Source: Tubulanus polymorphus
Lineage: Eukaryota > Animalia > Nemertea
NCBI RefSeq assembly: GCF_964204645.1
Contig: NC_134035.1
Coordinates: forward strand, 496,001 to 560,000
Length of the DNA: 64,000 nt
Direction: 5' to 3'
Shown here: positions 1 to 64,000 of the stretch, in pieces
Position numbering within the stretch: position 1 is the first letter of the stretch
Layout: the number at the start of each line of letters is the position of its first letter
The notes under the pieces: generated by a model
The model's database searches: none
Told to the model about the DNA's origin: nothing
The model's input: only the letters and a program-made list of their open reading frames with translations
Position numbers and translations under genes: made by a program

Positions 1-36
1 CCTATGAAATTAATTAGAATTTCAATTATTGCGGAA

Positions 37-663
37 AAGGGCACTTTATATTGCAAAAAATGGCACGTTTCATTGAATCAATTGCCAAAAGGCACGTTAT
101 ATTGTCAAGAAGGGCACATATATTGCGAAAAAGGGCACGTTCATTTGCAAAAAAATTAAGAAAAGTGCTCCAAAAATAGTTTGAAAAATCCTGTTATGGG
201 CACGATTGATCTCCAAAATGAGGGCGCATGTGTTCAATCATATTACCGTACTGATGTGCTCTGACAGGGCACAACTCTGTGACTATCGGCACGTTCAAAT
301 TGCCAAAAAAATCCTAAAGGCACATTGTATTGCCAAAAGGGCACGTTCATAAAAATTCAGAAAAGGGCTCAAAAATAGTTGGCTCAAAAAAATGACTAAT
401 AACTATCACATTCTAAAAGGGGCACATTCAAATTGCAATAAATACTAAGAGTGGTTTGTTATTGCCTAAAATTCAGACAAGGGTATTTTTGCTATTTTGA
501 TGCCTCAGATGCTCTGATAGCTGGGCTTCAAATTTTTAACTGATTCTAAACCCCTTGGTGGCTTCGTACCTTCGGTGCTCGCCTCGTCGTGGTAATACAA
601 ATCCGGACAGGTGCCCTCTTGAATGAGTGCTACCCCTTGAATTTGGGCCTAGATCCGCCCCTG
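37..663 (-). mobile_element. Terminal part of a non-autonomous DNA transposon (hAT/MITE-like) with repeated subterminal (A)AGGGCAC motifs
   Basis: About ten GGGCAC-type motifs between 37 and 430. The region ends in AGATCCGCCCCTG (reverse complement CAGGGGCGGATCT), resembling the CAGGGG-type termini of invertebrate MITEs. The other end lies outside the window. Confidence 0.4.
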
Positions 664-1066
664 GAACCGATACCAACCAAACACTTTCAAAAATAACTTG
701 AAACCTTATTTAGAAATAATTGCGATTAAGATTTCATCCCCGGCTTTAATTACTCTTGTTAGCTCATGTTTTATTAGTAAAAATGTTCATGTAAGTCCCA
801 GACGAAGTCTCTTGATATTTCGGCTAAAACATTTACATGGTGTATTGTTTTTATATACTTGTAATCGATTCTAATAAATTAATCGATTTTCAATCGTCAT
901 TGTAATAATTTTGTTCTTTTTGAATAAATTTCTTTTTAATGTTTCGGATAATTCTATTGATTTTCCTTGTGTAACAATGAGTGAATTGCTAGCTACCTCC
1001 TGAGGGAGAGACTCTCTTTAGTGCCTGCGGACCATGGGGGAGAACATGGGGGAGAACATGGAAGAG

Positions 1067-1405
1067 GCGTATCTCTTTAACACCCGTATTGCTCGGGTTA
1101 GTTTTACTACCAACAGGTGGCGCTGTATGTAAATTTCACATAAATCAACGACTTTCGGCTATTAGCGGTACTTAAGACCACTTGAAAACATCGTAGTCAA
1201 TTACGGTAGTAGTGAAAATAAAAAGATACAGTACAAAGATACAGTACGGTGTACAGTTAAGGACATGATTCCATAGCACCGATACTAGAGACATTTCATT
1301 CAGACAAGGACTATTAGTTAAACATAATCTTCATGACATTTTCAGCAATTAATGATCTGTTGAATTAATTAGTAATTCGGTCTTTCGGTGGTTCGAGATA
1401 AAATG
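1067..1405 (-). repeat. Partial copy 1 of the Helitron-like repeat unit
   Basis: GCGTATCTCTTTAACACCCGTATTGCTCGGGTT... recurs almost identically at 2211 and 3772. This copy breaks off after GAGATAAAATGCC. Confidence 0.8.
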
Positions 1406-2016
1406 CCTCGAGATAAAATGTAATATTCATTATCGTGTTTTATTATGAACTATTTTCAGTAAAGCCCATCCTTTCATCAGTCAATCTATTATTGTGCTGT
1501 ATTTCTGTAGAATTTGCAGCGCACGACTTAATTAGACTTAAAAGTGAAATCAGATACTGAACCGACAGAGCGTAACGAACGACTCGCGTGCCGCTTGTCA
1601 AAAGCCAGAATGATTCGCTGAAACGACAAAGCGTAACCGACTGGTTTAACGTGCACTTGGTGGGCTTCCTGGTCGTCCCACTTCGGTGCACACAAATTCA
1701 CTCCTTTGAGGCAATCATGAAATTCAATTTCAGCTTTTAAAGCTCAAAGGAAAATAGCTAAAAGTTTTAGTTATTTCAAAAATGTTTAGCCGGTAAGAAG
1801 GTCAATTTTGACTCGGACACAAGCAAGATTTGGGTGCAGGTAGGTGGCCGTAGGATTTTCAACGCCAATGCGTGAATCAAAATTATCGCTTAAAATACTG
1901 AGCTCTATAAAAAAGCTGCTCAAAGATTCTACGTTTGTTGAACGCTTTTTTATTACTCGCATGCCGCAGAAAGTGTCATATCAACCTCTACCGTCAAGTG
2001 CTGCCAAAAAGCAGTG

Positions 2017-4918
2017 TCAGTGAAATCGTGTGGACTCCAGTCAGGTCCAGGCTTCTACTTATCAGAAATTATTGAAACATGAAACATGAAGCTAGGTCAA
2101 TAAGCAATTTCTTTTTATGAATGACTTTAAGAAAACTGGAAAAAGAGAAACATCTGTACCGGTATCGTACCGGTACATTTTTTTGCCATTATGAGAATGC
2201 CGGTTTGCTAGCGTATCTCTTTAACACCCGTATTGCTCGGGTTAGTTTTACTACCAACGGGTGGCGCTGTATGTAAATTTCACATAAATCAACGACTTTC
2301 GGCTATTAGCGGTACTTAAGACCACTTGAAAACATCATAGTCAATTACTATAGTAGTGAAAATAAAAAGATACAGTACAAAGATACAGTACGGTGTACAG
2401 ACATGATTCCATAGCACCCATACTAGAGACATTTTATTCAGACAAGGACTATTAGTTAAACATAATCTTCATGACATTTTCAGCAATTAATGATCTGTTG
2501 AATTAATTAGTAATTCAGTCTTTCGGTGGTTCGAGATAAAATGCCCGCAAAATAAGAACCTAACGAACCAGGGCTGACCACAAATTGCCCACCAGATAAA
2601 TTTTCGAAACGACACAATCCAATCATGTTTGGTATCAAATAACTCGTGGCTCGGACCATGGTCTATTAACTGACCACTGCATGACCAGTACCATATATAG
2701 TAAATTATTTGTTTTGCAAACAATTAAGTTGTTTGGTCTCAAATAACTAGAAATGATGAGGGCATTAATCTAAAAATTTTTTGACTGACCAATACTTGAC
2801 CAGTACTGACCAGTTATCAGTGCTAACCATAACCCCCTATAAGTAATTTATATGTTTAGTAAAGCCATAAAAACGTGTTAGGGCGTCGAGCGACTAAATA
2901 TGGCGCGGGCTATGATCTAACAACTATTTAACTGACCAATTTTTTTACCAATACTGACCTTTAAGTAATTTGTCTATTTTAGAAGCAACACAGTCGTGTT
3001 TGGTGTCTAATAATTAGATATTGTGTGGGCTTTCATCTAACAACACTATTCCAACTGACCAAATCTAGACCAATACTGACCACATAGCTATATTTATCTG
3101 TTTCAGAAACAACTTAGTAGTGTCTGGTATCAAATGATTTCATTTGGCCTGAACGTAAATATAACATTTCTTCTAGATGTATAAGCTACACAAGTACTCT
3201 CTAATTACCGGTTAAATGTTTTTAGAAATGACACGGGGTTTTGCCTGAACCCTTCGTTAGAACTACTAGCTCTTATATTTAAATTTGTCGCTTGAAAAAG
3301 TCTTGTCAGATTTTTATAGTAGGTAGCGAGCTAACTTTGGAATTTCCTACTAAAGTCTATCCCAGTGGTTATGATCGCGGTGCATCAAACAGTTCATATC
3401 ATCGCAGATCTGGAACCCTGTGGTTTCTATGTGCTCAACCCTGCAAGTAACTGAGGTCAGGCAACTGCTACATTCAAGAGTGAATAACACTAAAGTTTTC
3501 CCATCCTGGTCATTCACTTCTCTTTATTCCTCTAGATTTGGTTTTTTCTTGTATATTCTCAAAAGTGCTGCCAAATAGTAGTGAAAACGTGTGGACTCCA
3601 GTCAGGTCCAGGCTTCTACTTATCAGAAATTATTGAAACATGAAACATGAAGCTAGGTCAATAAGCAATTTCTTTTTATGAATGACTTTAAGAAAACTGG
3701 AAAAAGAGAAACATCTGTACCGGTATCGTACCGGTACATTTTTTTGCCATTATGAGAATGCCGGTTTGCTAGCGTATCTCTTTAACACCCGTATTGCTCG
3801 GGTTAGTTTTACTACCAACGGGTGGCGCTGTATGTAAATTTCACATAAATCAACGACTTTCGGCTATTAGCGGTACTTAAGACCACTTGAAAACATCGTA
3901 GTCAATTACGGTAGTAGTGAAAATAAAAAGATACAGTACAAAGATACAGTACGGTGTACAGTTAAGGACATGATTCCATAGCACCCATACTAGAGACATT
4001 TTATTCAGACAAGGACTATTAGTTTAACATAATCTTCATGACATTTTCAGCAATTAATGATCTGTTGAATTAATTAGTAATTCGGTCTTTCGGTGGTTCG
4101 AGATAAAATGCCCGCAAAATAAGAACCTAACGAACCAGGGCTGACCACAAATTGCCCAACATAAATTTTCGAAACGACACAATCCAATCATGTTTGGTAT
4201 CAAATGTGGCTCGGACCATGGTCTATTAACTGACCACTGCATGACCAGTACCATATATAGTAAATTATTTGTTTTGCAAACAATCAAGTTGTTTGGTGTC
4301 AAATAACTAGAAATGATGTGGGCATTAATCTAAAAATTGTTTAACTGACCAATACTTGACCAGTACTGACCAGTTATCAGTGCTAACCATAACCCCCCAT
4401 AAGTAATTTATATGTTTAGTAAAGCCATAAAATCGTGTTTGGGCGTCGAGCGACTAAATATGGCGCGGGCTTTGATCTAACAACTATTTAACTGACCTAT
4501 TTTTTACCAATACTGACTAATACTTTAAGTAATTTGTCTATTTTAGAAGCAACGCAGTCGTGTTTGGTGTCTAATAATTAGATATTGTGTGGGCTTTCAT
4601 CTAACAACACTATTCCAACTGACCAAATCTTGACCAATACTGACCACATAGCTATATTTATCTGTTTCAGAAACAACTTAGTCGTGTCTGGTATCAAATG
4701 ATTTCATTTGGCCTGAACGTAAATATAAAATCTCTTTTACATGTATAAGCTACACAAGTACTCTCTAATTACCGGTTAAATGTTTTTAGAAATGATACGG
4801 GGTTTTGCCTGAACCCTTCGTTAGTACTACTAGCTCTTATATTTAAATTTGTCGCTTGAAAAGTCTTGTCAGATTTTTATAGTAGGTAGCGAGCTAACTT
4901 TGGAATTTCCTACTAAAT
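2017..4918 (-). mobile_element. Two direct ~1.35-kb copies (2017-3353 and 3564-4918) of a putative non-autonomous Helitron plus flank
   Basis: High-identity direct duplication. On the minus strand a GC hairpin ACCCGAGCAATACGGGT is followed ~14 nt later by CTAG (2208-2211 and 3769-3772), the canonical Helitron 3' signature. Internal ACTGACC repeats. Confidence 0.55.
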
Positions 4919-7225
4919 GCAAAAGATTTATCTCGTGGGGTTTTGAACGAACTATGTTGCGCTTTGTAACGTGCGCATTTGAGCCTGTTACGTGCACATT
5001 TCACTCGCGTGAACGTGCCTATCGGTATCATTATGCGAGACTTGTTCAAGACTTTTGAACTGAACATTAAAAAAGATATTATATCATATCATATATATGA
5101 ATATAGAAGGAATGATAATGTAGTAGTTTCGTAGCTGCTGTCCACTGACCACAGATCAAAGTTAATCGCCTGATATGAAGTATATATTGTTATAGGGATG
5201 TAGTAGTTCAGCGAGAATTCAAACTTATGGGTAATTCCGAGTGATCACTCAAAATTACCCATAAGTTTACGCTGACCAATAGAGAAAGCTGTAAGGCCTA
5301 AGAAAAGATGCATTAAGTATAACATATCTTTCAATATAATGAAGAAGTATTCAATTGGCCATCTGATCACAACAATAGTGACTTGTCTTATTGAAGCAAT
5401 TGTAAAATACCGGAGAGTTAATTGGAGAACCCTGAATTCAAAACAATTCCACACTCAATCGTTTACTTTGAAAACACAATTTACAATTTGTGGACATGCA
5501 TTTTTTCTGCACGAAAAGCATGAAGTATATTATATTTGCTTGTAAAAATTTGAAGTTCTCGGGGAAGATTTTTGGCCTAACCTGTGAACATGTCCTTCAT
5601 ATACAATTTTCTTCATATAAGACCGACCCTTAAAATAATGCTGAGAGTTTCGAGGAAAATTATGGTAGGATGTAAACTTAGGCCGCTTCGTATCCGTGGA
5701 AGGTTGCTAATTATTGATTCTATACACAATAATCATAAATACCATGAGATTCGATAGAATATCGTTTTAATCATACGTACGCGAATTATCGCGTTATAAA
5801 GATAAATGGTACTTTAATATACTTGTTAAGTCTTATAATGTTTATTTCTTTAGAAGTACAAATCAAGAGTGGATCTGCAGGCCACCTGAGACTTCCACGA
5901 TCTAAGGTCAGTTGCCAAAAGTTAGTAAGTTTACCAGTGGATAGTTAACATTAATAATGACAATTAAAACTTCATTGCTAAAATAACTTTGTACTTGTAG
6001 AATAGTCACACTCAAATGCGGAGAATCGATAATACGATAATACGATACGAAAACTCACTGTGTACAAACAAATTCAAAAAGATGATCTCTAGTGAGAAAT
6101 TGAACGTTGTGTCGTAATGTTCTAATGATAAAACTTGGTTTGAAATTTGAAATCTGTACATAGTGGTTCTTTTTCATATTAACAGGTATTTGGCCATGTA
6201 TCATATTGTATAATGGTTAATCTAAACTAACTGGTCCCAGAGTTGTATCCTTAATTCCTATAATAGAGGATGCAATCTTTTTGTGGCAAACAGTACAAAT
6301 ACCTAGAAAAAGCAACGATAGTGCATTGGCAAACTTAAAGCAAGCGTACATTGGTTTGTTTAGGTTTTTCGTTGGGAAAATTAATGTTTAATCATTATTG
6401 AAATATCCGAGGCGAGCTTTTCCAGGAATTTACAAAGTTGAGCTTTACACAAGGAATGCTTTTGTAGTCCGATATCCGTGATTACCTCTGGCGTGGAGAG
6501 ATACAATCTAAAACGTAGTCAAATATTTTACCACAATTTTCTATGATTAGTAAAAAGATTGAGTACCGGTAATAGACATAAACATGCAAACAGTAATATC
6601 TGAATTCCACTCTATTTCAAACTCATTCATCTTTACACAAACTCCAACTTGTTGAACAGTTCAAAATCGCGTGGCTTGAATTATTGCGATAGCTAAAATT
6701 AGGGACCACGATACTTGCTCATCTACACTGGCTACCAATTTAACAAAGGATTGAATTTGTGTGTTTGATGTTGTAACAATACCATACTGAATTATGGTTT
6801 CAGTTTCTATTTTTTGATTGAACATTTGTATCACATATTGGGCATCATTTTTACCAGTATATATGGAATAACTTATCCATATATCATTTTTGATTTTATA
6901 TAATCTGACTTTTGAGATGTCATTCAATCAATGCATTCGTATGCGGTCGTCGCTTTCAATAGCCACCACGGACTGGCTCCTTATTATCTCCTTAGCGATA
7001 CCTTGGCGGACGATCTCACACGTTTCTTGCCCCAGCCCTAGAATGCTCAATTATAGTCGATATGTTAATTCGATTACTCTAAAGCGCCTTTGAACATTTA
7101 TATACAAGAACCAGTGAAATTGGCGCTTTATCAGTTGTATTCATCATTCGAACCCACAATTCTCCTTATCCTATGAATGTGGAGACCCATCCTCGTAAGA
7201 GAATGAATATATAGGCTCTGTCATT

Positions 7226-7299
7226 TGATATGAGGCTACGTGTCATCTTTAATTGAAATCATGTGATTTCAATTAAAGATGACGCGTGGCCTCATATCA
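7226..7299. repeat. 74-bp near-perfect palindrome (hairpin)
   Basis: 36-bp arms TGATATGAGGCTACGTGTCATCTTTAATTGAAATCA and TGATTTCAATTAAAGATGACGCGTGGCCTCATATCA with two mismatches. Confidence 0.9.
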
Positions 7300-8224
7300 T
7301 TACTTTATGTTTTTTTTTTAAGGCTGGGCGAGAATATATTCTTATGTTTTTGTTTCTCTGAATGTTGCTATTTAAGAGTTCAATAATTTCAGTCTTCCAA
7401 ACAAAGGGTTTTTCTTTATGTTTCGTGTCCTGTTTTTCCATAACCCTATCGCATTTTAGGTATCTTTTCGCGGATGACCGAAAGTTGTTGTCCGTTTCTA
7501 GTAATTTGATGATATATGTCGAATTTAAATTTTAAAAAGAAATCAGGCATATCTCCTTGTTTGACTAAGTATGAACTCAATTTTAAGGGACACTCCCTTA
7601 AAAGGCGCCGAAGTGAAATCATGTGTCGAGTGGAGATGACAGAATTTCTTCAAAATCGGCGGAGAAAATTGAGTATTTTGAAAATAATAATTTTACATGT
7701 ATGCAAATCCGTTATATCTCTCTAGAAATAACAATACGACGACAAGCACTTTCGAATCCGACCACGATATTCGAGAAGTTTCACTAGGGCAGTGGTGGTC
7801 AGTGATGGTCAATTTATGAATTTTCAATGGCGAATCCTTTCTAGTTTGACACCATAATGCGGTATCAGGTAGTGGTCTTTCTACGAAGCCCACGCGGTGA
7901 GCGTATTATTATGAAATCTTTTTTTTTTAAACCACGGTACCACGAAGTAATAAGCATCGTTTAAGCACTTGAAACAGCCATTAACCACTTGAAACTGTCA
8001 TCATACCGCATCCCCGCAAAGAGGGGTAGTTCAGCAAACCGGAGTTTTCATTGGCCTCTCTAGACTACCCCGGAAAACTCATAATGGCCGGGAATCGGGG
8101 CGGGGTTAGGTTTAGAGATAGAGGTTAGGGGACCAAACCGAAGGTCTGGAGACCCCACTAGTGCACGGGCAGCGGGTTATCCCTGTAAAAAAGTAGTAAG
8201 AGTTAATTGTTGTAGTGAGGCGGT

Positions 8225-9070
8225 CTACGGGACGTTCATGCCTCGGGGCGTGTTCGTGTCGAGTCGTCGTGTTCGTGTCGAGTCGTCGTATCCAGTCTTG
8301 TTCGGCTGCTTCGCGGTTCGGTCTCGTGGACCCTGTAGGTGTTGGAGACCGTACACCCGAAAGTGTTCGCGGATGTGGTCGACTTGGTTGAAGTGGTCCG
8401 AGACTGGAGTCGAATTCTTCGTTCTGATGCGTGAGACGTGATGCGTGACGCGTTCTCGTAGAGACATTCCGGTTTGGCCGACGTACAGCATGTTGCACTT
8501 GGTGCATTCGATGCAGTATACAATTTCACGGGTCGCGCAATTAATTGTGCTGCGGATCGCGTGCATTTTGTTGTGGCTGCGGCAAACGGTTGTTTCTCGG
8601 ACGAGTGTACACGTACGACATCTCGGTGTTCTGCATTTCTTGGTGCCTCGACGTCGGGTTGACGGAGTTCTTTGAGTAGACCTGGATATAGAAGAATTGG
8701 AAACAACGGAAGTATTTCTGTTACGATGCGGTGAAGAGGGGACTCGGGGAGGGGGTGGCTCCGTGGGTTTGAGCTGCGACGAAGTTAGGAGTTCTTTGAG
8801 ACTCTTGTGCTTGGTGTAGGCGGTGACCGTGGTTACCTCGTCCGACCGGGCGGTGGCCGTAGCCAGTTCCGTAAATCTGGTTCGGATGTTACGGGCTAGT
8901 AGGGTTCGGTTTGCTTCGGAGTGAGGTAAGATAAGTGGTAAACGCTTTTTCGGCGGTTCGTTGGCCCGTTGTTGTTCTCGTAGATCTCGTTCGGCGTGGT
9001 GCCGTAGAGCTTGGATTTTGATGTGTCGCAGTTCGCGGTCTTTGTAGCCACGACCTCTGAGTACTTTAAG
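8225..9070 (-). mobile_element. 5'-truncated Penelope-like retroelement (Neptune-type): RT thumb end, CxxxRCxxC linker, GIY-YIG endonuclease; degenerate
   Basis: Open frame from 9070 without a Met: LKVLRGRGY...PLILPH...AYTKHKSLKELL...CRTPRCRTC...INCATREIVYCIECTKCNMLYVGQTGMSLRERVTHH...HF...H. The C-terminal motif REAAEQDWIRRLDT..PRGMN is disrupted by a frameshift and a 19-bp tandem duplication (~8249-8286). Confidence 0.9.
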
Positions 9071-9123
9071 TTTTAGTTAGGGGTCATAGTAGTTAGTTAT
9101 CTAGTAGTAGTTAGTTGCTCTTC

Positions 9124-11945
9124 TCTATCTATCTATCTATCCATCCATCCATCCATCCACCCACCCATCCATCCATCCATCCATCCATCCACCCACCGAT
9201 CCACCCACCCATCCATCCATCCATCCATCCACCCACCCATCCATCCATCCATCCATCCATCCATCAATCCATCCATCCATCCATCCATCAATCCATCCAT
9301 CCATCCATCCACCCATCCACCCATCCACCCACCCATCCATCCATCCATCCACCCACCCACCCATCCATCCATCTATCCATCCATCCACCCACCCATCCAT
9401 CCATCCATCCATCCACCCACCCATCCACCCACCCATCCATCCATCCATCCACCCACCCATCCACCCATCCATCCATCCATCCACCCACCCACCCATCCAT
9501 CCATCCATCCACCCATCCATTCATCCATCCACCCACCCATCCACCCACCCATCCATCCATCCACCCATCCATCCATCCATCCACCCACCGATCCACCCAC
9601 CCACCCATCCATCCATCCATCCACCCACCCATCCATCCATCCATCCATCCACCCACCCATCCATCCATCCACCCATCCATCCATCCATCCACCCACCCAC
9701 CCATCCATCCATCCACCCATCCATCCATCCATCCATCCACCCACCCATCCACCCACCCATCCATCCATCCATCCACCCATCCATCCATCCACCCATCCAT
9801 CCATCCATCCATCCACCGATCCACCCACCCATCCATCCATCCATCCACCCACCCATCCATCCATCCATCCATCCACCGATCCACCCATCCATCCACCCAT
9901 CCATCCATCCATCCACCCACCCATCCACCCACCCATCCATCCATCCATCCACCCACCCACCGATCCATCCATCCACCCATCCATCCATCCATCCACCGAT
10001 CCATCCATCCATCCATCCACCCATCCATCCATCCATCCATCCACCCACCCATCCACCCACCCATCCACCCATCCACCCACCCACCCACCCATCCATCCAT
10101 CCATCCACCGATCCACCCACCCATCCATCCATCCATCCATCCACCCATCCATCCATCCATCCATCCACCCACCCATCCACCCACCCACCCATCCATCCAT
10201 CCACCCACCCACCGATCCATCCATCCACCCATCCATCCACCCACCCACCGATCCATCCACCCACCGATCCATCCATCCACCGATCCATCCATCCATCCAC
10301 CCACCCATCCATCCATCCATCCATCCACCCACCCATCCACCCACCCATCCACCCATCCATCCACCCACCCACCCACCCATCCATCCATCCATCCATCCAC
10401 CGATCCACCCATCCATCCATCCACCCATCCATCCATCCATCCATCCACCCACCCATCCATCCATCCATCCACCCACCCATCCATCCATCCACCCATCCAT
10501 CCATCCACCCACCCACCCATCCATCCATCCATCCACCCACCCATCCATCCATCCATCCACCCACCCACCGATCCATCCATCCACCCATCCATCCATCCAT
10601 CCATCCACCGATCCATCCATCCATCCATCCACCCATCCATCCATCCATCCATCCATCCACCGATCCACCCACCCATCCATCCACCCACCCACCCACCCAT
10701 CCATCCATCCATCCATCCACCGATCCACCCATCCATCCACCCATCCATCCATCCATCCATCCACCCACCCATCCACCCACCCATCCATCCACCCACCCAC
10801 CCATCCATCCATCCATCCACCGATCCACCCATCCATCCATCCACCCATCCATCCATCCATCCATCCACCCACCCATCCACCCACCCATCCATCCATCCAC
10901 CCACCCATCCATCCATCCACCGATCCACCCATCCATCCATCCATCCACCCACCCATCCACCCACCCATCTATCCATCCACCGATCCACCCATCCATCCAT
11001 CCATCCATCCACCCACCCATCCACCCACCCATCTATCCATCCATCCATCCACCGATCCACCCATCCATCCATCCATCCATCCACCCACCCATCCACCCAC
11101 CCATCCATCCATCCATCCATCCATCCATCCACCCATCCATCCACCCATCCATCCATCCACCCATCTATCCATCCATCCATCCACCCATCCATCCATCCAT
11201 CCATCCACCCACCCACCGATCCATCCATCCACCCATCCATCCATCCATCCACCGATCCATCCATCCATCCATCCACCCATCCATCCATCCATCCACCCAC
11301 CCATCCACCCATCCATCCACCCACCCACCCACCCATCCATCCATCCATCCACCCACCCATCCATCCATCCATCCACCCATCCATCCATCCATCCACCCAC
11401 CCATCCACCCACCCATCCATCCAGCCACCCACCCACCCATCCATCCATCCATCCACCGATCCACCCATCCATCCATCCATCCATCCAGCCACCCACCCAC
11501 CCATCCATCCATCCATCCATCCACCGATCCACCCATCCATCCATCCATCCATCCATCCACCCACCCATCCACCCACCCATCCATCCATCCATCCATCCAT
11601 CCACCCACCCATCCATCCATCCATCCACCCACCCATCCATCCATCCATCCACCCATCCATCCATCCACCCATCTATCCATCCATCCATCCATCCATCCAT
11701 CCACCCACCCATCCATCCATCCATCCATCCATCCATCCATCCATCCATCTTTCCATCCATCTTTCCATCCATCCATCCATCCATCCACCGATCCACCCAT
11801 CCATCCATCCATCCATCCACCGATCCACCCATCCATCCATCCATCCATCCACCCAAACCCACCCATCCATCCATACGCCCGCCCGCCCGCCCGCCCGCCC
11901 GTCCGTCCGTCCGTCCGTCCGTCTATCCGTCTTTCCGTCTATCCG

Positions 11946-12004
<59 letters not shown>

Positions 12005-12069
12005 GTCTATCTGTCTGTCTATCTGTCTATTTGTCTATCTATCTATCTGTCTATCTGTCTATCTGTCTG

Positions 12070-12100
<31 letters not shown>

Positions 12101-12113
12101 GTCTATCTGTCTG

Positions 12114-12164
<51 letters not shown>

Positions 12165-12193
12165 GTCTATCTGTCTGTCTATCTGTCTATCTG

Positions 12194-12272
<79 letters not shown>

Positions 12273-12325
12273 GTCTATCTGTCTGTCTATCTGTCTATCT
12301 GTCTATCTATCTATCTATCTATCTG

Positions 12326-12374
<49 letters not shown>

Positions 12375-12438
12375 ATATCTATCTATCTATCTGTCTATCT
12401 ATCTATCTGTCTATCTATCTATCTATCTATCTGTCTAT
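9124..12438. repeat. Compound tetranucleotide microsatellite: (ATCT)n, (ATCC/ACCC)n ~2.7 kb, (GCCC)n, (GTCC)n, (ATCT/GTCT)n
   Basis: Directly visible. The long PSIH/MDGW ORFs are by-products of the repeat. Confidence 0.97.
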
Positions 12439-12523
12439 CCTAATCGTTGGTGGTAAGCTTTTACAATCGGATGGGCTTATACTTATGGTTACGTTAGGGG
12501 TTATAGATGTTATAAGTGGTGTC

Positions 12524-12586
12524 GGGTCAACACGTCCTCGCAGACCCGGTCAAAACGTCCTCGCTTTCGTCGGTCAAAACGTCCTC
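12524..12586 (+). repeat. Three GGTCAA(A/C)ACGTCCTC motifs, likely subterminal repeats of a DNA-transposon end
   Basis: The motif occurs three times at ~23-bp spacing. Confidence 0.4.
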
Positions 12587-13180
12587 ACTCACGCCGGAAT
12601 AATTACAAATAATTACAACTCACAAAAACATCATGATATCAAACGCTGAGATAGGCCTTCCCCGATGACACTTCGGCAGAACACGTTCTTCAGCGAGAGA
12701 TGTCCTTTACAATATGAATTGATGGCGTAGGTTTCGAGATGCGATTGTTGTTTAGAACAAGCACCTGAATTTCATTTTTCTTTTGTTTGTTGTTTCATAG
12801 CTTTACATTGATTTTAAATTCCTGTAGCGTACAAAAATAGAAACACACATTAACTTTACGTTTATTATATTATTTATTCCGTCAATACTCAAAATTTTAG
12901 ATACATACTCTAAAAATGGAAATGGTACTTGTTCATTGGTCGTCATGATTTAGTATAATATTCATCTTATCGTAGTTTAATTTAGAACTTATTCAGGACG
13001 ATTGATTTCGGCGCGTTGTCGTCAAACCATAGGAACGACTAATTCAATCAGTCAGCAGCTGTGTCAGTTTAAACGTTATGGTCGTAATTGTATTTGTAAA
13101 ACTGAATACAAGAAACTGCTGCATTTATCTATTGATGAAATGTTTAGTTTAATTCATCAGTTCTATCATAGAGAACGAGG

Positions 13181-14116
13181 ATGAACGCAACGATTTTCAA
13201 GAGGTCGTACGTCGACAAATGGATTTTGGCCGCATATGTATTGCCGCCTCTAATCCCGGTCGGTGTTGGTTTAAACGCGATGATCATTGTCATATTTGTC
13301 AAACTGAAAACTAAAAATCGCTGCATCTATTTACTGAAATGTCTCGCTGTTGTCGATATCATATTTCTGGTGATGAAACTCATTCAGGACCCGGTGCGGT
13401 TTTATATTCACTATGCCACGTGCGGTGATATGATCATTTATTTCGTAGCGCCGCGAATTTCCCCGTACATTTACATATGGCTGACAATGTTGAATAACGG
13501 ATTTCAAATGTTTCGTAATTATTTAACTGTAATTATTCAATGCGAACGATTAGTGACTATCATTTTTCTACTGAAGGTACGATATAGGATAAATTTTCTT
13601 ATCTTATTCTCGTGTGTCTTTTCTGTGGCTATGTGTTCGTATTACCCGATCACGATGCGTGTAATCTATCAGCCCACATCGAAGCTCGGTCCTCATTACA
13701 AAGCATCATTTGCGCGTGACAGTGTCTTTCTACTAATGAACCGATACATCGACCCGATCTTCCGTATTTTCATACCGAATCTATTAGTTTTCGTAGCGAA
13801 TATAGCTCTTCTAATTGTATTACACGTTAAAACGACGCGTAGGCAAGATATGACCGCCACAACTAGCGATCCGAAACCGCAAAAGGGCATGGCAAAAGCC
13901 ACGAAAATGGTGCTTACAATGAGTATCATTTTCACGATTTTAGAATTTCCAGGTTTGCTCGGTAAAATCGGTGGACGCTACGTCCTCGGGCGCGGTTTAA
14001 ACGTATTAACATTCTATCTGGTTACATCGATCATCAATTCTTGTATAAATCTTATTCTTTATATAATTGTGAACAAGCAATTTAGAGAAAAGTTCGTTCA
14101 GTTGTTGAAATGCTGA
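13181..14116 (+). CDS. Intronless class A (rhodopsin-like) GPCR, invertebrate peptide-receptor-like expansion type
   Basis: 311-aa ORF with 7 hydrophobic segments: GLNA (TM1 GN variant), LKCLAVVD (TM2), QCER (DRY variant), FIPN (TM5), KATKMVL..FTILEFP (TM6), INSCINLILY (NPxxY variant), NKQFRE helix 8. AATAAA at 14191. Confidence 0.88.
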   Translation: MNATIFKRSYVDKWILAAYVLPPLIPVGVGLNAMIIVIFVKLKTKNRCIYLLKCLAVVDIIFLVMKLIQDPVRFYIHYATCGDMIIYFVAPRISPYIYIWLTMLNNGFQMFRNYLTVIIQCERLVTIIFLLKVRYRINFLILFSCVFSVAMCSYYPITMRVIYQPTSKLGPHYKASFARDSVFLLMNRYIDPIFRIFIPNLLVFVANIALLIVLHVKTTRRQDMTATTSDPKPQKGMAKATKMVLTMSIIFTILEFPGLLGKIGGRYVLGRGLNVLTFYLVTSIINSCINLILYIIVNKQFREKFVQLLKC

Positions 14117-15830
14117 TTAAGATCGACATGAGGTTATCCCGCGCTGCTTGCACCGAATAGTCGCTCGGATTTCTTCAGTTCGAGGAATTGAATAAATATA
14201 AAAGTTTCCCAAATTTAGAGGGTTGTTTTTTGCTCTTTTTTAAAATCTATACACTGCGGCTATATACTGACCAGTGACACTCATAGACTGGTATTAACAT
14301 TTTATCTCTAGCCTATAATCTGTGTAGTGACTGGGGAGTAGTAACTTCCGAACAACCGGGCCTGCAGCGGAGTGTGGTATAGTTCAGGTGGTTTACGACA
14401 AACCGCCGGAAATCCCAAAACAGTTCGCTCTGAAAAATGAATTTGCTGGAAATGAATAAAATCCTAGGCTTGCCGTATGTCCTACCCAATCTTATAGTGC
14501 TACAGATACCTAGGACTAGCGTTGGACTCCGTAGGGAGCCTTGCATTGCTAACACATAAGTCACTAGGCTCCGTTTTTACCTTCGAGCGCCTTTTCAAAA
14601 AGGTCCACTTAAAAGTCCACATTTTAAGGAAACTTTTATCTATAGGGAAAGCAAACTGCCTATAAAATCGGCCACATTACAGGCCTGGCTACGATATCAA
14701 TCATCTATCCATTTACTCCGGAGAATGAAGCGGAGAATTTCTCCTGCCCCCATAGGAAAATACTGCTTCCCGGAATTAAAACCACCATCGATCACCATTT
14801 CTGAGGCTTAGTGCGTATTGGATTACTGAATAAGTAATACGTATGATTCAGTCTGGTGCCACATTTTCTCCTTCGAATACGCTTCATTCATTTTGCACAG
14901 TTATTGACGGGGTCCAGAGGTCTATGTCTCAGATCCCCGCCTTAAGGGTCCTCTGTGATTTCTGCATTTCCTAGATTGTATTGTTAAGAATATCTCATCA
15001 ATCAGTCGCTCGGTCATTCGGTCACCAGTCATCCATTTATCCAGTCAGGCATCAGACCATATTTGTAATGAAGAGGGACCCCAAATCCATTGGCCTGAGA
15101 GACAGATTGATGATAAAACAAGGGATTTTCTGGACTTTTTCGCCTGGAGAAAGAGTACCAAACAGGTGGGGGATTTCCTTCTATATTCGGCTCGGATGTA
15201 CTCGCATACCTGTACTGGGATACCCCTCTTTCTAAAGGTTTGATTATTTCAAAAGTTAGTTTGGTTATGTGGGGCGAAAACCATTATCAGCCGAGCCCAA
15301 CTTTCGTTCGACAATGAATGGCCAAGGAATGGTTTTGGCCGTTGATGATAGTGACATTAAAAGTAAAATAATCATTCCTTAACTATAATCGAAGTTTTTT
15401 AAGGGTTAAGAGGCGCAAGTTGCGTACATATTTGAACAAAATGTGTCGCGCACGACTTAACTGGAACCATGGCCGTGACCGGGACGTGATTAGTCTATAT
15501 ATATTCTGTACATGAGTCAGATCGGCTGTCATACGAGACGCACGTAGAGTTTTGTGGGATTCAGGATATTGGATTTTTGAAACGGAAATACGCTATTTAG
15601 AACTCTCAAATTCAAAAACCACCCGTCGTATCTAGGACTAATATGCTGCAACGATCAGTATATATTTGTAGAGATTCAAGATATAGACTCTGGAGCTGCA
15701 AGTTTGGTCAGAAACGGGCGATTTCAGTCTGAGTCGACATCGTCACGGCGTTGACCATTGTGACGTCATGGTCTTTTGTCCGAATGTGAATGGCCGTGGA
15801 ATATGTTCGAATGTTTTCCTGTCACAATCG

Positions 15831-16115
15831 GGCGGACCGGATGGCTTAGTCGGTCGGCGACTAGCGTGTCACCGCTGTGGCCCAGGTTCGAGTCTCGGAG
15901 GAGGCGGGTCAGGATGTGGCAAGTGATCTCCGGTAAGCGGGCGAGTCGAGAGTACTGTCCTCCCTGGAATGAGGTTGCTAATGCGTGAGTCCTACAAAAT
16001 AACTGGTGTGGGGTAAATTATGTTTAATTCAGTCGTTTCTGGCTGAATTATTTATTTATCCCACAATACCGGTCCCGGCAGCGGAGTAATTCCCCCAGGG
16101 ACCTTCGACTTTTTT
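15831..16115 (+). mobile_element. tRNA-derived SINE (Pol III A and B boxes)
   Basis: A box TGGCTTAGTCGG (15842-15853) and B box GGTTCGAGTCT (15885-15895). No complete cloverleaf. Followed by a non-tRNA body and a T run near 16110. Confidence 0.6.
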
Positions 16116-17497
16116 ACAATATTAGTTTGTTATTTTAAGTTGAGTGGTGAGGGTTTGGGTCATTTTATATTTATTTAATTCCTCGAACTGAAGAAATCCA
16201 AGCGACTATTCGGTACAAGCAGCGCGCGGTGATCAATCACAGTTCTTTCTCAACTTCCATAATTTTTCACCAGATTTCAGTTAAAGTAGATGTGTACGCG
16301 GCGATGTCTGGTGAACTTGTGTATAAATTCGGATTGAAAACGACTCTATCCAATAGAGAATCACTCTCTGGAGACCTGCCATACGCTCTACTACACAATT
16401 GTGCCGCGTCACTGCACAAACCCTTAAGCAAACTTCAATATCATAAAGCAAAACTCGAAAAAAGTAAAATTGAGCCGGTATTACAGTTCAAAACCAGACT
16501 TAAATAGAAGGGAAATCTACACTAAAGTTTGTTGGAGTTTATCTAAACCATTAGCTAAAATTTCAGCATACAATTTTAGGCTAAAATCGTAGCATTCGAT
16601 ATTTCTATCTTTAACAATATGTGCCTCTATGAATAGTCGAATTAAACTCGATGACCTGTAGGCCCCATTGAAAATGTTTGGCACGAATTGAATGGTTCTT
16701 GCGGATTAGCGTCACGGACTCGGGTCTGTCACAGGAATGCGCGATCGAGCTTTCTGATTGATCCAATCCGGTCGCATCGATGATGCACCGTTGCTGATTG
16801 GTTGACGTAGGTATTAGAAGCGCGGTTCGAGCCGCCCGATGCCAGTCCGAGAACTGATGTCCAGCGATGAAGGTCACCTATAAGAGCTCTGCAACAAGGC
16901 GTGAAGAAAGTGTGGCTTCAAGCGAACAACCAACTAATAAGCGGCTGATGATGTAAGGAGAGACTGGAACGTGAAGGAATTTGTGACGCCTAGCGATTGA
17001 GAACGCAAGATGAGACTGGCGGCTGATGGTGCAGATGATCGCGGAGGAGATCCCGATACTGCTGCTGCTGTTACTGGTGTTGCTGCTGCTGTTGATGTCG
17101 GATTTCAACTACAAACAGATGACGGCTAATTTGCTGATGAAGACGAGTTGCCGAGTTGCTGTTGTCGCTGATTTCCGATGTTCTATTTCGCGCACATTCA
17201 TACATTATGAATATTGTGTCTTTTTAGGGTTAAACCGAAACCAGTTCGCTACTACTGACAACTACATGTACACACAATTCGTTTGTCGCAACGTCCTGAA
17301 CTAGTCTGCTGCTGCTACTGCTGCTGCTGCTGCTGCTGCTGCATTGGGAACCGCATCAACTCACATTTTGCTGTTTCGGTATCTTTACATTAAGATAAGG
17401 TAATTATATTAAACTATACCCATCCGTACATTTTGCATCTTCATTAGCTTGACGATTATCCGATTTGTTTTTCAGCTGGCAATATTTGAGTGACGGC

Positions 17498-18008
17498 AAC
17501 ATCTTCAAACCTCGAGACGCAGACTCTACCCCGACTACAGAACCATCTTCAAACCTCGAGACGCAGACCCTACTCCGACTACAGTACCATCTTCAAACCT
17601 CGAGACGCAGACTCTACTCCGACTACAGTACCATCCTCAAACCTCGAGACGCACTCCGACTACAGTACCATCTTCAAACCTCGAGACGCAGACTCTACTC
17701 CGACTACAGAACCATCTTCAAACCTCGAGACGCAGACTCTACCCCGACTACAGAACCATCTTCAAACCTCGAGACGCAGACCCTACTCCGACTACAGTAC
17801 CATCTTCAAACCTCGAGACGCAGACTCTACTCCGACTACAGAACCATCTTCAAACCTCGAGACGCAGACTCTACTCCGACTTCAGAACCATCTCCAAACC
17901 TCGAGACGCAGACTCTACTCCGACTTCAGAACCATCTTCAAACCTCGAGACGCAGACTCTACTCCGACTACAGAACCATCTTCAAACCTCGAGACGCAGA
18001 CTCTACTC
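17498..18008. repeat. 44-bp minisatellite, ~11.5 copies
   Basis: Unit ACCATCTTCAAACCTCGAGACGCAGACTCTACTCCGACTACAGA, e.g. starts at 17711 and 17755. One copy has an internal deletion. Confidence 0.95.
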
Positions 18009-18360
18009 ATTATTTCGTTTTGCCGCATGTTATAAAAAGTAACGTAAATAAATAAACGTATATATATAAAATGCTCTCTTTAATAAAATCTCTTTGTCTC
18101 GGGCACTTTGCCCCGGAAAGGACTCTCCCCTCTCACAACTTCCACTTGCCCCGGAAAGACTCTCTTACATTCAAGGAAAGGACAAAGTCAAAAAGGAAAG
18201 GACAAACGCAAAGTACAAATCAAAGGATTTATTCCAAATTCAAAGCAGGAATTTGTTACAGCTTGTTTGCAAAAGTAAAATTCAACATTTTATTGAAACG
18301 AACAAAATCAAAATTCAACATTTTATTTAATCAACAACCAATAAAATATTATTTAAAATA

Positions 18361-18423
18361 CGGGATTTGAACCACCAACCACTGGTCTAGCAGTCCAGCA
18401 CCCTACCCACTACGCTATAGGGA
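18361..18423 (-). mobile_element. tRNA-like SINE head or tRNA pseudogene (GCT anticodon-like loop)
   Basis: Minus strand TCCCTATAGCGTAGTGGGTAGGGTGCTGGACTGCTAGACCAGTGGTTGGTGGTTCAAATCCCG has A box, anticodon arm and B box but no 3' acceptor strand. Confidence 0.55.
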
Positions 18424-18549
18424 CGTACTGACAGCCTGCAGGGGAACTCATATTTATCCATTGCTTAAGCAAATTTTATCAAAAAAATAATGCCATCTAC
18501 CGGGCGAGACAGGAACTAGTTCCTATCACAACCCGGTAGATGGTGGAGA

Positions 18550-18978
18550 ATGAGACCAGAGATGAGAGATGAGATGAGTATGAGAGATGAGAATGAGAAA
18601 TGAGTATGAGATGAGGATGAAAGAGTGAGATGAGGATGAGTATGAGATGAGAGATGAGTATGAGATGAGTATGAGAGATGAGTATGAGATGAGTATGAGA
18701 GATGAGTATGAGATGAGGATGAAAGAGTGAGATGAGGATGAGTATGAGAGATGAGTATGAGAGATGAGTATGAGAGATGAGTATGAGATGAGGATGAGAG
18801 ATGAGTATGAGATGAGGATGAAAGAGTGAGATGAGGATGAGTATGAATGAGATGAGTATGAGAGATGAGTATGAGATGAGGATGAAAGAGTGAGATGAGG
18901 ATGAGTATGGGAGATGAGTATGAGAGATGAGGATGAGAGATGAGAGATGAGAGATGAGAGATGATAGAGAGAGACAGA
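18550..18978. repeat. Degenerate purine-rich simple repeat (GATGA/GAGTATGA)
   Basis: Directly visible low-complexity tract. Confidence 0.9.
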
Positions 18979-19422
18979 GGATAGGATTGTATATCACCTG
19001 AACTTCTATGTTCCTCGTTGTTTTCTATCCGGCAGATTCTAGATGCCGTCAGTAGTTTTAGTTTTACAGTTTTTAGTTCAAACAGATATTTATCCCATCA
19101 GCAGCAAAGTCATCACATAGTTAGTCCTCGTGGACATAAAGTTCACTATAACTGAAGTCAAGTTCTCCCAATATTTGTTCGTTTGTTTGTTTATCCTCCC
19201 GGTGAGTTCTAACGCTGCCAACACATATTTTATCCAGTTCATCTGATGTAGTCCTGATCATCAAACACAAACGTCAATAATTCCATCCTAATGATGACAA
19301 ACATCCTAAAAGATATAAATGAAACTTTATAGATTTGAGGCAACCAATCAGTTATACACAGTGTAAGAGTTAAGTAAAGTTACTGGTGTATCAGAGAAAT
19401 GGTAGGCTACTCCCCAAAATGA

Positions 19423-20150
19423 GTGTCAGGGATCAAATATTTTTTGTCTCCGATTTTGATGAAATTCAGTATTAACATGTATTCTTGGGTGCTGATCACA
19501 AATCTGAACGAATTTTTCGGATCTGAGGCCCAGAAAATGAGAAATTCGAATTATTGGGGGACCCCCTAAATTTTCAAAAGGCCTTGGACCCCAGAGTTTT
19601 CGAGATATTCAAAATCTGATTGCAGATTTGGAATCAGCACCCCTGAAAATATAAAGGACTAAAATTTCAAGCAAATCGAAGAGATTCGGTTTTTTGGCCA
19701 AAAATGGCAAAAATCTAAGGTGTTAGTCCAGGAGTTTTTTTTCGGCGAAAAATTTTTTTTCTCTGATTCCTTCTAAGATTGGTAGGAATATGTATTCTGA
19801 GGTGTAGATTCCGGATCCGCAATCAGATTTTGAATCGGAATTCATCTTCATGGGCAAATATGGGTTTTAATGCCCAAAATATGCACCCCAAAAATGGGGT
19901 ACAAAGTCAAAATTTTTTTTTGGCCCAATTTTAATGAAACTTAGTGCAGACATCTTTTTTGGGGTGCTGATTACGAATATGGGGTTAGATTTTGGATCCG
20001 AGGCAACTAAAATGAGATATTCAGGATTTCTTGTTTTGACCCCCTTAATTTCGTCACAAATTTTGATGAAATTTGCCTGGGAAATTCGGCCCAAAATCGA
20101 ATTTTATTCAATGATCAAATATTCAATTAATTTTTAAGGTAGAAATTGAT
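19423..20150. mobile_element. Unclassified interspersed DNA-transposon-like repeat embedded in the array (copies also at ~23023-23760 and ~28814-29570)
   Basis: Internal direct and inverted motifs (GGGTGCTGAT / ATCAGCACCC; ATTTTGATGAAATT) typical of non-autonomous elements. A truncated fourth start at ~34710. Confidence 0.45.
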
Positions 20151-20692
20151 GCTCTTACTAAAAACCCTGAATTATAATTCCTGCAACACAATTACAGGCT
20201 GCTTCAAATAACCACATTGACAATTCTTATGAAATGCAGTGAACAGTGTTTACAGATAAACTGCTTTCTCATAATTGTTTTGGAAACTTATAAGAAATTC
20301 TACTCACACACTCACTAGCCCTTGTCTAGCAGTAATGGTAGTCCATCGAGTTCCACAAATCCACATACAGAGTTCCACACCTCCTGGAGTCCACCACTGA
20401 CTGTATTTTTATGAGTATCAATCCACTTATAGTCCTGTTAGTTGACTAAATAGTCCAGTTAGTTCACATATAGTCTGGTTAGTTCCCTAGTAGTCCAGTT
20501 AGTTCACTTATAGTCCGGTTAGTTGACTAGAAGTCCAGTTAGTTCACTAGTAGTCCGGAAGAAGTTCACTGAAGAAATAAAACTGTGATGAATTTCAGTT
20601 GAAGTCAACATCCAGTTTCGTGATGAAGTTTACACGACAGCCAGAAGAAAACCTGAAATATAAAATTGAAATCACATTAACAGGGAGACTGA

Positions 20693-21146
20693 CTGAGAGG
20701 TTGAGGGAGGATGGGGTGAGAGGTTGGGGAGGATGGGGTGAGAGGTTGGGGGAGGATGGGATGAGAGGTTGAGGGACAATTGGATGAGAGGTTGGGGAGG
20801 ATGGGGTGAGAGGTTGGGGAGGGTGGGTTGAGAGGTTGAGGGAAGGTGGGGTGATAGGTGGAGGAGGATGGGGTGAGAGGTTGAGGGAGGATGGGGTGAG
20901 AGGTTGGGGAGGATGGGGTGAGAGGTTGAGAGAGGATGGGGTGAGAGGTTGGGGAGGATGGGGTGAGAGGTTGGGGAGGGTGGGTTGAGAGGTTGAGGGA
21001 GGGTGGGGTGAGAGGTTGAGGGAGGATGGGGTGAGAGGTTGGGGAGGATGGGGTGAGAGGTTGAGAGAGGATGGGGTGAGAGGTTGGGGAGGATGGGGTG
21101 AGAGGTTGAGGGAGGGTGGGGTGAGACGTCGAGGGAGGATGGGTGA
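20693..21146 (+). repeat. G-rich minisatellite (GGATGGGGTGAGAGGTTG[GA]GG)n; related tracts at ~24236-24385, 26670-26955, 30030-30155, 32410-32704
   Basis: Directly visible ~22-24-bp units. Copy number varies between array subunits. Confidence 0.92.
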
Positions 21147-24100
21147 AAAGAGAAGCAAACACAATTACTCAGGCTTAAGCAAAAGTTTTCAGCAGTTTTC
21201 AGTCACACTGGATTAACAGATTCTCGTTTTACACAAGAGCCCAGCCTGTGGTAGTGGAAGAAAGCTGGTGTAACCTGCTGAACAAGATGTGGTGCTGGAG
21301 GAAGTTAAAGAACAGTTCATCAAGATTTGTGAAACTATCGCCTGCTGCACCATGTGCAATGCAAGCGGCTAGGGTAGTGCGGCCCGTGTAGGCTAGAAAG
21401 TGGGTTTTGAGTAAGGTCCCTGTTAGTCTAGTACCTAGCCGTCGTTCCCCAAACAACCCGGAACTCGTAGTAACAACGACTGACTGATTCAGACTAAATT
21501 TGAGTAGGTCCCGGCCTCACTGACACTGACTGTCGACGTCGTGAAGTGTCTGCGAAGTCGCTGGAGGAGTGAGGTCCCCCTAAACTGTGTGTACCTGAGG
21601 ACATGAAAATGAAATATCATGCATGAATTCTTATCTTTTTTACCAATATCAAAATTCGTACATTTAGAATCAGCGTGGCTTTAAAGTCTTTATCAATTGA
21701 GGGAATAGTTCACTGTAAATAAAGAATTAGCGATTGAATTGAGCCCGCTCCACAGTAAAATAGCGCGATTAATTCAATCTCGACCGTCTAGTGCTGCCGC
21801 TATGTATAACGATAGCGTGGAAAATGTGAACTAACATAATACTCGCTTGCCAGAGTCTTCGAACGGCAGGAGTGGACGAACTAATTACCGATTTGCGGGC
21901 CGGATTCCGAGGAAAATTCTCAAACTCTGAAAACTGCTCTGAAACGTTCGAACCAAACAATTTTTCTATAAGAGAATGAGCCTTTAAAGAGTTAATTTGA
22001 ATCGGGGTATTTCTAGTATGGTCTGGGAGAGAGCGACAGGTGTTTGTAAGTTCCCTGTTTATTTGCGCGTAAATAGAAGAAATATTGACATTTTGTCAAT
22101 TCTGATGATATATTATCATTAAAAAATGAAAATGAATAATTTATTCTGTATACAAATACCATATTTATTGATAAGTAAGTGAATTTTAGCTAAAAAAAAT
22201 TAAATATGTTACCTAAAAATAAGGAAATATCATACAAAATTCAGAACGTATTCATAGTATCATATTTAATCAGAATTAGACGACACACTGGTCTGTATTG
22301 TACGTAATAAAGACATTTAAATTCCGGCGGTAAATATGCGCTACTATTTTAGTTCACAGAAATTCCGCTATCGTTATTCATAGGGGCAGCACTGTACGGT
22401 AAATATCTAACTCAGCCTCGCTATCTTACTGTGGCATGCGAGCAATACAGATATTTTTCTTAGCCGAATTTCGTTGATTATCTAATACGATTCCATTGTA
22501 TATGAATAATTCGACTATCGTTTAAGGTTTTTAGAAGGGGATTCTCTTTTTAAAACGAATTTCAAACCGTTTGTGATAGAACACTTTTGTCTGCGGAATG
22601 TATTAGCATCCAGTAAAGCGCTAAGCTCACATGCCAAAGGAAGAATTTCAAGCAAATTAAATTTTATTCTCTAAAATAGTGCATTCAACTACCACTAACA
22701 CTGTAACCAGAAATAATGCTCGGAAACTATTAAAGAAGAGTAAATTTGAAGTCAAGTTCTCCCAATATTTGTTCGTTTGTTTGTTTATCCTCCCGGTGAG
22801 TTCTAACACTGCCAACACATATTTATCCAGTTCATCTGATCCTGATCATCAAACTCAAAAAGTCAATAATTCCATCCTAATGATGAGAAACATCCTAAAA
22901 GATATAAATGAAACTTAATAGATTTGAGGCCACCAAACAGTTATACACAGTGTAAGAGTTAAGTCTAGTTACCGGTATATCAGAGAAATGGCAATCTAAG
23001 GTAGGCTACTCCCCAAAATGAGTGTCAGGGGTCAAATATTTTTTGTCTCCGATTTTGATGAAATTCCGGTTAGACATGTATTCTGGGGTGCTGATCACAA
23101 ATCTGAACGAATTTTTCGGATCTGAGGCCCAGAAAATGAGAAATTCGAATTATTGGGGGACCCCCCTAAATTTTCAAAAGGCCTTGGACCCCAGAGTTTT
23201 CGAGATATTCAAAATCTGATTGCAGATTTGGAATCAGCACCCCTGACAATATAAATGACTGAAATTTTAAGCAAATCGAAGAGATTCGATTTTTTGGCAA
23301 AAAATGGCAAAAATCTAAGGTGTGTTAGTCCAGGAGTTTTTTTTCGGCGAAAACTTTTTTTTCTCTGATTCCTTCGAAATTTGGTAGGAATATGTATTCT
23401 GAGGTGTAGATTCCGGATCCGCAATCAGATTTTGAATCGGAATTCATCTTCATGGGCAAATAAGGGTTTTAATGCCCAAAATATGCACCCCAAAAATGGG
23501 GTACCAAGTCAAAATATTTTTTTGGCCCAATTTTAATAAAATTTAGTGCAGACATGTTTTTTGGGGTGCTGGTTACAAACATGAGGTTAGATTTAGGATC
23601 CGAGGCTCCTAAAATGAGATATTCAGGATTTTGTGTTTTGACCCCCTTAATTTCGTCACAAATTTTGATGAAATTCGCCCGCGAAATTCGGTCCAAAAAC
23701 GATTTTTATTCAATGATGTCAAATATTCAATTAATTTTTAAGGTAGAAATTGATGCTCTTACTAAAAACCCTGAATTATAATTCCTGCAACACAATTACA
23801 GGCTGCTTCAAATAACCACATTGACAATTCTTATGAAATAACAGTGTTTACAGATAAACTGCTTTCTCATAATTGTTTGGGAAACTTTTAAGAAATTCTA
23901 CTCACACACTCACTAGCCCTTGTCTAGCAGTAATGGTAGTCCACCGAGTCCCACAAATCCACATACAGAGTTCAACACCTCCTGGAGTCCACCACTGACT
24001 GTTTTTTATGAGTATCAATCTAAATGGTCCTAAATGGACTAAATGGTCCGGTTAGTTCACATATAGTCGGGTTAGTTCACTAGTAGTCCGGAAGAAGTTG

Positions 24101-27100
24101 ACTGAAGAAGTAAAACTGTGATAAATTTCAGTTGATGTCCACCACGTCCAGTATTCGTGATGAAGTTTACACCACAGCCCGACAGAGGAAAACCTGAAAA
24201 ATAAAATTGAAATCACATTAACAGGGAGACTGACTGCGAGAAGTTGGGGGAGGATGGGGTGAGAGGTTGGGGGAGGATCGGGTGAGAGGTTGAGGGAGGA
24301 TAGGGCGAGAGGTTGGGGACAATGGGATGATGAGGTTGGGTGAGGTTGAGGGAGGATGGGGTGAGAGGTTGAGGGAGGATGGGTGACAAGGGGAGCAAAA
24401 CAGTACAATTACTCTGACATAGTAGCCTAAAGGCTTCAGCAAAGGTTTTCAGCAGTTTTCAGTCCCCTGGTCACACTGGATTAACAGATTCTCGTTTTTC
24501 ACAAGAGCCCAGCCTGTGGCAGGGAGAAAGCCATTGTAACTAACTGGTCGAGTCAGGGCCTGGCCGGCCTCACTAGTGTGTCGTGACGTGTTTGCGAAGT
24601 CAATTGGAGTGAGGTCTCCCTGTGCGTCCCGGGCCCTGAGGACATAAAATATGATGAATTCTTATCATTTTACCCAATTCAAAAGTCGTACATTTAAAAT
24701 CATCGTGGCTTTAAAGTCTTTATCAATTGAGAGAATAGTTCACTGTAAATAAAGAATTAGCGATTGAATTGAGCCCGCTCCACAGTAAAAATAGTGCGAT
24801 CTAATCTTGACCATCTAGTGCTGCCCCTATGTATAACGATAGCGTGGAAAACGTGAACTAACATAATACTCGCTTGCCAGAGTCTTCGAACGGCCGTAGT
24901 GGACGAACTAATTACCGATTTGCGGGCCGGATTCCGAGGAAATTTCTCAAACTCTGAAAACTGCTCTGAAACGTCTCACCAAACAATTTTCCTATAAAAG
25001 AATAAGCCTTAAAAGAGTAAATTTGAATCGGGGTATTTCTAGTATGGTCTGGGAGAGAGCGACAGGTGTTTGTATGTTCCCTGATTATTTGCGCGCAATT
25101 AGAATATATCGAAGAAAAAATATGAACATTTTGTCAATTTTATCATTCAAAAATGTAAACGAATAAGTTATTCTGTATATAAATACTACATTCATTGATA
25201 GGTAAGTGAATTTTAGCTAAAAAGTATTAAATATGTTACCTAAAAAATTAGGAAATATCATACAAAATTCAGAACGTTTTCATAGTATCATATTCAATCA
25301 GAATTAGGCGCCACACTGGTCCGTATTGTACGTAATAAGGAAATTTAAATTCCGGCGGTAAATATGCACTACTATTTTAGTTCACAGAAATTCCGCTACC
25401 GTAATTCATAGGGGCAGCACTGTACGGTAGATATCTAACTCGGCCTCGCTATCTTACTGTGGAATGCGAGTAATAAATATATTTTTCTTAGCCGAATTTC
25501 GTTCAATGTTTAATACGATTCCATTGTATATGAATAATTCTACTATCGTTTAAGGTTTTTTGAAGGGGATCATCCTTTTAAAACGAATTTCAAACCATTT
25601 TTGATAGAACTCTTTTGTCAGCGGAATGTATTAGCATTCGGTAAAGCGATAGGCTCACATGCCAAAGGAAGAATTCTGAGCAAATTAAATTTTATTCTCT
25701 AAAATAGTGCATTCAACTACCACTAACACTGTAACCAGAAAAAATGCCATGTATTCTGATGGTGAAGAGTAAGAAGTGAATGGTGATAGCCCTCTGTCGG
25801 CTGAGAAATACTGTTACGCCAAACAGGAAAAAGGCTCGTGGCTCCAGTTAGTCGAGCGCGACGAGATATATTGTTTCAAATACTTGAACTTGAACTTGAA
25901 CTATATGCACCTCCAACGCCTTGCGCCTCCAACCTGAAAAATATGATGTAGTAATAGATGAAAACATTCGGTCATGAATTTGCAAGTCTTACTTGCAAAT
26001 TCATGAATTCAGTCGATTCTAAAAATTTGCTTAGGAAACGACTGTAGGAGAGTCTACAGTTATTGGGCAAGCGAAGCAGACACTTGCTCGAAATATGAAA
26101 AGTTCTCCCTTTAAAACTCCTTATATCCCGGTATGACCGGTCTGTAGGAACTGCCCGAATAAAATCAAAATCTTAAATGCGAAACTCTATGCAATTCAAC
26201 AAACAAAATACAAGAAATGAACATAATATAATTTATTTTCGATAATTAAAATTGATGAATACATATTCTCATAATTGTTTTGGAAACTTATAAGAAATTC
26301 TACTCGCACACTCACCAGCCCTTGTCTAGCAGTAATGGTAGTCCACCGAGTTCCACAAATCCACATACAGAGTTCCACACTGTATTTTTATGAGTATCAA
26401 TCCACTTATAGTCCGGTTAGTTGACTAAATAGTCCAGTTAGTTCACATATAGTCTGGTTAGTTCACAAATAGTCCAGTTAGTTCACTAATAGTCCGGTTA
26501 GCTGACTAGTAGTCCAGTTAGTTCACTAGTAGTCCGGAAGAAGTTGACTGAAGAAGTAAAACTGTGATAAATTTCAGTTGAAGTCCACCACGTCGAGTAC
26601 TACACCACAGCCCGACAGAGGAAAACCTGAAATATAAAATTGAAATCACATTAACAGGAAGACTGACTAAGAGGTTGTGGGAGGATTGGGTGAGAGGTTG
26701 GGGAGGATGGGGTGAGAGAGGATGGGGTGAGAGGTTGGGGAGGATGGGGTGAGAGGTTGAGGGAGTATGGGATGAGAGGTTGGGGGAGGATTGGGTGAGA
26801 GATTGGGGGAGGATGGGGTGAGAGGTTGAGGGAGGATGGGGTGAGAGGTTGGGGAGGATGGGGTGAGAGGTTGGGGAGGATGGGATGAGAGGTTGAGGGA
26901 GGATGGGGTGAGAGGTTGGGGAGGATGGGGTGAGAGGTTGAGGGAGGATGGGTGAAAAGAGAGCAAAACAGTACAATTACTCTGACATAGTAAAGGCTTA
27001 AACAAAAGTTTTCAGTCACACTGGATTAACAGATTCTCGTTTTACACAAGAGCCCGGAGGAAGTTGAAGAACAGTTCATCAAGATTTGTGAAACTATCCC

Positions 27101-30100
27101 CTGCACCATGTCCATGTGCAATGCAAGGGGCTAGGGTAGTGCGGCCCGTGTAGGCTAGAAAGTGGTTTTTGACACCGAGTGAGGTCCCTGTTAGTCTAGC
27201 ACCTAGCCGTCGTTCCCTAAACAACCCAGAACCCGTAGTAAAAACGACTGACTGATTCAGACTAAATTTGAGTAGGTCCCGGCCTCACTAGTCACTGACT
27301 GTCGAAGTGTCTGCAAATTCACTGTGCCTGGCGGGTCTGGAGTGAGTGAGGTCCCCCTCTAGTGTGTACCTGAGGACATGAAAATGAAACATCATGAATG
27401 AATTCTTATCTTTTTTACCAATATCATCATTCGTACATTTAGAATCATCGCGGCTTTAAAGTCTTTATCAATTGAGGGAATAGTTCACTGTTGTAAATAA
27501 AGAATTAGCGATCGAATTGAGCCCGCTCCACAGTAAAATAGCGCGACCTATTCAATCTCGACCGTCTAGTGCTGCCGCTATGTATAACGATAGCGTGGAA
27601 AATGTGAACTAACATAATACTCGCTTGCCAGAGTCTTCGAACGGCAGGAGTGGACGAACTAATTACCGATTTGCGGGCCGGATTCCGAGGAAAATTCTCA
27701 AACTCTGAAAACTGCTCTGAAACGTTCGAACCAAACAATTTTCTATAAAAGAATAAGCCTTAAAAGAGTTAAGATGAATCGGGGTATTTCTAGTATGGTC
27801 TGGGAGAGAGCGATAGGTGTTTGTAAGTTCCCTGTTTATTTGCGCGTAAATAGAATATATCGAAGAAGAAATATTGACATTTTGTCAATTCTGATGATAT
27901 ATTATCATTAAAAAATGAAAATGAATAATTTATTCTGTATACAAATACTATATTTATTGATAAGTAAGTGAATTTTAGCTAAAAAAAAATTAAATATGTT
28001 ACCTAAAAATAAGGAAATATCATACAAAATTCAGAACGTATTCATAGTATCATGTTTAATCAGAATTAGACGACACACTGGTCGGTATTGTACGTAATAA
28101 GGACATTTAAATTCCGGCGGTAAATATGCGCTACTATTTTAGTTCACAGAAATTCCGCTATCGTTATTCATAGGGGCAGCACTGTACGGTAAATATCTAA
28201 CTCAGCCTCGCTATCTTACTGTGGCATGCGAGCAATACAGATATTTTTCTTAGCCGAATTTCGTTGATTATCTAATACGATTCCATTGTATATGAATAAT
28301 TCGACTATCGTTTAAGGTTTTTAGAAGGGGATTCTCTTTTTAAAACGAATTTCAAACCGTTTGTGATAGAACTCTTTTGTCTGCGGAATGTATTAGCATC
28401 CAGTAAAGCGCTAAGCTCACATGCCAAAGGAAGAATTTCAAGCAAATTAAATTTTATTCTCTAAAATAGTGCATTCAACTACCACTATTCACTGTAACCA
28501 GAAATAATGCTCGGAAACTATTAAAGAAGAGTAAATTTGAAGTCAAGTTCTCCCAATATTTGTTCGTTTGTTTGTTTATCCTCCCGGTGAGTTCTAACAC
28601 TGCCAACACATATTTATCCAGTTCATCTGATCCTGATCATCAAACTCAAAAAGTCAATAATTCCATCCTAATGATGAGAAACATCCTAAAAGATATAAAT
28701 GAAACTTAATAGATTTGAGGCCACCAAACAGTTATACACAGTGTAAGAGTTAAGTCTAGTTACCGGTATATCAGAGAAATGGCAATCTAAGGTAGGCTAC
28801 TCCCCAAAATGAGTGTCAGGGGTCAAATATTTTTTGTCTCCGATTTTGATGAAATTCCGGTTAGACATGTATTCTGGGGTGCTGATCACAAATCTGAACG
28901 AATTTTTCGGATCTGAGGCCCAGAAAATGAGAAATTCGAATTATTGGGGGACCCCCCTAAATTTTCAAAAGGCCTTGGACCCCAGAGTTTTCGAGATATT
29001 CGAAATCTGATTGCAGATTTGGAATCAGCACCCCTGACAATATAAATGACTGAAATTTCAAGCAAATCGAAGAGATTCGATTTTTTGGCAAAAAATGGCA
29101 AAAATCTAAGGTGTTAGTCCAGGAGTTTTTTTTCGTCGAAAACTTTTTTTTCTCCGATTCCTTCGAAATTTGGTAGGAATATGTATTCTGAGGTGTAGAT
29201 TCCGGATCCGCAATCAGATTTTGAATCGGAATTCATCTTCATGGGCAAATAAGGGTTTTAATGCCCAAAATATGCACCCCAAAAATGGGGTACAAAGTCA
29301 AAATATTTTTTTGGCCCAATTTTAATAAAATTTAGTGCAGACATGTTTTTTGGGGTGCTGGTTACAAATATGAGGTAAGATTTAGGATCCGAGGCTCCTA
29401 AAATGAGATATTCAGGATTTTGTGTTTTGACCCCCTTAATTTCGTCACAAATTTTGATGAAATTCGCCCGCGAAATTCGGTCCAAAAACGATTTTTATTC
29501 AATGATGTCAAATATTCAATTAATTTTTAATATTCAATTAATTTTTAAGGTAGAAATTGATGCTCTTACTAAAAACCCTGAATTATAATTCCTGCAACAT
29601 AATTACAGGCTGCTTCAAATAACCGCATTGACAATTCTTATGAAATGTAGTGAACAGTGTTTACAGATAAACTGCTTTCTCATAATTGTTTGGGAAACTT
29701 TTAAGAAATTCTACTCACACTCACCAGCCCTTGTCTAGCAGTAATGGTAGTCCACCGAGTCCCACAAATCCACAGAGTTCAACACCTCCTGAAGTCCACC
29801 ACTGACTGTTTTTTATGAGTATCAATCTAAATGGTCCTAAATGGACTAAATGGTCCGGTTAGTTCACATATAGTCTGGTTAGTTCACTAGTAGTCCGGAA
29901 GAAGTAAAACTGTGATAAATTTCAGTTGAAGTCCACCACATCCAGTATTCGTGATGAAGTTTACACCACAGCCCGACAGAGGAAAACCTGAAATACTAAA
30001 ATTGAAATCACATTAACAGGGAGACTGACTGAGAGGTCGGGGGAGGATGGGATGAGAGGTTGAGGGAGGATAGGGCGAGAGGTTGGGGACAATGGGATGA

Positions 30101-33100
30101 TGAGGTTGGGTGAGGTTGAGGGAGGATGGGGTGAGAGGTTGAGGGAGGATGGGTGAAAAGGGGAGCAAAACAGTACAATAACTCTGACATAGTAGCCTAA
30201 AGGCTTCAGCAAAGGTTTTCAGCAGTTTTCAGTCCCCTGGTCACACTGGTTTAACAGATTCTCGTTTTTCACAAGAGCCCAGCCTGTGGCAGGGAGAAAG
30301 CCATTGTAACTAACTGGTCGAGTCAGGGCCTGACTAGTGTGTCGTGACGTGTTTGCGGTGGAGTGAGGTCTCCCTGTGCGTCCCCGGGGCCCTGAGGACA
30401 TAAAATATGATGAATTCTTATCATTTTACCCAATTCAAAAGTCGTACATTTAAAATCATCGTGGCTTTAAAGTCTTTATCAATTGAGGGAATAGTTCACT
30501 GTAAATAAAGAATTAGCGATTGAATTGAGCCCGCTCCACAGTAAAAATAGTGCGATCTAATCTTGACCATCTAGTGCTGCCCCTATGTATAACGATAGCG
30601 TGGAAAACGTGAACTAACATAATACTCGCTTGCCAGAGTCTTCGAACGGCAGGAGTGGACGAACTAATTACCGATTGGCGGGCCGGATTCCGAGGAAATT
30701 TCTCAAACTCTGAAAACTGCTCTGAAACGTCTGGCCAAACAATTTTTCTATGAAAGAATAAGCCTTGAAAGAGTACTTTTGAATCGGGGTATTTCTAGTA
30801 TGGTCTGGGAGAGAGCGACAGGTGTTTGTATGTTCCCTGTTTATTTGCGCGCAAATAGAATATATCGAAGAAAAAATATGGACATTTTGTCAATTTTATC
30901 ATTCAAAAATGTAAACGAATAAGTTATTCTGTATATAAATACTACATTAATTGATAGGTAAGTGAATTTTAGCTAAAAAGAATTAAATATGTTACCTAAA
31001 AAATTAGGAAATATCATACAAAATTCAGAACGTTTTCATAGTATCATATTCAATCAGAATTAGGCGCCACACTGGTCCGTATTGTACGTAATAAGGAAAT
31101 TTAAATTCCGGCGGTAAATATGCGCTACTATTTTAGTTCACAGAAATTCCGCTACCGTAATTCATAGGGGCAGCACTGTACGGTAGATATCTAACTCGGC
31201 CTCGCTATCTTACTGTGGAATGCGAGTAATAAAGATATTTTTCTTAGCCGAATTTCGTTCAATGTTTAATACGATTCCATTGTATATGAATAATTCTACT
31301 GTCGTTTAAGGTTTTTTGAAGGGGATCATCCTTTTAAAACGAATTTCAAACCATTTTTGATAGAACTCTTTTGTCAGCGGAATGTATTAGCATCCGGTAA
31401 AGCGATAGGCTCACATGCCAAAGGAAGAATTCTGAGCAAATTAAATTTTATTCTCTAAAATAGTGCATTCAACTACCACTAACACTGTAACCAGAAAAAA
31501 TGCCATGTATTCTGATGGTGAAGAGTAAGAAGTGAATGGTGATAGCCCTCTGTCGGCTGAGAAATACTGTTACGCCAAACAGGAAAAAGGCTCGTGGCTC
31601 CAGTTAGTCGAGCGAGACGAGATATATTGTTTCAAATACTTGAACTTGAACTTGAACTATATGCACCTCCAACGCCTTGCGCCTCCAACCTGAAAAATAT
31701 GATGTAGTAATAGATGAAAACATTCGGTCATGAATTTGCAAGTCTTACTTGCAAATTCATGAATTCAGTCGATTCTAAAAATTTGCTTACGAAACGACTG
31801 TAGGAGAGTCTACAGTTATTGGGCAAGCGAAGCAGACACTTGCTCGAAATATGAAAAGTTCTCCCTTTAAAACTCCTTATATCCCGGTATGACCGGTCTG
31901 TAATAACTGCCCGAATAAAATCAAAATCTTAAATGCAAAACTCTATGCGATTCAACAAACAAAATAGCCTACAAGAAATGAACATAATATAATTTATTTT
32001 CGATAATTAAAATTGATGAATACATATTCTCATAATTGTTTTGGAAACTTATAAGAAATTCTACTCGCACACTCACCAGCCCTTGTCTAGCAGTAATGGT
32101 AGTCCACCGAGTTCCACAAATCCACATACAGAGTTCCACACTGTATTTTTATGAGTATCAATCCACTTATAGTCCGGTTAGTTGACTAAATAGTCTGGTT
32201 AGTTCACAAATAGTCCAGTTAGTTCACTAATAGTCCGGTTAGCTGACTAGTAGTCCAGTTAGTTCACTAGTAGTCCGGAAGAAGTTGACTGAAGAAGTAA
32301 AACTGTGATAAATTTCAGTTGAAGTCCACCACGTCGAGTACTACACCACAGCCCGACAGAGGAAAACCTGAAATATAAAATTGAAATCACATTAACAGGA
32401 AGACTGACTAAGAGGTTGTGGGAGGATTGGGTGAGAGGTTGGGGAGGATGGGGTGAGAGGTTGAGGGAGGATGGGGTGAGAGGTTGGGGAGGATGGGGTG
32501 AGAGGTTGAGGGAGTATGGGATGAGAGGTTGGGGGAGGATTGGGTGAGAGGTTGGGGGAGGATGGGGTGAGAGGTTGAGGGAGGATGGGGTGAGAGGTTG
32601 GGGAGGATGGGGTGAGAGGTTGGGGAGGATGGGATGAGAGGTTGAGGGAGGATGGGGTGAGAGGTTGGGGAGGATGGGGTGAGAGGTTGAGGGAGGATGG
32701 GTGAAAAGAGAGCAAAACAGTACAATTACTCTGACATAGTAAAGGCTTAAACAAAAGTTTTCAGTCACACTGGATTAACAGATTCTCGTTTTACACAAGA
32801 GCCCGGAGGAAGTTGAAGAACAGTTCATCAAGATTTGTGAAACTATCCCCTGCACCATGTCCATGTGCAATGCAAGCGGCTAGGGTAGTGCGGCCCGTGT
32901 AGGCTAGAAAGTGGTTTTTGACACCGAGTGAGGTCCCTGTTAGTCTAGCACCTAGCCGTCGTTCCCTAAACAACCCAGAACCCGTAGTAAAAACGACTGA
33001 CTGATTCAGACTAAATTTGAGTAGGTCCCGGCCTCACTAGTCACTGACTGTCGAAGTGTCTGCAAAGTCACTGTGCCTGGCGGGTCTGGAGGAGTGAGTG

Positions 33101-34999
33101 AGGTCCCCCTCTAGTGTGTACCTGAGGACATGAAAATGAAACATCATGAATGAATTCTTATCTTTTTTACCAATATCAAAATTCGTACATTTAGAATCAT
33201 CGCGGCTTTAAAGTCTTTATCAATTGAGGGAATAGTTCACTGTTGTAAATAAAGAATTAGCGATCGAATTGAGCCCGCTCCACAGTAAAATAGCGCGATT
33301 AATTCAATCTCGACCGTCTAGTGCTGCCGCTATGTATAACGATAGCGTGGAAAATGTGAACTAACATAATACTCGCTTGCCAGAGTCTTCGAACGGCAGG
33401 AGTGGACGAACTAATTACCGATTTGCGGGCCGGATTCCGAGGAAAATTCTCAAACTCTGAAAACTGCCCTGAAACGTTCGAACCAAACAATTTTCTATAA
33501 AAGAATAAGCCTTAAAAGAGTTAAGATGAATCGGGGTATTTCTAGTATGGTCTGGGAGAGAGCGATAGGTGTTTGTATGTTCCCTGTTTATTTGCGCGCA
33601 AATAGACTTTATCGAAGAAAAAATATGGACATTTTGTCAATTCAGATGATAAACTATCATTCAAAAATGTAAATGAATACTTTATTCTGTATATAAATAC
33701 TATATTAATTGATAAGTAAGTGAATTTTAGCTAAAAAGAATTAAATATGTTACCTAAAAAATAAGGAAATATTATACAAAATTCAGAAAGTATTCATGGT
33801 ATCATATTTAATCAGAATTAGACGACACACTGGTCTGTATTGTATGTAATAAGGACACTTAAATTCCGGCGGTAAATATGCGCTTCTATTTTAGTTCACA
33901 GAAATTCCGCTATCGTTACTCATTGGGGCAGCACTGTACGGTAGATATCTTACCCAGCCTCGCTATCTTACTATGGCATGCGAGCGATACATACATTTTT
34001 CTTAGCCGAATTTCGTTGATTATCTAATACGATTCCATTGTATATGAATAATTCTACTATCGCGTAAGGTTTTTTGAAGGGGATCATCTTTTTAAAATGA
34101 TTTTCAAACCATTTTTGATAGAACTCTTTTGTCTGCGGAATGTATTAGCATCCGGTAAAGCGGTAGGCTCACATGCCAAAGGAAGAATTTCAAGCAAATT
34201 AAATTTTATTCTCTTAAATAGCGCATTCAACTACCACTAACACTGTAACCAGAAAAAATGCTCTGAAACTATTAAAGAAACAATTTTCCACGAAAGAATT
34301 AGGCGTAGATTTATACTGTTAAGAGTAGATTTGAACCGGGGATATTCCTAGTTTCGCTGGGAGAGAACGACTAGTTCAAACACAACCAATCGGTAAGTGT
34401 CACATATCTAGTCCTCGTGGACATAAAGTTCACTATAAGTGAAGTCAAGTTCTCCCAATATTTGTTCGTTTGTTTGTTTATCCTCCCGGTTAGTTCTAAC
34501 GCTGTCCACACATATTTATCCAGTTCAGCTGATGTATTCCTGATCATCAAACACAAAAGTCAATAATTCCTGATGACAAACATCCTAAAAATATACATGA
34601 CACTCAATAGATTTGAGGCCACCAATCAAACATACACAGTTAAAGTTAAGTCTAATTACCGTTGTATCAGAGAAATGGCAATCTCAGGTAGGCTACTCCA
34701 CAAAATGAGTGTCAGGGGTCAAATATTTATACAATAGATTTTTTTTTTGTAACCGAAGTCCTATCATTAAACGAATTTGAATGAACTTTTTGGTAACCAA
34801 TGCGAGGTTGTCGATTTAGATTGGGGATTGTAAAACCTCGGGTTGTTTTCAACTCACCCATTATCTGAAGTTCGTTTTGCTCTGGTTAGTTACTGTATGA
34901 ATACCATCAGTCATCCATCTTTTGAGTTACCGGCTGCAAAGGCGCCACCCCTAAAATGGAATGCACATTAATTTCATAACATAAATATTTCTTTTTCAG

Positions 35000-35200
35000 A
35001 AGTCTATAAACCTATGTTAGGCGGATATGATTTGCAGAAGAATTCCGGCCCAATGCGCGGCCCGTGGGTGTGGCGATCAGACAATCCTACACTGGGTAGA
35101 CGAGCAACCGAGCTTTCTACACGAACGCTGTATTCAGTGGTACATCGATAAAGATATATTTAATTATATTCCTTGCAAAAGTCACTTGATAATTATTGTA
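35000..35200 (+). pseudogene. Decayed copy of the last exon of the C-type lectin gene
   Basis: After TTTTTCAG it reads ..MLGGYDLQKNSGPMRGPWVWRSD, then a deletion/frameshift, then ..EQPSFLHERCIQWYIDKD. Paralogous to 37719-37951. Confidence 0.8.
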
Positions 35201-35309
35201 GTGAATATACTGATACTAAATCTATATTATACCTTCTAGGTCGAAATATTTTGTGGACCCTTTGTTTGGATGCTACAATGAATTATTTAAACAATTCTTA
35301 TATTTCATT

Positions 35310-36063
35310 TCTTTCGTCAGTTACGTTTTTAACGTTTATCATAACATCAAATTCTGTTATAATAATTCAATTATTCAGGGGTTCGAAAATGGTTTCGACC
35401 GATAAGAAAACTACCAAATCAAAACGTACAACAATAATGCTTGTAACAGTTTCACTAGCATTTGCAATTTCTACACTACCATCAGCTATTAACGGAATCT
35501 TACCAATCTCCGCTGAGCAGAGAGATTTGCTATATGATATTCACTCCATGTTTGTAACTATTCTATAAATTGTGTATTAAGAAAAAATGTGTATTACCGA
35601 ATCATTCAGTATAAACGGTTTGAAAGCGGCTTATAGTCATAGAAGTGATCTAAGTTGCGCTGGAGGTCGTATTTAAATAGGTGTCATCTGCAGTATAGTT
35701 TACTAATAGATTCATAAAGATGTGGATAATCCGACATCTTTGTCGTCACTAAATCTATTTACTGTTTCAGCCTCAAACTCATGCTTCTTTTTTATTCCAT
35801 CGAGCAAGAAAAGAAGTTAGTTTTTTTCTAAATGAGCAGATTCACTCAAATCAGAAAATGAACAGCGTTTAATCTGATAGACTTACCACATTCAGCAGAT
35901 CGTTCAGCAGCCATTTTTAACTTGTGTTTTTCATCACCACTTTCGACTGATAACTTCTCTGTATCTTCAGCATATTGGTAACTGTCGAGAGAGTCAGGGA
36001 ATTTAGCTTACTCTTTTATTGGGACGAGAAATTCGTGAATATTTCTGTACAAAAATCCGATAA
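35310..36063 (+). pseudogene. Fragmented GPCR pseudogene (TM5-TM7 and helix 8), inverted relative to the GPCR at 39526-40482
   Basis: SNSVIIIQLFRGSKMVSTDKKTTKSKRTTIMLVTVSLAFAISTLPS matches the intact gene. After a ~440-bp interruption, LLLGREIREYFCTKIR* resumes at ~36013-36063. Confidence 0.85.
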
Positions 36064-36416
36064 AATAGCTTATTCTCTTCACAGCGCAAACATACGCTTG
36101 GTCATCAATAGCTTTTTCTAGTATTGTATTTTCGTGTATGTCACCATCTCACTCAGACTGATTACAAACTGCATTAATACGTAATGTAAAAAACCCATTC
36201 AATTCGCACAAATCAATTATTCACAAAGTCATTGCATCAATAAACAGGCGATGTTTCTATTTGTAATGACATGCGCATTATGATCAAATAACTCAGCAGC
36301 TAAAGACTCATATATAGCTGTATCTGTAAAAGGATACGCCGGAGGAACTGGAATCTGTAACTTGTGATAGTTCAATTGCTTAGAAGTATTTGAGCATAGC
36401 GTATTTTCTGCACGAC

Positions 36417-37951
36417 ATGTTCGCTAAATTCATCCAGTTTATTTGTCTGATAGTCGGCGTCGCGTCCGAGTTTCAACAGTTCTATACGATGACGGTCGAC
36501 GCGTCTACAAAACCGTACAAGTCGACAGTCGGCTCGCGCGGTGAATGCGCGCTGCGTTGTTTGAGCGAAGGGTCGAATTGTCGGGGTTTCGGCGTCGAAT
36601 CCACGAAATCTCACGGCGTCGACGAATGTTACTTGTTCGACAACGAGCTGGTGAAATACAGAACATCAGGAGAAACGAAACTTGTCATGTACAAACACGA
36701 TAAAGGTATTTTTTCGAGAGAACTTACAACGTTTTTTGAATTCATAAGGCAATAAATGATTCCAGCTCTTAAGAAGGTTGTAGGTCACACTTACATTAAA
36801 ACGATCTACTGTGAAGATCGATGGTGCATTAGGACATTCTCGTCTCCGGCGATGTCCGACTTTACTTAACCACAGTTTTTATCGAATTTTGATCAGTAGC
36901 AAAATAAGATGAATCCTTTTTTTACATATACGCATAAATTATGCTAATTAGACTATATTTCAAACTTTCTTTGTGAGAATATCAGATCGGTTCTATAGCG
37001 AAAAGCGCCGAATTCGAATGTAAATTAGGTAAATTATGATATGCACATTTAAAATTGTGATGTGTATTCATTTGTTTGTAGAACACGCATCTTGTAGATT
37101 TGGATTTTTCGTTGCTAATGGAATTTGCTATTACGTATTTCGATGGAACAGTAACGCTTATAAAAGTGCAATCGCCACAGACGCGACAAGTTTCTGTACC
37201 TATTACGGTTGGATCCTTGCCGAACCCCGCACTTCACAATCGAGGGCTGCCTTAAGGAAATATCTCATCGACAATAACGGTATGTCTAACTTCATACTCA
37301 AATGCGATGTAATCTATGAAGCCTTGAAAGAATAAGCCCAAATCTTAATGGGGCCTTTTGGTAATAGATTGTATAATCCGAAATTCCGTTTAAAATATGC
37401 GTGGATTACGGAACTAATTGGATCTTTCATTCCATCCGTGAATATAAATAAACACACGACACTACACTCGAAATAATCAAATTATCATCGGTTTTCGATA
37501 AATTCTGTTTTCATAAAAGAATCATAGAATCCATGAGTCAATTTCGTAACTATAACATAAAATCTCGCAATACAAATGAAAATTAAATATCAGAATCAGA
37601 AAGGTTTCCTGAATTTGTTTAGAAATCGGATTAGAAGTGCCTCTTCAAAGTTTTCACTATTTGTTAGTTTTCCATCTCTCATACTGCTGGCTCCAAGAAG
37701 GGTTTCTTTTCTTTTCAGATGTTGTTTTTAAAGTTATGTTAGGTGGATATGATTTGCAGACGAATTCCGGACCAATGCGCGGCCCGTGGGTGTGGATATC
37801 AGATAATAGCACTATCGCAATCCTAAACTGGGAACACGAGCAACCGAGCTATCCATACGAACGCTGTGTTCAGTGGTACATCGATACAGATAGATATAAT
37901 GATGTTCGTTGCAAAAATAACTTTGACTTCATATGTCAGTACAACCCGTGA
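36417..37951 (+). CDS. Secreted PAN/Apple-domain + C-type lectin protein, 3 exons (36417-36705, 37082-37279, 37719-37951), ~239 aa
   Basis: Signal peptide MFAKFIQFICLIVGVA. Apple-like ECALRC..NCRGF..CYLF. CTLD motifs GICYY, A..FC....LAEP, WVW, NW..EQPS..ERC, YND..C...FICQ. GT-AG sites keep frame. Confidence 0.85.
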
Positions 37952-38476
37952 AAAACACGGAAACCCAGTTTCATTCAGTAACACTTCATCATTAAAGTTA
38001 CCGTTGGATTAACCGAAGATGCGCTAAACGCCAAGTGACAATTACTCAAAATTGATTGAATAATTAATATGTTCAGCGATTTATAGCATTTTACAAATTT
38101 TTCCTATTTGGACAAGAATAACAAAACTAATAGTAACAATAGGTAATATGATGATTACCTCGAAACATTAAAAACATCGCAGGCCGTTCCGACGAGTTGA
38201 TCGGGTGTTTTAGCAGCCAACAGCTCGATAACTTGATCATCATAATTCATCCGCAATTTTCAACTCAAAAATGGTCGAAATTGAACACTAACATCTCATT
38301 ATACTTGCTACGCGCACATTTTTCTTTTTAACTGACTCGGCTTCAAAACACCAGAATGCACAATTTATGGTAAATTCAATTTCGTTAAAAGCTTCGAACA
38401 ACTGTAACGTACATGGAAAACGTGCGTGAAACTATTCAATAATTCTCGATGAAATAGAGTAGGTCTCCATCGGCTT

Positions 38477-41400
38477 TCAACTATCAAACGATTTGACGGC
38501 GTATATTTCTCTAAGAGATATGCACAACTTGATGACGGGCGTGCCGATTGCTGTGAATACCGTCACGCTATAATACTGTAAATAGTAGGAGACGTCCTGA
38601 ACGGCGATTAAACCCATGATGTGAAGGGTACCGGTACAGGTAGGCGGTAACGCGCGAACACGCCAATACGATAATACCTGCTCGTACTTTCTCGTGCAGA
38701 ATTCCATTGTCACCAAGTCTCCCTAGAAAATAAAAAACACTAAAGCGATTAAATTTCTGCTGAGATTATCATGAAGATTAAGTTCATTTTAGTTTTGAAT
38801 TCTAGATGAACCCGATTTAATTTGAAGGAAATCATATTCCATATTGCTGACTCGCGGCCATTTTTGATTGAAAGAATGTACGTTCTGGTCTATAACTGTG
38901 AATGTATTTCATGTAGAGTACTCATATTTCACATGAGATAATGAGATGATATTATATATCAGCAGATCGATTTAGGTCACGATATCATCCGAGATGGCTG
39001 ACTGGCGGCCATATTTGATTCAAAAAATGAACATTCTGGTCTATCATTGTGAATATATTATAAATAGAGCATTTAATTAATTAATTTTCAGACAATAACT
39101 GATTATATACCAAATAACTGCAGAGGAGTTTCTAACAAAAAGCAATGTTGATGCCGGGCCTGGGTTTAGGAGGTCATTTTGGGATGTCCCGAGTGATAGA
39201 GGCGAACGTGATACCATAGTTATCAAATGGTAATTGAAATTTTTATTTGATCCTGGTATCTGTTAAAACATTATGGACGCAGATCCACAGTTTTCAACTT
39301 CGTTCGACTTCAAGCAAAAACAGTTCATTTCTAATTAGTTGTTGTTTAAAATTCGAAAAATAATCGAAAAATCATTTTCTGAACATGCATATAAAACATA
39401 TTCTGTCGGAATAGATTGTCCCGATTTTAAAGTAGTATTGCACCCGATGTTTGGACCTTCAAACACAGGCCAGCATCGAACACATTGATATATGTGTTCG
39501 TGAGAAATAGTCCGAGAAACGGATTTTATGTAAATGAATTTCTGCATCGGATTTTTGTACAGAAATATTCACGAATTTCTCGTCCCAATAAAAGATATAT
39601 GTAAAAATTTATGATGTAATTACACGGATGGAAAAGCGCGAAAACATCGTACAGAAAATCTTTTAGTTCTAACGAGATCGGTAGGAATACACTAACAGTG
39701 GATGGTAGTGTAAATACTGCAAACGCGAGTGAAACTGTAACGAGCATTTTTGTTGTACGCTGTGATTTTGTAGTTTTCTTTTCAGAAGAAAGAATTTTCG
39801 ATCCCCTGAATAACTGAAATACTATAACAGAATTTGAAAGAACGATGAAAGATAACGGCAGAATGTAAGCGTAGATAACATTCATGGTGAAATACCTTAT
39901 TTGTACAAATAGTTCATAGTAACACCCGAAAACTGGTCGGAAAAATGCACCCACGCAGTAGTTAGAAGATATCGATACGCTCATTCCGATTATGTACAAT
40001 ATAATGAATCTAGCGAATCTGGGCGTACGTATCACGTGACTTGTGAACGGGAAGAGCACAACTGCCGCACGTTCTAGAGATATAGCCACGATTAACCACG
40101 AACTAGTTGAAGATGCAATCGCCATCAGGAATTCATAGATTTGACAACTGATCAGTGAATTCATCACGAATATTGGGCCAGTTTTAAGACGCAAGAGAAC
40201 AAACTGTAAAACAGGCATCAGCGTGAAACCGATACAGAACATTAAATCACTGACTGACAAAACGATCAGATAGTTAGCGTAAGATAAACAGCGGAATCTG
40301 CGGCTTATCATTATCAGGAAAGTAGCCGAATTTCCGAAGGCTCCTAACACGAACAAGACAAGCAGAATAACTAATGACAATGTACGGAAGCTTCCGGACT
40401 TGTTCGCTACAGACATGATGACGATATAACTGCTATAAGTTCGACCAATCTGTATCTTAGTTGAATTCATGATTAACGCCATGATGACGAACTGTTTTGT
40501 GTTTCGACTAAAACTCTCCTCACATGTTGGGAAACTAATTTAAACTGATAGAAAACTACAGAGATTTATTCGTGACATCTATTCACCATTCGTCATGTAA
40601 TCTATCTGAAGTCACAATTCATTCTTGACATAAATCAAAAGTCAATACTCACAAATCCAACCGAATTCACTCGTAATTTGTCAGGATAGTTGATTGTGTC
40701 AAGTCAAATACAACTTTATCGAACTGATTTTTTCATCAAAAATACATTCTCTACGTTGAACATAAAGGAAATGTCGAAATAGACAGAAATTTTAGAGTGT
40801 GAATTTGCTAGCCATAAACTCAAGCCTTTGTTCATTTAGATGAATTGACAAGGTAAAGAAAGGAATACATCAATAAATATAGGGAAAACTGAGCCCTGTA
40901 GATGATGATAAAACATTAGTCTCCGCACACACACACGCAGGCACGCACGCACACACACGCACACTAGGGGCAACCGGATGATATCATAGCATGGGAACTA
41001 TTTGTACGTAAACTCTCTTGAATAATGTGCGCTGTTACGTTAATTAAAGATTTAATTGGAAAAGAAAAGTCTACCGTGGCACAGTAGGACACTAGTACGA
41101 TATAAAACACACCTGAATATCGCTGAAATTGTGAACATTTTTTTCGACTTGTTTTTCCAGATGAAGTGCAGAAACTAGTAACACCAGAATACACATCGTC
41201 CAACTAGATACAATTACCAGCAGTGACACCCTATAAAATAAGCTTATTCATTAGATTATAACAGACATTGAAATTCAAACGTAAATCTACAAGAAATTGG
41301 GATATTGGCTGCTTGTGTTAAATAAATGTAGCCAAGAACAAATTTACACATGAGACCGTGATTTGTCCTTATTTCATGATAATTTTACAGTGTTTGGGAT

Positions 41401-42932
41401 TTTAAAGCATTTCATGATGAATTTGAAAGTAAATTGAACCTCGGACTTCGGCGTAAGAAGTTTTTTTTTTCAGTCTTGGATAGCCGACGGAAAGTGATCG
41501 CAATAGTCCGATGATGGGACTAAAGTTCCAAGTGGGCTAAAAATATGTCAATAATGATAGAGGGAATAACATTAGGGTTTTCTACCATTGGTCAGAAAAG
41601 TATAATGAACGAGTTTTACCAGTTTTTGATGCGACGCGGAGTTAGTTTAGTCTGAGCGAACATGTTGTCCATCAAATAATAGAGTAGAATAGCCAGCCCC
41701 AATGTGTAACAGACTATACACAGTTTATAACTTAACGGTGATTCTTCTATATTTATATGAAATACCACATCAACTTCCGACTGAAAAGAGATAAAAATAA
41801 TTTCAATTTTTTAATTTGACAATAGTTTCATAATGTCCGATAACATATATTTTCAATTCATTTTCAATTTATTTTCACAGAAAAGCATACATTATTACAA
41901 AATGAACAATTAAAAAAAAAGAGAGGGAAAAATATATAAATTTACAAAATTGTAGCGTGCTTTGCCATGTGGACTTGTAGGCTGCTAGCGCAGGCACCAG
42001 ATGAAAGAGAGAGGAAAGAGAAGACGGAGAGAGAGATGAGAAACAGATGAGCTCGTACTAGAGAAAAATAGATTGGTGTAGGAGTAACTGACCAGGAGTT
42101 GCTTGTATTGTGAATGCCAATTTAAAACGCTTCGATCAAAACTTCTCTGTGAATCGAACTCAATTCGATGAAACGATGAAAATTTCGACAGCTTATTCGT
42201 GTACGACGTAAGATTTCCTAGTAATTCACCTGTCAATAGAAATGCGAAAATACAAATAAGACGTAATAGATTCAGCTTACGGTCCACTGCTCTAAGATAA
42301 AGCGTGTAAATACAATTTACCGTGAAGCCATTGAAATAATGATATTGTAGCTAGTAGTAATAATAAACAAACTGCCATCAGATTCACTACTTCTTGTTTC
42401 GTCAATCTCATATTCTCCATTTCAGGCCAAAGACTAATTCCACCCCCGACATTCACAGCATCCAACTTTCCTTTCGCTTCTTGATGTTTTTGCGTCAGTA
42501 TTTTCTGTTTCTCCTTTAACCTACTGCCTGTGATAAAATTCAACCATTTGACACATTAATAAGTTAGTGACCTAAAATAATCAAGTGTTAAACTCGGTTG
42601 TGAACATATCCGGACAAGAAACCGAACCAGTGGCAGTTACTGAAAACAGCCAGCTCACACACATGGCAGGGTTTACTCTTACCTGGCGTGTTACGTAGTT
42701 GGGCGAGTCCAGGACTCACTCTGCTCTCTATCACATCCCCTACTCCGGCATCTGTGCCATCGTTAACAGTCATTTGTCGCTCCAGACGTTTGCGAATATT
42801 GTTTAACGCAGTTTGCATCGGAGTTAAAGGTTGTTGCTGTCGGTTTTCTATCGCCGGAGGCAGATTTTCATCGTTGTTGTTCAGATGCAAAGTCGGAACT
42901 CGAAGAGGGGTCAATGGATTCCTACAACTCAT
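38477..42932 (-). CDS. Uncharacterised multi-pass membrane protein, 6 exons (42932-42683, 42527-42321, 42229-42093, 41780-41620, 41230-41113, 38722-38477), ~372 aa
   Basis: All junctions are GT-AG and phase-consistent, giving one open frame. Low-complexity, TP-rich N-terminus followed by 3-4 hydrophobic segments. Family not recognised. Confidence 0.7.
39526..40482 (-). CDS. Intronless class A GPCR nested in an intron
   Basis: 318 aa: FGN (TM1), YLIVLSVSD (TM2), C..YEF..SSW....SLER (TM3), ILPL (TM5), RTTKML..FAVFTLP (TM6), NYIINFYIY (TM7), REIRE helix 8. Confidence 0.88.
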   Translation of the reverse strand: MALIMNSTKIQIGRTYSSYIVIMSVANKSGSFRTLSLVILLVLFVLGAFGNSATFLIMISRRFRCLSYANYLIVLSVSDLMFCIGFTLMPVLQFVLLRLKTGPIFVMNSLISCQIYEFLMAIASSTSSWLIVAISLERAAVVLFPFTSHVIRTPRFARFIILYIIGMSVSISSNYCVGAFFRPVFGCYYELFVQIRYFTMNVIYAYILPLSFIVLSNSVIVFQLFRGSKILSSEKKTTKSQRTTKMLVTVSLAFAVFTLPSTVSVFLPISLELKDFLYDVFALFHPCNYIINFYIYLLLGREIREYFCTKIRCRNSFT

Positions 42933-43568
42933 TTTCTGGTATCTTCGGTTCTGTCTTATTCGACTTAATTAGGTTTGTAAATTATGAAAAACAAATTTCG
43001 AAATGCACGCTGAATTTATTTCCGGGTCCACTCGACCTTGAACTAACTGTTTCTGAACTATACACCGTATGTTGGAATTAACGCGATATAAAACGACAAA
43101 TGTAGGCATTGATGAAAAGAATAAAATTTCGATGAATATTAGATCAAAATTGTGTAAATCTTTTAATGATGAAAAACTGGATGGATATAAACTCCCGGGA
43201 ATCGAACCTAAAACAATCAAGATGTTCCTCAGCTGCCACAGTAGAATACCAACAAACGATCAAGCTCGAATCCCACATTTGGGATCAATTAGATTCCTTA
43301 CTCATTGCGCACAATACCGCAACCGACAAGAAAGCCACTTGATGTTTAAGCGAATGCGAGATTAATGATGTTAATATCGGGCAAAAACTTTGTAGAATGG
43401 CAACATAGGTCCATCCTCAATCAGCAGTACATTATCGGAACCGGATCAAAACCGTTAGACAATAAAACACCTGATCGATCAACTAACTCAATAAGCAATT
43501 CAATGTTTTTACAAATATTTTTTTTCTCTTTTTTATTTGTCTTTCATAGATCAAACTATAAACAAGCT

Positions 43569-45174
43569 TTAATCAAAAAGACCGAATCCCATGTCGTCAT
43601 CAGATTCTTCTTCAGATTCTTCCTTCTTTTTCTCTTCTGTTAAAAAAAAAAGAATCAACAACTTATTATTAACAATTCAAATATAAAAGAAAGTTACACA
43701 GTTCAATCTCAGTGAAACCTAAATTATCCAAGTTCTATGACATAATAATGGCTGTACTTTTCAAAGATATCTGCACAGCTTGTAGAATTGATTTGATGAA
43801 TCTTAGGTCGAATAAACCTTAGATATGACTTCAAACTAATTCATTTAATATAGCACCAATAAGGGAAGAGTCAACTGTTTGATTGATTTACAAAACATGA
43901 CTGGCAAATGGTGCTTGAAAACCTGTCGAAATTTAGAGATACCCAAAAATCTTTATTTCGTTCAAACTTTCTTGCAAACCCATGCCCCCGGTCCAACTCT
44001 AACGCAATCGATTTCACAAATGGAATGAAATAATTTCACTTCAGACCAAAATTTTAATCATGTCGTTAAAATGCAAGGGAATAAGCGCAAGTCAAACAAC
44101 CATAACAACGCAAAAAAAATCTCATTTCAAATGCGTTTGAAAACTGTCATGTTCGGGACCATTTTCACTCATTATTATAATTGTTTAACTACCTCAACTT
44201 TCTACCATAGATTTATAAGCACAAGTTCTCAGGTTTTGAAACACTCAAATTCTAAATCTGGCTAATGTAGGGTTTGTTTATATGGACATAAAGCGAGTCA
44301 ATACCTATGTATTTATCAGTGATGAAATGTGTAGAATAAATTTGATCAATCCTAGAGAGATGAACCTCAAGAAGTTTAGTCATACTTATTCATTCAATAT
44401 AGCACCAGTAAGGGAAGAGTCAATGATTTGATTGATTTACAAATGTGACTGGCAATTGGTGCTTGTTTAAGAGGAGTTTATCTTGACTACTGGATCCTAA
44501 ATGGAAAGCTAAACCGAAAAGCGGGTCCTTAAACGCATCTGACACCAAGTCTGCGATGGGATAACTGCTATGTAATTCTACATATGAAACACGGGCAATC
44601 TAAACCTGAATTGTCCAACCAGTTTTAAAATAATACGAACACCTTCGCTGAAACTTTAAATACTCACCTTTCTTTTTCTTGCCTTTATAAATTTTTTAAG
44701 ACAAGTAAAGATTAGAAACCATTTAAATGAACAAAGCTGTATTGTACAATACAGATAGCAGAACGACCCTCTAATAAAACATTCAAAATATTAGTTTTAA
44801 AAGAGTTGAATATCGATATTTACCTTCAGCAGCAGCAGGTGCGCTAGAATCAGCAGCTGCACCAGCGGATGAAGCAGCTACTGCACTGCCACCGGACGGA
44901 ACTGATGCCAATTTTGCTCTTCCTGAAATGGAATAGAAGACACATTTTTATAGCTGTTCGGTGTTTGAAGGACGTGCAACACGAGGTTCAGATTTCACTT
45001 ACCAGCTTCCATCAGCTCCTCGATGTCTTTGCCGGATAATTCACTGATGACTTTATTGACGTTTTCAGCTTCGCAATCGATTCCTACGCTTTCCAGAATC
45101 TTTTCGATGTCTTTCTTGCTCGGAGATTTGTTGCCACCGAGAACGGCGAGGAGGTATGCGGCCACGTAACGCAT
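43569..45174 (-). CDS. RPLP2: 60S acidic ribosomal protein P2 (coding exons 45174-45003, 44922-44824, optional 44682-44668, 43636-43569)
   Basis: MRYVAAYLLAVLGGNKSPSKKDIEKILESVGID...GKDIEELMEAGRAKLASVPSGG...EESEEESDDDMGFGLFD*. AATAAA ~35 nt downstream. Confidence 0.97.
43778..43916 (-). ncRNA. Intronic H/ACA box snoRNA, copy 1
   Basis: Hairpin AGCACCA...TGGTGCT, H box ATATTA, second hairpin, and ACA three nt from the end. Pocket strands UUGCC and CUUCCCUUA are complementary to LSU rRNA UAAGGGAAG-UC-GGCAA. Confidence 0.8.
44327..44464 (-). ncRNA. Intronic H/ACA box snoRNA, copy 2 (paralogue)
   Basis: Same two-hairpin layout with an identical 5' guide pocket, variant H box ATATTG, ACA box, and compensatory stem differences relative to copy 1. 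Confidence 0.72.
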
Positions 45175-45906
45175 GCTGAAATACGATTGAAAATAAAAAT
45201 TTTAGACAATTCTCTAAAGTGAACTCCAAATATAAGTCCAACTGAATCTCTGAAGTCTTTCCTTTACTAAAGCTTTTCTCATGTTACTAGGGGGAAACAA
45301 GTGTATAGACGGAGCCAAACAGAGTTCTTGGAGAATACCTCACTTTATGTCACATTATCAGAAAATCCGTTTTTATGCACTTCTTATCAGGGCTGATTCA
45401 GTTAGTTTGTCTCAGACACAACCTCTTTTGGTCATGTGCCTTTCCAAAATTTGCCATTGAAAATACAAACAATTTAATTGAAACATTTCTCAAGAGATTT
45501 AGACTTAAAATGCCCTCAGGTTGCACTCGTTTGGGAATAGATGCCCTTTTCATTCATTTCAGAGTAAAAACCAATCACTTTTCAAATCATTGATCCACCA
45601 CGGATCTCATTAATTCCAAAATATATCATCTGAAGTTATGTTAACGTTAAATCATAGATGTTGAATACCTAGTGGAATTTGAAGCCGATGATTGTCGATT
45701 CTAAACACGTTTTTCGAAGCATTAATACGTATCAATTTTACAAGATGGCCGCGTTTTGGAAAATATTTCAAAAAGTCCATCGATTCACACGGAGATAGCG
45801 CGTTCAAAACGCTACGATTTAGCAATATTTCACTCTACCGTATAAAGCTGTATTTAATGAATCTATTGAAACCCAAAGTAATCAAATTAACCCGTTAAAT
45901 ACTTAC

Positions 45907-45978
45907 TTTTAAGTCCAAATTTGGGGACACGAAACGAGTCAAGCAATACTGTAACGTTGGTTAAGAGTAGAAGGAGGA
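45907..45978 (-). promoter_or_regulatory. RPLP2 non-coding first exon starting at a polypyrimidine (TCT/5'TOP) initiator
   Basis: Minus strand TCCTCCTTCT at 45978-45969, then a GTAAGT donor at 45906. Typical ribosomal protein gene arrangement. Confidence 0.6.
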
Positions 45979-47012
45979 TTCGGCTGACGAAACGTAGAAG
46001 GATTGAAATCAAAATGAAAATTCATGAAGATATATGCGTAACGATGATTTTTTAGATATATTTCAAAAAATGACCACCGATCAAGTTGCTATATGGATAG
46101 GCTCTGGATGAGGAATTTTGGTGATTAAATCATCTTTGAAATGATTTTTAAAATATTTTTGGTTGTTTATAAATGCCATAAATGATCTATAGGGGGCGTA
46201 CCATACTATTAGGATCTTATCTTATCTTTCTGAATTTGTATACACTTTATAGGATATCTTAATATAAGAGACATCTTACAATCGAAGATAATGAAAAAAA
46301 GTGTAAAAATATCTTATGGAAAAAATTACTACGGTCAAGGTCGATGACGTCATTCAGTAAACAATAATAAATCCACGTGTTAGATCTATCAAATAGGATA
46401 ATGGGAGAGGGAAGTAGGGAAGATAAGAGCTTACGTTAGGAGATGCAGGATGAGACGTTGATTAGGAGCAGAAGGTCCAAAAGTTGTTGTTCGCCAACAA
46501 ATTCAAGAAAACAATAGATTCATCAAGAAATTAAATATATTTTCAAATATCTGATAAATAAATGATGTAATAATAAAGCATTAAAAGAACACATACAATA
46601 ATATACTATAATAGAGTATCATGATTTGAAATATTATTATACAATAGGTTTTGAATTACCTGAGCAAGACCAAAATTCTGCTCAGAAGAAAAAATTCTCA
46701 GCAATTTCGAGATTCCGAAAATTTAATTTTCAACCCACAATTTCCTCAAATTCAGAATCCTCTAACGTTCCAGTCTAAAACATCTGACTTAGGCTAAAAT
46801 AGAATGATTCCAAGTTTCTCCTAATCGGCCGGGTCATATTTTTAACTGCAATAAAATCGCTACTACCAGGTCTGTTGAAATATGGTAAGCTTGATTGAAG
46901 CTCAGCAAAAAAGAGAAACAAGGCGTCAAAATTTTTAGCTGTACTCATGATTAACTGTACAAGCGACACTCAGCTGGTCTGATCTACAAGCAATTATCTC
47001 AAGATAATTATC

Positions 47013-49460
<2,448 letters not shown>

Positions 49461-50511
49461 CAATTAAAACGACATATCTATCAAAACAAAACAATTTTTA
49501 AAAGCTAAGCAACGATGGTGTTGTGCTCATGAATTCTAGCTTACCGGGTCGAATCTTTGATTTGCCTGGACCTGCTCCATCCAGGTGACAAGCCCCTAAA
49601 CTAAATAGTAATACTTTCGACCACTCCTGACGTGGCGTTAGTCAAGATACATAAACTACGCTTTCCCCAAGAACCATCTTCATCCACTACCCTCACATCC
49701 TTCACACCTCACCTCATTCACATTTCAACCAAATTTTTCTTTTCAATATAGGCCTAATAATACTTTCTTGAATTTGATTATCGATTTAAAAAGGAGTGAC
49801 CTCGATCGCGTGTAATTTTACTCGCCCTAAACCTATACTTCTTAATTAGAGACATGGTATTCATGTAACCTACTACGAATCTCGTATTTCTTAAATAGAT
49901 CTAGTCAGGAAAGCTAATAATTACCTCTATTTTAATGAGTAAATTCGATTTTAGACGAAAGATTTCTTGCAATCTGTCAAGCGACTAATTACTACTTGTA
50001 AACATTGCCAGATAAGAGATTACTGCGCCATTCACTCAATTCACTGTAACTAAATTTTCAAAGAATCCAACGTAATTTGCCCATTGGAAATTCGAATAAG
50101 ATAGTTAGCTTATCTATTTATTTCTCGAGTCGAAAACATTTCTTAAATGAATTTAGTGAATGTTATATCTTTGAACTATTTTATGGCATGAACTTTAGAT
50201 TAATATTCATTCGACGTTTCGGCATCAATTCAAGTCAATTCATACTTGAGTTAAAATTATGTTCATTGGGTAAAAACTAATTCTTTACCAAATTTTTGCG
50301 CTTAACGAAAAAAACCAGAATGAAACCTCCTAAGACAAAAATAAAATTCTTTCATTTTTGCAAGAAAATAGTAAGTCACAAATATATCCGCCAGGTGACG
50401 CACAAGTTTATTTACGTATATTTGCATCAGTTTTTAGCGAAAATCGTAAAATCTAACCCTTGTTAGAGGATGATATATGGCCAGATACGAAGATTATATA
50501 TGTCGTGAATA

Positions 50512-52675
50512 ATGAATGCTAGAACACAAGTTTTTGAACTGGTAAGATTTTTACCAGACGCTTGAAAAGCGATCGCAATGTCGATGTGAACGCACTAAGT
50601 ATCGACGGAAACCGTCAGTTTTGACAGCAGCGCTACAGCCTACACTAACTATTGCCTTTATTTTGGACTGCTCTACCAAAAGTATTTCCATAACAATGGC
50701 CCCTGTTTGAATCGACAGTAATTAATGATCGATGTCAATTAATTTTCTCTTTCTACGGTTTTACAGTCAGTCGAAGGCCGACAGATTGAAGAAGTCATTT
50801 CTAGTAAGAATACATCAACTGGTTGAATGATTCATTTGATTGTTCTGAATTTAAACTTATCCTTCTTTTTTTAATCATTTTCAGGCATATTCCATACAAT
50901 CGTGTTTCATAGAACTCTAGGAAAGGTAAGATACAGTGATTTGTATGCACTCATATGCAGATATCAATCTGTATCCTGGATACATGTAGTCCCCTTGTTG
51001 AACGGACAATGAAAAGTCAAATACCTGGTGTTTGAAATTTATTTTTATGTAAATTGCCTTAGAAACAGTGGTGAAGTATGTTAGAAGGGATGCATGTTCC
51101 AGCAGATTGACTACTTGTGTCAGTTGAGAAAGCTGTTACATTTTCCGATACCGAATGATTGTATTTCTGAATTTTCGATTTTTGTAGTTTCACTATAAAC
51201 AGGAAGGAAGTTACTCTATAGGAACGGTCGGTGTAATCGACGTCGATTGTGACTTCGTCGATTTTACCTACGTAAGCGTTATTTTCATTCTCGTTTAGAG
51301 ATGAAGCGATGTTTATTAAAATACGGGATGTTTTTTTATTTTGTAGGTTCGTACGGCGAGTTGTGAACTGAACGAAACAATTCAACGCGAGATTCAAACG
51401 TTTCGCGATACATTGCGTAACGGTGAAAGTGGGTGCGGTCAGGTGCGTTCTGAATTAACGGTTTTACCGAGATAAACGATACCGATTTATGAGGAGCCTA
51501 AAGCGTTTGAACACCGGTGGTCGAGCGATGTTCAGGCTACAACTAAACCTCTTCTTTTTTAGATAAGTCTTGAATTCTATCAGAAGAAGCGCGCGCGATG
51601 GCCGTTTCCTGCTGAGTGTATTCCCTGGGAAGTGTGGACGATTCGATTAGAAGTTATTCAACTGATCAACGAACACGGTAAAAACATTTACACCAGTTCA
51701 ACCTCAGTTTACGTATCAGAGTCCAGTTCCACAGTTCCGAGTTAACTCTGGGTTAAATCACTGAAAATGAACTAACTTTAACTCAGAGTTAACTCTAACT
51801 CACAACTGTGGAACTGGATCCTGAGGCCCAACGACCGAGTTTGATGTTATCGTTCGTATATTGGGGTCAGAAAGTTATTTCCACAAAGAGTTGAATAGTT
51901 ATTTCCGAGTTGAATAGTTATTTCCGAGTTGAATGGATCAAACTCGAGCGCTGTCTACCGTTTTTAGGGTACGGGTGTGGTTTCTAGGGGGTGCTTTGGG
52001 TGCTAAAGCCCTCCTTCGGAAAATTTGCTTTGTACGGTATTATTATTTTCAGTTTTTCAATGTTACATTTCAAAATACAAGCTACATTTTAAATGTATGA
52101 GAGATGATCAAACATTGCCTAAAAACACTCAGAATGCTGCATGAGAATGAGACAAATTTTTAAAAGATTTCTAGGGGAGCACCCCCACTTTGAAAATCCT
52201 GTATCTGCCGATTTGGTACCAGTTGTAAGTGATACCGAAAATTGAAGATTTGTTTTTGTCATTGTTGTTTCAGAGCGACAGATCTGTCGTGAGAAAGTGG
52301 GAGAGATTCTCGGTGAGAAGATCACGTATATAGCTGAAGCTATGAATCGACACGAATATGTACCGAAAATGCCGAATCAATCGGAGCTGGATCTCGTGTT
52401 TGAAAATGCTTTCTCCGATGTACAGCCGTATCTGTTCAAAGTAAGGGTCGATCCTCAAATTGTCTTTGAAATGATCCATCGTTTTTTAAAGTAACGGAAT
52501 CGTGGAGGCAGAAAACCCGTTATCGCTGCTTTGCAGTTATGGCTTTGATTGTACAGTTTTCATATACCTATATTGTTTGTCGTTTTTTCAGATCTCTCAT
52601 CAAACAACTGGTCCACAATCGCTATCTGTAGGAACGACAATGAGAAAATTTATTAAAGATACCCTCGCTTTATGA
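50512..52675 (+). CDS. ATG101: Autophagy-related protein 101, 8 exons (50512-50541, 50767-50803, 50885-50925, 51188-51271, 51347-51442, 51563-51677, 52274-52440, 52592-52675), 217 aa
   Basis: [19 protein letters not shown]...[40 protein letters not shown]...[22 protein letters not shown]...[11 protein letters not shown]...[11 protein letters not shown]...DVQPYLFK...[11 protein letters not shown]. Missed by the ORF track because the exons are short. Confidence 0.96.
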
Positions 52676-54690
52676 TCTGTGTTTGTTATCGGTGTTTGAT
52701 GGAGGTATCAATCTGCAGGCTCTGGGTTGGGAGGGGTGCAGGCTCTGGGTTTAGGGGGGTGCAGGCTCTGGGTTGAGAGGGGTGCAGAGTGCAGGATACA
52801 TATTGAACATTAGATACCTGTATTACACTGTGTTAATATTGTATATTTATGAACTCTTTCTAGTCGAATCAAAAGTCTTTTTTTCAGATTTCGAAATTTC
52901 CATCCGTCGTTTTTTTATCGCTATCTCTCGGGCTTTTTGAAAATGCATGTGATATATTCGTAAATCAAGTCACGTCGTTATCTCGTGTTTTGCCTGTAGT
53001 TGAAAGACTGCCAAATAGAAGCAGAAAACCCACTCAATCTAAAATATGATGTAATCACGTAAAAATACGATATGTTGGATATTACTGAGGGTTATGCAAT
53101 TCTTTCTGACCCATTTCTCTGAACATTTGAGACAGTTTCAGAAAAAAATACATTTGGCGTTTAGAGTATGAAATAATGATGTTGAATGTATAATCAGTAG
53201 AAATGACATGTAGATCAGTAGATTGTTGTATATATATATAATGTATAGTTGGTTTTGAATTAGTTTACTCATCCACTAGTGAGGAGCAAAATCTAGTGAT
53301 ATTGATAATGTGTCTCTGTGTAAATGATGTTGTTAGTTTTCTGCGTTGTAATTCAATTATGCGTACATTAAAAATATTATAATAGAAAGAAGTTTTTTTT
53401 CTTGTAATCTTGTCGATGGTTTTGGTGTTGGATACGACCTAGTTCCACTAACTATCACCGAAAGAGGAGAATGAATCCTGTCGATGAGGATTGGGTAGGG
53501 CCTACAGACCGGGTTGGATACTAGTCTGGATACTTTTTCTGAATACCAGTGGTTGTTACAGGTTGTTAGGGGAATGACGGTTAGGTACCGGTACTAGACT
53601 AGGCTGGATACCGGATAAATCGCATAGTTTGATCCTTTACTAAAAAGTATAATACACAGCATAAATACCGGTACGTGTAAATGGAAAAAGTGACATGAAT
53701 GTAGACTATAAAATGTTTGGGACAGAGAGAATCCCCGTGGAGTCTCTTTTTGTCCTAAAAATTACATAACAAAAAACTCCAAAGCCATGGCGGAATGGTG
53801 CGTGAGTTGAAATAAACGGAGACATAGGAATGAGTCAATATTCAATAGGATATGCTATTAATACCTCTCAGTTTAAAATTCCGCAAGATATTGTGATTGT
53901 AAGATATCATTTTTGAAGATCTATTGCCGTGAGTAATACCGTCCGGACTCGAGGTGATGTTAGGAAAAAACCATGCTGATTTTGGTTGTGTACTGTGTGG
54001 AATTGATCAGAATCAGAAGTTCAGGTGTTGCGCAAATGTTGCGATCGCAACTTTACGAATTAAATCAATGGGAATTTTAATAAGCAGAAGCGACATGATT
54101 GGAATAAATACAGAATTTTGAAAAACTTTGATGTATTGATCTTGGAGGGTACCTCTGAAACATTAGACCATGGCACACAGATGGATGCCTGGTTTTACAG
54201 TCCATTTTTAAGGGATTTTTTTTTCAGGAAAAATAGCGGAAGGGAAAATGACGCCACTCAAGTTGCGATTATCACTGAATAAACAAAATGACTGTTAACT
54301 CGAACTAGATTTACCGCTGGGTTTTACACACTAATTCGTCCAATCAGCTGGTCCAATCAAAAACCGCCTCTGACAGCGCGGGCCGCATGTTGATCCTACT
54401 TGACATTGTACAAACCAGGGAAGTGTGATGAGTGCCGAAATAACCCGGGTTACACACTTCCCTGTACAAACGAAACTCTGAACATAAACAGAAACAGAAC
54501 GTTCTGTGAACATGAACAGCAGCCGTTTTGTCAATGGATAAACCACATTATGGACACGACATGCGACTGCCAGATGCTGGGGTGAAAGTTTTTTCGACAA
54601 ACTTGAATCTAAAACCCGGAGATCCTTCCTAAACGAATCTTAGTTCAATACATGTAGGCCTATATATTCTACAGGTCGATATGAGAAAAA

Positions 54691-57600
54691 ATGGACCGGA
54701 TATTGGATATAGTCTTATGTATTTTCCTCGCGAGGATTGGTTTCGAATTTGAAGCAGCTGCATTGGCTTCAAAATTGAGTAAGTTTCAATCTCCTGTTCA
54801 TCAGTGACCATTGATAGTTAGTACGTACATCGATCTACAGTCTGAACCACAGCCGAATTCATTTGTTTCTTAATGAACTTATCTAGCAGTATCAAACTGG
54901 GAATACATAAACATTAAATACTGTGTAAGGTTTAACCTACGAGCCGCGATCAAGTTGAGATCATTGTACGCAGATAGACAAAAATAATTATACATTGTCC
55001 ATGTAAACTGTCGGCTAACATGTAAATGCTGCTGCTAATTGATACCTGCAAAGAAGACACATCTGTCTCCAAGAAGAAAAATGCTTTAAAGCGGGTTTTG
55101 AAGATATTTATGAAATTTTGCGCGATTGTTTTGTTTTTTTAGAAAGAATTGAAAAATACGACGAACGTTTTTTCGATCTGAGTCGAGGAGTTCGGATAGA
55201 CGAGTTGAAGGCGTTTAATTCAGATGATGCTGACGTCACTTTCAACCGGTAAGATATGTAACTTACCTTATTGTTATTATCTATTGTACAACCAGATTCC
55301 ATTCCATCCATAAATGCAGCAAACTCTCGTAAAGACTTTCAACTCCTCTTAAATTCACGTGTTACTTTTAGTTTGCGATGTTGAAAATGGTTTCTAAAAA
55401 CAAAAAATTTTACAAATGAGTAACAAACAAATATCCATATGAAAAATGTGTATCATTTCAATATAAAGAATCTCACAGCAATTATGAAAATATAAAGTCC
55501 TTAGATAGCTTTAAGTTTATTCAATTCGACCTTTCGAATATATCCTAATAGCCATCTTCAGGAATGAAGGTTCCCGTACACTGATCAGCTGGTGATAGAA
55601 TCGAAGAGACAACACTATTGAAAATGTTTCCAGACATTATTTTGCTTCCACGTCTATCAAACTGCGCCGTCGTTATCTCAAAAAATAGTTAATATTATTT
55701 CTCTCGCATCAGGTACAAATTAGAAACCGATTCGTGGGTTCCATTTCCAAACAAGACGACATCCTGTACTGACGAATTGTCCCATTCTACGCCAACTGTC
55801 GACCCCGATCAAGTCGAAAATTACCGAAATCAGGAACGCAAATTCCTCTTGAAGGTATAAAGCATTAATCAATGTATCTTCGTGAAACGAATTATCTTAA
55901 CCAATATAAATGGACTGAAGTAGAAATTGAACAAATCCCGTAAAACAACAAGAATTATACGGTGCCGCTGTTGTCGACGGAGTTTGTACTGATCTGTAGC
56001 CTATACGTAAGAAGTAAAATTAAAAAGTTGAAATTGAAAAGTTGAGCAAAAATTGCAATGAAAAATTAGGAATTTGTTCATCTCAACTAATTGAAATACT
56101 TGTATTCTCTACGAGGGACGTTTAATTTTCATTTTTTGATAATTTATAATTGCTCCATTGTCGTTTGGTTTCAGTTGCATAAAGCTTGGAATGGGGAATA
56201 TTGGACTAACAAGTGGAACTTGTCGACTGTGCATTGTTCGTGGAGCGGGATCGAGTGCGACCGTAACGGGCTTGTAATGGCGATTAGAATGAGCCTGAAC
56301 AACGTGACCGGTCGAGCGATCAGTTTACATCCGCTCAACTTCTTAAAAGCGATCTGCATAATTCAGAACGATAATCTATACGGACGACTGGAAGACTTCT
56401 TCCAATTAATAAACGAAACCACTTCACTGGAAAGAATTACTCTCTCGTATAACGATTTGAGCGGAGATTTCGGAATACTGGGTCGGTTTCAACGTTTGAA
56501 ATTCATTCAGATTTCAGCTAATTATTTCATTAGCGGTGAAATAACGACTGAATTTTGCGAACTGATCGATTTATTAGTTTTCAGCGTCGGTGAAACGAAG
56601 ATCGGGGGTCTCATACCGCGCTGTTTCGGGTATAAACTCACTAAAGTTCGCTATCTCGATATCGAGTATTGCGACCTCGATGCCGGTCCGATACCGAACG
56701 GGATTACCCACATGGTCGGTTTAAAGTTTTGTCACCTATCCGGAGCAAACCTTCAAGGACAGCTGCCGTGGAACTTCGGCGTGAATTTCAGTTTAGCCGT
56801 CGAAGTTTCGTTGACCGAAAATAACCTGACGGGACACATCCCGGAGTCGTTCGGTTACATGACGAAATTGCAAATCTTGCGTTTGTCCTATAACCAGTTC
56901 GAAGGTCGGATCCCCGATGTGATAAGCAATTATTCGAAGTTGATGATCGTAGATTTGGACAGTAACCGCCTGACCGGGTTACCGCGCACACCGTTTCGGT
57001 CTCACGACCTTCGCGCCATCGACTTGTCCGACAATCCGCTGAACGTCGACATGGCTACATTTTTTGAAATCGTCCAAACCAATCACCAGACGCCGTACGG
57101 TGTTTTTATGCAAACCGCGTTTATACGCTGTAGGAACTGCGGCATCAACGGTTCTCTGACGTCAGACCTTTACTGGTACAACTGGGCCGCTATCATCGAC
57201 CTCAGTCACAATCGGCTACAAGGAAAGGTCCCTGTAGTCGGCATTATGATGTGGTTTTTAACCGAAATCTATCTGAATCACAACCCGTATCTGATCGGCG
57301 CCTTACCGCCGACTTTCAACTGGATAACCGGGCTACGGATACTGGATATATCCCATACAGGAATGAGAGCCTCCAGTAGTCATACACAGGGACTCAATCC
57401 ATCCTTGTTCATCGTCGACACGAGTCGGTTGGTTCAGGTGAAAGATCGCGCGTATTCCTGTCCATCGGTGAGACTGAGAAAGAAAGGTGATCTACCGGGC
57501 AGTGTATTACGTTTAGACCCGGTTTACTACGGATACGACAAGTGCGTGTGTAACCCGGGTTATTTCGGTTCTAAAGGACGCTGTTATCCGTGTCTTGAAT

Positions 57601-59408
57601 CTGGCACGTGTGAGACGGGTTTACCCAATACGACGATGTCGTACGCGTCACAAATGTGGCCGAGTCGTCGTTACAACCCGAACTATTTTCTCAACTGTAC
57701 TCACATCTATAGCGGCCAGCCGACCTGTAACCCGCACGGGAACTGCACGTGCGTTACTAAAATACGTAACGACATGTCATTCGTGGAATGCGATTCGAGT
57801 TGTATGTGTAACCCCTTGTATCACCTAACCGGCCGCAAGTGCTCGCAATGTAAGCCGGGCCGCTTTTACAAAGATGGCTACGCTTGCTACGAATGCATAG
57901 ACCTAAAACGAAACTGGTTAGCTCTGTTCGGTATAATCGTTTCATTGATCGTTCTGGTCGGGATAACGTTGATTCTATGGTATAAGGATAGAGTTCTAGG
58001 AGCAAAGGTTCGATGGGTATTGCACCTCTTCCGTATTTCCTTCCTCGTAGTTCACTTACTAATGGCTACATTCGGTATCGTCCCGACGTGGTCGTTCGAG
58101 TTGGCGGTGCTCACCGTCCTCTTCGGAATGTTGAACCAACAGAACAACGCCAGCGGTATCGTCAAGACGTTCGTGTTTTACATCCAGACTCTGTCGGTCA
58201 CCATACATCGCTTTTCGATTACGGGAATCATCGACTGGTTCAGCAAGATGGAATATTACGTGAAAGATTCGTTGAATTTACGATTTTCTAGTTTCGGTTG
58301 CGTAATGCCGTGGATGAAAGATCCGCTGGGGAAGCTGAAATTCCTCGTAAGCATCATTCCGGGGTTCATCTTCTGTTTAGGCGTGGCCTGCGCAGTTCGC
58401 CTGTTGCTAATAGCCAAGCGTCGATGGCAGACGCGCTTCCTGGAGCCCGATACCGTTCAATCTTTCAACGAAGTGAAATTTTTCGCCACCCGATGTTTCA
58501 GTTTGTTGCTTTTCGTATTCGACTTGACGTTTTATCCGATCGTCTTTCATTCGTTAGCTGCGATAGCTCCGTGTTCGTACGATCCATCGGATGGACACCA
58601 GTATATGAAAGCTTACCAATACATCGACTGCGATTCGGTCGCCTATTCGTCCATGTATTCCACTGGGCTCCCGGCATTGATAGTCTACGGAGCGGTCTGT
58701 CCTGTCATTCTATGCACTATCTTAGCATTGATAAATCGTAAATTACAACGCTTGAGACAACTCACCGATCACGATCTGTTAAACGAAACCGTTCAGACCG
58801 ATATCAAATGCATCGAAGAACTGATTAGCAAATTAGCCGGACCCTTTACCAGTCCGCATAACGTGTACATGTCCAGCTTTTTCCTATTACAAAAAATGTT
58901 GATCGCCCTAATTTTTACGCTTATGAACGAACACGGAATTGCGCAGGTCGTCTTTCTGTCGGTGATGTATTTAGCGTTGCTTTTCCATCAGTTTCATTCG
59001 CATCCGTTTTTAGTAACGGGTCGGTTCGATTTGGAAAACAACTGCTATCAAACAGCTCTGGGTATTCTGGTGACGACGACCGTTTGTAGCGGACTGCTGT
59101 GGAATACCGGGCGGCCGTTTAACGCCGACACCTATTCGACCATCATCGCTATATTCGTATCGGTGTTGAACGTGTTGATGGTACTGATCTATGTCGTGTG
59201 TACCATTTTTCGAGTAGCGAAGAAGAAAGTTCGCGTTCAAGCTGAAAGTATCGAAGACGAAGAAGATGGTACCGGTGACGGTGCGGATCCTGCTGAGACA
59301 CTTATGCTTTTACCAAGCGGAGGATACGGTGCCTTCCAAAGTCTCCCGGTCAAAAGAAACGTCGCTCGTGTAAATGAAAATGCTGCGAATGCGTTTACGA
59401 CATTGTAA
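54691..59408 (+). CDS. LRR + EGF/Cys-rich + multi-pass transmembrane receptor-like protein, 4 exons (54691-54778, 55143-55248, 55713-55854, 56175-59408), ~1189 aa
   Basis: Signal-like N-terminus MDRILDIVLCIFLARIG. Cap QERKFLLKLHKAWNGEYW...HCSWSGIEC. About a dozen LxxLxLxxNxLxGxIP repeats. Cys-rich CVCNPGYFG..CYPC and CMC..TGRKCSQCKPG. ~10-11 hydrophobic segments. Splice phases 1/2/0 are consistent. Confidence 0.88.
55524..55565 (-). ncRNA. Degenerate minimal type I hammerhead ribozyme (Penelope pLTR-type) in an intron
   Basis: Minus strand AUUC-CUGAAGA-U-GGCUAU-uaggau-AUAUUC-GAAA-G-GUC-GAAU: core boxes intact, stem I 4 bp, stem II with one mismatch. Confidence 0.5.
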
Positions 59409-59945
59409 TAATCATTGCTTTTAATGACTGTTATTTGAGGCTTTCGCTGTGTCTATTGACGGGGTGTCCATTTATTGTACCATAATACTCAAACATTTTG
59501 CGGAAGCGAACACTTCTAAAAATCACTTATTAATTAGCTCTTATCATTAAAATCCTAGAAAATTAGGCAGAAATCCGTGAAGGAGTTTAGGAGCCTTAGG
59601 CCTTCTGGGAATTATCTGTTTGAAAAGGGGAATAATATTGTTGATGATAATAATGTTAATGATAATGATAATAATAGTCTGGAAGAAATCGATAGTGAAA
59701 AAGCAGAAAAACCTAATGACAAAAACACTGTACGATTCGAGTACAATTAAACATATTTGTATTTTTCTTATCATTACGAATTTTTAATACAAAAAGATTC
59801 ATTTTAGCTTCTTACAATTTACAATAACAATTTACTACTGTAACGAACATTTCATTGCCTATAATAATTACCCAGCTTAATTAGCAATAGATTTAAAGTA
59901 CATATTATGTATCGAATGAGTCTATCACCTTCAAGAGACAAAATA

Positions 59946-61421
59946 TTAACCTTCATATACATTAGGTTTAAAACCATGCACGCCAAGACCAGTTATTTTA
60001 AATAAAGAACCAGCTAATGGATCTGTCTTTTTGGATTCCTCCGCAGTATGTCCAGAAGAGGTTACAAAAAGTTCATCGTAATTGGGACCGCCAAAACAGC
60101 ATGAAGCCGTCCTCAAAGCCGGAATTTTCACAGTACACAGAAGCTTGCCTAAAAAATAGTAACAAAACATATTAAAATAAATCCTATGTTGGTCGCAAAA
60201 AATATTTGCAATTGCGCGTATTAAAAATTACACGCTTTTTGTGTTTTATAATGACGAATATACAAGATAATTCAATAAAAGCTGTCTTCAAGTTTCACTT
60301 TGCAGGTACGACTCAATGCGACAGGTTTCAGTTTTACCTGATATGGGATCGAACCTAGCAACTTGACCTCCGTAGTGAAAAGCGATCCATAACATTCCCT
60401 CGTTATCGATACACATACCATCGGCAATACCGATATAGTCATCAGAACCTTCTTCCGGGAATTCAATGACACAACGTTTGTTACCTGTAAAAAAACATGA
60501 AATGTTTTATACTTATCTTTCTCAATATGTCATATCTTCCATTTAAATCGAAGCCAAGATGCACAAAGCCGAAAATGGATTTAAATCTGACGACTGTTCT
60601 TAAAACTGTCGCTGCCAATGTGTTCTTCTAATTGAGTGCAACTGACTGTAAGGTTCTTCAACTTACTCGCTACGCCTGTTTGTTTATCATAATCAAAGGC
60701 ATAAACTCGGGAGGGAATACTGTCGACAAAATAAAGAGTCTTATCATCGAGACTCCAAGCGAGACCATTCGAAACTGTGACTTTATCAGTAAACTGTGTA
60801 ACCTTCTTATCTTTATCAATGCAATAGAGAGAACCTTGTTCTTTTTCCATAACAGCAGGATTTCTACCAAAAGGCATTGTCCCTGAAAAAAAAACGAATG
60901 ATGCGGAAATAGAAGTCACAGATGCCGAAGACAAATTCACGTAATTCGGAAAGATGATGAGTACCTGCCCAAATACGACCAGAAGAGTCACATTTAGCGT
61001 CGTTAAATATTGTACTTCGACCTTCTTCGACTGAAGCTATCACCGAATAATCATCGGGATTGTTCCAATCAAACTGAATCATTGAATGGTCCAAATTTGT
61101 CACAAATCCCCCTCCTTTTCTCGGCAGGATGAACGTGGATACAGAATCTACGTGAAAATAATTACCCGGTAGTTTAAAAAATCACCTCTATGGTGAAGAA
61201 GTAGAAAAAAAACTCATAAATTGTTCATTTTGATGAGAATACTTACTGCCGATAGTAATACTTTCAGTTACATTTGTTCGATAATTCCAACGGATGATTT
61301 TATCGACATCCGCCCAAATGTTAACGAAATATAGAGTCTGAGTTGATTCATCCCAATGAGGTCCTTCTCCAATACCAGACGTTACGTTCTTCAGAACGCA
61401 AGTCACCTTCGGTTCCGACAT
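59946..61421 (-). CDS. RGN: Regucalcin / SMP-30 gluconolactonase, 5 exons (61421-61247, 61147-60965, 60882-60667, 60484-60338, 60148-59946), ~307 aa
   Basis: GEGPHWD, FNDAKCDSSGRIWAGTM, GSLY, VSNGLAWS..KTLYFVDS, DGMCIDNEGMLW, TASCCFGGPNYDELFVTS, AGSLFKITGLG. Confidence 0.94.
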
Positions 61422-62971
61422 GACGTCGTCTTCAGCAGCAGTTAAAAACACGTTTAAACTGGAACCTGATCGAACTACAACAAAATCAGAAAGACGGATC
61501 TAACCCTGATGTATAGGCAAACGGTCCAGGGTTCATAGAATTTTAGGGGCTATTCCCATGACTTTTAAGGCCTTGAATTGACCGATTCCCATTCCATGCC
61601 TCTCCGTGACTTTCAATGACCGCTATGATCTTAAATCCGGGATTTCTGTATAATCCAGATCAATTTCATCGGACCAAAATGATCCGAAATAAGCGGGTTC
61701 AAGATCTGTATAGTCAGATCAAAACGGAAAAAAAATTACCGTATCAAAGATTGGAACTTATCGCCGATAACAGCAGAGGATCTGGAGTCACCAGAACCAA
61801 TATCAATTTGCATGTATAGTCATGTCTCCCGAAAAACCGCCAGAATTTCATCCGAAACGAATCATTTCCCGGGAATCACTTGTATCCAAATGTACAGTTG
61901 AAATCCAAATAAACCGCATACCGCTAATCGCCAAGGTTTTCTGTAGTAAAAATACATAGCATCCCGATAAACCGATACCCGACACTGGTATTAACAGCCG
62001 TTATCATTCGGTGCGCGCGCGCAGGGGGTGGATCCAGGGACTACTATGAACACAAGGGCATCATAATTCATGACAAACGAGGGGTGAAAATTTATCGCCT
62101 TTTGGGTGCAATTTCCAAGCAATAAATAAATTCCTGATGCAAAGTGCTTTCTAGAAGATATTACGTAGCTTTCAGGCAATAAAGATGAAATCCTGAAGAA
62201 TGGTGCTATGCCTTTTGTTGAACCGGTATCTGCATAGTCTTATAGTGCCCTTTTATACTTTTGAGATTGTAGAGATGACTAAATGTGCCTTTGAATGCGC
62301 CATTTAGTAGAAAATTATCCACCTCATCTTTTCTACTTTTTGCATTGATAGGAGAGACTTTCCACCTTTTTACCATGTTATTTAACACAATATTAATCGG
62401 ACGATTTTCTTGGACTTTGGTTTAAAATGTTACAATTAATTATTTCTTCACTGAATGACGTACTGGTAAAGAAACATGTGATCATTAGCATTATCCATAT
62501 TTCACGAGTTTTCCCATTTTTTTAAAAACAAAATTCGCATGGACCAACGGATAGTTAAGTCCTTCTCCTTTTGCTCCGCTAATCGAGAAAAAGCAATAAA
62601 TTAGACAGGCAAGATTTTTCATTCACCTTATAAAAAGCTAGCTTAGATTCAACAGACATTCCGAATCATTCAAATCTCCAAAGTCAGAGGCTGCAGTTGC
62701 TCAAAACTCGATCAGAGTTAACCAGTGGATAAATACCATAGTGACAATTAAAATTGCATTGTTTTACCACGATATTTATCCACTGGATCATCTAACCAAC
62801 TGTTGAGCAACTGCAGCGCCACAGATCCGGCGGAGAAGCACTGAACAAGGCACCACTGTAAGATAAATAATAACACTAGAAGAATCGAAATCTCGTTTTC
62901 ATCAGTAGAAACTGATATTTTATATTTCTCATGAGAATCTCATCCCATACATGTAATATTAGTTAATAAAC

Positions 62972-64000
62972 TCAAACAGGAGGTGGAGTCAAGGCGCCCA
63001 GATGACTTCTCACTATATTCAGGTGTTCGTGCCACTGTGTGAATTTCTCTTTCAGTAATTGCCATTGTTGTCGACCGAACGTCCTGTGAGTCGTAGAACT
63101 GATGTTCACTTTTCGCTGTAATTGGTCCATTTGACATCGAACCGCCCGAGTCGCGATTACTGAAAACAAACATACCTCACATCAATGAATTATATGATAA
63201 CCTTATAAGTAAATCTAGAAAAATCTTGAAATTAACCATAAACAACTTGATAACTTGCAGAAACTTGCAGATGTGCAAAGATCTAATGGCCAATAGTTGG
63301 TCATCTTGATATTGATCAGGCCAGTTTTTAGGTCGAAGGCACGTGTACAGTAGTATACACCAAATATCAAGACAATCCATTGAAACATCTTCAAAACTTC
63401 CCCAAAATAACTGGATTCCGTCTACAGGTGGAGGGATAGGGAGCTTAACGAACCTTCAATAATAAATGGTTCTACATCATCTTCGCCGAGTTTCATCTGT
63501 TGTTGAATTGTGTCGAAATCGATTTCAGTTTGAGTTTCGGCCATCTGCATGAAAGTCAACAATCGCATCTTCCTCATATTCTCCTCGTGAGATAAACCTG
63601 AAATCATATGAGAATTTAAAGTTTGACGTGTTTTAGAATTCAAACAGAAATTACTGAAATAACTAAAAATAATAATAATAATAATAACATTTATTTCTAT
63701 ACCGCTCTCCACTGAGTCTTAGAGCGGTTTACATAAGATATACCATTACCATATTAACATTATCATATGTAACATCATCATATTACATTTCAATAAAATG
63801 TTGTTTAAAAAGGTAGGTTTTCACACCAGATTTAAATTCATCAATATCTGTGCAACTGCGTAAATAAGAGGGCAAATTGTTCCATAAAATTGGAGCAGCC
63901 GAAGCAGAAGCAAAAAACAGAACTTACCTAACGTATTGACGAAGTCTGTATTATTTTTGTAGAAGTCGTTATATTGGTCTAACTTTCCGGATACGAATAT
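62972..64000 (-). CDS. EIF3M: Eukaryotic translation initiation factor 3 subunit M, last three exons (64000-63928, 63597-63454, 63159-62972); 5' part outside the window
   Basis: [14 protein letters not shown]...[32 protein letters not shown]...VEPFIIE...[24 protein letters not shown]. Confidence 0.94.
63668..63905 (-). mobile_element. 3' end remnant of an L2/CR1-type LINE in an EIF3M intron
   Basis: [32 protein letters not shown]-terminal motif, then a 3' stem-loop ACCGCTCT...AGAGCGGT, AATAAA and an (ATT)n tail. Confidence 0.75.

What the first reader, a model, noticed from the sequence alone, without database searches (positions are those of the whole stretch)
54691..59408. Animal receptor-like gene with a plant/protist-type LRR ectodomain, EGF-like repeats and a ~10-11-pass membrane domain
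Seen: the spliced product has an N-cap ERxFLxxLxxxxxGxxWxxxWxxxxxxCxWxGIxC and LRRs of the LxxNxLxGxIP type. Then come Cys-rich EGF/laminin-like modules and a polytopic domain with motifs KTFVFYIQ, LNLxxxxxxC, YP, YMKAYQYIDC and HPF. There is no kinase or TIR domain. The acidic tail carries dileucine (ETLMLL) and YxxF (YGAF) sorting motifs. Established: this LRR subtype and cap are characteristic of plant receptor-like proteins, stramenopiles and some bacteria, not of animal Toll-like receptors or LGRs. Inference: this is a non-canonical surface sensor (pattern recognition or chemosensing) that signals through its membrane domain, possibly an undescribed invertebrate receptor family.
Basis: partly seen in the sequence, partly recalled or inferred. 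Interest (0 to 1): 0.85.

Follow-up and report, generated by a model that had tools for sequence, protein, structure and literature searches.

The report
Plant-type LRR receptor with 11-helix membrane domain
This is a real, spliced and transcribed ribbon-worm gene for a surface receptor-like protein that joins a plant-style leucine-rich-repeat ectodomain to an 11-helix membrane domain of unsolved fold; it belongs to an old, uncharacterised family kept in sponges, cnidarians and a few bilaterians.

Summary
Window 54691-59408 (+) is a four-exon gene of the nemertean Tubulanus polymorphus (NCBI LOC141913188, 1189 aa, "uncharacterized protein"). Contigs of one public run carry all three GT..AG splice joints. 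The protein has a signal-like N-terminus and a plant-type LRRNT_2 cap. About 12-15 LRRs follow, whose nearest solved structures are all plant receptor-kinase ectodomains. Next come a 17-Cys module that is only weakly laminin-EGF-like, 11 membrane helices (N-out, C-in) and a cytoplasmic tail. There is no kinase, TIR, 7TM, PLAT or GPS domain.

It is not an orphan. The genome holds two paralogues. A scan of 1.84 billion representative proteins found 52 relatives. The named full-length ones come from Saccoglossus, homoscleromorph sponges and cnidarians. A more distant hit from the unicellular holozoan Pigoraptor carries an added PA domain. The family tree follows phylum boundaries, which argues for vertical descent with many losses rather than gene transfer.

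The membrane domain models confidently (pLDDT 86.7) but matches no solved structure. Its predicted fold recurs in protist proteins that carry ephrin-receptor-like Cys repeats and occasional sub-threshold PF06011 "TRP" hits. That suggests kinship with the CRMP/SadA kind of contact receptor, which I could not test directly. Function is inferred.

The parts
54691..54778 (+). Exon 1: start codon and hydrophobic signal-like N-terminus (MDRILDIVLCIFLARIGF...)
   Evidence: Translation matches P0001. Joint 54778|55143 with GT..AG ends in run X2. The signal peptide is read from the sequence only; no predictor was run.
55143..55248 (+). Exon 2: low-confidence linker (residues about 30-65)
   Evidence: contig 11 of X2 links exons 1, 2 and 3. 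pLDDT is below 50 in the full-length model.
55713..55854 (+). Exon 3: linker and start of the LRRNT_2 cap (ERKFLLK)
   Evidence: Joint 55854|56175 has 141 letters on its shorter side in X2. LRRNT_2 covers residues 104-141.
56175..56261 (+). Exon 4, first part: rest of the plant-type LRRNT_2 cap (WxxxxxxCxWxGIxC), residues 113-141
   Evidence: Pfam PF08263, 24.1 bits against a cut-off of 20.7, E=4.3e-5.
56262..57398 (+). LRR solenoid, residues about 142-520: about 12-15 repeats, many of the plant-specific LxxNxLxGxIP type, with 7 of the protein's 11 N-x-S/T sites
   Evidence: Pfam LRR_8, LRR_1 and LRR_4. Repeat list. Model pLDDT mostly above 90. The 50 best PDB matches are all plant LRR receptor ectodomains, E down to 1e-17.
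57441..57908 (+). Cys-rich module, residues 535-690: 17 Cys, 16 of them invariant across 32 relatives. It starts with CxCxxGYxG and ends with a membrane-proximal laminin-EGF/DUF7630-like unit.
   Evidence: Alignments A3 and A4. Weak laminin beta-2 LE match, E=0.013. Sub-threshold DUF7630 and EGF_laminin hits in relatives.
57915..59261 (+). Polytopic membrane domain, residues 693-1141: 11 helices. It has an extracellular loop with a conserved Cys, an extracellular beta-hairpin closed by two conserved Cys, and a cytoplasmic amphipathic helix between helices 7 and 8.
   Evidence: AlphaFold2 on a 32-sequence alignment, pLDDT 86.7, pTM 0.87. The same helices appear in the full-length model. Hydropathy. 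No PDB match. Atlas fold matches.
59262..59408 (+). Cytoplasmic tail (basic patch, acidic run, ETLMLL, YGAF) and stop codon
   Evidence: pLDDT below 50. Not conserved in the paralogues. The X2 contig runs on to 59628, so the 3' UTR is at least 220 nt.

Best explanation
LOC141913188 of Tubulanus polymorphus encodes a glycosylated cell-surface receptor-like protein.

Shown:
- The gene is real, spliced and transcribed.
- Its domain order is signal-like N-terminus, plant-type LRRNT_2 cap, LRR solenoid, a module with 16 invariant Cys, 11 membrane helices and a short tail.
- It belongs to a family of about 50 sequence clusters. The family has three copies in this genome and members in a hemichordate, homoscleromorph sponges and cnidarians, with a more distant relative in a unicellular holozoan. 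Its tree follows phylum boundaries.

Inferred:
- Topology is N-out, C-in. The conserved Cys pairs fall in loops predicted outside, and the basic loops fall inside.
- The Cys-rich-plus-polytopic part is the animal version of a module that is widespread in protists, where ephrin-receptor-like or EGF-like Cys repeats sit directly before a multi-pass domain. The studied examples would be the apicomplexan and ciliate CRMPs and Dictyostelium SadA.
- By analogy, the LRR solenoid binds a peptide or surface ligand, or another cell or substrate. The event is passed through the rigid Cys-rich stalk to the membrane domain, which acts through partner proteins or through ion flux.

I take 'contact or ligand sensor / adhesion receptor' as the most likely role. 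The output mechanism is open.
For: Gene and expression:
- (three GT..AG joints in X2 contigs; continuous in the DNA-like run X1).

Domains:
- (Pfam LRR families, LRRNT_2 above its cut-off).
- all 50 best PDB fold matches are plant LRR receptor ectodomains.
- the best non-family sequence matches are plant LRR receptor kinases and receptor-like proteins.

Family:
- exactly three copies in the genome, also by profile search.
- 52 relatives among 1.84 billion representatives, 41 of them at E<1e-10.
- named sources are Saccoglossus, Corticium, Oscarella, Xenia, Sanderia and Pigoraptor.
- all 32 aligned members carry LRRs.
- Bilateria clade 100/99, sponge clade 100/100, cnidarian-bearing clade 93/85.

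Membrane domain:
- pLDDT 86.7, pTM 0.87.
- Q783 is invariant in helix 4 and E1066 near-invariant before helix 10, along with P900, A1023 and P1056.

Protist kinship of the module:
- TM-score 0.61-0.69 over 309-375 residues to clusters from Haptophyta, Chlorophyta and Ciliophora, in which 45-78% of members carry PF07699 Ephrin_rec_like.
- language-model neighbours are the same kind of cluster.
- the same DUF7630-plus-membrane module sits behind other ectodomains (PA plus LRR in Pigoraptor; RCC1 plus TIG in a 3128-aa metagenomic protein).

Literature on the analogues:
- CRMP core is two EGF-like domains plus nine membrane helices, with Dictyostelium homologues, and is needed for contact-triggered rhoptry discharge (PMC9815656, PMC9670195).
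- SadA has three EGF-like repeats plus nine membrane helices and acts in substrate adhesion and phagocytosis (PMC2173991).
Against: - No ligand, localisation or signalling output is shown for any member.
- The link to CRMP and SadA rests on architecture and on fold matches to unnamed protist clusters. No CRMP, SadA or ComC sequence was available by reference, so none was compared.
- CRMP and SadA are described with nine membrane helices, whereas this protein has 11.
- The word-indexed sequence searches with the membrane half found nothing outside the family, and a single-sequence phmmer reached only 52 proteins.
- The kind of run X2 is not on record. It is taken as RNA only because its contigs are spliced.
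- The only run guessed to be RNA (X5, from 2015) holds none of the gene.
- A polytopic protein of this kind could sit in an internal membrane rather than at the surface.
Confidence: 0.55

Rival explanations
1. The membrane domain is a distant member of the PF06011 'TRP' family (the fungal Flc/Pkd2/TrpR kind). On this reading the protein is primarily a Ca2+-permeable, possibly stretch- or ligand-gated, channel or a small-molecule carrier, and the LRR ectodomain acts as gate or anchor.
For: -: the membrane domain of family member P0017, residues 275-400, aligns to PF06011 positions 280-406 of 426 (E=4.6e-4, 19.6 bits).
- the distant relative P0052 aligns to the same part of the profile (positions 273-399, E=0.31).
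- structurally similar protist clusters have 12% of members with PF06011. A cluster with 42% PF06011 members matches model residues 178-448 at TM-score 0.49.
- There are conserved polar residues inside helices (Q783, E1066).
- Pkd2 of fission yeast passes Ca2+ on membrane stretch (PMC9727806, abstract).
- An earlier first-stage note on another piece of this genome also called the domain TRP-like.
Against: - P0001 itself and 31 of the 32 members give no PF06011 hit even at E<=1. The one hit is below the 28.5-bit cut-off.
- PF06011 finds nothing in this genome, although that search rang nowhere, not even in its controls.
- Only the last four helices align.
- There is no ML-like N-terminal domain as in the fungal proteins.
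- There is no fold match to any solved TRP or polycystin channel.
- Channel activity is not firmly established for most PF06011 proteins either.
Confidence: 0.2
2. It is a structural adhesion or matrix-anchoring protein, or a resident of internal membranes (ER, Golgi or secretory vesicles), with no sensing role. The polytopic domain would serve only as an anchor or escort.
For: - SadA is described chiefly as an adhesion molecule.
- CRMPs are also proposed to escort partner proteins.
- The cytoplasmic tail is not conserved among the paralogues, so the family has no conserved cytoplasmic docking motif.
Against: - An 11-helix domain with invariant intramembrane polar residues and conserved extracellular disulfide loops, kept across sponge, cnidarian and bilaterian members, is far more than an anchor needs.
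- The ectodomain is of the ligand-binding receptor type.
Confidence: 0.15
3. It is a polycystin-1-like or adhesion-GPCR/LGR-like receptor, that is, a member of a known animal family that joins LRRs to a multi-pass domain.
For: Polycystin-1 also has N-terminal LRRs and 11 membrane helices, and LGRs join LRRs to 7TM (general knowledge). CRMPa was called GPCR-like by PANTHER.
Against: - Pfam finds no PLAT, GPS/GAIN, REJ, PKD_channel or 7tm hit in any of the 32 members.
- No solved polycystin, TRP or GPCR chain stands out in the Foldseek or VIA-align searches.
- The LRRs are plant-type with an LRRNT_2 cap, not the animal LRRNT/LRRCT type.
Confidence: 0.03
4. The gene is a contaminant or a recent horizontal acquisition from a plant, stramenopile or bacterium.
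For: The LRR domain's best non-family matches are plants, a diatom and a bacterium. The coding region has a higher GC content (about 0.44-0.46) than its flanks (about 0.37).
Against: - It has three GT..AG introns that are spliced in a run of the same organism.
- It lies on a 14-Mb chromosome-scale contig between animal genes, a rhodopsin-type GPCR and SMP-30.
- There are three diverged paralogues on three contigs.
- The family tree follows animal phyla.
- No plant or bacterial protein shares the membrane half.
- Coding exons are normally richer in GC than introns in AT-rich genomes.
Confidence: 0.02

Closest known systems
Plant LRR receptor kinases and receptor-like proteins (MIK2, HAESA, RGFR1, FLS2, BRI1, EIX1/2)
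   Same: The LRRNT_2 cap, 24-residue repeats of the LxxNxLxGxIP type, and a superhelical solenoid. They are the best structural matches (E 1e-17 to 1e-14) and the best sequence matches for residues about 100-520.
   Different: Plant receptors have one membrane helix followed by a kinase or a short tail. This protein has a Cys-rich stalk and 11 helices, with no kinase. Identity is only 20-30%, and no plant protein shares the C-terminal half.
Alveolate CRMPs (Toxoplasma CRMPa/b, Plasmodium CRMP1-4, Tetrahymena CRMP1/2) and their Dictyostelium homologues
   Same: A variable adhesive ectodomain, then EGF-like, ephrin-receptor-like or furin-like Cys repeats directly before a C-terminal multi-pass domain, with the N-terminus outside and the C-terminus inside. 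No solved structure exists (PMC9815656, PMC9670195). Protist clusters with that architecture share the predicted membrane fold of this protein.
   Different: CRMPs are described with nine helices (five in Tetrahymena), are much larger, and carry Kringle, MAR or lectin domains rather than LRRs. Direct homology was not tested here because no sequence was available by reference.
Dictyostelium SadA (and ComC)
   Same: SadA has a signal peptide, extracellular EGF-like repeats and nine predicted helices, and acts as a surface adhesion and phagocytosis receptor (PMC2173991). Two family members give weak hits to Pfam PF24141, 'ComC LRR domain'.
   Different: SadA has no LRR and nine rather than 11 helices. 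No sequence or fold comparison could be made here.
Pfam PF06011 'TRP' domain proteins (yeast Flc1-3, fission-yeast Pkd2, Aspergillus TrpR)
   Same: A multi-pass domain of about 430 residues after an extracellular or luminal N-terminal domain. There are sub-threshold, colinear hits to the last four helices, and structurally similar protist clusters are partly annotated PF06011.
   Different: The hits are below the gathering score, and P0001 itself has none. Fungal members carry an ML-like N-terminal domain rather than LRRs and Cys repeats. Only about a third of the domain aligns.
Polycystin-1 (PKD1)
   Same: N-terminal LRRs and 11 membrane helices, with the N-terminus outside and the C-terminus inside.
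   Different: It lacks PLAT, GAIN/GPS, REJ and PKD repeats and has no TRP-channel-like final six helices. There is no fold match to solved polycystin structures. The LRR subtype also differs.

Membership tests
Plant-specific-type LRR ectodomain (LRRNT_2 + PS-LRR) | N-terminal cap matching Pfam PF08263 LRRNT_2 above the gathering score | tested here: met
   P0001 residues 104-141 score 24.1 bits against a cut-off of 20.7, E=4.3e-5. Ten of 32 family members match.
Plant-specific-type LRR ectodomain (LRRNT_2 + PS-LRR) | 24-residue repeats with the LxxLxLxxNxLxGxIPxx consensus | tested here: met
   The family consensus shows repeated LxxNxLxGxIP units. Twelve pattern matches are listed in P0001; one is the cap itself, several repeats are canonical and some are degenerate.
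Plant-specific-type LRR ectodomain (LRRNT_2 + PS-LRR) | Structure closest to plant LRR receptor ectodomains rather than TLR, LGR or Slit type | tested here: met
   All 50 best Foldseek PDB matches are plant LRR receptor ectodomains.
PF06011 TRP (Flc/Pkd2-like) domain | Pfam PF06011 match at or above the gathering score (28.5 bits) | tested here: not met
   P0001 has no hit at E<=1. One of 32 members reaches 19.6 bits. P0052 reaches 10.2 bits.
PF06011 TRP (Flc/Pkd2-like) domain | Shared fold over the whole multi-pass domain | tested here: inconclusive
   An Atlas cluster with 42% PF06011 members has TM-score 0.49 over model residues 178-448. Better-matching clusters (TM-score 0.61-0.69) carry PF06011 in only 12% of members or not at all. 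No solved PF06011 structure turned up for comparison.
CRMP / SadA-type Cys-repeat multi-pass receptors | EGF-like or ephrin-receptor-like Cys repeats immediately N-terminal to a C-terminal multi-pass domain, ectodomain outside | tested here: met
   A module of 17 Cys (16 invariant) ends a few residues before helix 1. The topology inferred from conserved Cys loops and basic loops is N-out, C-in. The EGF-like character itself is weak.
CRMP / SadA-type Cys-repeat multi-pass receptors | Homology of the membrane core to CRMP, SadA or Dictyostelium Q86I19 | not testable with these tools
   No CRMP, SadA or ComC sequence could be obtained by reference. The only indirect evidence is fold matches to protist clusters that combine Ephrin_rec_like repeats with a multi-pass domain.
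CRMP / SadA-type Cys-repeat multi-pass receptors | Nine membrane helices | tested here: not met
   The model has 11 long helices. The shorter Atlas clusters align from about residue 82-109 onward, that is, without the first three or four helices.
Polycystin-1 family | PLAT, GAIN/GPS and REJ domains and a TRP-like channel half | tested here: not met
   No such Pfam hit appears in any of the 32 members. No polycystin chain appears among the fold matches.
LGR / rhodopsin-type or adhesion GPCR | Seven-helix domain matching a 7tm Pfam family | tested here: not met
   No 7tm hit, and the model has 11 helices.
Toll-like receptors | Single membrane helix followed by a cytoplasmic TIR domain | tested here: not met
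   No TIR hit, and the membrane domain is polytopic.

The most novel reading that the evidence does not exclude
The family is the so far unnoticed animal branch of an ancient eukaryotic class of contact sensors that combine Cys repeats with a multi-pass domain (the CRMP/SadA kind). Its 11-helix module is a fold without any solved structure. That module would work as a receptor-operated ion pathway gated by a plant-style LRR ectodomain. The family would have been present in the first animals and lost in most bilaterian lineages, including all the usual model animals.
Probability: 0.25. Interest if true: 0.8.

Novelty: new variant of a known kind. Interest (0 to 1): 0.55.

Why it matters
Animal LRR receptors (TLRs, LGRs, the Slit/Trk kinds) use a different LRR subtype and a single helix or a 7TM domain. 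Here a plant-style LRR solenoid sits on an 11-helix domain with no solved structure.

The family is conserved in sponges, cnidarians, a hemichordate and a nemertean, with a more distant relative in a unicellular relative of animals. None of the 30 clusters I looked up comes from a vertebrate, arthropod, nematode or mollusc.

If the suspected kinship with the CRMP and SadA receptors holds, free-living animals would offer tractable relatives of a module that apicomplexan parasites need for invasion. It would also add a receptor class to the toolkit of the first animals. The confident model gives a starting point for structural and electrophysiological work.

Tried and rejected
- Word-indexed homology search with the membrane half of the protein found only the protein itself. 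The same tool with the Cys-plus-membrane alignment A3 scored nothing. The index is too insensitive for a family at 20-30% identity, so these blanks say little.
- Profile search of the membrane domain against PDB sequences gave no hit even at E<=10.
- Foldseek against the PDB gave a best E of 0.08 with TM-scores of 0.1-0.2.
- PF06011 against the genome gave no match, but its controls rang nowhere either, so the result is uninformative.
- Pfam on the Cys-rich stretch of P0001 gave nothing significant.
- The one run guessed to be RNA (X5) holds none of the gene.
- The look-up of encoding contigs for two unnamed relatives returned sample codes but no organism.
- Polycystin-1, LGR, TLR, contamination and horizontal transfer were considered and rejected, as set out under the rival explanations.
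The full-length protein used is the database record P0001 that a search returned, and the exons were checked one by one by reference.

Full report
**What is there.** The window comes from contig C11 of the nemertean Tubulanus polymorphus. One long open frame runs from 56091 to 59408 on the + strand. Three short upstream exons were read from the sequence. The exons are 54691-54778, 55143-55248, 55713-55854 and 56175-59408. They add up to 3570 bases, or 1189 codons plus the stop. Translated one by one, they give the pieces of protein P0001, NCBI "uncharacterized protein LOC141913188", which a search returned at 100% identity.

**Expression.** Contigs of public run X2, from the same organism, carry all three joints with GT..AG ends: 54778|55143, 55248|55713 and 55854|56175. 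The last has 141 letters on its shorter side. X2 covers the large exon up to 59628. Run X1 is continuous across the introns, like genomic DNA. The kind of X2 is not on record, so "RNA" is inferred from the spliced contigs. The only run guessed to be RNA (X5, from 2015) holds none of the gene.

**Setting.** The neighbours are ordinary animal genes. A single-exon rhodopsin-type GPCR lies at 39529-40482 (-), and SMP-30/gluconolactonase exons lie just downstream on the minus strand. Together with the three introns and the 14-Mb contig, this rules out contamination.

**Ectodomain.**
- Pfam finds LRR_8, LRR_1 and LRR_4. On the full-length protein it also finds the plant-type cap LRRNT_2, at 24.1 bits against a cut-off of 20.7.
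- Many repeats follow the plant-specific LxxNxLxGxIP pattern.
- The full-length AlphaFold2 model (mean pLDDT 82, LRR region mostly above 90) was searched against the PDB. All 50 best matches are plant LRR receptor ectodomains such as MIK2, HAESA, RGFR1, FLS2, BRI1 and ERL1, at E from 1e-17 to 3e-14.
- A sequence search with residues 100-690 gave 2180 proteins at E<=1e-10. The best, apart from family members, are overwhelmingly plant receptor kinases and receptor-like proteins, plus a diatom and a bacterium.

**Cys-rich module (residues 535-690).** It holds 17 Cys, of which 16 are invariant in 32 relatives. It opens with CxCxxGYxG and ends with GRxCSxCxxGYYKxGxxCxxC just before the first membrane helix. 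P0001's own stretch has no significant Pfam hit. Relatives give sub-threshold hits to DUF7630 and EGF_laminin. The family profile reaches laminin beta-2 LE domains only at E=0.013. "EGF/laminin-like" is thus a fair but weak label.

**Membrane domain (residues 693-1141).**
- A model built on a 32-sequence alignment is confident (pLDDT 86.7, pTM 0.87). It shows 11 long helices, short loop helices that carry a conserved Cys, a beta-hairpin closed by two conserved Cys, and an amphipathic helix between helices 7 and 8.
- I infer the topology by placing the ectodomain outside. The conserved Cys loops then fall outside, and the Lys/Arg-rich loops and the tail fall inside. That gives N-out, C-in.
Q783, P900, A1023 and P1056 are invariant and E1066 is nearly so.
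- The tail motifs ETLMLL and YGAF are present but absent from both paralogues.

**Family.**
- The genome has exactly three copies, on contigs C11, C7 and C8. They are about 30% identical, each with one long exon and the same architecture. A profile search finds no more.
- A phmmer scan of 1.84 billion representatives with the C-terminal half found 52 proteins, 41 of them at E<1e-10. Most are 950-1140 aa long and match in their C-terminal half.
- I looked up 30 clusters. The named ones come from Tubulanus, Saccoglossus kowalevskii, Corticium candelabrum, Oscarella pearsei and O. lobularis, the octocoral Xenia and the jellyfish Sanderia. A distant hit (E=4.9e-6, over about 80 residues) is from the unicellular holozoan Pigoraptor. 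All are "uncharacterized" or named only after a Dictyostelium LRR protein.
- All 32 aligned members carry LRRs.
- A maximum-likelihood tree of the Cys-plus-membrane part separates three groups. One is a bilaterian clade of Saccoglossus, two unnamed proteins and the three Tubulanus copies (100/99). One is a homoscleromorph sponge clade (100/100). One is a clade holding the cnidarians (93/85). The root is only a midpoint.
- This pattern fits vertical descent from an early animal with lineage-specific duplications and many losses. It does not fit transfer.
- Paper searches found no description of the family.

**What the membrane domain resembles.**
- Among predicted structures of the ESM Atlas, the model matches its own family at TM-score 0.80. 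It matches clusters from Haptophyta, Chlorophyta and Ciliophora at 0.61-0.69 over 309-375 residues.
- In several of those clusters, 45-78% of members carry Ephrin_rec_like Cys repeats, and in one, 12% carry PF06011 "TRP". A cluster with 42% PF06011 members matches the last seven helices at 0.49. Language-model neighbours point to the same clusters.
- Two sub-threshold Pfam hits to PF06011 align the last four helices colinearly with profile positions about 275-405: P0017 at E=4.6e-4 and P0052 at E=0.31. P0001 and 31 of the 32 members have no such hit.
- The module also occurs behind other ectodomains: PA plus LRR in Pigoraptor, and RCC1 plus TIG in a 3128-aa metagenomic protein.

I conclude that "Cys repeats plus this multi-pass fold" is an old eukaryotic module. 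Membership in PF06011 is not established.

**Closest studied systems (from papers, not tested here).**
- The apicomplexan and ciliate CRMPs have a conserved core of two EGF-like domains plus nine membrane helices, with ephrin-receptor-like and furin-like repeats. Dictyostelium homologues are predicted to fold alike, and no structure has been solved. They are needed for contact-triggered rhoptry or mucocyst discharge (PMC9815656, PMC9670195).
- Dictyostelium SadA has three EGF-like repeats plus nine predicted helices and is a surface adhesion and phagocytosis receptor (PMC2173991).
- Fission-yeast Pkd2, a PF06011 protein, passes Ca2+ on membrane stretch (PMC9727806).

No sequence of these proteins was available by reference, so the decisive profile and structure comparisons were left out.

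**Most likely mechanism.** Most of this is inferred. The protein is a surface contact or ligand sensor, or an adhesion receptor. The LRR solenoid would bind a peptide or surface ligand, as its plant look-alikes do. The disulfide-rich stalk would couple it rigidly to the 11-helix domain. The conserved intramembrane Gln and Glu and the conserved loops suggest that this domain does more than anchor. It may work through partner proteins or through ion flux. I put about 0.55 on the receptor/contact-sensor reading. I put 0.2 on a primarily channel or carrier role of the PF06011 kind, 0.15 on a mere anchor or internal-membrane role, and a few percent on a known animal family or on gene transfer.

**Verdict.** The protein is a new variant of a known kind: an LRR receptor ectodomain on a protist-type module of Cys repeats and a multi-pass domain. 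A first-stage note on another piece of this genome (s1-507042) describes what is probably one of the paralogues in similar words. It is not independent evidence.

Noticed in passing
window 9127-12440: A 3.3-kb microsatellite of (ATCC)n grading into (TCTA)n. It explains the GC content of 0.55-0.58 and the GC skew down to -0.94 in the composition profile.
   Followed up: partly
window 39526-40482 (-): A single-exon ORF of 318 aa matches the rhodopsin-family 7tm_1 model (E=9e-17) and weakly matches a serpentine chemoreceptor family. It is an intronless GPCR gene about 14 kb upstream of the finding.
   Followed up: partly
window 59946-60472 (-): Exons of an SMP-30/gluconolactonase/LRE-like gene (PF08450, E=7e-7) lie on the opposite strand, tail to tail with the finding and about 540 bases from its stop codon.
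   Followed up: partly
window 55524-55565 (intron 2 of the gene): A short stretch where word depth in the DNA-like run X1 rises from about 30 to about 210 and many contigs end with loose ends. It is probably a dispersed repeat inside the intron.
   Followed up: no
L005 5760-8903 (G000:C7) and L006 5802-9050 (G000:C8): Two paralogues with the same LRR, Cys-rich and 11-helix architecture, each in one long exon and about 30% identical to the query. Both end a few residues after the last helix, the C8 copy with a CCCC run. An earlier first-stage note (s1-507042) probably concerns one of them.
   Followed up: partly
L008 564-9950 (metagenomic contig, protein P0052): An intronless 3128-aa protein carries RCC1-like propellers and a TIG domain ahead of the same DUF7630-like Cys unit and multi-pass domain. 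The module therefore also sits behind quite different ectodomains. The organism is unknown.
   Followed up: partly
window 54856-59589: Runs X1 and X3 show about 35 single-base differences and a few small indels from the window across the gene. These are probably allelic variation between haplotypes or individuals.
   Followed up: no
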